Origin: an uncultured Gammaproteobacteria bacterium
GTDB lineage: Bacteria; Pseudomonadota; Gammaproteobacteria; Steroidobacterales; Steroidobacteraceae
Reading direction: 5' to 3'
Length of the DNA: 64,000 bases
Assembly (NCBI GenBank): GCA_963800375.1
Contig: CAWDAT010000003.1
Coordinates: 91,697 to 155,696, forward strand
This document shows positions 1-64,000 of the stretch, piece after piece. The translations under genes were made by a program, and so were the position numbers. Within the stretch, counting starts at the first letter, position 1. Each line of letters opens with the position of its first letter. Under the pieces are notes generated by a model, which made no database searches, was not told the origin of the DNA, and worked only from the letters and a program-made list of their open reading frames with translations.

Positions 1-1035
1 GCCAAGGACGGAGAAGTGCTGTTTCCGGACCAGGTGAGCCTGTTCTATGCGGGCAAGATCGCCGATGAACTCGGTGCATTCGTGCAACTCACGTACGACG
101 GCGCCGCGGACCATTTTGCGCTCGACAACACGGACATTCGCTATGCACATCACTTGGCCTTCGGCGGCATAAATGGCAACGACCACCAACTGATTCTCGG
201 AGTCACCCTCAACAACAATCCCACCGTGCAGGACGTCTGGAACACGACCCCCGCATGGGGTTTTCCGTACTCGGGAAGCGGCGTCGCCCCAGGGCCGATC
301 ACCGCAACCCAGATCGACGGCGGCCTGGGCGGAAGCGTCGCCGGGCTCGGAGTGTATGTCTGGTTCGACGATCACTTTTACGCCGAGCTCACCGGCTATA
401 CGGCGGCGATCGTCGGCGGCGCTCATCCCCTCGACAGCACTCAGGCCAATGTGGTCCACGGCCTGTCGCCCTACTGGCGAGTGGCCTATGAGCAACGCTG
501 GGACCGCCATTCACTCTCGGTGGGTGCTTATGGGATGGATGTCAAAGAGCATCCGGGCGATGGTGCGGCCCTGCAGGGCGCCGCCAATGAATTCAAGGAC
601 GCCGCAGTGGACGTCCAGTATCAATTCATCGGCGAGGATCATTTGGCGACCGTGCTGGCGACTTACATCCACGAGAACCAGACTCTCATCGACGGATTAT
701 CGGCCAACGGCAGCAACAATCTCAAGACCGTCAAACTGACAGCCGAATACAGCTATCAGCGGCGCATCGGCGGCTCGCTCGGCTATTTTGACACCACGGG
801 CAGCACCGATATCGTTTTGTACGCCCCCGGGCCGGTTTCCGGCAGCGCGAACGGCAGTCCGAACTCCAGCGGCTATGTCATCGAGGTCAACTATCTGCCG
901 TGGCTCAATACGAAATTGCAGCTTCAGTATGTGGGCTACGAGAAATTCAACGGCAGCAGCACCAACTATGATGGAGCCGGACGCAATGCGTCGCAGAACA
1001 ACACCCTGTACGCATTGGTCTGGCTGAATTTCTAA
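1..1035 (+). CDS. Outer-membrane beta-barrel (porin-like) protein, 5' end outside window
   Basis: The frame is open from nt 1 (AKDGE precedes the listed GTG at 16). Gly/Asn/Ser/Tyr-rich alternating strand-like pattern. Ends ...NTLYALVWLNF, with a C-terminal aromatic residue typical of OM barrels. Confidence 0.6.
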   Translation, partial: AKDGEVLFPDQVSLFYAGKIADELGAFVQLTYDGAADHFALDNTDIRYAHHLAFGGINGNDHQLILGVTLNNNPTVQDVWNTTPAWGFPYSGSGVAPGPITATQIDGGLGGSVAGLGVYVWFDDHFYAELTGYTAAIVGGAHPLDSTQANVVHGLSPYWRVAYEQRWDRHSLSVGAYGMDVKEHPGDGAALQGAANEFKDAAVDVQYQFIGEDHLATVLATYIHENQTLIDGLSANGSNNLKTVKLTAEYSYQRRIGGSLGYFDTTGSTDIVLYAPGPVSGSANGSPNSSGYVIEVNYLPWLNTKLQLQYVGYEKFNGSSTNYDGAGRNASQNNTLYALVWLNF

Positions 1036-1067
1036 GGTCCTTCCGACAGTGATTCCGGAGCAGAGCT

Positions 1068-1691
1068 ATGAAATGGAATGATGTTGTTGCAGCCGCGCTG
1101 GGCGTGTCTGGAATTATTGGTGGAATGTCCTACGCCGCCGACGTGGCGAGCGAGGCTGAAAGCGCCTCCCTGAAAGCGACCATCGTCACCTGTGCGACCT
1201 GCCATGGGGACAAGGGGCGCAGCGTCTCGCCGACATTTCCGAACCTGGCGGCACAAACGGCGCCCTACATTGAACTGCAGCTCAAGGCATTCAAGAATCA
1301 AACGCGCGCCGATCCCGATGCCCAGGCCTACATGTGGGGGATGGCCTCGCCGTTGAGCGATGCAACCATCGGCGCGCTGGCCAATTACTTTTCATCGCAG
1401 CCCGCTGCGGCCGGCCGCGGCGGGAATTCCACGCTGATTTCCCAAGGCAAGCGTTTATTCGAGGAAGGGGTGCCGGCGCACCAGACTCCGCCGTGCGCTT
1501 CCTGCCATGGTGCGCACGCCGAAGGCGTTGCCATCTTCCCGCGCCTGGCGGGACAGCATGCGCCCTATTTGCTCAAGCAGCTGCTGGCCATTCAAAGTGC
1601 CCTGCGCACCGCGCCGGTCATGCATGGTGTCATCAAGGATCTAAGCAAGGATCAAATGCAGGCGGTCGTGGCTTATCTGGAATCGATCTGA
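1068..1691 (+). CDS. Di-haem cytochrome c (c4-like), periplasmic
   Basis: 207 aa with two CXXCH motifs (CATCH, CASCH). Hydrophobic N-terminal leader. ATG at 1068 is preceded by ccGGAG. Starts 32 nt after the barrel gene. Confidence 0.85.
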   Translation: MKWNDVVAAALGVSGIIGGMSYAADVASEAESASLKATIVTCATCHGDKGRSVSPTFPNLAAQTAPYIELQLKAFKNQTRADPDAQAYMWGMASPLSDATIGALANYFSSQPAAAGRGGNSTLISQGKRLFEEGVPAHQTPPCASCHGAHAEGVAIFPRLAGQHAPYLLKQLLAIQSALRTAPVMHGVIKDLSKDQMQAVVAYLESI

Positions 1692-2029
1692 TCGGTCGGC
1701 TGCGTATGGGGGCGATGGTGGCCCAGCCCCTGCAGCTGCCGCTTGGCATTGATGAAGGCTTCACGCAGGGCAAGATAGATATCGCGGTGCCCCTCGCCGT
1801 CGCTGCGCAGGCTGTCGGCATGAATGTGAGCGCGGGGCAAAGACAGATCAATCTTGACTTGATAGGCCGATTGTCTGCCTTGCGGATTGGCGGGGCCCTC
1901 GAGCGTCATATGACATTTTATGATCCCCTGGGAGAAGCGCTCCAATCGGGAGGCCAGGGTGCGCGCCCGATCCTCGAGTGCGCCGCTGCGCTCGACGTGA
2001 CGAAAGGTAAGTGTGATGGGTGACTGCAT
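1673..2029 (-). CDS. Ribosome hibernation factor, HPF/RaiA (S30EA) family, short form
   Basis: Internal ATG (cat at 2027-2029) gives MQSPITLTFRHVERSGALEDRARTLASRLERF...YQVKIDLSLP...DIYLALREAF, the typical HPF/RaiA layout. The upstream part of the 259-aa ORF is Arg/Gly-rich with no recognisable motif. Confidence 0.75.
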   Translation of the reverse strand: MQSPITLTFRHVERSGALEDRARTLASRLERFSQGIIKCHMTLEGPANPQGRQSAYQVKIDLSLPRAHIHADSLRSDGEGHRDIYLALREAFINAKRQLQGLGHHRPHTQPTDQIDSR

Positions 2030-2254
2030 GATGCGGACCAGTTGTGTGCCTGTGTTGGAGTATCGGCAATCGCCCGCCCGCGCAACATGAGGAATTTCCC
2101 CCCTCCATTGCGGTAACTCGCTAGAGTCTTCGACAGCAGCGCCGGCAGCCAGCTGCCGGCCGCCGCGGATGCGCCAGTCGGCTGGCTGCCGTCCGCCGCA
2201 AATGCAATAATCCAATAAGTGCAGTTCAGTGCGTCGTATGGGGCCCTCCTGTTC

Positions 2255-3780
2255 ATGGCCGAATTCAGCTCCATTGCCCAGCGGCTGCTGCAATTTTCCC
2301 CCGATGCCATGCTGGTGGTGGACGAGCTGGGCATCATTCGCTTTTCCAACGAGACCTCCGACACTCTGTTCGGCTATCGACCGGAACAGCTCATTGGCCA
2401 GCCCATCAAATTGCTGATTCCGGAGCGGTTTCACACTCGGCACGGCGCCCATCTGTAGCGGGTTTCATGCAGCGACCCGCCAACCGTGAAATGGGCGCCC
2501 GGATCAGCGATTTGTTTGCGCGCCGCGCCGACGGTTCTGAATTCCCGGCCGGCATACGCCTCTCGCCGTTCAAGAACGGCGAGCACAGTTTCGTGGCCGC
2601 CGCAATTCGCGATATGACGGAGCGCCGCTCCATCAGCGATGCGCTGGTGGCCGCTCGCGAAGAAGCGGATCGCGCCAATCGGGCCAAGAGCCGCTTTCTG
2701 GCCACCGCGAGCCACGACCTGCGCCAGCCATTGCAGGCCATCCGCCTCATCAATGCCTCGATGCAGAAGCTCACGGCGCAGGATTCGGAGTTGGCCGATC
2801 TGGCGCGGCACCAGGGACAGGCCATCGACAGCGCCACGCGCATGCTCAACACCTTGCTGGATATCAGCCGCCTCGAATCAGGAGCGATCGAGCCGCAGTT
2901 GACACCGGTCAGCCTCGCCGGCGCTTTTGCGGACCTGGCAGGCGAGTTCGGACCGGTGTCAGCCGCCAAAGGCATTCGGTTGGAGTTTGCGGCCACGCAG
3001 GTGATGATGTCCACCGACCTCACCTTGTTCGCCCAGCTCCTGCAGAATTTGATCGGCAACGCGCTCAAATACACCGAGCAGGGCTTCGTCAGAGTATCCC
3101 AGGTCCTGGATGCGGATTCTCTGGTGCTCAAGGTCGAGGATTCCGGGGCGGGGATTCCCGAGGACAAACTGGAGCGGATATTCGACGAGTACTACCAAAT
3201 CGGCCCGCAAGGCGCGCAACGCCCGGGAGTCGGGCTGGGCCTTGCCATCGTGCGCGAAGTATCGCGTTTGCTGGGATATTCGGTCACGGTCGAATCCACC
3301 GTGGGGCAGGGGACTTGCGTCAGCGTGCGCATCCCCCGGCATCGGCTGCTGTCGGACGCGGCAGCGCCGGCGCGCGCGGCACCGGAGGTTGCGGCGGCCA
3401 ACGGACAACCGCGGTGCCGATTGGTGCTGTTGGAGGACAATGATGCCGTGCGGATGGCGACAGAGTTGTTTCTGACCCTCGAAGGGTTTGAAACGCGTGC
3501 AGCGGCTACCGTCGCCGACGCCGAGAGCCTGTTGCAGACTATGCGCCCCGGCGATGTATTCATCACGGACTACCATCTCGAGGGCAATATTACGGGACTC
3601 GATGTCTTGAGGCAGCTGCGCGGCCGGCAAGGCCGCGATGTACCGGCCATCTTGCTCAGCGGCGATTTGCAGTCCATCGTGCGGGCGGTCAAAGATTCGA
3701 TTCCACAATGCCGCTTTCTGAGCAAACCGGTCGATACCAAGGCGTTGCTGTCGGCCATATCGGAACTCAGCGGCGCCTGA
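2255..3780 (+). pseudogene. PAS / HisKA / HATPase / receiver hybrid sensor kinase, interrupted by a 1-nt frameshift inside the PAS domain
   Basis: Frame A (2255-2458) encodes the PAS N-half (LQFSPDAMLVVDELGIIRFSNETSDTLFGYRPEQLIGQPIKLLIPERFHTRHGAHL) and ends at TAG 2456-2458. Frame B continues with ..VAGFMQRPANREMGARISDLFARRADGSEFPAGIRLSPF (PAS C-half). It then carries the H-box SHDLRQPL, an ATPase region (GNALKYT, DSGAGIP, GVGLGLAIV) and a receiver (FITDYHL, ILLSGD, SKP). Confidence 0.75.
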
Positions 3781-3870
3781 CACCGCGCCCTACGCATATC
3801 CCCTAGTATTCTGTGCCCGTCCCCAAGGGGTATCTTTGCCGGAGGATTGGCAAGCCTCGAGGAGGTCGTG

Positions 3871-4587
3871 ATGGCGTGGGTCGGCGTGCCGCGAACTGCA
3901 ATTCTTTTGAGTGCCGGCGCATGGCTTGCGCTGGCTTATGCGGGCGCGCATGCCTCGGAAGAATCGGTGGACCGGGCGACGCAAACGGCACTGTCGCTCG
4001 ATGCACATCCGGATCGCGGCGGCGCGCAATTCGCGCAGTACTGCGCACGCTGCCACGGTGCGAAAGCCGAGGGCGACGCGGGCCGCGCGATACCGTCTCT
4101 TGCCGGTCAGCGCTTTGCCTATGTCGTCCGGCAGTTGGCCAATTTTGCCGGGCTCGAGCGCGACAGCAACACCATGCACGGGGTGTTGACGCAGATAGAA
4201 CTGCGGGGGCCGCAAACCTGGACGGATATCGCGGCCTATGTGAACAGAGTGCCTCCATCCGTGGGCTCGAAATTCGGGGATGGAACGCAAGTCGCGCTTG
4301 GCCGCGGTATCTTTCACGAGCAATGCGCGAGCTGCCATCGAGCGGACGCACACGGCGACGCAGACGGCTTCGTACCGTCGTTGAGAAATCAAAACTATCC
4401 CTACCTGGCGAGCCAACTGCACAAATTGGCAGCGTACCGCCGGCACAATGTCGACGAGGATCTGGTGCGCTTCTTGGGAAGCTTCAACGACCGAGACATC
4501 AGCGCGACCGCGGACTATTTGTCGCGTCTGCAGGGCCCCGGTGCGGTTCACAAAGTAATGCGCAGCAACGGGGTCGTCGTCGACTGA
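3871..4587 (+). CDS. Di-haem cytochrome c (c4-like), periplasmic
   Basis: CARCH and CASCH motifs. Signal peptide MAWVGVPRTAILLSAGAWLALAYAGAHA. ATG at 3871 lies 6 nt after GAGGAG; the listed ORF start at 3847 is a TTG further upstream. Confidence 0.85.
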   Translation: MAWVGVPRTAILLSAGAWLALAYAGAHASEESVDRATQTALSLDAHPDRGGAQFAQYCARCHGAKAEGDAGRAIPSLAGQRFAYVVRQLANFAGLERDSNTMHGVLTQIELRGPQTWTDIAAYVNRVPPSVGSKFGDGTQVALGRGIFHEQCASCHRADAHGDADGFVPSLRNQNYPYLASQLHKLAAYRRHNVDEDLVRFLGSFNDRDISATADYLSRLQGPGAVHKVMRSNGVVVD

Positions 4588-4616
4588 TTACGGGGAGCCA
4601 TCGGAGTTCAAGCGTT

Positions 4617-5552
4617 GTGGATCGAATCGCCGATATCCTGGTCATCGTCAATCCCTTGGTGAGGGACCAGCCGGCCGTTGCCAAAGCAGCGGCCTTGGCT
4701 CGATGGTATGGGGCGGGAATCGAGCTGCTCATCTGCGACACCAAGAGCTCGCGGGAAGCCCACCTGGAGGGCACGCTGCCGGATGTCAGCAATGCACGGC
4801 TGACCGACAATGTGGAATCGGTGCTCGAGCAGATGGCCGAGCCGCTGCGGGATGACGGTCTCGAGGTCAGCACCCATGTCATCAGCGGCGACCCGCTGCA
4901 CGACACCGTCTTGACCTGGATGCGTAATTCGCCGGCGGATCTTCTCGTCAAGGATACTCACCATCACTCGTTGGCCAAGCGCACGCTTTCCACCAACACG
5001 GATTGGCATTTGATGCAAAAGTGTCTCATACCCCTGTTGTTGACCAAACCCACGATCTGGGGCACGCCGCCGGTGGTGATGGCCGCCGTGGACCCCGGCC
5101 ATGCCAACGACCCCGACGCCGCCCTGGACCATGAAATCTTGGATGCGGCGACCTCGCTGGCGAAGCCGATCGATGCGCCGGTGCATGTGGTTCATGCCTT
5201 TTTACCCGCGACGATCATGCCCGCGGCGGTTGTCAGCATGCCCGCGGTCTTTGGCGTTTCTGCGCAGGTGCTGGCGGCGGAAGGGGTGCTGAGACTTGCG
5301 CAGGTCAAGCGATTGACCCAAGCGCATGGCATTGCAGAGGCAAGGGTGCACGTGGCCGCCGCTGCGGCCGCAGAGTACCTGCCGCGAATGGCCGCAGAGT
5401 GTCATGCGGATATCGCCGTCATGGGGGTTCTCTCACGCAGCGCACTGACGCGCGCGCTGATCGGCAGCACCGCGGAGCGCATGTTGGAAAGACTTCCCTG
5501 CGATGTCCTGTTGGTCAAGCGGCACGACTTCGCACAGAATCTGCCGTTTTAG
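4617..5552 (+). CDS. Universal stress protein, tandem Usp domains
   Basis: Two Usp-like halves (ILVIVNPL...LLVKDTH and VVMAAVDPGH...IAVMGVLSRSALTRALIGSTAERMLERLPCDVLLVK). GTG at 4617 is the first start after the cytochrome stop. The upstream 268 codons of the listed ORF overlap the cytochrome gene in another frame. Confidence 0.8.
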   Translation: MDRIADILVIVNPLVRDQPAVAKAAALARWYGAGIELLICDTKSSREAHLEGTLPDVSNARLTDNVESVLEQMAEPLRDDGLEVSTHVISGDPLHDTVLTWMRNSPADLLVKDTHHHSLAKRTLSTNTDWHLMQKCLIPLLLTKPTIWGTPPVVMAAVDPGHANDPDAALDHEILDAATSLAKPIDAPVHVVHAFLPATIMPAAVVSMPAVFGVSAQVLAAEGVLRLAQVKRLTQAHGIAEARVHVAAAAAAEYLPRMAAECHADIAVMGVLSRSALTRALIGSTAERMLERLPCDVLLVKRHDFAQNLPF

Positions 5553-5577
5553 GGGCCGCAGGGGCCGGGTGACTTCA

Positions 5578-6564
5578 ATGCAGGCGATGGTTTTGCATGC
5601 TCGAGGCGCTCCGCTCGTGCCCGAGGAGCGGCCCGATCCGGTGCCGGGACCCGGCGAGGTGCGGGTTCGGGTCGAGGCCTGCGCCGTCTGCCGGACGGAC
5701 TTGCACGTGATCGACGGCGACTTGCCGCATGTCCACCACCCCATCGTTCCCGGGCACGAAATTGTCGGCATCGTGGAAGCGCTGGGTCCCGGACCCTGCG
5801 ATTTGTCGGTGGGGCAGCGGGTGGGGATACCCTGGCTGGGGAAGACCTGCGGACATTGCGACTATTGCCGGTCCGGCCGCGAGAATCTATGCGATAACCC
5901 GATTTTTACGGGATATGATCGGGACGGCGGATTTGCCACACAGGTCGTGGCTGAGTCCGCCTTTGTCATTCCTCTGGACACCTTCTCCGATCCGATCTCA
6001 ACGGCGCCCCTCTTGTGCGCCGGCCTCATCGGATGGCGGTCATTGGTGGCGACAGGCGACGCCAAGACCATCGGGTTGTATGGCTTCGGTGCCGCCGCTC
6101 ATGTGATTGCTCAGGTATGCCGGTGGCAGGGGCGAGAGGTTTTTGCCTTCACGCGCAAGGGCGATGAGCCCGCACAGGCCTTTGCGCGCTCGCTCGGGGC
6201 CGCCTGGGCCGGAGCTTCGGAGCAAGCGCCGCCCAGACTCCTGGATGCCGCCATCATCTTCGCACCTGCCGGTGAATTGGTGCCGGCGGCCCTGAGGGCC
6301 GTCAAGAAGGGCGGAAGAGTCGTTTGCGGCGGCATCCACATGAGCGACATACCGTCCTTTCCATACCAAATATTGTGGGAAGAACGCGAGATCGTCTCGG
6401 TGGCGAATCTCACCCGCCGTGACGCGGCAGCGTTCTTGCCGGTGGCGCAACAGGCGCAGGTACGAACGTCAACGTCGCGGTATGCGCTGCATGCCGCCAA
6501 TCAGGCAGTGGATGATCTGCGCCATGGGCGCATCCAAGGGGCGGCGGTACTCGTCCCCACCTGA
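5578..6564 (+). CDS. Zinc-dependent alcohol dehydrogenase family protein
   Basis: MQAMVLHARGAPL...GEVRVRVEACAVCRTDLHVIDGDLP...VPGHEIVG...CGHCDYCRSGRENLC. The catalytic and structural Zn Cys/His patterns of MDR alcohol dehydrogenases are present. Confidence 0.9.
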   Translation: MQAMVLHARGAPLVPEERPDPVPGPGEVRVRVEACAVCRTDLHVIDGDLPHVHHPIVPGHEIVGIVEALGPGPCDLSVGQRVGIPWLGKTCGHCDYCRSGRENLCDNPIFTGYDRDGGFATQVVAESAFVIPLDTFSDPISTAPLLCAGLIGWRSLVATGDAKTIGLYGFGAAAHVIAQVCRWQGREVFAFTRKGDEPAQAFARSLGAAWAGASEQAPPRLLDAAIIFAPAGELVPAALRAVKKGGRVVCGGIHMSDIPSFPYQILWEEREIVSVANLTRRDAAAFLPVAQQAQVRTSTSRYALHAANQAVDDLRHGRIQGAAVLVPT

Positions 6565-6595
6565 CTTCTTCCGGCCACATCGCAAGGACAATAGA

Positions 6596-6619
6596 GCGCC
6601 GGGCACAGATGCCCGGCGC
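6596..6619. terminator. Perfect 10-bp stem / 4-nt loop hairpin between convergent adh-like and BON genes
   Basis: gcgccgggca-caga-tgcccggcgc. On the minus-strand transcript it is followed by a U-containing tract (ucuauugucc). Confidence 0.5.
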
Positions 6620-6637
6620 GCAAGTACCCACGGTTCC

Positions 6638-7288
6638 TTATTGAACCAGCAAACGATTTTCGACATTGGCGACACCGGGGGCCGCCCATGCCGCATAAGC
6701 GGCATCCGCATGCTCCTGCCAGCTATGGACATGCCCCTTCAGGGTGACCGTGGACTCTTCCACCTTCACCTCGATGTCCTTGGCGTCGAGTGATGCATGC
6801 CGCTGGAATGCCGCTTCGATCTTGTGCTTCACATCCGCCACCTTGACCGATGCCGCGATCACGATGTTGTTGGTGACGCCCTGCACGCCCATCAGGTAGC
6901 GCACCGCATTCTCCGCCGCACTCTTCTGGAATCCCCATTGCACCTTGCCGCTGAGCGTCACCCAGCCGTCGACCACGACGGGTTTGACGGATTCCCCGCC
7001 CGTTGCAACGTGCCAGCGCAGCGCGTTGGCCGCGGCTTCGGCAATATCCGTGTCGCTGCGTGCACCGGCCAGAGGGATCTTGACCTTGATCTCATTGGCG
7101 ATCGCGCGCACGCCGCTGACCCGCTTGGTAATGTCCTCGGCGGTCCATTTGCCCGCGAAGTGGCTCACTTCGCCCGTGAGAGTCACAACCCCATCATTGA
7201 CGATGACGCCGATCTTCTTGGCATCGATGCTGGGATCCCATTGTAATTCGGATTCCACATCACGCCGAATTTCAACATCAGTTTTCAT
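6638..7288 (-). CDS. BON-domain (OsmY-like) periplasmic stress protein, three BON repeats
   Basis: Three repeats of the pattern ...V.V..GVVTL.G.V......A...A..V.GV..V.N.I.V. AAGGAG lies 6 nt before the second ATG (7288). The first ATG (7294) abuts the SD. Confidence 0.85.
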   Translation of the reverse strand: MKTDVEIRRDVESELQWDPSIDAKKIGVIVNDGVVTLTGEVSHFAGKWTAEDITKRVSGVRAIANEIKVKIPLAGARSDTDIAEAAANALRWHVATGGESVKPVVVDGWVTLSGKVQWGFQKSAAENAVRYLMGVQGVTNNIVIAASVKVADVKHKIEAAFQRHASLDAKDIEVKVEESTVTLKGHVHSWQEHADAAYAAWAAPGVANVENRLLVQ

Positions 7289-7311
7289 GTTCATCTCCTT
7301 CTACCTACGCA

Positions 7312-7325
7312 GTTGATTCATCAAC
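7312..7325. promoter_or_regulatory. Inverted repeat GTTGAT-N2-ATCAAC, 23 nt upstream of the BON start
   Basis: Read directly: gttgattcatcaac. The half-sites resemble FNR/CRP TTGAT/ATCAA, but the spacer is 2 nt rather than 4. Confidence 0.25.
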
Positions 7326-7416
7326 TCATGTTGAAGTAAAGGAAATGGAGGGGCTATTCGTGATTCCCACTATGGACGTGCAACGTCCACCTATACCCTG
7401 TGCCGATCGACGGCCG

Positions 7417-8100
7417 CTAACGCAAACGGGGCGGCTGTAGATGGCCCTCGGCATCGAAGCGGTTGGAATCGAGCAGGGTATCCGAATTGCCGAGACGCGA
7501 GATGTAATCGGCGAGCGCATTCTTTTCCTCCGAACGCATGCCCCGAAGCGCGCTCGTCATCTCCGGCGGGGCGAGGTCCCTGTGCAGATCGGCAGCCACA
7601 TCGATCTGCCGCCTCAAATAGGGGTAATGTTGGCCGGCGATGCGCGGCACCTGGTTGGCCGACTCGCCCCGACCATCGGCACCGTGGCAGGCGGCGCAAA
7701 TATGCGTGTACAGCTCCTGCCCCACGCGCAAATGCTCTCCGGAGCCGTACATCGGCGTGGGATTCCAATCGAGACCAGAGAGATAGGTGGTCAGCGCATC
7801 CATGTCGTGTTGGTTGTCGATTGTCGGGTGTGCCGTTACAACCTGCATGGCCTCATCCACGCGTGCTCCCGATCGGAACATGTTCAGCTGCTTCTTCAAG
7901 TAGCGTCTTTGCTGGCCGGCAAGATTCGGGATGGCGCCGTCGGTCGAACCCCGGGCTTTCAGTGCGTGACAGGCTCCGCAAGGCGCGTACAGACGGCTCC
8001 CTTCACCCATCGAGGGTGCGGCTTGCGCCAAGCCAAGCAATGCCATGCCGAGGACGGCCACAACCAGACAACTCCCCAATCGTTGGTGAAATCGTTTCAT
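7417..8100 (-). CDS. Di-haem cytochrome c (c4-like), periplasmic
   Basis: ATG (cat at 8098-8100) gives MKRFHQRLGSCLVVAVLGMALLGLAQA as signal peptide. CGACH and CAACH motifs. Confidence 0.85.
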   Translation of the reverse strand: MKRFHQRLGSCLVVAVLGMALLGLAQAAPSMGEGSRLYAPCGACHALKARGSTDGAIPNLAGQQRRYLKKQLNMFRSGARVDEAMQVVTAHPTIDNQHDMDALTTYLSGLDWNPTPMYGSGEHLRVGQELYTHICAACHGADGRGESANQVPRIAGQHYPYLRRQIDVAADLHRDLAPPEMTSALRGMRSEEKNALADYISRLGNSDTLLDSNRFDAEGHLQPPRLR

Positions 8101-8280
8101 GTCGACAGTGTAGATCCGCCGCCCGGTTGGCACTACAGGGAAACTACCTAGGCGTTCTGCAGCGCGCCAAACATCCGTAAAGGCAGCAATCTCATTCGGG
8201 TTTCCCACAATAGCGTTGCGGCTCTCTGGCCTGCACCCTAGCCAGGCCGAGCAAACCCGCGACGGCCGAGGGGATCATTG

Positions 8281-9333
8281 ATGGACCGCGATACACTGCA
8301 TCGGCTGCTGCGTGACATGCTGCTGTCGCGAGTCTTCGAGGAACGTGCGGCCGAGGAATACGGCAAAGGCAATATCGTTGGATTCTTGCATCTGTATCCC
8401 GGGGAGGAGGCGGTGGGAGCGGGTGTCATCAACGCTGCCGGCCCGGCCGACTATATCGTGAGCGCCTATCGCGAGCATGCGCATGCCATCATGCGCGGCA
8501 CGCCGCCGCGCAATGTGATGGCGGAACTATTCGGCCGCGCCGATGGAATGAGCGGCGGTATGGGCGGCTCCATGCACATGTTCGACGCCCAACGCCGTTT
8601 CATGGGCGGTTACGCCATCGTGGGGGAGAGCTGCCCAATCGCGCTCGGCATTGCGTATGCCGTGGCGATGCGCCGAAGCACGGAGGCCGTGGTCTGTTTC
8701 TTCGGCGACGGCGCGGTCAATCAGGGCACGTTCCACGAGTCGCTGAACATGGCGGCTCTGTGGCGGCTGCCTCTGCTGTTTGTATGCGAAAACAATCACT
8801 ATGCGATCGGCACCGAGATTCACCGGCATTCGGCCGTGGTGGAAGTCTACAAACGCGCTGCGGCCTATAACATTCCTGCCGAGAAGGTCGACGGGATGGA
8901 TGTGCTGAAAGTCTACGAGACGGCGCGCCGCGCGCTCGAGCGCATTCACGACGGCGGCGGCCCCCAGTTCATTGAGTGTGAGACCTACCGGTATCGGGGA
9001 CATTCGATGGCCGATCCCGGGACTTATCGACCGGCCGTGGAGGTCAAGGCTCAGGAGGCGCGCGATCCCATCGCCGCCGCGATTCGCGAGGTCGAATACC
9101 ACTATCCGACTGCGGCCGAGCTGGCCGTGGCGGGCCCGGACAACATCGCACGTCTCACGCGACATATGGTTGATGCCGGTCATGCGGCCGAGGCGCAAGT
9201 CGAGGAATTGAAGAAGGAGGTCGGCGCAGCCGTGGAGGATGCAGTGCAGTTCGCCCTGCAAAGCCCGCAGCCGACCATGGATGCGGCATGGGCACATCTG
9301 AACTGCAACCGACGGCAAGAAGTACTGATATAG
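8281..9333 (+). CDS. 2-oxoacid (pyruvate/acetoin-type) dehydrogenase E1 alpha subunit, TPP-dependent
   Basis: LLSRVFEERAAEEYGKGNIVGFLHLYPGEEA...GDGAVNQGTFHESLNMAALWRLPLLFVCENNHYAIGT...YRYRGHSMAD. ATG at 8281 follows GAGGGG. Confidence 0.9.
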   Translation: MDRDTLHRLLRDMLLSRVFEERAAEEYGKGNIVGFLHLYPGEEAVGAGVINAAGPADYIVSAYREHAHAIMRGTPPRNVMAELFGRADGMSGGMGGSMHMFDAQRRFMGGYAIVGESCPIALGIAYAVAMRRSTEAVVCFFGDGAVNQGTFHESLNMAALWRLPLLFVCENNHYAIGTEIHRHSAVVEVYKRAAAYNIPAEKVDGMDVLKVYETARRALERIHDGGGPQFIECETYRYRGHSMADPGTYRPAVEVKAQEARDPIAAAIREVEYHYPTAAELAVAGPDNIARLTRHMVDAGHAAEAQVEELKKEVGAAVEDAVQFALQSPQPTMDAAWAHLNCNRRQEVLI

Positions 9334-9341
9334 GAAGGACC

Positions 9342-27415: not shown

Positions 27416-28936
27416 CTAAAAGCGCGGCGCGGGCAGCCTCCCCAGCACGCGTTCCGCGCCGAGGCCGAGCGCCAGCAGGGCACGGTCCGATCCGCGCGGC
27501 CCGTCGAACTCGAGAGCGACCGGAAGTCCCCCGTGGGTGAGGCCCACCGGAAGCACGAGGCCCGGCAGACCGGCGGTGCTGCCGGGGGCGATGTTGCGCG
27601 CCACGGCCGTTTCGAACGGCAGAGGGTGGCCGCGGACTTCCACGGTGCGTTCTTCGCCGATTCGCGGAGCAGGGACAAGAGTGGCGGGGAACACCATGGC
27701 CGTCACCTGGGTGCGCGCGAAGTACTCGCGGTATAGATCGCGGAGGGCGGGCAGATACCGGTCGCGGGCCGCGGCATAGACCGGTTCGCCGACGAAATTG
27801 GCGCCGCCCGGCAGGACGTCGCTGGCGAAGATTTTCTGGATGTCGGGGCTTGCCCGCGCGACCAAGGCCGGAAGGTCGATGCCTGCGCCGTACTCCTCGA
27901 GATAGCCGGCGAGCGCGATGCGAACATCGTGGTTTTGCACGGCGTCCGTCGTGAGATCGATGAGGGCCCGAAGGCCCGGCAACTGCGTTTCGACGATCCG
28001 GGCCCCGGCCGCCTTGAGCTTTGCCAGCGCGAGCTCCGTCAAACGTTCGGTTTCCGGCGCAAGATCGGTGAACCAATAGTCGCGTACCACCCCGAGACGC
28101 ACGCCCTCGAGCCGCGCCGCCACCAAGGGATGCCAATCACCGGCCACCACCGAATCGAACAAAGCCAGATCCGCAACACTGCGCGCATGCGGTCCCACTT
28201 GATCGAAGAGCGGTGATATGGGCACGCAGCCGCGCGTCGAGTAGCGTCCCGTGGTCGGCCGAAAGCCGGCGATTCCGCACAGCGCCGCCGGCACCCTGAT
28301 GGATCCTTCGGTGTCCTCGGCCACGCCCAAGGGCGCGAGGCGAGCGGCGATTGCCGCCGCCGTGCCGCCGCTGCTGCCGCCCGGAATGCGCGTCAGATCA
28401 TAAGGATTGTGTACCGCGCCGAACGCGAGATTGTTGCTGGTCCAGCCGAAGGAAAGCTCGTGCAGGTTGGTCTTGCCGAGCACCACGGCACCGGCGCCGC
28501 GCAGCGCCTCGACCACGGGCGCATCCGCCGCGGGGCGAAAATGCCGCAGCGCCGGCGTGCCGGCGGTCGTCGGGTAATCCCGGGTATTGACGCTGTCCTT
28601 CACCGGTATGGGAAGACCGAAGAGCGGACCGGGTTTGACGCCGGCGAGGCGCTCGCGGTCGCGGGCCCTGGCATCCTCGAGCACGTGCGCGGGTTCCAGG
28701 GTGATGAAGGCGTTGAGCGCTTGAGCGGACGAGGCGCGTGCCAGCAGCGCCTCTGCGTAGCGCTCCGCGCTCAAGGAGCCCTGCGACATCTGGGCCACCG
28801 CTTCCGCCGCACCCAGGTCGCAAAGGTCGGCCGTGCCGCCGGTGCCGCCTGCGGATGCACCGGCTGCCGACATCGCGACGGTCGCCGTCGTGCCCAACAC
28901 GAAGGTGCGGCGCGAGATGTCAGGAGGTTCAGACAT
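27416..28936 (-). CDS. Amidase-signature family amidase with twin-arginine signal peptide
   Basis: MSEPPDISRRTFVLGTTATVAMSAAGASA (SRRxFxLG-like Tat motif). AS signature GGSSGGTAAAIAA. 8-nt overlap with the upstream gene. Confidence 0.85.
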   Translation of the reverse strand: MSEPPDISRRTFVLGTTATVAMSAAGASAGGTGGTADLCDLGAAEAVAQMSQGSLSAERYAEALLARASSAQALNAFITLEPAHVLEDARARDRERLAGVKPGPLFGLPIPVKDSVNTRDYPTTAGTPALRHFRPAADAPVVEALRGAGAVVLGKTNLHELSFGWTSNNLAFGAVHNPYDLTRIPGGSSGGTAAAIAARLAPLGVAEDTEGSIRVPAALCGIAGFRPTTGRYSTRGCVPISPLFDQVGPHARSVADLALFDSVVAGDWHPLVAARLEGVRLGVVRDYWFTDLAPETERLTELALAKLKAAGARIVETQLPGLRALIDLTTDAVQNHDVRIALAGYLEEYGAGIDLPALVARASPDIQKIFASDVLPGGANFVGEPVYAAARDRYLPALRDLYREYFARTQVTAMVFPATLVPAPRIGEERTVEVRGHPLPFETAVARNIAPGSTAGLPGLVLPVGLTHGGLPVALEFDGPRGSDRALLALGLGAERVLGRLPAPRF

Positions 28937-29831
28937 GATCGCGTCTCAACGCCTGGCACATGCAATGCACCGCGCCGCCGCCGTTGCCGATCATCGATAC
29001 GTCGGGGTCGTAGACGGTGAGACCCTCGGCGCGGCAGGCGGCGACGAGATTCTTGCTCGAGGCCGGCACCAGCACGCGGCCCTTCCCCAAGGCCACGACA
29101 TTACTGCCCATTTGCATGGCGTCGCCGTAGGGAATGGGTATGGCGCGAATTCCGTTCGAGCGCAGCCAGTCGACGAGTTCCGGTTCGACCGCCTCCACGC
29201 ACACGACCGCCAAACCTTCGGCAATCATGCCCATCTGCACGTCCAGGTGCAGGAAATGCGAGTCGAAGGCGTAAGTATGCAGCTCCCAGCCCTCGGCCTC
29301 GAACCAACCCTGCAATTGCCGCACGGCGGGCTCGATGGAGCGTTCGCCCGAGTAGCCGCACGCGGCAACCCCCGGCTTGAGCACCATGAAGTCGCCGCCC
29401 TCGACATTGCCTGCGGTGATGCAGTCGTAGATCGGGATGCCGGCGTCGAGATAGAACTGCAGGCAGGCTGCGTATTCACCGCGTCGATAGGGCTTCTGCA
29501 GCTGCATGATCACGGCGCCCCAGGGAGTCATGACGCTGCTGTCGCGCGCGAAGATCTGGTAGGGCAGCGCCGGGTCCGCGGTGAGAAAGTGCGTTGCAAC
29601 CCCCGCCTGCCGATAAGCGTCGACCATCTCCGCGTATTGACGGCGCGCCACGGCGATGTCGAATTTCAGGCCGACCCGTTCGGCGCGCTGGCACACGGAG
29701 TTGCCCGGCTGCCAGGTGAAATGATCAATGGGCCCGATCAAGACGTCGCGCAGGGTGCCGTATTCGCTGTCGACTCCCCAGGCGTCGAGCGGCCGGGTGC
29801 CGCCGCCGTCGATTCTTGTGCGCAATTGCAT
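28929..29831 (-). CDS. Amidinotransferase / DDAH / arginine-deiminase superfamily (guanidino-group modifying) enzyme
   Basis: FARDSSVMTPWG, GGDFMVL, FLHLDV and a C-terminal GGGAVHCMCQAL (catalytic Cys context). Confidence 0.75.
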   Translation of the reverse strand: MQLRTRIDGGGTRPLDAWGVDSEYGTLRDVLIGPIDHFTWQPGNSVCQRAERVGLKFDIAVARRQYAEMVDAYRQAGVATHFLTADPALPYQIFARDSSVMTPWGAVIMQLQKPYRRGEYAACLQFYLDAGIPIYDCITAGNVEGGDFMVLKPGVAACGYSGERSIEPAVRQLQGWFEAEGWELHTYAFDSHFLHLDVQMGMIAEGLAVVCVEAVEPELVDWLRSNGIRAIPIPYGDAMQMGSNVVALGKGRVLVPASSKNLVAACRAEGLTVYDPDVSMIGNGGGAVHCMCQALRRDHV

Positions 29832-29866
29832 CGCGAATGCTCTCCCTACGTGCTGCCGTATCTCAA

Positions 29867-31186
29867 CTATACCAACCCAAGGATGCCGGCGTGGCGAATC
29901 AGGAACTCGCGCGATGCGTGCAGGAATCCGTCGAGATCGCCGTCCTGCATGGGAAGCGACAAATTGAGCATGCCGCGCTGGGCAATATAGTAGCCGCGTT
30001 CCATCAATTCGAGGTGATACAGCCGGCGCCGCGGCGAGGTGGCCGGTTCGACCTGGGAGGGATCCGTGATCGGCCTGTCGTGCCAGTGCGTGGTGAGCAC
30101 GCCGCCGATGCCGGTTGCCTGGAAGGCCACGCCCAGAGATTTGCCGAGCTCGTTCAGCGCGGCGCGCAGCGCATCGCCCTGCGCATTGAGGCGGGCACAG
30201 GCCTCGGGTGTGTAGACATCGCGTGCGCCGACCAAGCCGGCGGTCATGGTCATCACGTTGTTGTTGAACGTCCCGCCTTGCGACAGCCGGCCTCCCATGC
30301 GCAGATCCAGATGCTGCATCAATTCGCGCTTCCCGCCGAAGGCGCCGAAGGCGAAGCCGCCTCCCCAGAATTTGCCGAGAGTGGTCAGGTCCGGCTGGAT
30401 TCCCCGCAATTCCTGCAGGCCGCCCGGCGCCAGCCGCGAAGTCATGACTTCATCGAACACCAGCAGCGCGCCGATATTCTGCGTTTCCTCGCGCAACATC
30501 CGGAGAAACTCCGCACTTGCCGGAATGCAGCCCGCGGATCCCATCATGGGTTCGACCATCACTGCGGCGATTTCGGGCGCGTGGGCGCGCAGCAAGGCGC
30601 GGGTGCCGTGCAGGTCATTGTAGGTCGCCTTCAGCAGGGGTAACGGCACGCTGAGCGGCGGATCCGCCGGCCCGTAAGCCATGAATCCGCCGTGGTAGCA
30701 GCCATTGAAGACCAGCAGCTTGGAGCGTTGGGTGGCGTGCCTGGCGAGTTGTGCGGCGAACAGGCAGGCCTCCGAGCCGGAGTTGCAGAAGCGCACCTGC
30801 TGCATGGACGGAATACGCCCGGAAATGAATTCGGCAAATTCGACTTCGCGCAGGTTCGGTCCGCTCAAAGAAATTCCCGAGGACATGGCCTCGAGCACGG
30901 CGCGCCGGATCGGCTCGCAGTCATGACCGAAGAGCCCTGCGGCATAGTCGCCGACGAGATTGAAGTACACATGCCCGTCAAGATCGGTGACTCGGGCGCC
31001 TTCGCCGCGTTCGATGGTGAGGGGGAAGGGAACGAAGTACAGCGTCTGGCGAGAATGCCCTCCGGGGAGCACCTTGCGGGCGCGTTCGTGGCGCGCCTGG
31101 CTCAAGGGATTGGCTGCCGTGAACCGGCGCTCGGCGCCCGCCAGCGCCTCATCGAGTGCCGCCGCGCTGATGGATCCCATGTACAT
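29867..31186 (-). CDS. Class III PLP aminotransferase (glutamate-1-semialdehyde aminomutase-like)
   Basis: VLPGGHSR..., VFDEVMTSR, LTTLGKFWGGGFAFGAFGG (PLP Lys). Starts 22 nt downstream of the RND stop. Confidence 0.85.
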   Translation of the reverse strand: MYMGSISAAALDEALAGAERRFTAANPLSQARHERARKVLPGGHSRQTLYFVPFPLTIERGEGARVTDLDGHVYFNLVGDYAAGLFGHDCEPIRRAVLEAMSSGISLSGPNLREVEFAEFISGRIPSMQQVRFCNSGSEACLFAAQLARHATQRSKLLVFNGCYHGGFMAYGPADPPLSVPLPLLKATYNDLHGTRALLRAHAPEIAAVMVEPMMGSAGCIPASAEFLRMLREETQNIGALLVFDEVMTSRLAPGGLQELRGIQPDLTTLGKFWGGGFAFGAFGGKRELMQHLDLRMGGRLSQGGTFNNNVMTMTAGLVGARDVYTPEACARLNAQGDALRAALNELGKSLGVAFQATGIGGVLTTHWHDRPITDPSQVEPATSPRRRLYHLELMERGYYIAQRGMLNLSLPMQDGDLDGFLHASREFLIRHAGILGLV

Positions 31187-31208
31187 CCCCGTTTTTCTTG
31201 ATTCTATA

Positions 31209-34200
31209 TCAGGTTATCGGAGTCTGCGGGACCGCGGACGGTAAGCGGCTGAACCGGCGCGCCAGCGCCGGGAGCACCAGCAGATTGAGGAGCGTCGAGG
31301 ACACGAGACCGCCCAGCACGGCCACGGCCATGGGTCCCTCGATCTCCTGTCCGGGATGCTTCATGTTGAAGGCCAAGGGCGCGAGGCCGAGGGCCGTCAC
31401 CGCGGCGGTCATGAGGATGGGTATCAATCGCTCATTGGCGCCGCGCAGCGCAGTGGGCAGGTCCCAGGCGGCCCCTTCAACCTCCACCATGTGTTCGTAG
31501 TGTGCCAACTGCAGGATGGCGTTGCGCGCGCTGATGCCGAACACGGTGATCAGTCCGACGAGCGTGCCCAGAGAAATTCCGATGCCGGTGGCGGCGATGG
31601 CGAGTACGCCGCCGATCAAGCTGAACGGCAGATTGATCATCACCAGAGCGCTGTTGGCGCGCCAGTGAAACGCGGCGATGAGCACCATGAGGATGAGAGC
31701 GAGCGCGAGGCCCGAATACAGCGCCAGTTCGGTTCGCGTTCGATCCTCCGCGGCGGCCGCGCCGGTGAATGCGACGAAAAAGCCCGCCGGCAGCGCCACG
31801 GCCCGCGCGATGCGCTGCTTGGCGTCGAGCACGGCCGCCTGCAGCGGGCGCCCGCTCACATTGAATGTCACGGTGATGCGGCGCTGGCCGCCATCGTGCT
31901 CGATGCTGTAGCGATCCGCCGCCGGCGCCAGACGGGCCAGGTGCGACAGGGGCACTTCGCCCAGGGGTCCGGAGATCATGAGCCTGCCCAGCTCTTCCGG
32001 CCGATGCCGCAGGGCCTCCGGGGCCAGCAACACGGCATCGACGATACGGGTGCCGCTGAACGCCTGCCCGAGCGCCTCTCCCGCGAACGCCGATTGAATC
32101 TCTGCGAGCGCATCCTCAGTCCGCAGGCCCACGGCCGCCAATGCCTGCGGATCGAGTTCGATGGCGATGGCGGGAGTGCCGCTTTGGCGCTTGAATTCAA
32201 GGTCGACCAGGCCCGGTTCGCTCTTGAGCGCCGCCACGATCCGGTTGCCGATGCTGTCCAGCGTCTCCAGGTCGTCGCCGAACACCTTGACGGCAACCTG
32301 CGCCGTGCCGCCGGTGAGGCTTTCGCTGATGCGGTCTCCGAGGAAGGTCACGACTTCGCTCTGGATGCCGGGATATCCGGCGAGGATGGCCCGCAAGTCA
32401 TCCTGCGCCCGAGCTTCGTCCACCGCCGCGCCGGCCTTGAGTTCGACGTGAAATTCGCTTTGATGCGGCCCCCAGGTGTCCTCGCCCAATTCCGCGCGGC
32501 CGACCTGCTGCTCGATGGTTGCGATATAGGGCAGCCGCAGCACCTGGGCTGAAATCCGCTTGCCGACGTCGAGCATTTCAGTGAGCGACGTGCCGGGGAT
32601 GGAGCTCACCACCTGCATCACGAAATGACCCTCGCGAAACTCGGGCATGAAGGTTCCCCGCAGGAACGGCACTGCCGCGGCCGCAGCAAGGCTCGCGGCG
32701 ATCAGCACGGCGGCGGTGAGCTTCAAGTGCGCCTCGACCCAACGGACGGCGCTCACTTGCCGTGCTTTGAGCCAGGTCAGCCAGCTCGAATCGGCACGCA
32801 GGTCACGGTCCCGCAGCAAGAGCGCGCACAAGGCCGGGGTTGCCGTCATCGCCACCAACAGCGAGGCCGTCACCGCGAGGATGAACGCCAACCCCAGGGG
32901 TCCGACAAAATGACCTTGAACGCTGGAGGCGAACAGCTCCGGCAGGAACACTGCAATCACCACCAGGGTCGCGTAGATGACCGGTCCCCGCACCTCGAGG
33001 GAGGCTTCCCGGATCACCTCCAGCCGCGGCAGCGGATTCGAGGCCGAGGCATTGGCGCGCAGGCGCCGCATGATGTTCTCGATGCCGACGATGGCATCGT
33101 CGACCAATACCCCGAGTGCGACGGCGAAGCCTCCCAAAGTCATGGTGTTGAGCGTCTGGCCCATGCGATCGAGCACGAAGACGGCGGCAAGCAGCGACAG
33201 GGGGATGGCGGCGAAGGCAATGAGCGCGGCGCGAACGTCGCGCAGAAACAAATACAACACCGCGAGAATCAACAGCGCGGCGATCGCCAACGAATGTTCC
33301 AGATCGCCCAGGGCACGTTCGATGAAATTCGCCGGGCGATGCAGGGCCGGATAGACCTTGATGCCCTGCTTGCGCAACGCCGGCTCAAGCTCCGCAAGCG
33401 CCGCCTCGACCGCCAGGGTCGCCGACAGGGTATTTGCGCCGTACTGGCTGGCCAGCGACAGCAGTACCCCGGGCTTGCCCATGATCAGGGAGTCGCCCGA
33501 ACGCAGCGCGGGCGCCTCTTTGACATCCGCCACGTCGCGCACCAGCACCGGCATGCCGCTGCGCACGGCGATGACCGCCTGCCCGATGGCGGCCGGGTCC
33601 GGCTTCGGGGTGGGCGACCGCAGCAATACGCGCTGCGCGGCGAGATCGAGGAAGCCCGCGCCATGCAGCGCCAGGGCGCCCCGCGCGGCGTCGGCGACCT
33701 CGAGCAAAGTCACGTGGTAGCTCGACAGTTTGTCCGGATCCGGCTGAATCTGGATCTGCCGGACGTCGCCGCCGAACACGATGACGTGCGCCACCCCGGG
33801 CACCGCGAGCAATCGCGGCTTTATGACCCAGTCGGCCGCATCGCGCAGCGCAAATCCATCCACCGTGTCGGACTGCAGGCCGATCTTGAGCAAGTCCATG
33901 GTGCTCGACACCAGCGGCGAGAGTTTCGGGGTTCCCACGCCGGCGGGGAGGGTGCTGCCGATCTCGGATAGGCGTTCGGAAATCCCCTGACGCGCCACGT
34001 GAACGTCCACGTTGTCAGTGAACGTGATGGTGACCACGGACAGGCCCGGGATCGATTCAGAACGCAGCGTGGCCAAACCCGCCGCGCCGTTGACGGCGCT
34101 CTCGATGCGCTTGGTGACGAGTTCTTCCACTTGTTCCGGCGCAAAACCCGGCGCCTCGGTCTGGATGTCGACTTGCGAGGGAACGAATTCCGGAAAGACG

Positions 34201-34307
34201 TCCAAGGGCGAGTGCATGGCGCCCCAGCAGCCGAGTACCAGTCCCAGGACGGACAGCACCGTGACCATGCCGTAGCGGCGTACGCACAGGGACACCAGCC
34301 CGCGCAT
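31209..34307 (-). CDS. RND efflux pump inner-membrane permease
   Basis: 1032 aa. The N-terminus LDVFPEFVPSQVDIQTEAPGFAPEQVEELVT is CzcA/CusA-like. TM4 reads ALGVLVDDAIVGIEN (VDD as in the AcrB/HAE-1 type). Confidence 0.9.
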   Translation of the reverse strand: MRGLVSLCVRRYGMVTVLSVLGLVLGCWGAMHSPLDVFPEFVPSQVDIQTEAPGFAPEQVEELVTKRIESAVNGAAGLATLRSESIPGLSVVTITFTDNVDVHVARQGISERLSEIGSTLPAGVGTPKLSPLVSSTMDLLKIGLQSDTVDGFALRDAADWVIKPRLLAVPGVAHVIVFGGDVRQIQIQPDPDKLSSYHVTLLEVADAARGALALHGAGFLDLAAQRVLLRSPTPKPDPAAIGQAVIAVRSGMPVLVRDVADVKEAPALRSGDSLIMGKPGVLLSLASQYGANTLSATLAVEAALAELEPALRKQGIKVYPALHRPANFIERALGDLEHSLAIAALLILAVLYLFLRDVRAALIAFAAIPLSLLAAVFVLDRMGQTLNTMTLGGFAVALGVLVDDAIVGIENIMRRLRANASASNPLPRLEVIREASLEVRGPVIYATLVVIAVFLPELFASSVQGHFVGPLGLAFILAVTASLLVAMTATPALCALLLRDRDLRADSSWLTWLKARQVSAVRWVEAHLKLTAAVLIAASLAAAAAVPFLRGTFMPEFREGHFVMQVVSSIPGTSLTEMLDVGKRISAQVLRLPYIATIEQQVGRAELGEDTWGPHQSEFHVELKAGAAVDEARAQDDLRAILAGYPGIQSEVVTFLGDRISESLTGGTAQVAVKVFGDDLETLDSIGNRIVAALKSEPGLVDLEFKRQSGTPAIAIELDPQALAAVGLRTEDALAEIQSAFAGEALGQAFSGTRIVDAVLLAPEALRHRPEELGRLMISGPLGEVPLSHLARLAPAADRYSIEHDGGQRRITVTFNVSGRPLQAAVLDAKQRIARAVALPAGFFVAFTGAAAAEDRTRTELALYSGLALALILMVLIAAFHWRANSALVMINLPFSLIGGVLAIAATGIGISLGTLVGLITVFGISARNAILQLAHYEHMVEVEGAAWDLPTALRGANERLIPILMTAAVTALGLAPLAFNMKHPGQEIEGPMAVAVLGGLVSSTLLNLLVLPALARRFSRLPSAVPQTPIT

Positions 34308-34309
34308 GA

Positions 34310-35323
34310 TTACTCAGCTTCCGAGCGGGGGTTGGTTTGGCGGGCGAGCAGCAGGCCGGCGCCCGAGGTCACGATCGCGTCGCCGGGCTTGATGGCCTGT
34401 GTCAGAAAATACCCATCGGCCATGGGACGGCCGATGTCCACGAGAACGCGGGCGAAGAGGCCGGGCTGCCGCTCGACATAGCACCAGTATTTTGCGTCGC
34501 TCACGATCAGGGCGGTCGGCGGGACCAGGATGCCGGTTTCGGTCGCCGCGGATGCATCGCCCATCGCCCACACCAGGAGCCGTTCGCCTTCCGCCGCGTC
34601 CGTATGCTGAAGCAAAGCGAAAACACTGCGTCCCGGCAAGCCCGAGTCGGCCGGCGCCTCCCATACCGCGTGCGCGGTCCAGCGCTCGCCGGCTATGCCC
34701 AAGTCCAGGCGCGAGACGCGCAGTCTGTTGGGGAGCGGGCCGCGCAGCGTGCCGAGAGGAAATGTGACTCGCAGCAGTTTCGAGCGGCCTTGGGCGAGTT
34801 CAGCGGTCAGGCTGCTGTCGTCCTGACCCGACCAGGGCGGATGCTGGCCCAACGTGGCCGAAGCCTTGGCCTCGGCAAGACGCAGCGCAGCCGTATCCAC
34901 GGCCGCTTGGCGAACCGCGCTCTCGCGGACTTCGGCGCTCTCGGCGCCGGCAGTTCCGGCGAGGCGCGCGATACGCGCCAACACGGCCTGACTCTGCCGT
35001 GCCGCCGCTTGCGCCGTGGCGACGTCGGCGACCGCCTGCGCGATCACGTCGTGATTCAGCACCACGCCGAATCCCTGCGTGGCGGGGACGAAATGCACGG
35101 CCCCGGCTGCCGTTGTCGTCAGGCCGAGTTTTTGGACTTGTTCCAGCGTGAGTTTGACGGTGCCGGTACTTGCATCGTCCTTTGCCTGCGCGTCGCCGCC
35201 GGCTTGCGGCGCGGCCTTGTCAGCCTCCGGCGTTGAGGCCTGCCTGCCGCAGGCGCAGAGCAGGGTGAGACTCAACATGAGCGAGGTGCGGAGTTGCCGA
35301 TGGCGCAGATATTGCTTGGGCAT
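34310..35323 (-). CDS. RND periplasmic adaptor (membrane fusion protein), lipoprotein-type leader
   Basis: ATG (cat at 35321-35323) overlaps the OMF TGA (ATGA). MPKQYLRHRQLRTSLMLSLTLLCACG leader. Coiled-coil/Ala-rich middle; C-terminal beta domain ...IKPGDAIVTSGAGLL. Confidence 0.8.
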   Translation of the reverse strand: MPKQYLRHRQLRTSLMLSLTLLCACGRQASTPEADKAAPQAGGDAQAKDDASTGTVKLTLEQVQKLGLTTTAAGAVHFVPATQGFGVVLNHDVIAQAVADVATAQAAARQSQAVLARIARLAGTAGAESAEVRESAVRQAAVDTAALRLAEAKASATLGQHPPWSGQDDSSLTAELAQGRSKLLRVTFPLGTLRGPLPNRLRVSRLDLGIAGERWTAHAVWEAPADSGLPGRSVFALLQHTDAAEGERLLVWAMGDASAATETGILVPPTALIVSDAKYWCYVERQPGLFARVLVDIGRPMADGYFLTQAIKPGDAIVTSGAGLLLARQTNPRSEAE

Positions 35324-36723
35324 CACGTTGGCTCTTGCGAGGAGGTTGGATACTGCCAGCCGCCGCCCAGCGCCCTGCACAAGCCGAGCAGCGCATTGAG
35401 GCGCGCCAACTTGATTTGGCCGAGCTGATCGCGAGCGGCGTAGAGCGCACGCTGGGCCTCGAGTACGGCGAGATATTCACCCTTGCCTTCGCGGTAGCGC
35501 AGCTGCGCCCCTTGGAAGGCCCGCTCAGTCTGGTCGGCAGTCCGCTGCTGCGACTGTCTCTGCAGTTCGAGATAGTGAATGGCCGCCAGCGCGTTCTCGA
35601 CATCGAGCAGAGCCGAGAGAATGGCCGCGTGGTAGGCGGCTACCAACTCCTCCTGCTTCGCGGCCGCTTCCTGGACGACGGCGCGGCGGCGGCCGCCATC
35701 GAAAATCGTTTGCACCACCGACGCGCCCGCGGTCAAGGACCAGCCGGTTCCCGCCAGGGTAATGACGGCGGCTTGAACCGCCGGGTTCTGCACGCCCCCG
35801 CCCGCGGTCAAGCTCAACGAGGGAAACAGTGCGGCGCGCGCGGCGGCGAGATCAGCGTGGGCGGCCTGCAAGTTGCTCTCGCTGGCGATGAGATCCGGCC
35901 GCCGCCGCAGCAGCTCCGAGGGCAGACCCGCGCCGAGGGGCGGCTCCGCGAGTGCATCCAGACGGTCTCCTGCGACCTGGAACCCTTCGGGCGCGCGCCC
36001 GACGAGCAGCGCCAATGATCCGCGGGCCTCGGCCTCCTGCAGCTGCAATTGCGGCACGATCGATTCGGTGCTTGCAACCGCGGCACGCTGCGCGGCGAGA
36101 TCCGCCGGTCCGAGGCTGCCGGCATCGAAACGAGTTTCCGTGACGCGCAGCACGTCCTCGGCCGTGTGAAGATTCAGGCGGGCCAAGGCAATGCGTTCGC
36201 GCAGGGATAGAACTTGAAAATAACTGACGGCCACGGAATTGGAGATGGTGATGCGCACGGCCGCACGATCCGCGCGGCCGGCCCCGGCGAGCGCCTGCGC
36301 GGAACTTGCCGCCGCGCGATTCTTGCCCCAAAAGTCCACCTCGTAGCTGGCCGACAGCAGCGCCGCCCAGTCGGTTTCATGGGCCGTGGCGCCGTGGCTC
36401 CCGCCGGCGAATTGAGTGGCGCTGCCATCGGCATCGAGTTGCGGCAGGAGCGCGGCGCCGGCAGCCCGCGCCTGCGCATCCGCCTGCTTCACCCGCGCCA
36501 CGGCGGCGGCGATGTCCAGGTTGTCGTCCTGCGCGAGCGCCTCCAAGGAGTCCAATTCGGGACTGGCGAAGCCGTGATACCAGCCGGCGCCGGGCCACGC
36601 ACCCTGGGTCACCGGCTGGTCGAATGCCGCAGGCACGGCAGGCGCCTCGGCTTTGCCCGCGTCCAATGCGCAGCCGCTTGAGCCGAGGGCGGCAATCAGG
36701 GCGATGACCGATGTGGGACGCAG
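35323..36723 (-). CDS. RND outer-membrane factor (NodT-family lipoprotein); start probably non-canonical
   Basis: Two OEP repeats. The frame stays open upstream of the listed TTG (36666) up to a TAA at 36760-36762. It encodes LRPTSVIALIAALGSSGC (signal peptide plus lipobox Cys at 36670-36672). The only plausible initiator is CTG 36721-36723, 9 nt after GGAAGG. Confidence 0.8.
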   Translation of the reverse strand: MRPTSVIALIAALGSSGCALDAGKAEAPAVPAAFDQPVTQGAWPGAGWYHGFASPELDSLEALAQDDNLDIAAAVARVKQADAQARAAGAALLPQLDADGSATQFAGGSHGATAHETDWAALLSASYEVDFWGKNRAAASSAQALAGAGRADRAAVRITISNSVAVSYFQVLSLRERIALARLNLHTAEDVLRVTETRFDAGSLGPADLAAQRAAVASTESIVPQLQLQEAEARGSLALLVGRAPEGFQVAGDRLDALAEPPLGAGLPSELLRRRPDLIASESNLQAAHADLAAARAALFPSLSLTAGGGVQNPAVQAAVITLAGTGWSLTAGASVVQTIFDGGRRRAVVQEAAAKQEELVAAYHAAILSALLDVENALAAIHYLELQRQSQQRTADQTERAFQGAQLRYREGKGEYLAVLEAQRALYAARDQLGQIKLARLNALLGLCRALGGGWQYPTSSQEPT

Positions 36724-36783
36724 GACGAGGGACCTTCCGCAGGAGGATTGCGCAGAACGTTAGCATGCGCATCCAGCAGGCGC

Positions 36784-36807
36784 TTTTGTATATTTGTAAT
36801 AATGTAC
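36784..36807. promoter_or_regulatory. AT-rich TGTA-N4-TGTA-N4-TGTA element in the divergent efflux / two-component promoter
   Basis: ttttgtatatttgtaataatgtac is the only AT-rich island in a 125-nt GC-rich intergenic region. It contains TGTAAT, as I recall for cop/cus-type boxes. Confidence 0.3.
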
Positions 36808-36848
36808 GCGCGCCCGAACCGTGCGCTTTTCCTGCGCCGTGGCGTAAT

Positions 36849-37538
36849 GTGACGGACGTGCACCTCCTATTGGTCGAAGATGACGTCGAACTGGCCGGCT
36901 CGCTGCGCAGCCGGTTCCGCGAGCAGGGCTATCAGGTCGATCATTTCGTCGACGGCGACAGCGGACTCGCCGGCGCCTGCGCAACCGAGTACCAGGTCAT
37001 CGTCCTGGATCGCATGCTGCCGCGGTTGGACGGCCTGAGCGTCGTGCGGGAACTGCGCGCGCGCGGAGTGATGACACCGGTGATTTATCTGACCACCATG
37101 AGCGGCATCGATGATCGCGTGCAGGGCCTGGAAGCGGGAGGCGATGACTACCTGGTCAAGCCTTTTGCCTTCGCGGAACTGCTGGCCCGGGTTCGAGTGC
37201 TGTCGCGCCGGCCGGCCAACGCGATCGACGCTTCGATCCGCCTCACCGCCGGTACGATCGAACTGGATCTGCTCAAGCGCACCGTGGCGCGCGCAGGCAA
37301 GCCGATCGAGTTGCTGCCGCAAGAGTTTCGACTGCTCGAATACTTTGCGCGCAACCCGGACCGCCTGCTGACCCGGCGGATGCTGCTGGAAAACGTGTGG
37401 GGCATCCATTTCGATCCGCAAACCAGCGTCGTCGAAAGCCACATCAGCCGATTGCGCTCCAAGCTCAATCATGGCTTCGAATTCGAAGTGATTCACACCG
37501 TGCGCGGCGCCGGATATAAGTTCCTTGCGCCCAACTAG
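36849..37538 (+). CDS. OmpR-family response regulator (heavy-metal CusR/CopR-like)
   Basis: HLLLVEDDVELAGSL...VIVLDRMLPRLDG...GGDDYLVKPFAFAELLARV...winged helix ...IHTVRGAGYKF. GTG starts at 36849 or 36858. Confidence 0.9.
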   Translation: MTDVHLLLVEDDVELAGSLRSRFREQGYQVDHFVDGDSGLAGACATEYQVIVLDRMLPRLDGLSVVRELRARGVMTPVIYLTTMSGIDDRVQGLEAGGDDYLVKPFAFAELLARVRVLSRRPANAIDASIRLTAGTIELDLLKRTVARAGKPIELLPQEFRLLEYFARNPDRLLTRRMLLENVWGIHFDPQTSVVESHISRLRSKLNHGFEFEVIHTVRGAGYKFLAPN

Positions 37539-38901
37539 AGTCCTGAAGACCGAGAGCTTCCGCTCGGCCGCGCTGTTCGCGACCCTGTTCCTGATCTTGT
37601 CCTGGGTGCTGCTCGGCGTCGTGTACTGGATCGTGAATGACACGCAAAAATCGGCGCTGATCGGCGCCGTCGACGCGGACATCAACACCATCCGCAACGG
37701 CTATCGCGAAAAAGGACTGTCCGAGGCCATCGAGGTCGTGCAGCAGAGGCTGGGATCGGGCGATTACACGGGCGCGGATCTGCCCGGCGGCTACATTCTG
37801 ATCCACGATGCGGCGAGCGGCCGCCTCGTGGGCAACCTGCGGCCGATGACGCCGCAGCTGGGTTTGTTCAGCTTCCCTGCGCCGGCCGGGCGCAAGCATG
37901 AGGCCAAGGCGCCGGTACTCGGCCGCGGCGTGTACATTGCGCAGGGCGTCTATTTGTTCGTCGGCCGCGACACCGGTCAGATCGCGGTGACCCGGCTGCG
38001 CATTCTCACGGCGTTCGCCTGGGTCGAAGCGGCCGCCGTGGTGCTGGCCGGATTGGGCGGGATTTTTTTCAGCGTGCAATTCATGCGGCGGATCGATGCG
38101 ATCACGCGCACCTGTCAAGCGATCGTTGCCGGACGCTTCAGTGATCGCATTGCGCTGCGCGGCAGCGGCGATGAGTTGGACAGTCTTTCGGGCGCGATCA
38201 ACAACATGCTCGACCGGATTGAAGCCTTGCTCGACAATCTGCGGCAGGTGTCGAGCGATGTCGCGCATGACCTGCGCACACCGCTGACGCATCTGCGCAA
38301 CCGGCTGGAAGAAGCGCGCCAAGAATCGCTGACGATGGATGACTATGCGGCGGCCGTGACGCGCTGCATCGAAGATACCGATCATCTCCTGGTGATCTTC
38401 GCCGCGCTGCTGCGGATATCGCAAATAGAGTCGGGCTCTCGGCTGAGCGCATTTTCCGTCCTGTCGCTGTCCGATCTTCTGGAGAGGATCTGCGAAATGT
38501 ACCGTCCCGTCGCCGAGGACCACGATCAGGTGCTCCTGCAGGAACTGTCGCGGGATGTGCAGATTCGCGGCGACGGCGAGCTTCTGACGCAGATGTTCAG
38601 CAACTTGATCGAGAACGCGATTCGCCATGGCCCTTCGGGCACCCGGATCCTGATCCGCCTCGACGTGTCGGGCAATGTCGCAACCGCATGCGTCGAAGAC
38701 AATGGCCCGGGAATCCCGGCGGAGGAGCGCGGCAAGGTGTTTCGCCGCTTCTATCGGCTCACCGGCAGCCGATCGACCCCCGGAAATGGGCTCGGTTTGG
38801 CGCTGGTGGCGGCAATTGCCAATTTGCACAGCGCCAAAATCGCACTCGGCGACAATCACCCGGGGCTGCGGGTGCTGACCTCGTTCGAGTGCGTGCGCTG
38901 A
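37525..38901 (+). CDS. Sensor histidine kinase (2 TM, HAMP, HisKA, HATPase)
   Basis: TTG start overlaps the RR stop by 14 nt. H-box SSDVAHDLRTPLT. NLIENAIRHG, DNGPGIP, GNGLGLALV. Confidence 0.9.
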   Translation: MRPTRVLKTESFRSAALFATLFLILSWVLLGVVYWIVNDTQKSALIGAVDADINTIRNGYREKGLSEAIEVVQQRLGSGDYTGADLPGGYILIHDAASGRLVGNLRPMTPQLGLFSFPAPAGRKHEAKAPVLGRGVYIAQGVYLFVGRDTGQIAVTRLRILTAFAWVEAAAVVLAGLGGIFFSVQFMRRIDAITRTCQAIVAGRFSDRIALRGSGDELDSLSGAINNMLDRIEALLDNLRQVSSDVAHDLRTPLTHLRNRLEEARQESLTMDDYAAAVTRCIEDTDHLLVIFAALLRISQIESGSRLSAFSVLSLSDLLERICEMYRPVAEDHDQVLLQELSRDVQIRGDGELLTQMFSNLIENAIRHGPSGTRILIRLDVSGNVATACVEDNGPGIPAEERGKVFRRFYRLTGSRSTPGNGLGLALVAAIANLHSAKIALGDNHPGLRVLTSFECVR

Positions 38902-38951
38902 GGGCCGAACCGGCCACACCAAGCGACGGTGCCTGGTGTAGGATCGGCGCA

Positions 38952-39680
38952 ATGCGCGCACCGGTAATTGCTGTGGTACTTCTGGTGGCTTCGGCCTGCT
39001 CGGCGATGAAGCCGGCTCCGACCGGCGCCGCGGGGGCAGCCAAGCCGCAGGCGCCGGCCTCAACGCCGGCGGTGCCGCCCACGGCAACCGCGCCGCCGCC
39101 TTCAACACCCGCGGTGCCCGCGCCGCCTCCGCCGCCGTCGCCGTCGCCGGATTCATCGCCGGTGACGCCGCCGCCTGCGGCACCTGCAGCATCGGCTGCA
39201 CCGCCGCCGCCGAAATCCTCGATTGCCGCTCACCCCGTCAAACCCGGGGGCGCGGCAGCGGTAGCTCCGGGTGCTGCGGCCGGGACATCGAACAAAGCCG
39301 CGGCAACGCCGCCACCGCCACCGCCATCGCCACCGCCATCGCCGGCCCCAGCCCCAGCCCCAGCCCCGCCTGCCGCTGCCGCGCCGACGCTCAATCTGAC
39401 GGATCTGGAGCAGCGTCTACGCGACACGCGCGCCATCGGCTTGTTCACGAAGCTCTCGCTGAAGAATCAGGTTGACGACCTGCTCAAGGCTTTTCGGGAT
39501 CTCTATCGGAGCCCGAACAGACGGCAGCCCACGGAATTACGGCAACGGTTCGACGGGTTGCTGCTCAAGGTGCTCACGTTACTTCAGGATGGCGACCAAC
39601 CGCTCGCGACCGCCATCGCATCCTCGCGAGAGGCGATCTGGAACATACTCGCGGACCCGGAAAAATTTGCAAAGATCTAG
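38952..39680 (+). CDS. Lipoprotein with ~150-aa Pro/Ala-rich linker and a conserved-looking ~95-aa C-terminal helical domain (function unknown)
   Basis: MRAPVIAVVLLVASAC (lipobox-compatible). PPPSTPAVPAPPPPPSPSPD...PPPPPPSPPPSPAPAPAPAPP. C-terminus LEQRLRDTRAIGLFTKLSLKNQVDDLLKAFRDLY.... Confidence 0.6.
   Translation: MRAPVIAVVLLVASACSAMKPAPTGAAGAAKPQAPASTPAVPPTATAPPPSTPAVPAPPPPPSPSPDSSPVTPPPAAPAASAAPPPPKSSIAAHPVKPGGAAAVAPGAAAGTSNKAAATPPPPPPSPPPSPAPAPAPAPPAAAAPTLNLTDLEQRLRDTRAIGLFTKLSLKNQVDDLLKAFRDLYRSPNRRQPTELRQRFDGLLLKVLTLLQDGDQPLATAIASSREAIWNILADPEKFAKI
39309..39370 (+). repeat. Short tandem repeats (GCCACC/GCCATC units, then about 3.7 x CCCCAG) encoding PPPS and (PA)n
   Basis: Read directly: gccaccgccaccgccatcgccaccgccatcgcc ggccccagccccagccccagccccgcc. 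Confidence 0.7.
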
Positions 39681-39698
39681 CACGATCGAGGAGATATC

Positions 39699-39950
39699 AT
39701 GGTACAGCGTATTTTCCTGCTTACATTGGCCGCATTCGCATCGTTGATCGCGACTCGCTTGCCCGCCGCGGATGACGCGGCGCTTGCCAAGGATCTCAAG
39801 GCGACCATAGTCCTGCAGGGAATGCCCTGCGATCAACTGGTCGGAAGCAAACGCAACGCGGACAGCGACTACACGGCGTCCTGCAAGGACGGCAATCGCT
39901 ATCACATCTACGTGAACGCTCAGGGACGGGTGGTCGTGCAAAAGCTCTAG
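39699..39950 (+). CDS. Small secreted protein, two Cys, unknown function
   Basis: GAGGAG lies 5 nt before the ATG. Signal peptide MVQRIFLLTLAAFASLIATRLPAA. 83 aa. Confidence 0.6.
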   Translation: MVQRIFLLTLAAFASLIATRLPAADDAALAKDLKATIVLQGMPCDQLVGSKRNADSDYTASCKDGNRYHIYVNAQGRVVVQKL

Positions 39951-40018
39951 CGTGCGCGCGGCCCGCGGATGCCCAACACCGCGCCGTTCACTTTCGATCC
40001 GACCGACATCAATAATCC

Positions 40019-41140
40019 ATGACCACCTTATTTGACCCGCTCAAGCTAGGCGACCTCGTCTTACCGAACCGCATCCTCATGGCTCCGCTCACGCGCAGCC
40101 GCGCCGGCGACAGCAGGATCGCCAATCCTCTGATGGCTGAGTATTACGCGCAGCGCGCCTCGGCAGGACTCATCGTATCGGAGGCGACGGTGGTGTCGCC
40201 GATGGCGATCGGCTATGCCGGCACGCCGGGCATCTGGTCGCCGGAACAGGTCGATGGGTGGCGTCTCACCACTCGGGCGGTGCATCAGGCCGGCGGGCGG
40301 ATCTTTCTGCAGCTGTGGCATGTGGGCCGGATCTCCGATCCGCGTTTTTTGAACGGTGCTCTGCCGGTGGCTCCGAGTGCGGTCGCCGCCAAAGGCAATG
40401 TCAGTCTGGTCCGTCCCGCGACCCCTTTCGTCACGCCTCGTGCTCTCGCACGGCAGGAGATTCCGGGCATCGTCGAGGCATTTCGCAGGGGCGCCGAAAA
40501 CGCGCAGCTCGCCGGTTTCGACGGCGTCGAATTGCACGGCGCCAACGGCTATCTGCTGGATCAGTTTCTTCAGGATGGCAGCAACCTGCGCGGCGACGAC
40601 TATGGCGGTCCGATCGAAAACCGCGCCCGGCTGATGTTGGAAGCGGTCGATGCGGCAATCTCAGTATGGGGCCCCGGACGGGTCGGCGTGCATTTGGCGC
40701 CGCGCGGCGATGCACATTCGATGGGGGATTCAGATCTGCCGCGCACCTTCGACCATGTCGCCCGCCGTCTCGGCGAGCGCAAGATCGCCTTTATCTGCGT
40801 CCGCGAATATCTGGGCCCCGACCGCCTGGGTCCACGCCTCAAGGCGGCGTTCGGCGGCGTCTACATCGCCAACGAGAAATTCTCCTACGAGAGCGCGGAG
40901 CAGACGATCGAATCCGGCGATGCCGACGCGGTGGCGTTCGGCAGGCTGTTCATCGCCAACCCGGATCTGCCGCAGCGCTTCGCGCTGCAGGCGCGGCTCA
41001 ATGAGCCGAAGGTGCCGGAGTTCTATTCCGGCGGCGCGCAGGGCTATACGGACTATCCGCGGCTATCGCCGGCCGCTCACAGTCCCGACTTGAACGACAG
41101 CCAGGCACGGGTAAATGCCCGGGTTTCGTCGGGAGTGTAG
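40019..41140 (+). CDS. Old Yellow Enzyme family NADH:flavin oxidoreductase (NemA-like)
   Basis: LFDPLKLGDLVLPNRILMAPLTRSRA...AGLIVSEAT...GRIFLQLWHVGR...GFDGVELHGANGYLLDQFL. The C-terminus runs about 30 aa past the usual ...GYTDYP end. Confidence 0.9.
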   Translation: MTTLFDPLKLGDLVLPNRILMAPLTRSRAGDSRIANPLMAEYYAQRASAGLIVSEATVVSPMAIGYAGTPGIWSPEQVDGWRLTTRAVHQAGGRIFLQLWHVGRISDPRFLNGALPVAPSAVAAKGNVSLVRPATPFVTPRALARQEIPGIVEAFRRGAENAQLAGFDGVELHGANGYLLDQFLQDGSNLRGDDYGGPIENRARLMLEAVDAAISVWGPGRVGVHLAPRGDAHSMGDSDLPRTFDHVARRLGERKIAFICVREYLGPDRLGPRLKAAFGGVYIANEKFSYESAEQTIESGDADAVAFGRLFIANPDLPQRFALQARLNEPKVPEFYSGGAQGYTDYPRLSPAAHSPDLNDSQARVNARVSSGV

Positions 41141-42192
41141 ACTCTCTGCAGTTCGAAGCGATTGCGGATCGCCGGCGGCGGATAGATCAGGGTATTGCCA
41201 CGGACCGCGGGCTCGAGCAGCGGTACCGCTGCCGCGTTGGCCGTGGCGAAGCCGATGAATCGGGTGACCGAGGCGGAGATTTCGGGCCGCATCACGAAAT
41301 TGATGAAGGTCAGGGCGGCGGCGGGGTTGGGCGAGTCGGCCGGAATCACCAGGTTGTCGATGTAGAACGGCACCATCTCGCGGGCAAACGCGTATTCGAT
41401 TTTCGCCCTGCCGTGGGACTCGTTCACCATGCGGCGCGCGACCATGGCATCGCCCGAATAGCCGATGGCCAGGCACAGCTCGCCCTCGGCGAGCTGCTGA
41501 TAATAGCCCGCAGTGGCAATGCGCCGCACGAAGGGCTGGATTTCCGCAAGCTTTGCCATCACGGCATCGAGCTCCGCTTTGCCGGCCGAGAGGCGCGTCT
41601 GGCCCAGATAGCGCGACACCATGGGGAGTACATCGCCCCACGAATCCAGCATGCTGATTCCACAGCCGGCGAATTTTGCGGCGACATCCTTCTTGAAAAT
41701 CATGTCGAGACTGTCGAGCGGCGCATTCGGCATGATGGCTTTGATCTTGTCGCTGTTATAGATGAGACCGGTTGTGCCCCACATCCAGGGCACCGCATAT
41801 TGATTGCCCGGATCCACGGTCTTGAGCAGCTGCATGATTTGCGGATCGGCATTGCGGACGTTGGGAATGCTCGCCTGGTCGAGCTTCCTCCAAAAGCCCT
41901 TGGGAATTTCGCGAGCCAGCTCCGGTGCGGCATTCATGGTCACGATGTCGTAGTTCGAATGGCCGGCGGACAGGATGGTTTCGGCGGCTTCCGGAGAATC
42001 GAGCACGGCATAGTTGACGTGGATACCCGTCTCAGCTTGAAACCTCGAAATCACGGCGGGCGGAAAATATTCCGCCCACGCATAGATGTTCAGAACCTTC
42101 GCCCGGTCGGCGGCGGCGCAGGTCATTCCCAGCCCGAGTGCGAGACCGAGCGCCGCGACCTGAGCGGTTTTTCTTCCTGGAGCCATGAACAT
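41077..42192 (-). CDS. Polyamine (putrescine/spermidine) ABC substrate-binding protein, PotF/PotD-like, orphan
   Basis: Signal peptide, then KVLNIYAWAEYFPPAVISRFQAETGIHVNYAVLDSPE...YAVPWMWGTTGLIYN. No permease or ATPase gene is adjacent. Confidence 0.85.
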   Translation of the reverse strand: MFMAPGRKTAQVAALGLALGLGMTCAAADRAKVLNIYAWAEYFPPAVISRFQAETGIHVNYAVLDSPEAAETILSAGHSNYDIVTMNAAPELAREIPKGFWRKLDQASIPNVRNADPQIMQLLKTVDPGNQYAVPWMWGTTGLIYNSDKIKAIMPNAPLDSLDMIFKKDVAAKFAGCGISMLDSWGDVLPMVSRYLGQTRLSAGKAELDAVMAKLAEIQPFVRRIATAGYYQQLAEGELCLAIGYSGDAMVARRMVNESHGRAKIEYAFAREMVPFYIDNLVIPADSPNPAAALTFINFVMRPEISASVTRFIGFATANAAAVPLLEPAVRGNTLIYPPPAIRNRFELQRVYTPDETRAFTRAWLSFKSGL

Positions 42193-42310
42193 GTGGGTCT
42201 AGGATACGATTTGCCGCGGCGGGCAGTGCGCCTCATTGCAATTTTGTGTCAATCTTTTCCGCGCCGGGTTAGGCTCTCGCAAATACTCGTCTGGCGGTGG
42301 GAGACCAGGG

Positions 42311-45214
42311 ATGGCATCACGTTTCTTTGTAGTCGGCACGCTCACGGCTCTGACGGCGATGACGGCGATCGCGACTGTGGCAACCGTTGCAAAGGTGCGA
42401 CATCCGCACCTGCGTCCCGGCGCGATTCCCGGACATGCGCCATTGCACGCCTTCGGCAGCCGCGGCGCGCGGCATCTCGGCACGGCAGGCGCCAAATTCG
42501 ACGGCGCACTCGCGGATCTATCGCGCCACGCGACGCAGGCGCGCCCTGATCATGCCGTCGAGGATTTGCGCTCGATTGCTCCCGCAGTCAGGTTCAAGCA
42601 AGAGGCACAGGACCCGGCGCCGCTGGTGCTCATCGATGCCGTCACCCGCGGCGACCCGCAGCAATTGAAAGCGGCCCTGGTGGCCCTGGGATTGCAGCAC
42701 GCGTCCGTCTATTCGAACGATGTGGGCGGCTGGCTGCCGGTGGCGCAACTCGACGCCGCCACGGCCAGGGCCGAAGTTCATTCCATCCGCGCCGCCATGC
42801 CGCGCACGCGCAGCGGCGCCGTGACGTCGCAGGGCGATTTCGTGCAGCACAGCGACAGGGTGCGATCGGACAATGCGCTCACGGGCGCAGGCGTGACGGT
42901 GGGCATCCTGTCCGACAGCTATGACTGTTATTCGGTGTATGCGGCGAACCATGTCCCCGCCGGCGGCGCCACGGGCTACGCCAACAACGGATTTCTCGCC
43001 ACGGCCGCGGACGACGTGTCGACGGGGGATCTGCCGGCGGGCGTCAACGTGCTCGAGGAGGCGCAAGCCGGAAACGGCGGCTGCATGAATTACGGAGCGC
43101 CGACTCAACTGCCCCTGGGTGATGAAGGCCGCGCGATGCTGCAGATCGTCCACGATATCGCGCCCGGCGCGGGCCTCGCCTTCTACACGGCCTATAACAG
43201 CGAAGCGGATTTCGCCAACGGCATCGGCAAGCTGGCGGCCTCCGTCGCTTCCGGCGGAGCCGGCGCCAAGGTCATCGCCGACGATGTGGGTTATTTCGAT
43301 GAGCCCTTCTTTCAGGACGGCATCGTGGCGCAGGCGATCGATGCGGTGGAGGCGCAGGGGGTGGCGTATTTCTCCGCCGCAGGCAACGATGGCACGCTGG
43401 CGTACGAGAATCTCACGCCCAGTTTCAGCAGCGTGTCCACGCAGACTTTCAATACCGGAGAGCATCTGCTGAACTTCGATCCGTCGGGCGCGACGACGGC
43501 GACCTCTTTGCCGGTGACCATCGCGTCATTGGTTCCCGGTGAATTCGTCGCCATCGTGGTCGAGTGGGACCAGCCCTACGTGACGGGCGCGCCCAACAGC
43601 GGCGGTGCGACCAGTCAAATCGATGTGTGCGTCACCGGGGCCTCCAGCGCCGATGAGATCATCGATTACGGCGGCAACAAGGCAACTTGTTCGGGCGTGA
43701 ACGCTCTGGGTTCCGATTCCTACCAGGTCATGATCATCGGCAATCCCGCCAATGCCAGCGGCAATTCTGCCGCGGAAACCATCAATGTTTTCGTGGGCTT
43801 GGCGGGCGGCACCGTGCCCGGACGCATCAAGGTGGCGGTCGAGGATGACGGCGCGGGCAGTACCATCAACGCCTTCCCGAGCAACAGCGCCGGCGCCACC
43901 ATCCAGGGCCACCCCGGCGCCGCGGGCGCAGCCGCGGTGGGTGCTGTGTTCTATTTGGCCACACCGGCTTGCGGCAATGTTCTCGGACTCGAGTATTTCT
44001 CGTCTGAGGGCGGTTCACCCATCTTGTTCGATGCGAGCGGCAACCGGCTCGCCGAGCCGATCGTGCGCCAGAAGCCCGATTTCGTCGGTCCCAACGGCGG
44101 CAACGATACGTTCTTGGGCTTTGCTCTCACCAGCAGCCAGGCCGCGACCACCATTGCCTCATGTGCGGACAATCTCAGCTACCCGAACTTCTTTGGCACG
44201 TCGGCGGCAGCTCCGCACGCCGCCAGTATTGCTGCGTTGATGCTGCAGTCCAATCCAACGGCCGCGCCGGCGCAGATCTATCAAGCCTTGCGCAACGGCG
44301 CCCTGGGGCTCGGCAGCGCGTCGCCGAATTTCGATTCGGGTTTCGGCTTTATCCAAGCCGATACGGCGTTCATCGCACCGGTCATGTCGCTGGGCGCGAC
44401 CGCGGTGCCGATTGGCGGCTCGACGACGCTTACCTGGTCGACCATTGCCGCGGCGAGTTGCATGGCATCGGGTAGTTGGAATGGTCCGGTGGCAACCAAC
44501 GGTAGTCAGACCGCAACGATCACCAGCATGGGAACGAACACCTATTCGCTGACGTGCATGAACGCAGCGGGTGGCATTGCGACCAGCTCCGTGAATTTGA
44601 CCGACCAAGCGCCCCCGGCGCCGACCTTGACGCTAAGCACCCCGAGTGTCATCAATCTAGGCGAGTCGACCGTCATTTCCTGGACGTCCGCGAATGCCAC
44701 GAGCTGCATGGCCGCTGGAAGTTGGAGTGGGACCTTGGGCACCTACGGGAGTCTGACAGTGACTCCAACTGCCGGCGGCGCCTATAGCTATTCGCTAAGC
44801 TGTTCCAACGCGCAAGGAACTTCCGCGGCAAGTTCGGTGATGTTGACCGTTACCCCGCCTCCCGCGGCCCCCTCTCTCACCCTCTCAGAGAGTTCCATCG
44901 TCGTCGGCAGCTCGACGATGCTCACCTGGTCGTCGCTCAATGCAACGAGTTGCACGGCAACAGGCAGCTGGTCGGGATCGCGGCCAACCAGTGGGACTCA
45001 GACTGAAACGCCAACCGCAGTCGGTTCCGACACCTATATGTTGACCTGTACCAATGCCGCGGGGACATCACCGGTAACTTCGGCAGTGCTGACCGTCACG
45101 CCTCCCCCGTCGAAATCGGGCGGCGGCGGCCTTGACCTCCTGCTGCTGTCGGGGCTTGCCGCAATGGGCCTGGCGCGGATTCTCCGTTCACGTCGACGTG
45201 TTAATCTACCCGGC
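42311..45214 (+). CDS. Secreted subtilisin-like (S8) serine protease with three Ig-like repeats and a GlyGly-CTERM-like sorting tail; no in-frame stop
   Basis: Signal MASRFFVVGTLTALTAMTAIATVATVA. Asp region GVTVGILSDS, His region MLQIVHDIAPGA, Ser region FGTSAAAPHAASIAAL. Tail SGGGGLDLLLLSGLAAMGLARILRSRRR ends at 45199. Five sense codons (VNLPG) follow before the downstream gene's GTG. Confidence 0.8.
44378..45100 (+). repeat. Three tandem ~75-85-aa two-cysteine repeats within the protease
   Basis: LTWSTIAAASCMASGSWNGP...YSLTCMNAAG..SSVNLT; ISWTSANATSCMAAGSWSGT...YSLSCSNAQG..SSVMLTVT; LTWSSLNATSCTATGSWSGS...YMLTCTNAAG..SAVLTVT. Confidence 0.8.
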
Positions 45215-46240
45215 GTGAAATCCAGCGCTGCACTCGTCGTTTTCCTGGCATTCCTCGGCGCGGATTACGCGCGGGCCACGGTGTACACGCTCCCCAGCCC
45301 CGATGCCTCCGTGGTGGGCGACGATCAGACGGTCGACACGGTGTATGAAGATACGCTGTACGATCTCGCGGCAAAGTTCAGCCTGGGATCGGAGGAACTG
45401 ATCCGCGTCAATCCGAGCGTGGATCCGTGGCTGCCGGGCGCCGGCAAGAAACTCACGGTGCCGGGCCGGCATATTCTGCCGCCGGGGCCGCGCGAGGGCA
45501 TCGTCGTCAATCTGCCCGAACATCGGCTCTACTATTACCCGAAGCCGAAACGCGGCGGACCGATCGAGGTCATCACCTACCCGGTCAGCATCGGCAAGAT
45601 GGATTGGCGCACTCCACTGGGAGTCACCCATGTCATCTCGAAGCAGAAGGATCCAACATGGTTTCCGCCGGAATCCGTCCGCAAGGAGCATGCGGCGGCA
45701 GGTGATCCCTTGCCGCCGCGAGTACCGCCGGGGCCCAACAATCCGCTGGGAGCCTACGCCATGCGGTTGGCGGCGGGAAACGGCACTTATTTGATCCATG
45801 GCACGAACAATCCGATCGCCGTCGGACTGGCGGTGACGCACGGCTGCATACGCATGTATCCGGACGATGTCGCGGCCCTTTACCCGCTGATCCCCGTGGG
45901 CACATCGGTGCGCCTCATCAACGAACCGATCAAGGTGGCCTGGGTCGACGGCGAATTGCTTCTCGAAGCGCATCCGCCGGTCGATGCGCAGGGGCAGAGC
46001 TTCGAGCCCAATATCGATCAGTTCGCCGAAATGCTGCGCACGGCCGTGGGCGACACGACGGTTGCGATTCACTGGGACTATGCGCGCGAAGTGCTGCAGA
46101 AAGCAGATGGAGTGATCGCGACGGTGGGGCTCGAAGCCGAAAATCCCAATTCACCGCCCCCGCCCGATGCCACGCCGGCGCCCGTCGCGGATACACCGCC
46201 GGCCGATGCGCCGCCTGCGAGCGCGCCGCCCGAACGCTAG
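45215..46240 (+). CDS. L,D-transpeptidase (LysM plus YkuD, ErfK/YbiS/YcfS-like) with its own signal peptide, in frame with the protease
   Basis: GTG at 45215 gives (M)KSSAALVVFLAFLGADYARA|TVYTLP. LysM TLYDLAAKFSLGSEELIRVNP. YkuD active site HGTNNPIAVGLAVTHGCIRM. Pro-rich C-tail. Confidence 0.8.
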   Translation: MKSSAALVVFLAFLGADYARATVYTLPSPDASVVGDDQTVDTVYEDTLYDLAAKFSLGSEELIRVNPSVDPWLPGAGKKLTVPGRHILPPGPREGIVVNLPEHRLYYYPKPKRGGPIEVITYPVSIGKMDWRTPLGVTHVISKQKDPTWFPPESVRKEHAAAGDPLPPRVPPGPNNPLGAYAMRLAAGNGTYLIHGTNNPIAVGLAVTHGCIRMYPDDVAALYPLIPVGTSVRLINEPIKVAWVDGELLLEAHPPVDAQGQSFEPNIDQFAEMLRTAVGDTTVAIHWDYAREVLQKADGVIATVGLEAENPNSPPPPDATPAPVADTPPADAPPASAPPER

Positions 46241-46608
46241 GCGCCGCAGTGCGAATCGGCGTGCACGTCGACCGACCCGGCATTGGCGACCGCGGTATTC
46301 GCACGACCGCATTTGCGAAACATCGTATCGGTGCTGGTCGCAGTCCACGCTAAATTGGCTCTGCCGTCGGCATCCGCGCTCAGGAATACCGGCACCGAGG
46401 TGAAACCATTGATGCGGGCGTTGCTGAAAACGATTCGTTCCGGACGAGCGCTCATATCGTAAACCGTGACCAAGATGTCTTCGGTGCTGTCATTGATGAG
46501 CTTGACCTCGACGCCTTCGCCGCCGAGTGCGCTGCTCCCGACCAACAGCAACGCCCCGAAACTCAACATCAAGGCTGCCTTCAGGGCATGCAGAATCCGA
46601 GTGATCAT
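46237..46608 (-). CDS. Hypothetical secreted protein (123 aa)
   Basis: ATG (cat at 46606-46608) gives MITRILHALKAALMLSFGALLLVGSSALG as signal. Two C-terminal Cys. No recognisable family. Confidence 0.5.
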   Translation of the reverse strand: MITRILHALKAALMLSFGALLLVGSSALGGEGVEVKLINDSTEDILVTVYDMSARPERIVFSNARINGFTSVPVFLSADADGRANLAWTATSTDTMFRKCGRANTAVANAGSVDVHADSHCGA

Positions 46609-46737
46609 GGGGAAGACGCTACCCGCACCCGCGCGACGCGGCAGCCGGATGCTCCTGTATCTGCGTGTGAGTATGTGCCTACGCCGCGGGCGATGACGGG
46701 TATGGTTGCCGCAGTGCAGCAAGGGTGGGCCTTCGGC

Positions 46738-46953
46738 TCAGTCTGGTTTCCGGGAATGCGCGCGAGATTGCCAGGAAAATTGCGATCGGAAGCGCTGCCC
46801 TGATCCCTGATCGCAGAAAATAGCGCCCTGTTCGTGAAACACCGGCTCACCCTGGTGATGGCGATCCACCAACTCTTCGAGCACGCTCAGCAAACCGAAC
46901 ACTGGGGCCAATAGAAAAACCAACAGCAGCAAGACGCCGATGAGTAGGTACAT
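46738..46953 (-). CDS. Hypothetical small membrane protein (71 aa)
   Basis: GGAGGG lies 5 nt before the ATG (cat at 46951-46953). MYLLIGVLLLLVFLLAPVFGLLSVL forms a TM helix. The extent of the C-terminal part is uncertain. Confidence 0.35.
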   Translation of the reverse strand: MYLLIGVLLLLVFLLAPVFGLLSVLEELVDRHHQGEPVFHEQGAIFCDQGSGQRFRSQFSWQSRAHSRKPD

Positions 46954-47062
46954 GGGTGCCCTCCGCAAATTTCCGTTGCACCGAGAGTGACAGCAATTTG
47001 CGACCAAACGATGATCGCCGGTGTAGGAAAAAGCCTGATATCTTTGTCAGAGTGAAATTTTC

Positions 47063-48376
47063 TCACTCGACGGCGGGCAGCACGCGCCCCTGCGCGCTGC
47101 CAAAACCGATTCGCGCTGCGCCAGGGCGCTCGCACCAGGCGCGAAGGATGATGCTGTCGCCGTCCTCGAGGAAGGTGCGCGACTCGCCGTTGCCGATGGG
47201 GATCGGCTGACTGCCGCCGGCGCTGAGTTCGAGCAGAGAACCGGCCTCAGCGGGAGTCGGGCCCGACTGAGTGCCGGTTCCCAGCAGATCACCGGCGCGC
47301 AGGTTGCAGCCATTGACGGTGTGATGCGCGACCAATTGCGCAATCGTCCAGTAAGCATGCCGAAAGCTGGTCAGCGAGAGGCGCCGCGCCGGCTGGCCCC
47401 GTTCGCGCATCGCCGCGCTTTCGATGAGTGCTTCGAGCCGGATATCGATGGCCCCGGCATCGCGGTTCTCAGCCGAAGCGAGATATGGCAAAGGCGCGGC
47501 AGCGTTGTCAGGCCGCACGTACGCCATGCGAAACGGGGCCAGCGCCTGCAGCGTGACGATCCAGGGCGAAATCGTCGTGGCAAAATTCTTCGCCAGGAAA
47601 GGACCCAGCGGCTGATATTCCCACGCCTGCAAATCGCGCGCCGACCAGTCGTTGAGCAGGCACATGCCGAAGATATGTGCCTCCGCGTCGGCGATGGCTA
47701 TCGGTACGCCCGGGGAATTGCCGCTGCCGACGAAGACGCCGAGCTCGAGTTCGTAGTCCAGCCGCGCGGACGCGCCGACCGTGGGGTGCGTTGCCCCCGG
47801 CGGCAGCCGCTGTCCCCGGGGCCGATGGAAGGTCTGCTCCGATACGCCGATGGAGGAGCTGCGGCCGTGATAGCCGATGGGAATCCATTCATAATTCGGC
47901 AACAACGGCTTGTCGGGCCGCATCATCCGGCCCACCGCCGTGGCGTGATATATCGAGGTGTAGAAATCGGTGTAGTCGCCGATCTGCGCCGGCAGTGAAT
48001 ATTGCACGTCGCTTTGCGAAACCAGGCAGGCCTGCAGCGCGCCTTGCAGGCTGGATCCTTCGAGGAGACCCTGGAACAGGGCGCGGCGCACCGCGGTCGA
48101 CACTTGCGGGCCGAGCCGCATCAGCTCGTTGAGCGTTGACCCGCCGGCTGCGCAAATTCCCGCAACGGCCGGCCCATGGAACAGACCGCGAGCCGCCACG
48201 GCGGCGAGATCCAGGATCTGATCGCCGATGGCCACGCCGCCGCGAAAAGCTTCGCCGGATTCTTTGCGGCGGAACACCGCGAAAGGCAGATTCTGGATGG
48301 GAAAGTCACCATCGATCCGATTTGCGGCGGCCAACCAGCTGCGTGCCCGCGGATCGTGGGTTTCATCCAATGGCAT
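47063..48376 (-). CDS. fahA: Fumarylacetoacetase
   Basis: SWLAAANRIDGDFPIQNLPFAVF...GYHGRSSS...DYELELG...GDLLGTGT. ATG at 48376 lies 8 nt after the hmgA stop. Confidence 0.9.
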   Translation of the reverse strand: MPLDETHDPRARSWLAAANRIDGDFPIQNLPFAVFRRKESGEAFRGGVAIGDQILDLAAVAARGLFHGPAVAGICAAGGSTLNELMRLGPQVSTAVRRALFQGLLEGSSLQGALQACLVSQSDVQYSLPAQIGDYTDFYTSIYHATAVGRMMRPDKPLLPNYEWIPIGYHGRSSSIGVSEQTFHRPRGQRLPPGATHPTVGASARLDYELELGVFVGSGNSPGVPIAIADAEAHIFGMCLLNDWSARDLQAWEYQPLGPFLAKNFATTISPWIVTLQALAPFRMAYVRPDNAAAPLPYLASAENRDAGAIDIRLEALIESAAMRERGQPARRLSLTSFRHAYWTIAQLVAHHTVNGCNLRAGDLLGTGTQSGPTPAEAGSLLELSAGGSQPIPIGNGESRTFLEDGDSIILRAWCERPGAARIGFGSAQGRVLPAVE

Positions 48377-48384
48377 CGGGTCGG

Positions 48385-49707
48385 TCACGGCCGCGTCGGG
48401 TCGAAGCGTTTCTTGAGTTCGAGCCAATGGGACATGTAATCAATCTGCAGCGGCGGCATTCCCTGCCGCGCCGAGCGCGTCGGATGGATGACCTGTCTCG
48501 TCTCGAACATGAACGCCATGGTGTCGGTGATGTGCAGGGGCACGGACGTGTCGGCAGCGGCAGCCTTCTCGAAGGTCGCCGCGTCCGGCCCGTGTCCGCT
48601 CATGCAATTGTGCAGGGAGGCGCCGCCCGGCACGAAGCCGGTGCTCTTGGCGTCATAGGTTCCGCAAATCAATCCCATGAACTCATTGGCCACATTGCGG
48701 TGGAACCACGGCGGCCGGAAGGTGTTTTCCATGGTCAGCCAGCGCGGCGGAAATATCACGAAGTCGATGTTGCCCGCGCCGGGCGTCTCGCTGGGCGAAT
48801 GCAATACCGTAAAGATCGAAGGATCGGGATGATCGTAGGAGATGGATCCGATGGTGTTGAAGCGGCGCAGATCATACTTATAAGGGACATGATTTCCATG
48901 CCAGGCCACCACATCCAGCGGCGAATGGTCCATGCGCGCGGCCCACAGCCGGCCCAGGAATTTGCCGATCAGCCGGCATTCGCCGTCGAGATCTTCGTAG
49001 CGTGCGTGCGGCGTTTGAAAGTCGCGCGGATTCGCGAGTCCGTTGGAGCCGATCGGCCCGAGTTCCGGCAGCCTGAACGGCGCGCCGAAGTTCTCGCAGA
49101 GATAGCCGCGCACGGCGCCCGCGGGAAGACCGACCCGGAAGCGCAGCCCGCGCGGGATGACGGCGATTTCCTGCGGCTCGATCCGCAGCCGTCCGAGTTC
49201 GGTGTCCAGACAGAGCGGGCCAAGCTGCGGGACCACGAGGATCTCGCCGTCGGCGCTGTAGAAAAAACGCTCCCGCATCGATTCGTTGGCGGCATACATG
49301 TAGATTGCACAGCCCGCATGGTTATCCGGCGACCCGTTCCCGGCGACCGGCACCAGGCCGTCGATGAAATCCGTGGGGGCGGACGGCAGCGGCAAGGGAT
49401 CCCAGCGCAGCTGATTCGGCGATGCCGGCTGCTCGTCCGCGGACTGGTCGAATCCCGGATGTTGCAGGGGGAGAAACGGCTGGTGCGTGACGGAGGGGCG
49501 GATCCGGTACAGCCAGGAACGGCGATTGGCAAACCGAGGCACCGTAAACGCGGTCCCCGAGAGCTGCTCCGCATACAATCCGTAGGGACAGCGTTGCGGC
49601 GAGTTTCGCCCGGGCGGCAATGCACCGGGCAGGGCCTCCGTGGCGAACTCATTGCCGAACCCACTTTGGTACCCAGGCTCGTCGGATTGCGATGCAATTG
49701 CGCTCAT
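48385..49707 (-). CDS. hmgA: Homogentisate 1,2-dioxygenase
   Basis: [43 protein letters not shown]...[13 protein letters not shown]. Confidence 0.95.
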
Positions 49708-49756
49708 AGGCTGCCAGTCTATTATATTGGGGCAATCAATCGCGAACTGGACACCC

Positions 49757-50686
49757 ATGCTGAAGGTCGGTCAACCGAATCGCGCGGCGCCTGCGACGGA
49801 CGACCTCAAGGCTCGAATCGTCAGCTTCATGAGCGGCGCCTCCACCGAGATCACGCCGTCGGAAGTCGAACGCCTGCCGGAACTCGCCACATTGCTGGCC
49901 GGCGGTACGGCGGTGTATGTGGCGCATACACCGAACGCGGGCTTCGCCCACGTGATCGATGCCGCACTCGCCGTACGGCGCGCCGGATTTCTGGCGACGC
50001 CGCATATTGCGGTACGGCGCGTGCCGGATGCGCAGACGCTGCGCACGGCGCTCGCTGCGCTGCGTGCAGGAGGAGTCGAGCACATCTTGTTGATCGCGGG
50101 CGACGCGCCGCGGCCGATCGGCGAATTCTCGTGCGCCATGGATGTTCTCGAATCAGGGATCCTGGAGGAATCGGGAATCACCCGGATCGGTATCGCCGGA
50201 CATCCCGAGGGACACAACGCGGTCGCGGTCGGCCGGCTGTGGGAGGCGCTCGAAGCCAAGCAAGCCACGGCCCTGCGTCGCGGCTACTGCATACATGTCG
50301 TCACTCAGTTCGGGCTCGACGCAGGAGCCTTCAGGCGCTGGGAGCGCGAGGCTGTGCGCCGGCGAATTCGGCTGCCGGTGCGTTTAGGGATCGCGGGACC
50401 CGCGCCGCTCACCAAACTGGTGCATTTCGCCGTTCAGTGCGGCATTGGCGCCTCGATGCGGGCCCTGACGCGTAATCTCAGCACCGCCGCGCGATCGTCC
50501 GAATTGGCGACCTGTCCGGATCAGCACCTGCTCGGCTTGCTGGCGGCGCCGGTTTCGGCTCAAATCGTGGCACCGCATTTCTTCGCGTTCGGCGGCGCGC
50601 TGGAAACCGCGCGTTGGATGCAGAAAATCGCCGCGGGCGCCTTTGATATCGATGCGCCGACCCGGCAATTTCGACTGCGGGCCTGA
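49757..50686 (+). CDS. Methylenetetrahydrofolate reductase family protein
   Basis: ...[12 protein letters not shown]...HILLIAGD...[10 protein letters not shown]...[13 protein letters not shown]-like TIM-barrel pattern. Confidence 0.65.
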
Positions 50687-50777
50687 GGCCGCGCTGCGCG
50701 ACGACTTTTGCGCTCTGACATCGCTTTGAGAGTTTCGCCTACATAGCAGCGGCGGCCAATGTGCAAAATCACCCCTC

Positions 50778-51065
50778 ATGAGTGAGAAGCGGGAAACGGT
50801 GTTGGCGGTGCATGGAAATGCCGACGGTTACTGGTATATCGGCGCCGGCCGCAGCATTGCCGAAGGCCCCTACCGTAATCCCGATCAGCTGCTGAGCGTG
50901 GCGTCCGATCTGCTCGCGGCCGAGGTCCACTGGCGCATCGATGTGTTCGACGTGGCCGGCAATAAGATCATCAGCTACAGCAGCGAAGAACTGGACGCCG
51001 GTGATTTGCATCCGCTGCGTTGGCGCCACCAATGGAACAGGTTGGGGCACAACGCCCGTCATTAA
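50778..51065 (+). CDS. Hypothetical protein (95 aa)
   Basis: ORF with non-shadow-like composition. No recognisable motif. Confidence 0.4.
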   Translation: MSEKRETVLAVHGNADGYWYIGAGRSIAEGPYRNPDQLLSVASDLLAAEVHWRIDVFDVAGNKIISYSSEELDAGDLHPLRWRHQWNRLGHNARH

Positions 51066-52132
51066 TCGTCGCTGCGCCGATCGGCGCCCGATTCCTTCGC
51101 AGGCGGGCTCAAGAAATTCAGCAGAGGTTGTCCGCCCCGGGCATTCTCCGCCACCACCTTGAGTGCCACCAGCGTGGGCGTCGCCAATATGATGCCTGCG
51201 ACGCCCCAGAACAGTCCGCCGAACCATAAAGCCAAAAACACCAGCATGGGATTCAACTGCAACCGCCGGCCGACCAGCAGGGGCTGCACGAATTGCCCTT
51301 CGATGGTGGCGAGGGCCAGGTAACTCCCCGCCACCGCAAGGACGTGCCCCAGTCCATCGAGAGAAACGATTGCCACGACGGTGAGCACGATGAGCGTGGT
51401 CGTCGAACCGGCATAGGGAATGAAATTAAGTATCCCCGCCATGGTGCCCCACAGCCAGGGGCTCGGCATGCCGAGCCACATCATGGCGAGGGCCGTGGCG
51501 AAGCCGAGTCCGACATTGATCAAGGCGGTCGTGACATAGAAGCGGCCGACCTCGCCCCGCACTTTTTCAATGACGCTGATGATGTGGGCCGAGTGCAGAT
51601 CGCCGGCAAATGCCGAGGTCATTCGTGCCAGCATCGGCGGACCGCCGGCCAGCAGGAATAACGTAAGAATGATGACGGTGATGCTGCTCAGCACCGGGCC
51701 GCGGGTGACGTCCAGCAACATGGCGGGCGCGCTCTCTTCGGCGGGAGCGACGGTCGGCGCCGGCGTGCCGCGGGCGGAACTGCCGATGTTGCCCGCGGAA
51801 CTGCGCAGGTCGTCGATGCGGTTCATGGCCTGTTCCACGGGCCGAATCTTCCGCTCGATGATTCGCAGCGTGTGCGGCGCCGCCGCGAACCACTGTTGCG
51901 CGGGGGCCCACACGAAATTCACCAGCGCGGCGAAGACTCCCAGTATCACAATCAACAGCACCGCGGCGCTGATGCCTCGGGGCACGCGCCAGGCATGCAA
52001 GGCCTCGACGGGACCGGAGAGCGCCAGCGCCAGCAGCAGCGCCAGGGCAACGGGGACGAAGGCGACATGCGCGAAGTACAGCAGCAATCCGACGGCGCCG
52101 GCTGCCAGCACGCGCAAGGAAGTCACCTTCAC
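51062..52132 (-). CDS. AI-2E family (PerM/UPF0118) transporter
   Basis: 8 hydrophobic segments; ...GILNFIPYAGSTTTLIV.... GTG start overlaps the M20 stop. Confidence 0.85.
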   Translation of the reverse strand: MKVTSLRVLAAGAVGLLLYFAHVAFVPVALALLLALALSGPVEALHAWRVPRGISAAVLLIVILGVFAALVNFVWAPAQQWFAAAPHTLRIIERKIRPVEQAMNRIDDLRSSAGNIGSSARGTPAPTVAPAEESAPAMLLDVTRGPVLSSITVIILTLFLLAGGPPMLARMTSAFAGDLHSAHIISVIEKVRGEVGRFYVTTALINVGLGFATALAMMWLGMPSPWLWGTMAGILNFIPYAGSTTTLIVLTVVAIVSLDGLGHVLAVAGSYLALATIEGQFVQPLLVGRRLQLNPMLVFLALWFGGLFWGVAGIILATPTLVALKVVAENARGGQPLLNFLSPPAKESGADRRSDD

Positions 52133-53535
52133 CTGGCACCGCTCATGGCCTTGAGCAGGCGGTAGGTGAATTCGACGCTCTCATCGAAGGCCTGAATGCC
52201 GATGCGTTCATCCCGGCCATGCGCGCGATTCTCATCGACATCCACCCACACCCCGCTGATGTCGTAGCTCGGCATTCCTGCATTGCGGGTTTGCCGATCA
52301 TCGCTGAATCCGGTCGCCATGGTGGGAATGATGGGCACGCCCGGCCACATCGAATGCACGAGAGCCGCCGTCTTTCGCATGATTTGTGCCGTCGGCGGGG
52401 ACTCGGGGCTGACGATGGGCGGTGCATCCAGGGTGAGGCGGATGGCCGGATCGGCGAGTGCGGCGGCGAGAAGATTTTGCACGCTGTCGGCCGAGTCTCC
52501 CGGCAGCATCCGGCACTGAATGGTTGCCTTGGCCCGCTGCGGCAGGGCGTTTTCGGCATGTCCACCGGAAATCAAGGTCGCGACGCAGGTCGTGCGCAGT
52601 TCGGCGTTGAGGCGCACATTCTGGCTGAGGCGCTCCGCGGCGGCCGGATCGGGCGGCGACTGTGCGACGGCCTGCATGTCCGCGGCGGTCGTTCCGCTCT
52701 CGAGCGCGGCCCACGCGGCGAAACTCGCGCGGGTGGTTGCCGTGAGCATCACCGGAAATCTGTACGCCGCCAAGCGGCCGAGCCCCGCGGCCAGCCGATA
52801 GATCGCGTTGTCCGGGCCGGGCAGAGAGCCATGGCCGCCCGGGCTCAAGGTCTCCGCCGTGAACGTGACGTAGCTTTTTTCGCTGGTGCCGATCTCGAAA
52901 AACTGCGGCACCCCGTTCTTCGTGGCGCCGCCGCCGCCGTCGAGATTGACGACCAAGGCCGCGTTGATCAAGTCGCGGTGTTCTTTGAGCAGGAAGGCCG
53001 GCCCGTTGGCATCGCCGCCGGCCTCTTCGTCCGCGGTGAACGCGACGATGATGTCGCGATCCGGAACGAACTTCTCGCGCTTCAAGCGGATCAAGCTCTC
53101 GACCAGGGCGGCGTCCCCGTCTTTCATATCGATGGTGCCTCGCCCGTAAAACCAGCCGTCCTGCTGCGTAAGTTTGAACGGGTCGACGGACCAGTCCTCG
53201 GGCTTGGCTTCCACGACGTCCAAGTGAGCGAGGAACAGGACGGGATCGCTGGAGTGTTTGCCGTGGTAGCGGACCACCACGTTGCCCTTGGTCGGATGGT
53301 CGGGCGGCGCCAGGAAGACCAGGTCCTGGCCGGCGAAGCCCGCGCTCGAGAGCCAGCCTTGGATGGCGAGGGCGGCCAGCGTGGAACCTTGCGCATGGGT
53401 GGTGTTGATCTCCACCAATCCCTTCAGCAACTCGCGGGCGAGGTCTTGATCTGCCGGCGGCGGCAGAGGGGGCGCCGCGCCGGCCCACGAGGCCGCCGTC
53501 ACGACCAGGCCCAACCCCATGATCAATGCCCGCAT
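52129..53535 (-). CDS. M20-family metallopeptidase (carboxypeptidase G2-like), secreted
   Basis: Signal MRALIMGLGLVVTAASWAGA. HLDVVEA, GRGTIDMKDG, ADEEAGG, GGHGS motifs. Confidence 0.85.
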   Translation of the reverse strand: MRALIMGLGLVVTAASWAGAAPPLPPPADQDLARELLKGLVEINTTHAQGSTLAALAIQGWLSSAGFAGQDLVFLAPPDHPTKGNVVVRYHGKHSSDPVLFLAHLDVVEAKPEDWSVDPFKLTQQDGWFYGRGTIDMKDGDAALVESLIRLKREKFVPDRDIIVAFTADEEAGGDANGPAFLLKEHRDLINAALVVNLDGGGGATKNGVPQFFEIGTSEKSYVTFTAETLSPGGHGSLPGPDNAIYRLAAGLGRLAAYRFPVMLTATTRASFAAWAALESGTTAADMQAVAQSPPDPAAAERLSQNVRLNAELRTTCVATLISGGHAENALPQRAKATIQCRMLPGDSADSVQNLLAAALADPAIRLTLDAPPIVSPESPPTAQIMRKTAALVHSMWPGVPIIPTMATGFSDDRQTRNAGMPSYDISGVWVDVDENRAHGRDERIGIQAFDESVEFTYRLLKAMSGAR

Positions 53536-53615
53536 TGAATTCTCCCCCTGCATGCAGTTCACTAGAGCATATCGGAACCGAGGGAAATTCCAATGCGAAC
53601 GGCGATTATAATCGC

Positions 53616-54209
53616 GTGCGGCGGCGCCGCGTGAACAACAGCCGGCTCGAGGCCTTCAGCGACGGCGTCATCGCCATCATCATCACCATCATGGTGCTGG
53701 AGCTCAAGGTGCCGGGAGGCGATACCCTGGGCGCGCTCGTGCCTTTGATTCCGCACCTGTTGAGCTACGTCTTGAGTTTCATCTACGTGGGCATCTATTG
53801 GAACAATCACCACCACATGCTGCATACCTGTGAGTCGGTGACCGGTCCGATCCTATGGGCCAATCTGCATCTCTTGTTCTGGCTGTCCTTGTTTCCCATC
53901 ACCACGGCTTGGATGGGCGAGAGTCACTCCGCGGCGGCGCCGTCGGCGCTGTATGGCCTGGTGCTGTTGATGGCGGCCATTGCATATTGGATATTGCAGC
54001 AGCAGATCATCGCCGCTCAGGGACCGGATTCGATCCTCAAGAAAGCCGTGGGCGCCGATTGGAAGGGAAAACTTTCACCCGTCATTTATCTGGCGGGGAT
54101 TGCCGCCGCATTCATCTGGCCGCGACTGGCCCAGACTCTGTATCTGTTGGTCGCACTGCTCTGGCTGGTACCGGACCGCCGCATTGAAAAAGCGCTGATT
54201 CGCGAATAG
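53616..54209 (+). CDS. TMEM175/DUF1211-family potassium channel homologue
   Basis: RLEAFSDGVIAIIITIMVLEL signature in TM1, six hydrophobic segments. GTG start at 53616 or 53631. Confidence 0.75.
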   Translation: MRRRRVNNSRLEAFSDGVIAIIITIMVLELKVPGGDTLGALVPLIPHLLSYVLSFIYVGIYWNNHHHMLHTCESVTGPILWANLHLLFWLSLFPITTAWMGESHSAAAPSALYGLVLLMAAIAYWILQQQIIAAQGPDSILKKAVGADWKGKLSPVIYLAGIAAAFIWPRLAQTLYLLVALLWLVPDRRIEKALIRE

Positions 54210-54418
54210 CGGCCGCGGATTCACTCGAGCACCCGCTTGAAAAACGCGATGGCGTCGTTGGTCTGTTTCATCTCGTCCGTTCTACTACTCGGTCCGCCGA
54301 GCCATGCATGAGCGAACGACTGCGCTATCGGGTCGAAATCGATGGAATCGCGCGCTTCAGGACCGCCGCGCGGAATCACAACCGGCGGCCGTTTGTCTTG
54401 CGCGCCCCGACGGGCGGA

Positions 54419-55642
54419 CTAGATGATGCCCTTGGCGCGCAGCGCAGCGATCTCCCCGGCCGGCAGGTCGAGACGTTCGGCCAGCACTTCCTGCGTCTGC
54501 TCGCCCAAGAGCGGCGGAGCGGAACGGTAGGTCACCGGCGTCTCGGACAGGCGCAGAGGATTGGCGACCAGGGAGACTGCGCCCGCAACGGGGTGCGGCA
54601 AATTGATCTGCATGCCGCGGGCACGCACCTGCGGATCGGCGAACACTGAATCCAAGGTATTGATCGGTCCGGCGGGAACACCCACGGTTTCGAGCGCTGC
54701 GACCCAGTGGGCGGTGGGATGCGTCACGGTCGCCGCGCTCAACTTGTCGATCAATTCGCGGCGATTGGCCACGCGCATCTTGTTGGTGCGAAAATCCGGA
54801 TCCTCGGCGAGCGCCGCGAGACCGACGACGGCGCACAGTCGGGCGAACTGCGCGTCGTTGCCGACCGCAATCACCATGTAGCCATCGCTGGTCGGAAAGT
54901 CCTGATAGGGAACCAGGTTCGGATGGGCGTTGCCATGGCGCCGCGGCGCGCTGCCGCTGACCAGGTAGTTCATGGCCTGGTTCGCGAGGCAGGCCACCTG
55001 TACATCGAGCAGCCCAACGTCGATATGCTGGCCCGCGCCCGACCGGTCGCGGTGCGCCAGGGCCGCCAGCACGCCGATCGTCGCGTACAGTCCGGTCAGG
55101 ATGTCGGTGACGGCGACGCCGACTTTTTGCGGCCCGGCTCCCGGCTCGCCATCCTGGCGCCCCGTGATGCTCATCAACCCGCCCATGGCCTGCACCAACA
55201 GATCGTAGCCGGCGCGCGGTGCGTAGGGGCCGGTTTGACCGAACCCCGTGATGGAACAATAAATGAGGCGCGGATTGACGGCGCGCAGCGATGCATAGTC
55301 CAGACCGTAGGATTCGAGGCCGCCCACCTTGAAGTTTTCCAGCACCACATCCGACTTGCGGGCAAGTTCGCGGATGATGGCTTGGCCTTCGGGGGTGGTG
55401 AAGTCCACCGTAATGGATTTCTTGTTGCGATTGGCGCAGAGATAGTACGCCGCGTCGCCGCCGTCATTGCCTTGCGCATCGCGCAAAAAAGGCGGACCCC
55501 AACTGCGAGTATCGTCCCCCGCGCCCGGCCGTTCGACTTTGATGACTTCAGCGCCCAGATCCGCGAGAACTTGTCCCGCCCAAGGTCCGGCCAGGACCCG
55601 CGACAGATCGAGCACGGTGATATGCGAAAGAGCGCTGTTCAT
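54419..55642 (-). CDS. Family III CoA-transferase (CaiB/BaiF; likely glutarate-related given the gcdH neighbour)
   Basis: MNSALSHITVLDLSRVLAGPWAGQVLADLGAEVIKVERPGAGDDTR. Confidence 0.85.
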   Translation of the reverse strand: MNSALSHITVLDLSRVLAGPWAGQVLADLGAEVIKVERPGAGDDTRSWGPPFLRDAQGNDGGDAAYYLCANRNKKSITVDFTTPEGQAIIRELARKSDVVLENFKVGGLESYGLDYASLRAVNPRLIYCSITGFGQTGPYAPRAGYDLLVQAMGGLMSITGRQDGEPGAGPQKVGVAVTDILTGLYATIGVLAALAHRDRSGAGQHIDVGLLDVQVACLANQAMNYLVSGSAPRRHGNAHPNLVPYQDFPTSDGYMVIAVGNDAQFARLCAVVGLAALAEDPDFRTNKMRVANRRELIDKLSAATVTHPTAHWVAALETVGVPAGPINTLDSVFADPQVRARGMQINLPHPVAGAVSLVANPLRLSETPVTYRSAPPLLGEQTQEVLAERLDLPAGEIAALRAKGII

Positions 55643-55727
55643 CCGCACAAGTTAGCACGATCGAAAGGCCCACCGGCCCCCGAGTTTATGCGATGCTTCG
55701 CTCTTCCGAGAGGACAAAAGGCTGAAT

Positions 55728-56912
55728 ATGGCGATGGGTAGCTTTCATTGGGACGATCCGCTGTTGCTCGATGCGCAGCTGACGGAAGAAGAGAAGATGG
55801 TAAGAGAGGCTGCGCGCGACTATTCACAGGGCCGGCTGGCGCCGCGGATCGTCGACGCCTTTCGCCGCGAGCATACCGACCCCGGCATTTTCAAGGAGAT
55901 GGGGGAGCTTGGCTTGCTGGGCGCGACCATTCCGGAGGAATTCGGCGGCGGCGGCCTCAACTACGTGAGCTACGGACTGATCGCGCGCGAAGTGGAACGG
56001 GTCGATTCGGGATATCGCTCCATGATGAGCGTGCAATCCTCGCTGGTCATGCTGCCCATCGAGCGCTTCGGCACCGAGGCTCAAAAGAGAAGATACCTTC
56101 CCGGGCTGGCACGCGGCGAATCGATCGGGTGCTTCGGCTTGACCGAACCCGACCATGGTTCCGATCCGGGCAGCATGATCACGCGCGCGCGCGCCGCCGC
56201 CGGCGGCTTCCGCTTGTCCGGCGCCAAGACCTGGATCACCAATAGTCCCATCGCCGACGTCTTCGTCGTGTGGGCCAAGACCGACGACGACATCATTCGC
56301 GGTTTCATTCTGGAAAAAGGCTGGAAGGGTCTGGCGGCCCCGGTGATTCACGGCAAGGTCGGATTGCGCGCCTCCACCACCGGGCAAATTCTCATGGATG
56401 ATGTGTTCGTGCCGGAGGAGAACTTATTGCCGGGAGTCACGGGCCTGCGCGGTCCGTTCACCTGTCTGGATTCGGCGCGCTACGGCATCGCGTGGGGAGC
56501 TCTCGGTGCGGCCGAAAGCTGCTGGCACACCGCGCGCCAGTATGTGCTCGATCGAAAACAGTTCGGCCGCCCGCTTGCCGCCAATCAATTGGTGCAGAAG
56601 AAGCTGGCCGACATGCAAACCGAAATCTCGCTGGCGCTGCAGGGGTGTCTGCGGCTCGGCCGGATGAAGGATGAGGGAATTGCCTCCGTCGAAATCACAT
56701 CCATGCTCAAACGCAATTCCTGCGGCAAATCGCTCGACGTGGCGCGAGTCGCGCGCGACATGTTGGGCGGCAACGGAATTTCCGATGAATTCGGCGTGAT
56801 TCGCCACGTCGTGAACCTCGAGGTGGTGAACACCTACGAGGGCACTCACGATATTCATGCGCTCATTCTCGGCCGGGCGCAAACCGGAATTCAGGCATTC
56901 ACTTCGGACTAA
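55728..56912 (+). CDS. gcdH: Glutaryl-CoA dehydrogenase
   Basis: [27 protein letters not shown]...[13 protein letters not shown]...[14 protein letters not shown]...[15 protein letters not shown]. Confidence 0.9.

Positions 56913-64000: not shown

Follow-up and report, generated by a model that had tools for sequence, protein, structure and literature searches.

One reading frame with a protease and an L,D-transpeptidase

The locus studied here raises the question of why a secreted protease and a peptidoglycan cross-linking enzyme, an L,D-transpeptidase (Ldt), lie in a single open reading frame of a Steroidobacteraceae genome, and whether this frame is an evolved polyprotein or two genes that became joined. 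The stretch of DNA analysed, 64 kb in length, is called the window. A preliminary description of the window had claimed a frame without stop codons, and we found no internal stop from either start: the ORF on the + strand covers 42236..46240, with 1334 amino acids counted from TTG 42236 in the ORF listing and 1309 from ATG 42311, and ends with TAG 46238-46240. The junction letters are also as described, cgt tca cgt cga cgt (RSRRR, 45185-45199) followed by gtt aat cta ccc ggc (45200-45214) and GTG at 45215. A CGA at 45194-45196 and an out-of-frame TAA at 45202-45204 are present, and no GGAG-type Shine-Dalgarno sequence occurs 5' of the GTG. The features of the locus are as follows.

42311..45214, + strand: S8 subtilase-like protease portion, 968 codons from the ATG (ORF listing, Pfam Peptidase_S8, Ser motif, orthologues)
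44384..45097, + strand: three tandem Ig-like repeats of ~75 amino acids (44384-44602, 44627-44851, 44876-45097), pairwise identity 35-42/75
45119..45199, + strand: GlyGly-CTERM-like sorting tail with GGGG (45119-45130), hydrophobic helix LDLLLLSGLAAMGLARIL (45131-45184) and basic cluster RSRRR (45185-45199)
45199..45207, + strand: predicted extended -10 promoter element of ldt, TGTTAATCT, with TG at 45199-45200 and hexamer TAATCT at 45202-45207, inside the last protease codons R-V-N-L
45208..45214, + strand: spacer ACCCGGC from the -10 element to the start codon, of 7 nt against 6 nt in the closest relatives; one C of 45209-45211 is the additional base
45215..46240, + strand: gene for an LdtE-like YkuD L,D-transpeptidase of 341 amino acids, from GTG to TAG (Pfam YkuD, NCBIfam LdtE, alignment with the closest relative, L001)
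45215-45277, + strand: Ldt signal peptide, cleavage predicted after ARA
45216..45218, + strand: TGA, the ancestral stop codon of the protease gene; forms GTGA with the Ldt start and is not in the protease frame in the window
about 45497-45913, + strand: YkuD domain (Pfam YkuD)
about 46150-46237, + strand: Pro-rich tail of the Ldt (sequence)

Both halves resemble complete stand-alone enzymes

The first half belongs to the S8 peptidases, with a match to Pfam Peptidase_S8 (PF00082) at about 43154-44347 that exceeds the gathering score (38.2 bits; cutoff 21.8) and a GTSxAxPH Ser motif. The catalytic triad claimed earlier was recovered as far as the Ser motif, GTSAAAPH at 44195-44218, which aligns with GTSMAAPH of PDB 1r6v among the solved subtilases; the Pfam match spans model positions 76-288, and the PDB matches span the Ser region alone. 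A hydrophobic signal region lies near the N-terminus (42323-42391). The three Ig-like repeats are as reported and similar to each other, and matched no Pfam family above threshold (Big_9, E = 0.31). Protease orthologues of about 810, 895 and 970 amino acids fit one, two and three copies of the repeat. Among the best 120 of 4469 homologues, the orthologues are stand-alone proteins throughout (806-995 amino acids, 63-80% identical).

The second half matches Pfam YkuD (PF03734) with 86-89.1 bits (gathering score 23.4) and has the His/Cys active site THGCIRM at 45836-45856, hence it is a YkuD protein. Its top NCBIfam model is LdtE (NF047955), which it matches with 217.7 bits where an equivalog needs 480; we call the enzyme LdtE-like, a score this far below the cutoff not allowing assignment as LdtE. 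E. coli LdtE (YnhG), which RpoS induces in stationary phase (PMC6428754), is likewise a YkuD L,D-transpeptidase; the two have in common the best NCBIfam model, the YkuD HGC motif, a signal peptide at the N-terminus and a LysM-like stretch. The window's enzyme may form 3-3 cross-links or attach proteins. The LysM domain named in the preliminary description did not hold up as such, since Pfam PF01476 gave 16.1 bits (E = 0.011, Ldt residues 45-83) against a threshold of 20.9; a LysM-like stretch at about 45347-45463 is plausible at this sub-threshold score. The separate signal peptide of the Ldt, VKSSAALVVFLAFLGADYARA|TV, is present as claimed, and the mature enzyme has a calculated mass of about 34.3 kDa. 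The Ldt of the closest relative (92.6% identical) aligns from residue 1, which corresponds to 45215.

The sorting tail is of GlyGly-CTERM type at the family level

The protease portion was said to finish with a GlyGly-CTERM tail. By the criteria in PMC3237569, the window's tail has the tripartite layout of TIGR03501, with SGGGG, the helix LDLLLLSGLAAMGLARIL (mean Kyte-Doolittle hydropathy 1.81), RSRRR and no Cys. A TIGR03501 scan at E <= 10 did not report this tail (cutoff 15.5 bits), and it reached none of the curated C-terminal sorting models, with MYXO-CTERM as the only match at 8.8-16 bits against a cutoff of 20. Six orthologue tails exceed the TIGR03501 cutoff (15.6-20.4 bits), 22 of the 40 family tails match at E <= 10, and that of the closest relative (P0001) scores 14.0 bits. 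The GlyGly-CTERM reading is thus supported for the family and not for the window's own, sub-threshold tail.

GlyGly-CTERM tails are located at the extreme C-terminus with 0-5 residues beyond them (PMC3237569), whereas 346 in-frame residues follow RSRRR in the window. Most of the 45 related loci keep to this location, typically with 3-6 residues past the basic cluster; the overall range is 2 to about 26, the long extensions being confined to a few loci, and two proteases (P0016 and P0048) continue beyond the customary stop position. Among known cargo of rhombosortase, such as the Vibrio cholerae serine protease VesB (PMC3237569, PMC6219818, PMC13393428), the window protease finds parallels in being a serine protease secreted by means of an N-terminal signal peptide and in its Cys-free Gly-rich motif, hydrophobic helix and basic cluster, a tail type that passes TIGR03501 in orthologues. 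It differs from VesB in being an S8 subtilase instead of a trypsin-like enzyme, and from VesB-type cargo in a tail below every curated cutoff, in the long extension and in lacking a rhombosortase gene within the window: when the multi-TM ORFs of the 64 kb were listed and candidates scanned with Pfam, no rhomboid-like ORF was found.

A single extra base joins the two genes

We then compared the junction with that of relatives. The preliminary description had proposed looking for a stop after the tail at orthologous loci, and at each of the 45 related loci where both genes occur, one intervenes; none of them has the fusion. Neither has any of the 240 top homologues, which comprise the best 120 of 4469 found with the full fused query and the best 120 of 5676 found with the tail-plus-Ldt query, the latter being stand-alone Ldts of 336-417 amino acids. 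Database searches yielded no contig of the same species for comparison. In the closest relative, L001, whose protease is 80% identical, the protease terminates with ...R-V-N-L-A-A-TGA (cta gcg gcg tga), and the TGA overlaps the Ldt start as GTGA. The same overlap of the protease TGA with the ldt GTG is found in L003, L004 and L006 (cta gcg gcG TGA). The spacer reads AGCGGC, 6 nt, in the closest relatives and ACCCGGC in the window, and in our alignment (A2), L001, L003, L005 and L018 share a gap of one column facing one C of the window. The extra spacer base puts TGA 45216-45218 out of frame and the protease and ldt in frame with each other; the two genes are fused in this genome through this one base.

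The suggestion that the protease stop was lost is therefore right about the outcome and wrong about the mechanism, as the TGA is still there and was displaced by the extra base. The CGA at 45194-45196 is not a mutated TGA: relatives keep Arg at this position (RSRR, RFRRR) and their proteases read on. The TAA at 45202-45204, another candidate for a former stop, was rejected because it belongs to the conserved -10 hexamer. The neighbouring genes of the window align end to end and in single frames with those of L001 and L003 over about 15 kb around the fusion, and no frameshift was seen. In the same comparison, one L001 gene matched only partly and one was without a match.

A conserved promoter-like element precedes ldt

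The last protease codons coincide with a block of DNA that is conserved upstream of ldt. TGnTAnnnT precedes an in-frame ldt start at 158 of 165 loci, and T, G, T, A, C and T of the element are invariant at all 128 unique loci, including the C at -8, which the motif search pattern did not demand. The consensus across Steroidobacteraceae ldt genes is C-R-T-G-c-T-A-n-n-C-T, then 6 nt (less often 7) and GTG or ATG. The spacer has 6 nt at 117 and 7 nt at 12 of 144 unique loci, the window being among the 12; these loci include some with and some without an upstream protease. By comparison, of the window's 1139 internal start-like codons, only 1 has TGnTANNNT at such a distance. At 88 unique loci with a 6-nt spacer and no protease tail upstream, the element is the sole conserved upstream block. 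The nearest long ORF upstream lies on the opposite strand at 56 of the 109 loci without an upstream protease tail, so ldt needs its own promoter there. At about a quarter of the loci, the predicted promoter is located within the 3' coding end of another gene. Where this gene encodes the protease, two kinds of stop occur: a TAA or TAG whose T is the final one of the hexamer (...R-V-L-I-stop) and, in the window's lineage, the TGA in GTGA.

We interpret the TGnTAnnCT block as an extended -10 promoter that probably yields a leaderless ldt mRNA. A TANNNT about 10 bp 5' of the start codon is an accepted signature of leaderless genes (PMC3160421), and TGNTANNNT is an extended -10 motif (PMC3898074); the ldt element, TGnTAnnnT at 6-7 nt from the start, is kept across orthologues. 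The predicted leaderless starts are GTG at 109 of 128 loci (85%). A leaderless mRNA, as proposed, would explain why no Shine-Dalgarno sequence precedes the GTG. Leaderless genes with an ORF-adjacent -10 box are known from Mycobacterium, Deinococcus-Thermus and Actinobacteria (PMC3160421, PMC3898074, PMC12340547), and the ldt genes share with them the TANNNT with an upstream TGn at a fixed 6-7 nt before the start, the absence of room for a Shine-Dalgarno sequence and a purine as first base of the start codon. They differ in belonging to a gammaproteobacterial family, in which this arrangement is less familiar and is seen here through sequence comparison, in the predominance of GTG starts and in the many promoters placed inside the end of another gene.

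The block also resembles the sigma-S consensus KCTAYRCTTAA (Weber 2005, in the form quoted in PMC5650638). The conserved G-C-T-A-n-n-C-T-a-a agrees with the quoted consensus at K, C, T, A, C and T, while the window departs from it with T instead of C at -13. A possible RpoS dependence of ldt is a lead only.

A block of this kind could instead be a regulator site or an RNA element, with Ldt translation tied to the upstream transcript, by termination-reinitiation at GTGA in the relatives and by internal initiation or read-through in the window. Such coupling would fit the stops and starts that overlap or adjoin at many loci, and a simple sigma-70 scan requiring both hexamers found no promoter in 41900-46900, where no -35 element is evident. 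Leaderless translation in E. coli moreover reportedly needs ATG, a GTG start being inefficient, although mycobacteria also use GTG (PMC3898074). Against this, the same block with the same spacing is present at about 100 unique loci without an upstream protease, at many of which the nearest upstream long ORF is divergent, and the invariant positions are those of an extended -10 element (TG, T-12, A-11, T-7). Where an AGG of Shine-Dalgarno type would lie, the loci vary, and the element region has no match in Rfam. We consider a block other than a promoter very unlikely. The earlier proposal that the Ldt is made on its own thus survives in the form of a predicted own promoter and a leaderless transcript from the GTG, based on comparison of loci, and not as internal initiation or re-initiation.

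Origin of the fusion

The explanation that we favour, and hold to be probable, is that two ordinary neighbour genes, the second with its own promoter, are in frame here by chance and that the extra base is a real mutation. The first gene encodes an S8 subtilase that is exported by Sec and has three Ig-like repeats and a membrane-sorting tail of GlyGly-CTERM type; the product of the second is an LdtE-like L,D-transpeptidase of the YkuD family, which has a separate signal peptide. The -10 element 6 nt, less often 7 nt, 5' of the start would let transcription begin at or beside the start codon, and where the protease gene precedes ldt, its final codons appear to be written across the ldt promoter. 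A 7-nt spacer stays within the natural range of this promoter; in the GTGA arrangement, it shifts the TGA out of frame and lets the protease frame enter ldt.

The extra C might also be a sequencing or assembly error, in which case the true spacer has 6 nt, the protease ends with ...R-V-N-L-P-A-TGA overlapping the GTG and there is no fusion. The fusion is unique in comparison with the 45 loci and the 240 homologues, the insertion falls within a short C homopolymer (CCC), a typical place for indel errors, and dropping one C recreates the exact GTGA arrangement of the closest relative. What speaks for a real mutation is that the compared neighbour genes are free of frameshifts over about 15 kb and that getting from AGCGGC in L001 to ACCCGGC in the window takes a substitution as well as an insertion, more than plain lengthening of a homopolymer. 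Natural 7-nt spacers, found at 11 of the 143 other unique loci (about 8%), are also probably far commoner than an error would be expected on these 7 bases. We therefore regard a real mutation as more likely and an error as rather unlikely.

The third proposal of the preliminary description, a real polyprotein, would make the Ldt the C-terminal part of a selected GlyGly-CTERM cargo, to be freed by rhombosortase, signal peptidase or both. The frame is open, both halves appear intact, and at the junction a hairpin that includes a cleavable signal sequence is plausible. An evolved polyprotein should recur, and this one does not in any of the 45 two-gene loci or the 240 best homologues. Its junction consists of five codons of promoter DNA common to unfused relatives, its Ldt retains the promoter-like element, the start codon and the signal peptide, and the tails of this class have been described with no more than 5 trailing residues (PMC3237569). 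We judge such a polyprotein to be extremely improbable. Whether mutation or assembly error, the fusion is an incidental singleton and not an evolved architecture.

Possible fate of the fused product

If the genes are joined by a real mutation, the leaderless transcript of ldt itself would presumably still yield a normal Ldt precursor, while ribosomes on the longer protease transcript would yield a fusion protein of 133 kDa. Reasoning from hydropathy and charge only, this protein could insert as a hairpin, with the helix of the sorting tail running from out to in, a cytoplasmic loop RSRRRVNLPGVK and the Ldt signal sequence running from in to out, and signal peptidase I could cleave after ARA, freeing normal mature Ldt. 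The protease would retain a longer tail that a sorting protease may still remove; the orthologue tails with up to about 26 further residues, and the reading on of P0016 and P0048, indicate that C-terminal extension is tolerated. The 4-nt GTGA of the closest relatives is like other ATGA/GTGA stop-start overlaps, at which an adjacent 1-nt indel merges the frames. Unlike the usual indel fusions at such pairs, this one has a cleavable signal peptide directly behind a stop-transfer-like sorting helix, so the two products could still separate after translation. It is a tentative idea that the extra base is real and that the 133-kDa fusion is translated, inserts as a two-helix hairpin and is resolved by signal peptidase, possibly with a rhombosortase-type enzyme, into two working enzymes.

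Implications

As a protein architecture, the fusion brings nothing new; it illustrates that a single base separates two genes overlapping at GTGA from being joined in frame. An annotation pipeline would name the product a 1309-amino-acid "protease/transpeptidase", which is misleading. Should the fusion be real, the strain would offer a natural case for asking whether GlyGly-CTERM/rhombosortase-type sorting still works ahead of a long C-terminal extension. The promoter is the more useful result. Many Steroidobacteraceae MAGs have an LdtE-like gene whose start codon, mostly GTG, directly follows a sigma-S-like extended -10 element at a strict spacing, and this ldt promoter often serves also as the final codons and stop of a GlyGly-CTERM protease gene. 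The element predicts leaderless, and possibly stationary-phase, expression of an L,D-transpeptidase in this gammaproteobacterial lineage.

The protease and L,D-transpeptidase genes share one reading frame

The window encodes an S8 protease and an LdtE-like YkuD L,D-transpeptidase (Ldt) in a single open reading frame, and the ORF listing and junction sequence agree with the stop-less frame reported in the preliminary description:

42236-46240, + strand: single ORF, 1334 aa with TTG as start; 1309 aa if counted from the ATG at 42311, behind a GGGAGA-like ribosome-binding site
45119-45199, + strand: C-terminal tail of the protease (GGGG, hydrophobic helix, RSRRR), ending in cgt tca cgt cga cgt
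45200-45214, + strand: gtt aat cta ccc ggc
45215-46240, + strand: ldt, beginning GTG aaa tcc

Pfam matched Peptidase_S8 and YkuD in the fused ORF, and the top NCBIfam model for its second half was LdtE, well under the equivalog cutoff. The serine motif of the proposed S8 triad aligned with those of solved subtilases and three repeats of ~75 aa lie upstream of the tail, both as previously described; of the proposed LysM-YkuD architecture only YkuD was recovered, the LysM match being sub-threshold. The best protease orthologues (P0001-P0120) fall into length classes of ~810, ~895 and ~970 aa, lengths consistent with one, two or three Ig-like repeats of ~75 aa, so that repeat number appears to vary within the family. 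The C-terminal end of the Ldt is Pro/Ala-rich and of low complexity (46150-46237; PNSPPPPDATPAPVADTPPADAPPASAPPER), and past residue 312 it does not align with relatives.

The tail shows the tripartite build of a GlyGly-CTERM signal: a Gly-rich motif lacking Cys, a hydrophobic helix and a basic cluster. The GlyGly-CTERM assignment made earlier is supported at the level of the family; the window's own tail, taken alone, reached the cutoff of no curated model. Six orthologue tails passed the TIGR03501 cutoff of 15.5 bits (15.6-20.4 bits), and 22 of 40 family tails matched this model at E <= 10. Applying the curation rule of Haft & Varghese (PMC3237569), the protease family counts as a predicted GlyGly-CTERM family. 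We listed the multi-TM ORFs of the 64-kb window and scanned candidates against Pfam for a rhombosortase, and no rhomboid-like gene was present. The listed ORFs look transporter- or oxidase-type, unlike a ~200-aa six-helix rhomboid, and the scanned candidates matched TMEM175, AI-2E transporter, VTT/rhodanese and cytochrome c (0 rhomboid).

The fusion is confined to the window and arises from one extra base

Searching with the whole fused protein yielded 4469 homologues, the best 120 of which are all stand-alone S8 proteins (806-995 aa, <=80% identical) that terminate where the window's tail terminates. With the tail plus Ldt as query, the best 120 of 5676 homologues are all stand-alone Ldts of 336-417 aa. 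Of 164 related loci that we collected from soil metagenomes and MAGs of Steroidobacteraceae type, 45 have ldt downstream of a GGG-helix-RxRxR tail, and alignment of these orthologous loci, a check proposed in the preliminary description, placed a stop codon between the two genes in every case. With no fusion among the 45 two-gene loci or either set of 120 homologues, the suggested polyprotein is not supported, and the fusion is better described as an incidental joining, by one base, of two genes of known kinds. When genome and metagenome contigs were scanned with protein queries, none of the same species came up, and the best contig was that of the closest relative (L001/L089). The exact junction DNA pattern, allowing spacers of 5-8 nt, had no match in metagenome contigs, and neither the fused protein (translated from either start) nor two neighbour proteins had an identical entry in the collection searched.

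In the closest relative (L001, equivalent to L002 and L089), whose protease and Ldt are 80% and 92.6% identical to those of the window, the genes are called with a 4-nt overlap. Its sequence, ...cgt gtt aat cta gcg gcG TGA aat, ends the protease with R-V-N-L-A-A-TGA and starts the Ldt at the GTG within GTGA, an arrangement shared by L003, L004 and L006. The corresponding stretch of the window is ...cgt gtt aat cta ccc ggc GTG Aaa. Multiple alignment identified exactly one extra base in the window, ACCCGGC (45208-45214) versus AGCGGC or AATGGC in relatives. Because of this base the TGA at 45216-45218, which is kept, lies outside the protease frame, and protease and ldt share one frame. Two other origins of the missing stop had been considered: CGA at 45194-45196 is not a mutated TGA, since relatives also have Arg there, and the out-of-frame TAA at 45202-45204 corresponds to positions 1-3 of a conserved promoter-like -10 hexamer and does not serve as the protease stop in any relative.

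A conserved promoter-like block precedes ldt

Using the Ldt coding region as the anchor for all loci, we searched for the pattern TGnTAnnnT. This block lies ahead of an in-frame start codon in 158 of 165 loci, mostly at a distance of 6 nt, and within the window it occurs at this distance from 1 of 1139 internal start-like codons.

Spacer between the TGnTAnnnT block and the ldt start codon
6 nt: 117 of 144 unique sequences
7 nt: 12 of 144 unique sequences, window counted

Leaving the window aside, 128 unique loci have a spacer of 6 or 7 nt, and across them the T, G, T, A and final T are invariant. Hexamer position 5 (-8) is C in 128/128, though the search pattern left that base free, and C is found at -16 in 121 and at -13 in 97. 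Of the start codons, 109 are GTG and 19 ATG; 85% GTG among predicted leaderless ldt starts is unusual for a gammaproteobacterium. The block (45197-45217 in the window; L005-L164) is followed by A/T and then A/G, making it more specific than a generic -10 element. It is the sole conserved upstream sequence in the 88 unique loci with a 6-nt spacer and no protease tail upstream. By a rough estimate, the closest long ORF upstream runs in the opposite direction in 56 of 109 loci lacking the tail.

The block is not a Shine-Dalgarno sequence, as variation falls on its G positions and the T, A, C and T are invariant. A gap of 6 nt is the usual distance from a -10 element to the transcription start, and we take the invariant positions to be those of an extended -10 promoter. 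We therefore predict that ldt has its own promoter, giving a leaderless or nearly leaderless mRNA, which would also explain why no Shine-Dalgarno sequence is visible before the GTG at 45215, as noted earlier. The published signature of leaderless genes matches this arrangement (PMC3160421, PMC3898074, PMC12340547). The earlier proposal of internal initiation or re-initiation is thus retained as far as independent Ldt synthesis is concerned; the predicted route is instead a separate leaderless transcript.

A simple scan for sigma-70 promoters and terminators found neither between protease and ldt, no -35 element was evident upstream of ldt, and neither Rfam families (gathering threshold) nor tRNA genes were detected across the whole 64-kb window. 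GTG starts on leaderless mRNAs are poorly handled by E. coli (PMC3898074). Similarity of the block to the sigma-S -10 consensus KCTAYRCTTAA (PMC5650638), together with RpoS induction of E. coli ldtE (PMC6428754), hints at a sigma-S link of this type of ldt, which we regard as a lead only. The same signature is found at a second gene of the window (TGCTAACTT, 6 nt, ATG; 55642-55657, - strand; 409-aa ORF 54419-55648), and the divergent SBP gene beside the protease (41077-42192, - strand) has TATCCT, 8 nt and ATG. Leaderless-type starts may be more widely used in this organism.

The 3' end of the protease gene is written across the block. Most loci with the protease have a tail ending in R-V-L-[I/T/G]-stop, coded by gTG CTA ATC TAa, and the last T of the -10 hexamer is the first base of the usual stop (TAA/TAG); the triplet equivalent to this stop in the window (45207-45209) reads TAC. 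In a minority of loci, including the window's lineage, the frame over the promoter is shifted by one, so that the next protease stop is the TGA of GTGA. Two orthologues without the usual stop, P0016 (994 aa) and P0048 (995 aa), run on for ~11 and ~19 codons, and the stop position drifts around the ldt promoter in nature. Given this overlap, it is promoter DNA that sets what follows the basic cluster, a stretch of 2 to about 26 residues in orthologues; this range suggests that C-terminal extensions of the protease are tolerated.

The extra base is probably a real mutation

A sequencing or assembly artefact would account for the fusion being a singleton and for the extra base falling in a CCC run. 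The difference from L001 is, however, a substitution plus an insertion and not a simple homopolymer lengthening, and no frameshift was found among neighbour genes in ~15 kb around the fusion when those of L001 and L003 were compared with the window; these genes align end to end in single frames, except for one partial match and one unmatched gene. Moreover, natural 7-nt spacers, at about 8% of unique loci, are far commoner than the indel error expected at these seven bases, which favours a real mutation. We consider an artefact rather unlikely and a genuine insertion the probable origin of the extra base. On the ribosome, a +1 slip of tRNA-Pro (CCC to CCG, 45209-45212) would bring back the ending L-P-A-stop; this is possible in principle and unlikely, no evidence having been found in its support.

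Synteny with L001 breaks at ~38900-39400 (L001 2119-3647), where the match to a 250-aa L001 gene is confined to its last 96 residues and nothing in the window corresponds to an L001 HTH_20 regulator (3282-3647).

If the insertion is real, the Ldt would still have its own transcript, translated into a normal 341-aa precursor with a mature form of ~34 kDa, and ribosomes on the protease transcript would produce a 133-kDa fusion protein. In this protein the tail helix (hydropathy 1.81) could stop transfer, leaving the loop RSRRRVNLPGVK in the cytoplasm, and the Ldt signal sequence (h-region hydropathy 2.19) could re-start export, with signal peptidase possibly cleaving after ARA. Cleavage of the fusion would then give both mature enzymes unchanged, along with a small hairpin in the membrane. 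The more interesting result is not the fusion but the conserved, predicted leaderless-type ldt promoter within the last codons of the protease gene.
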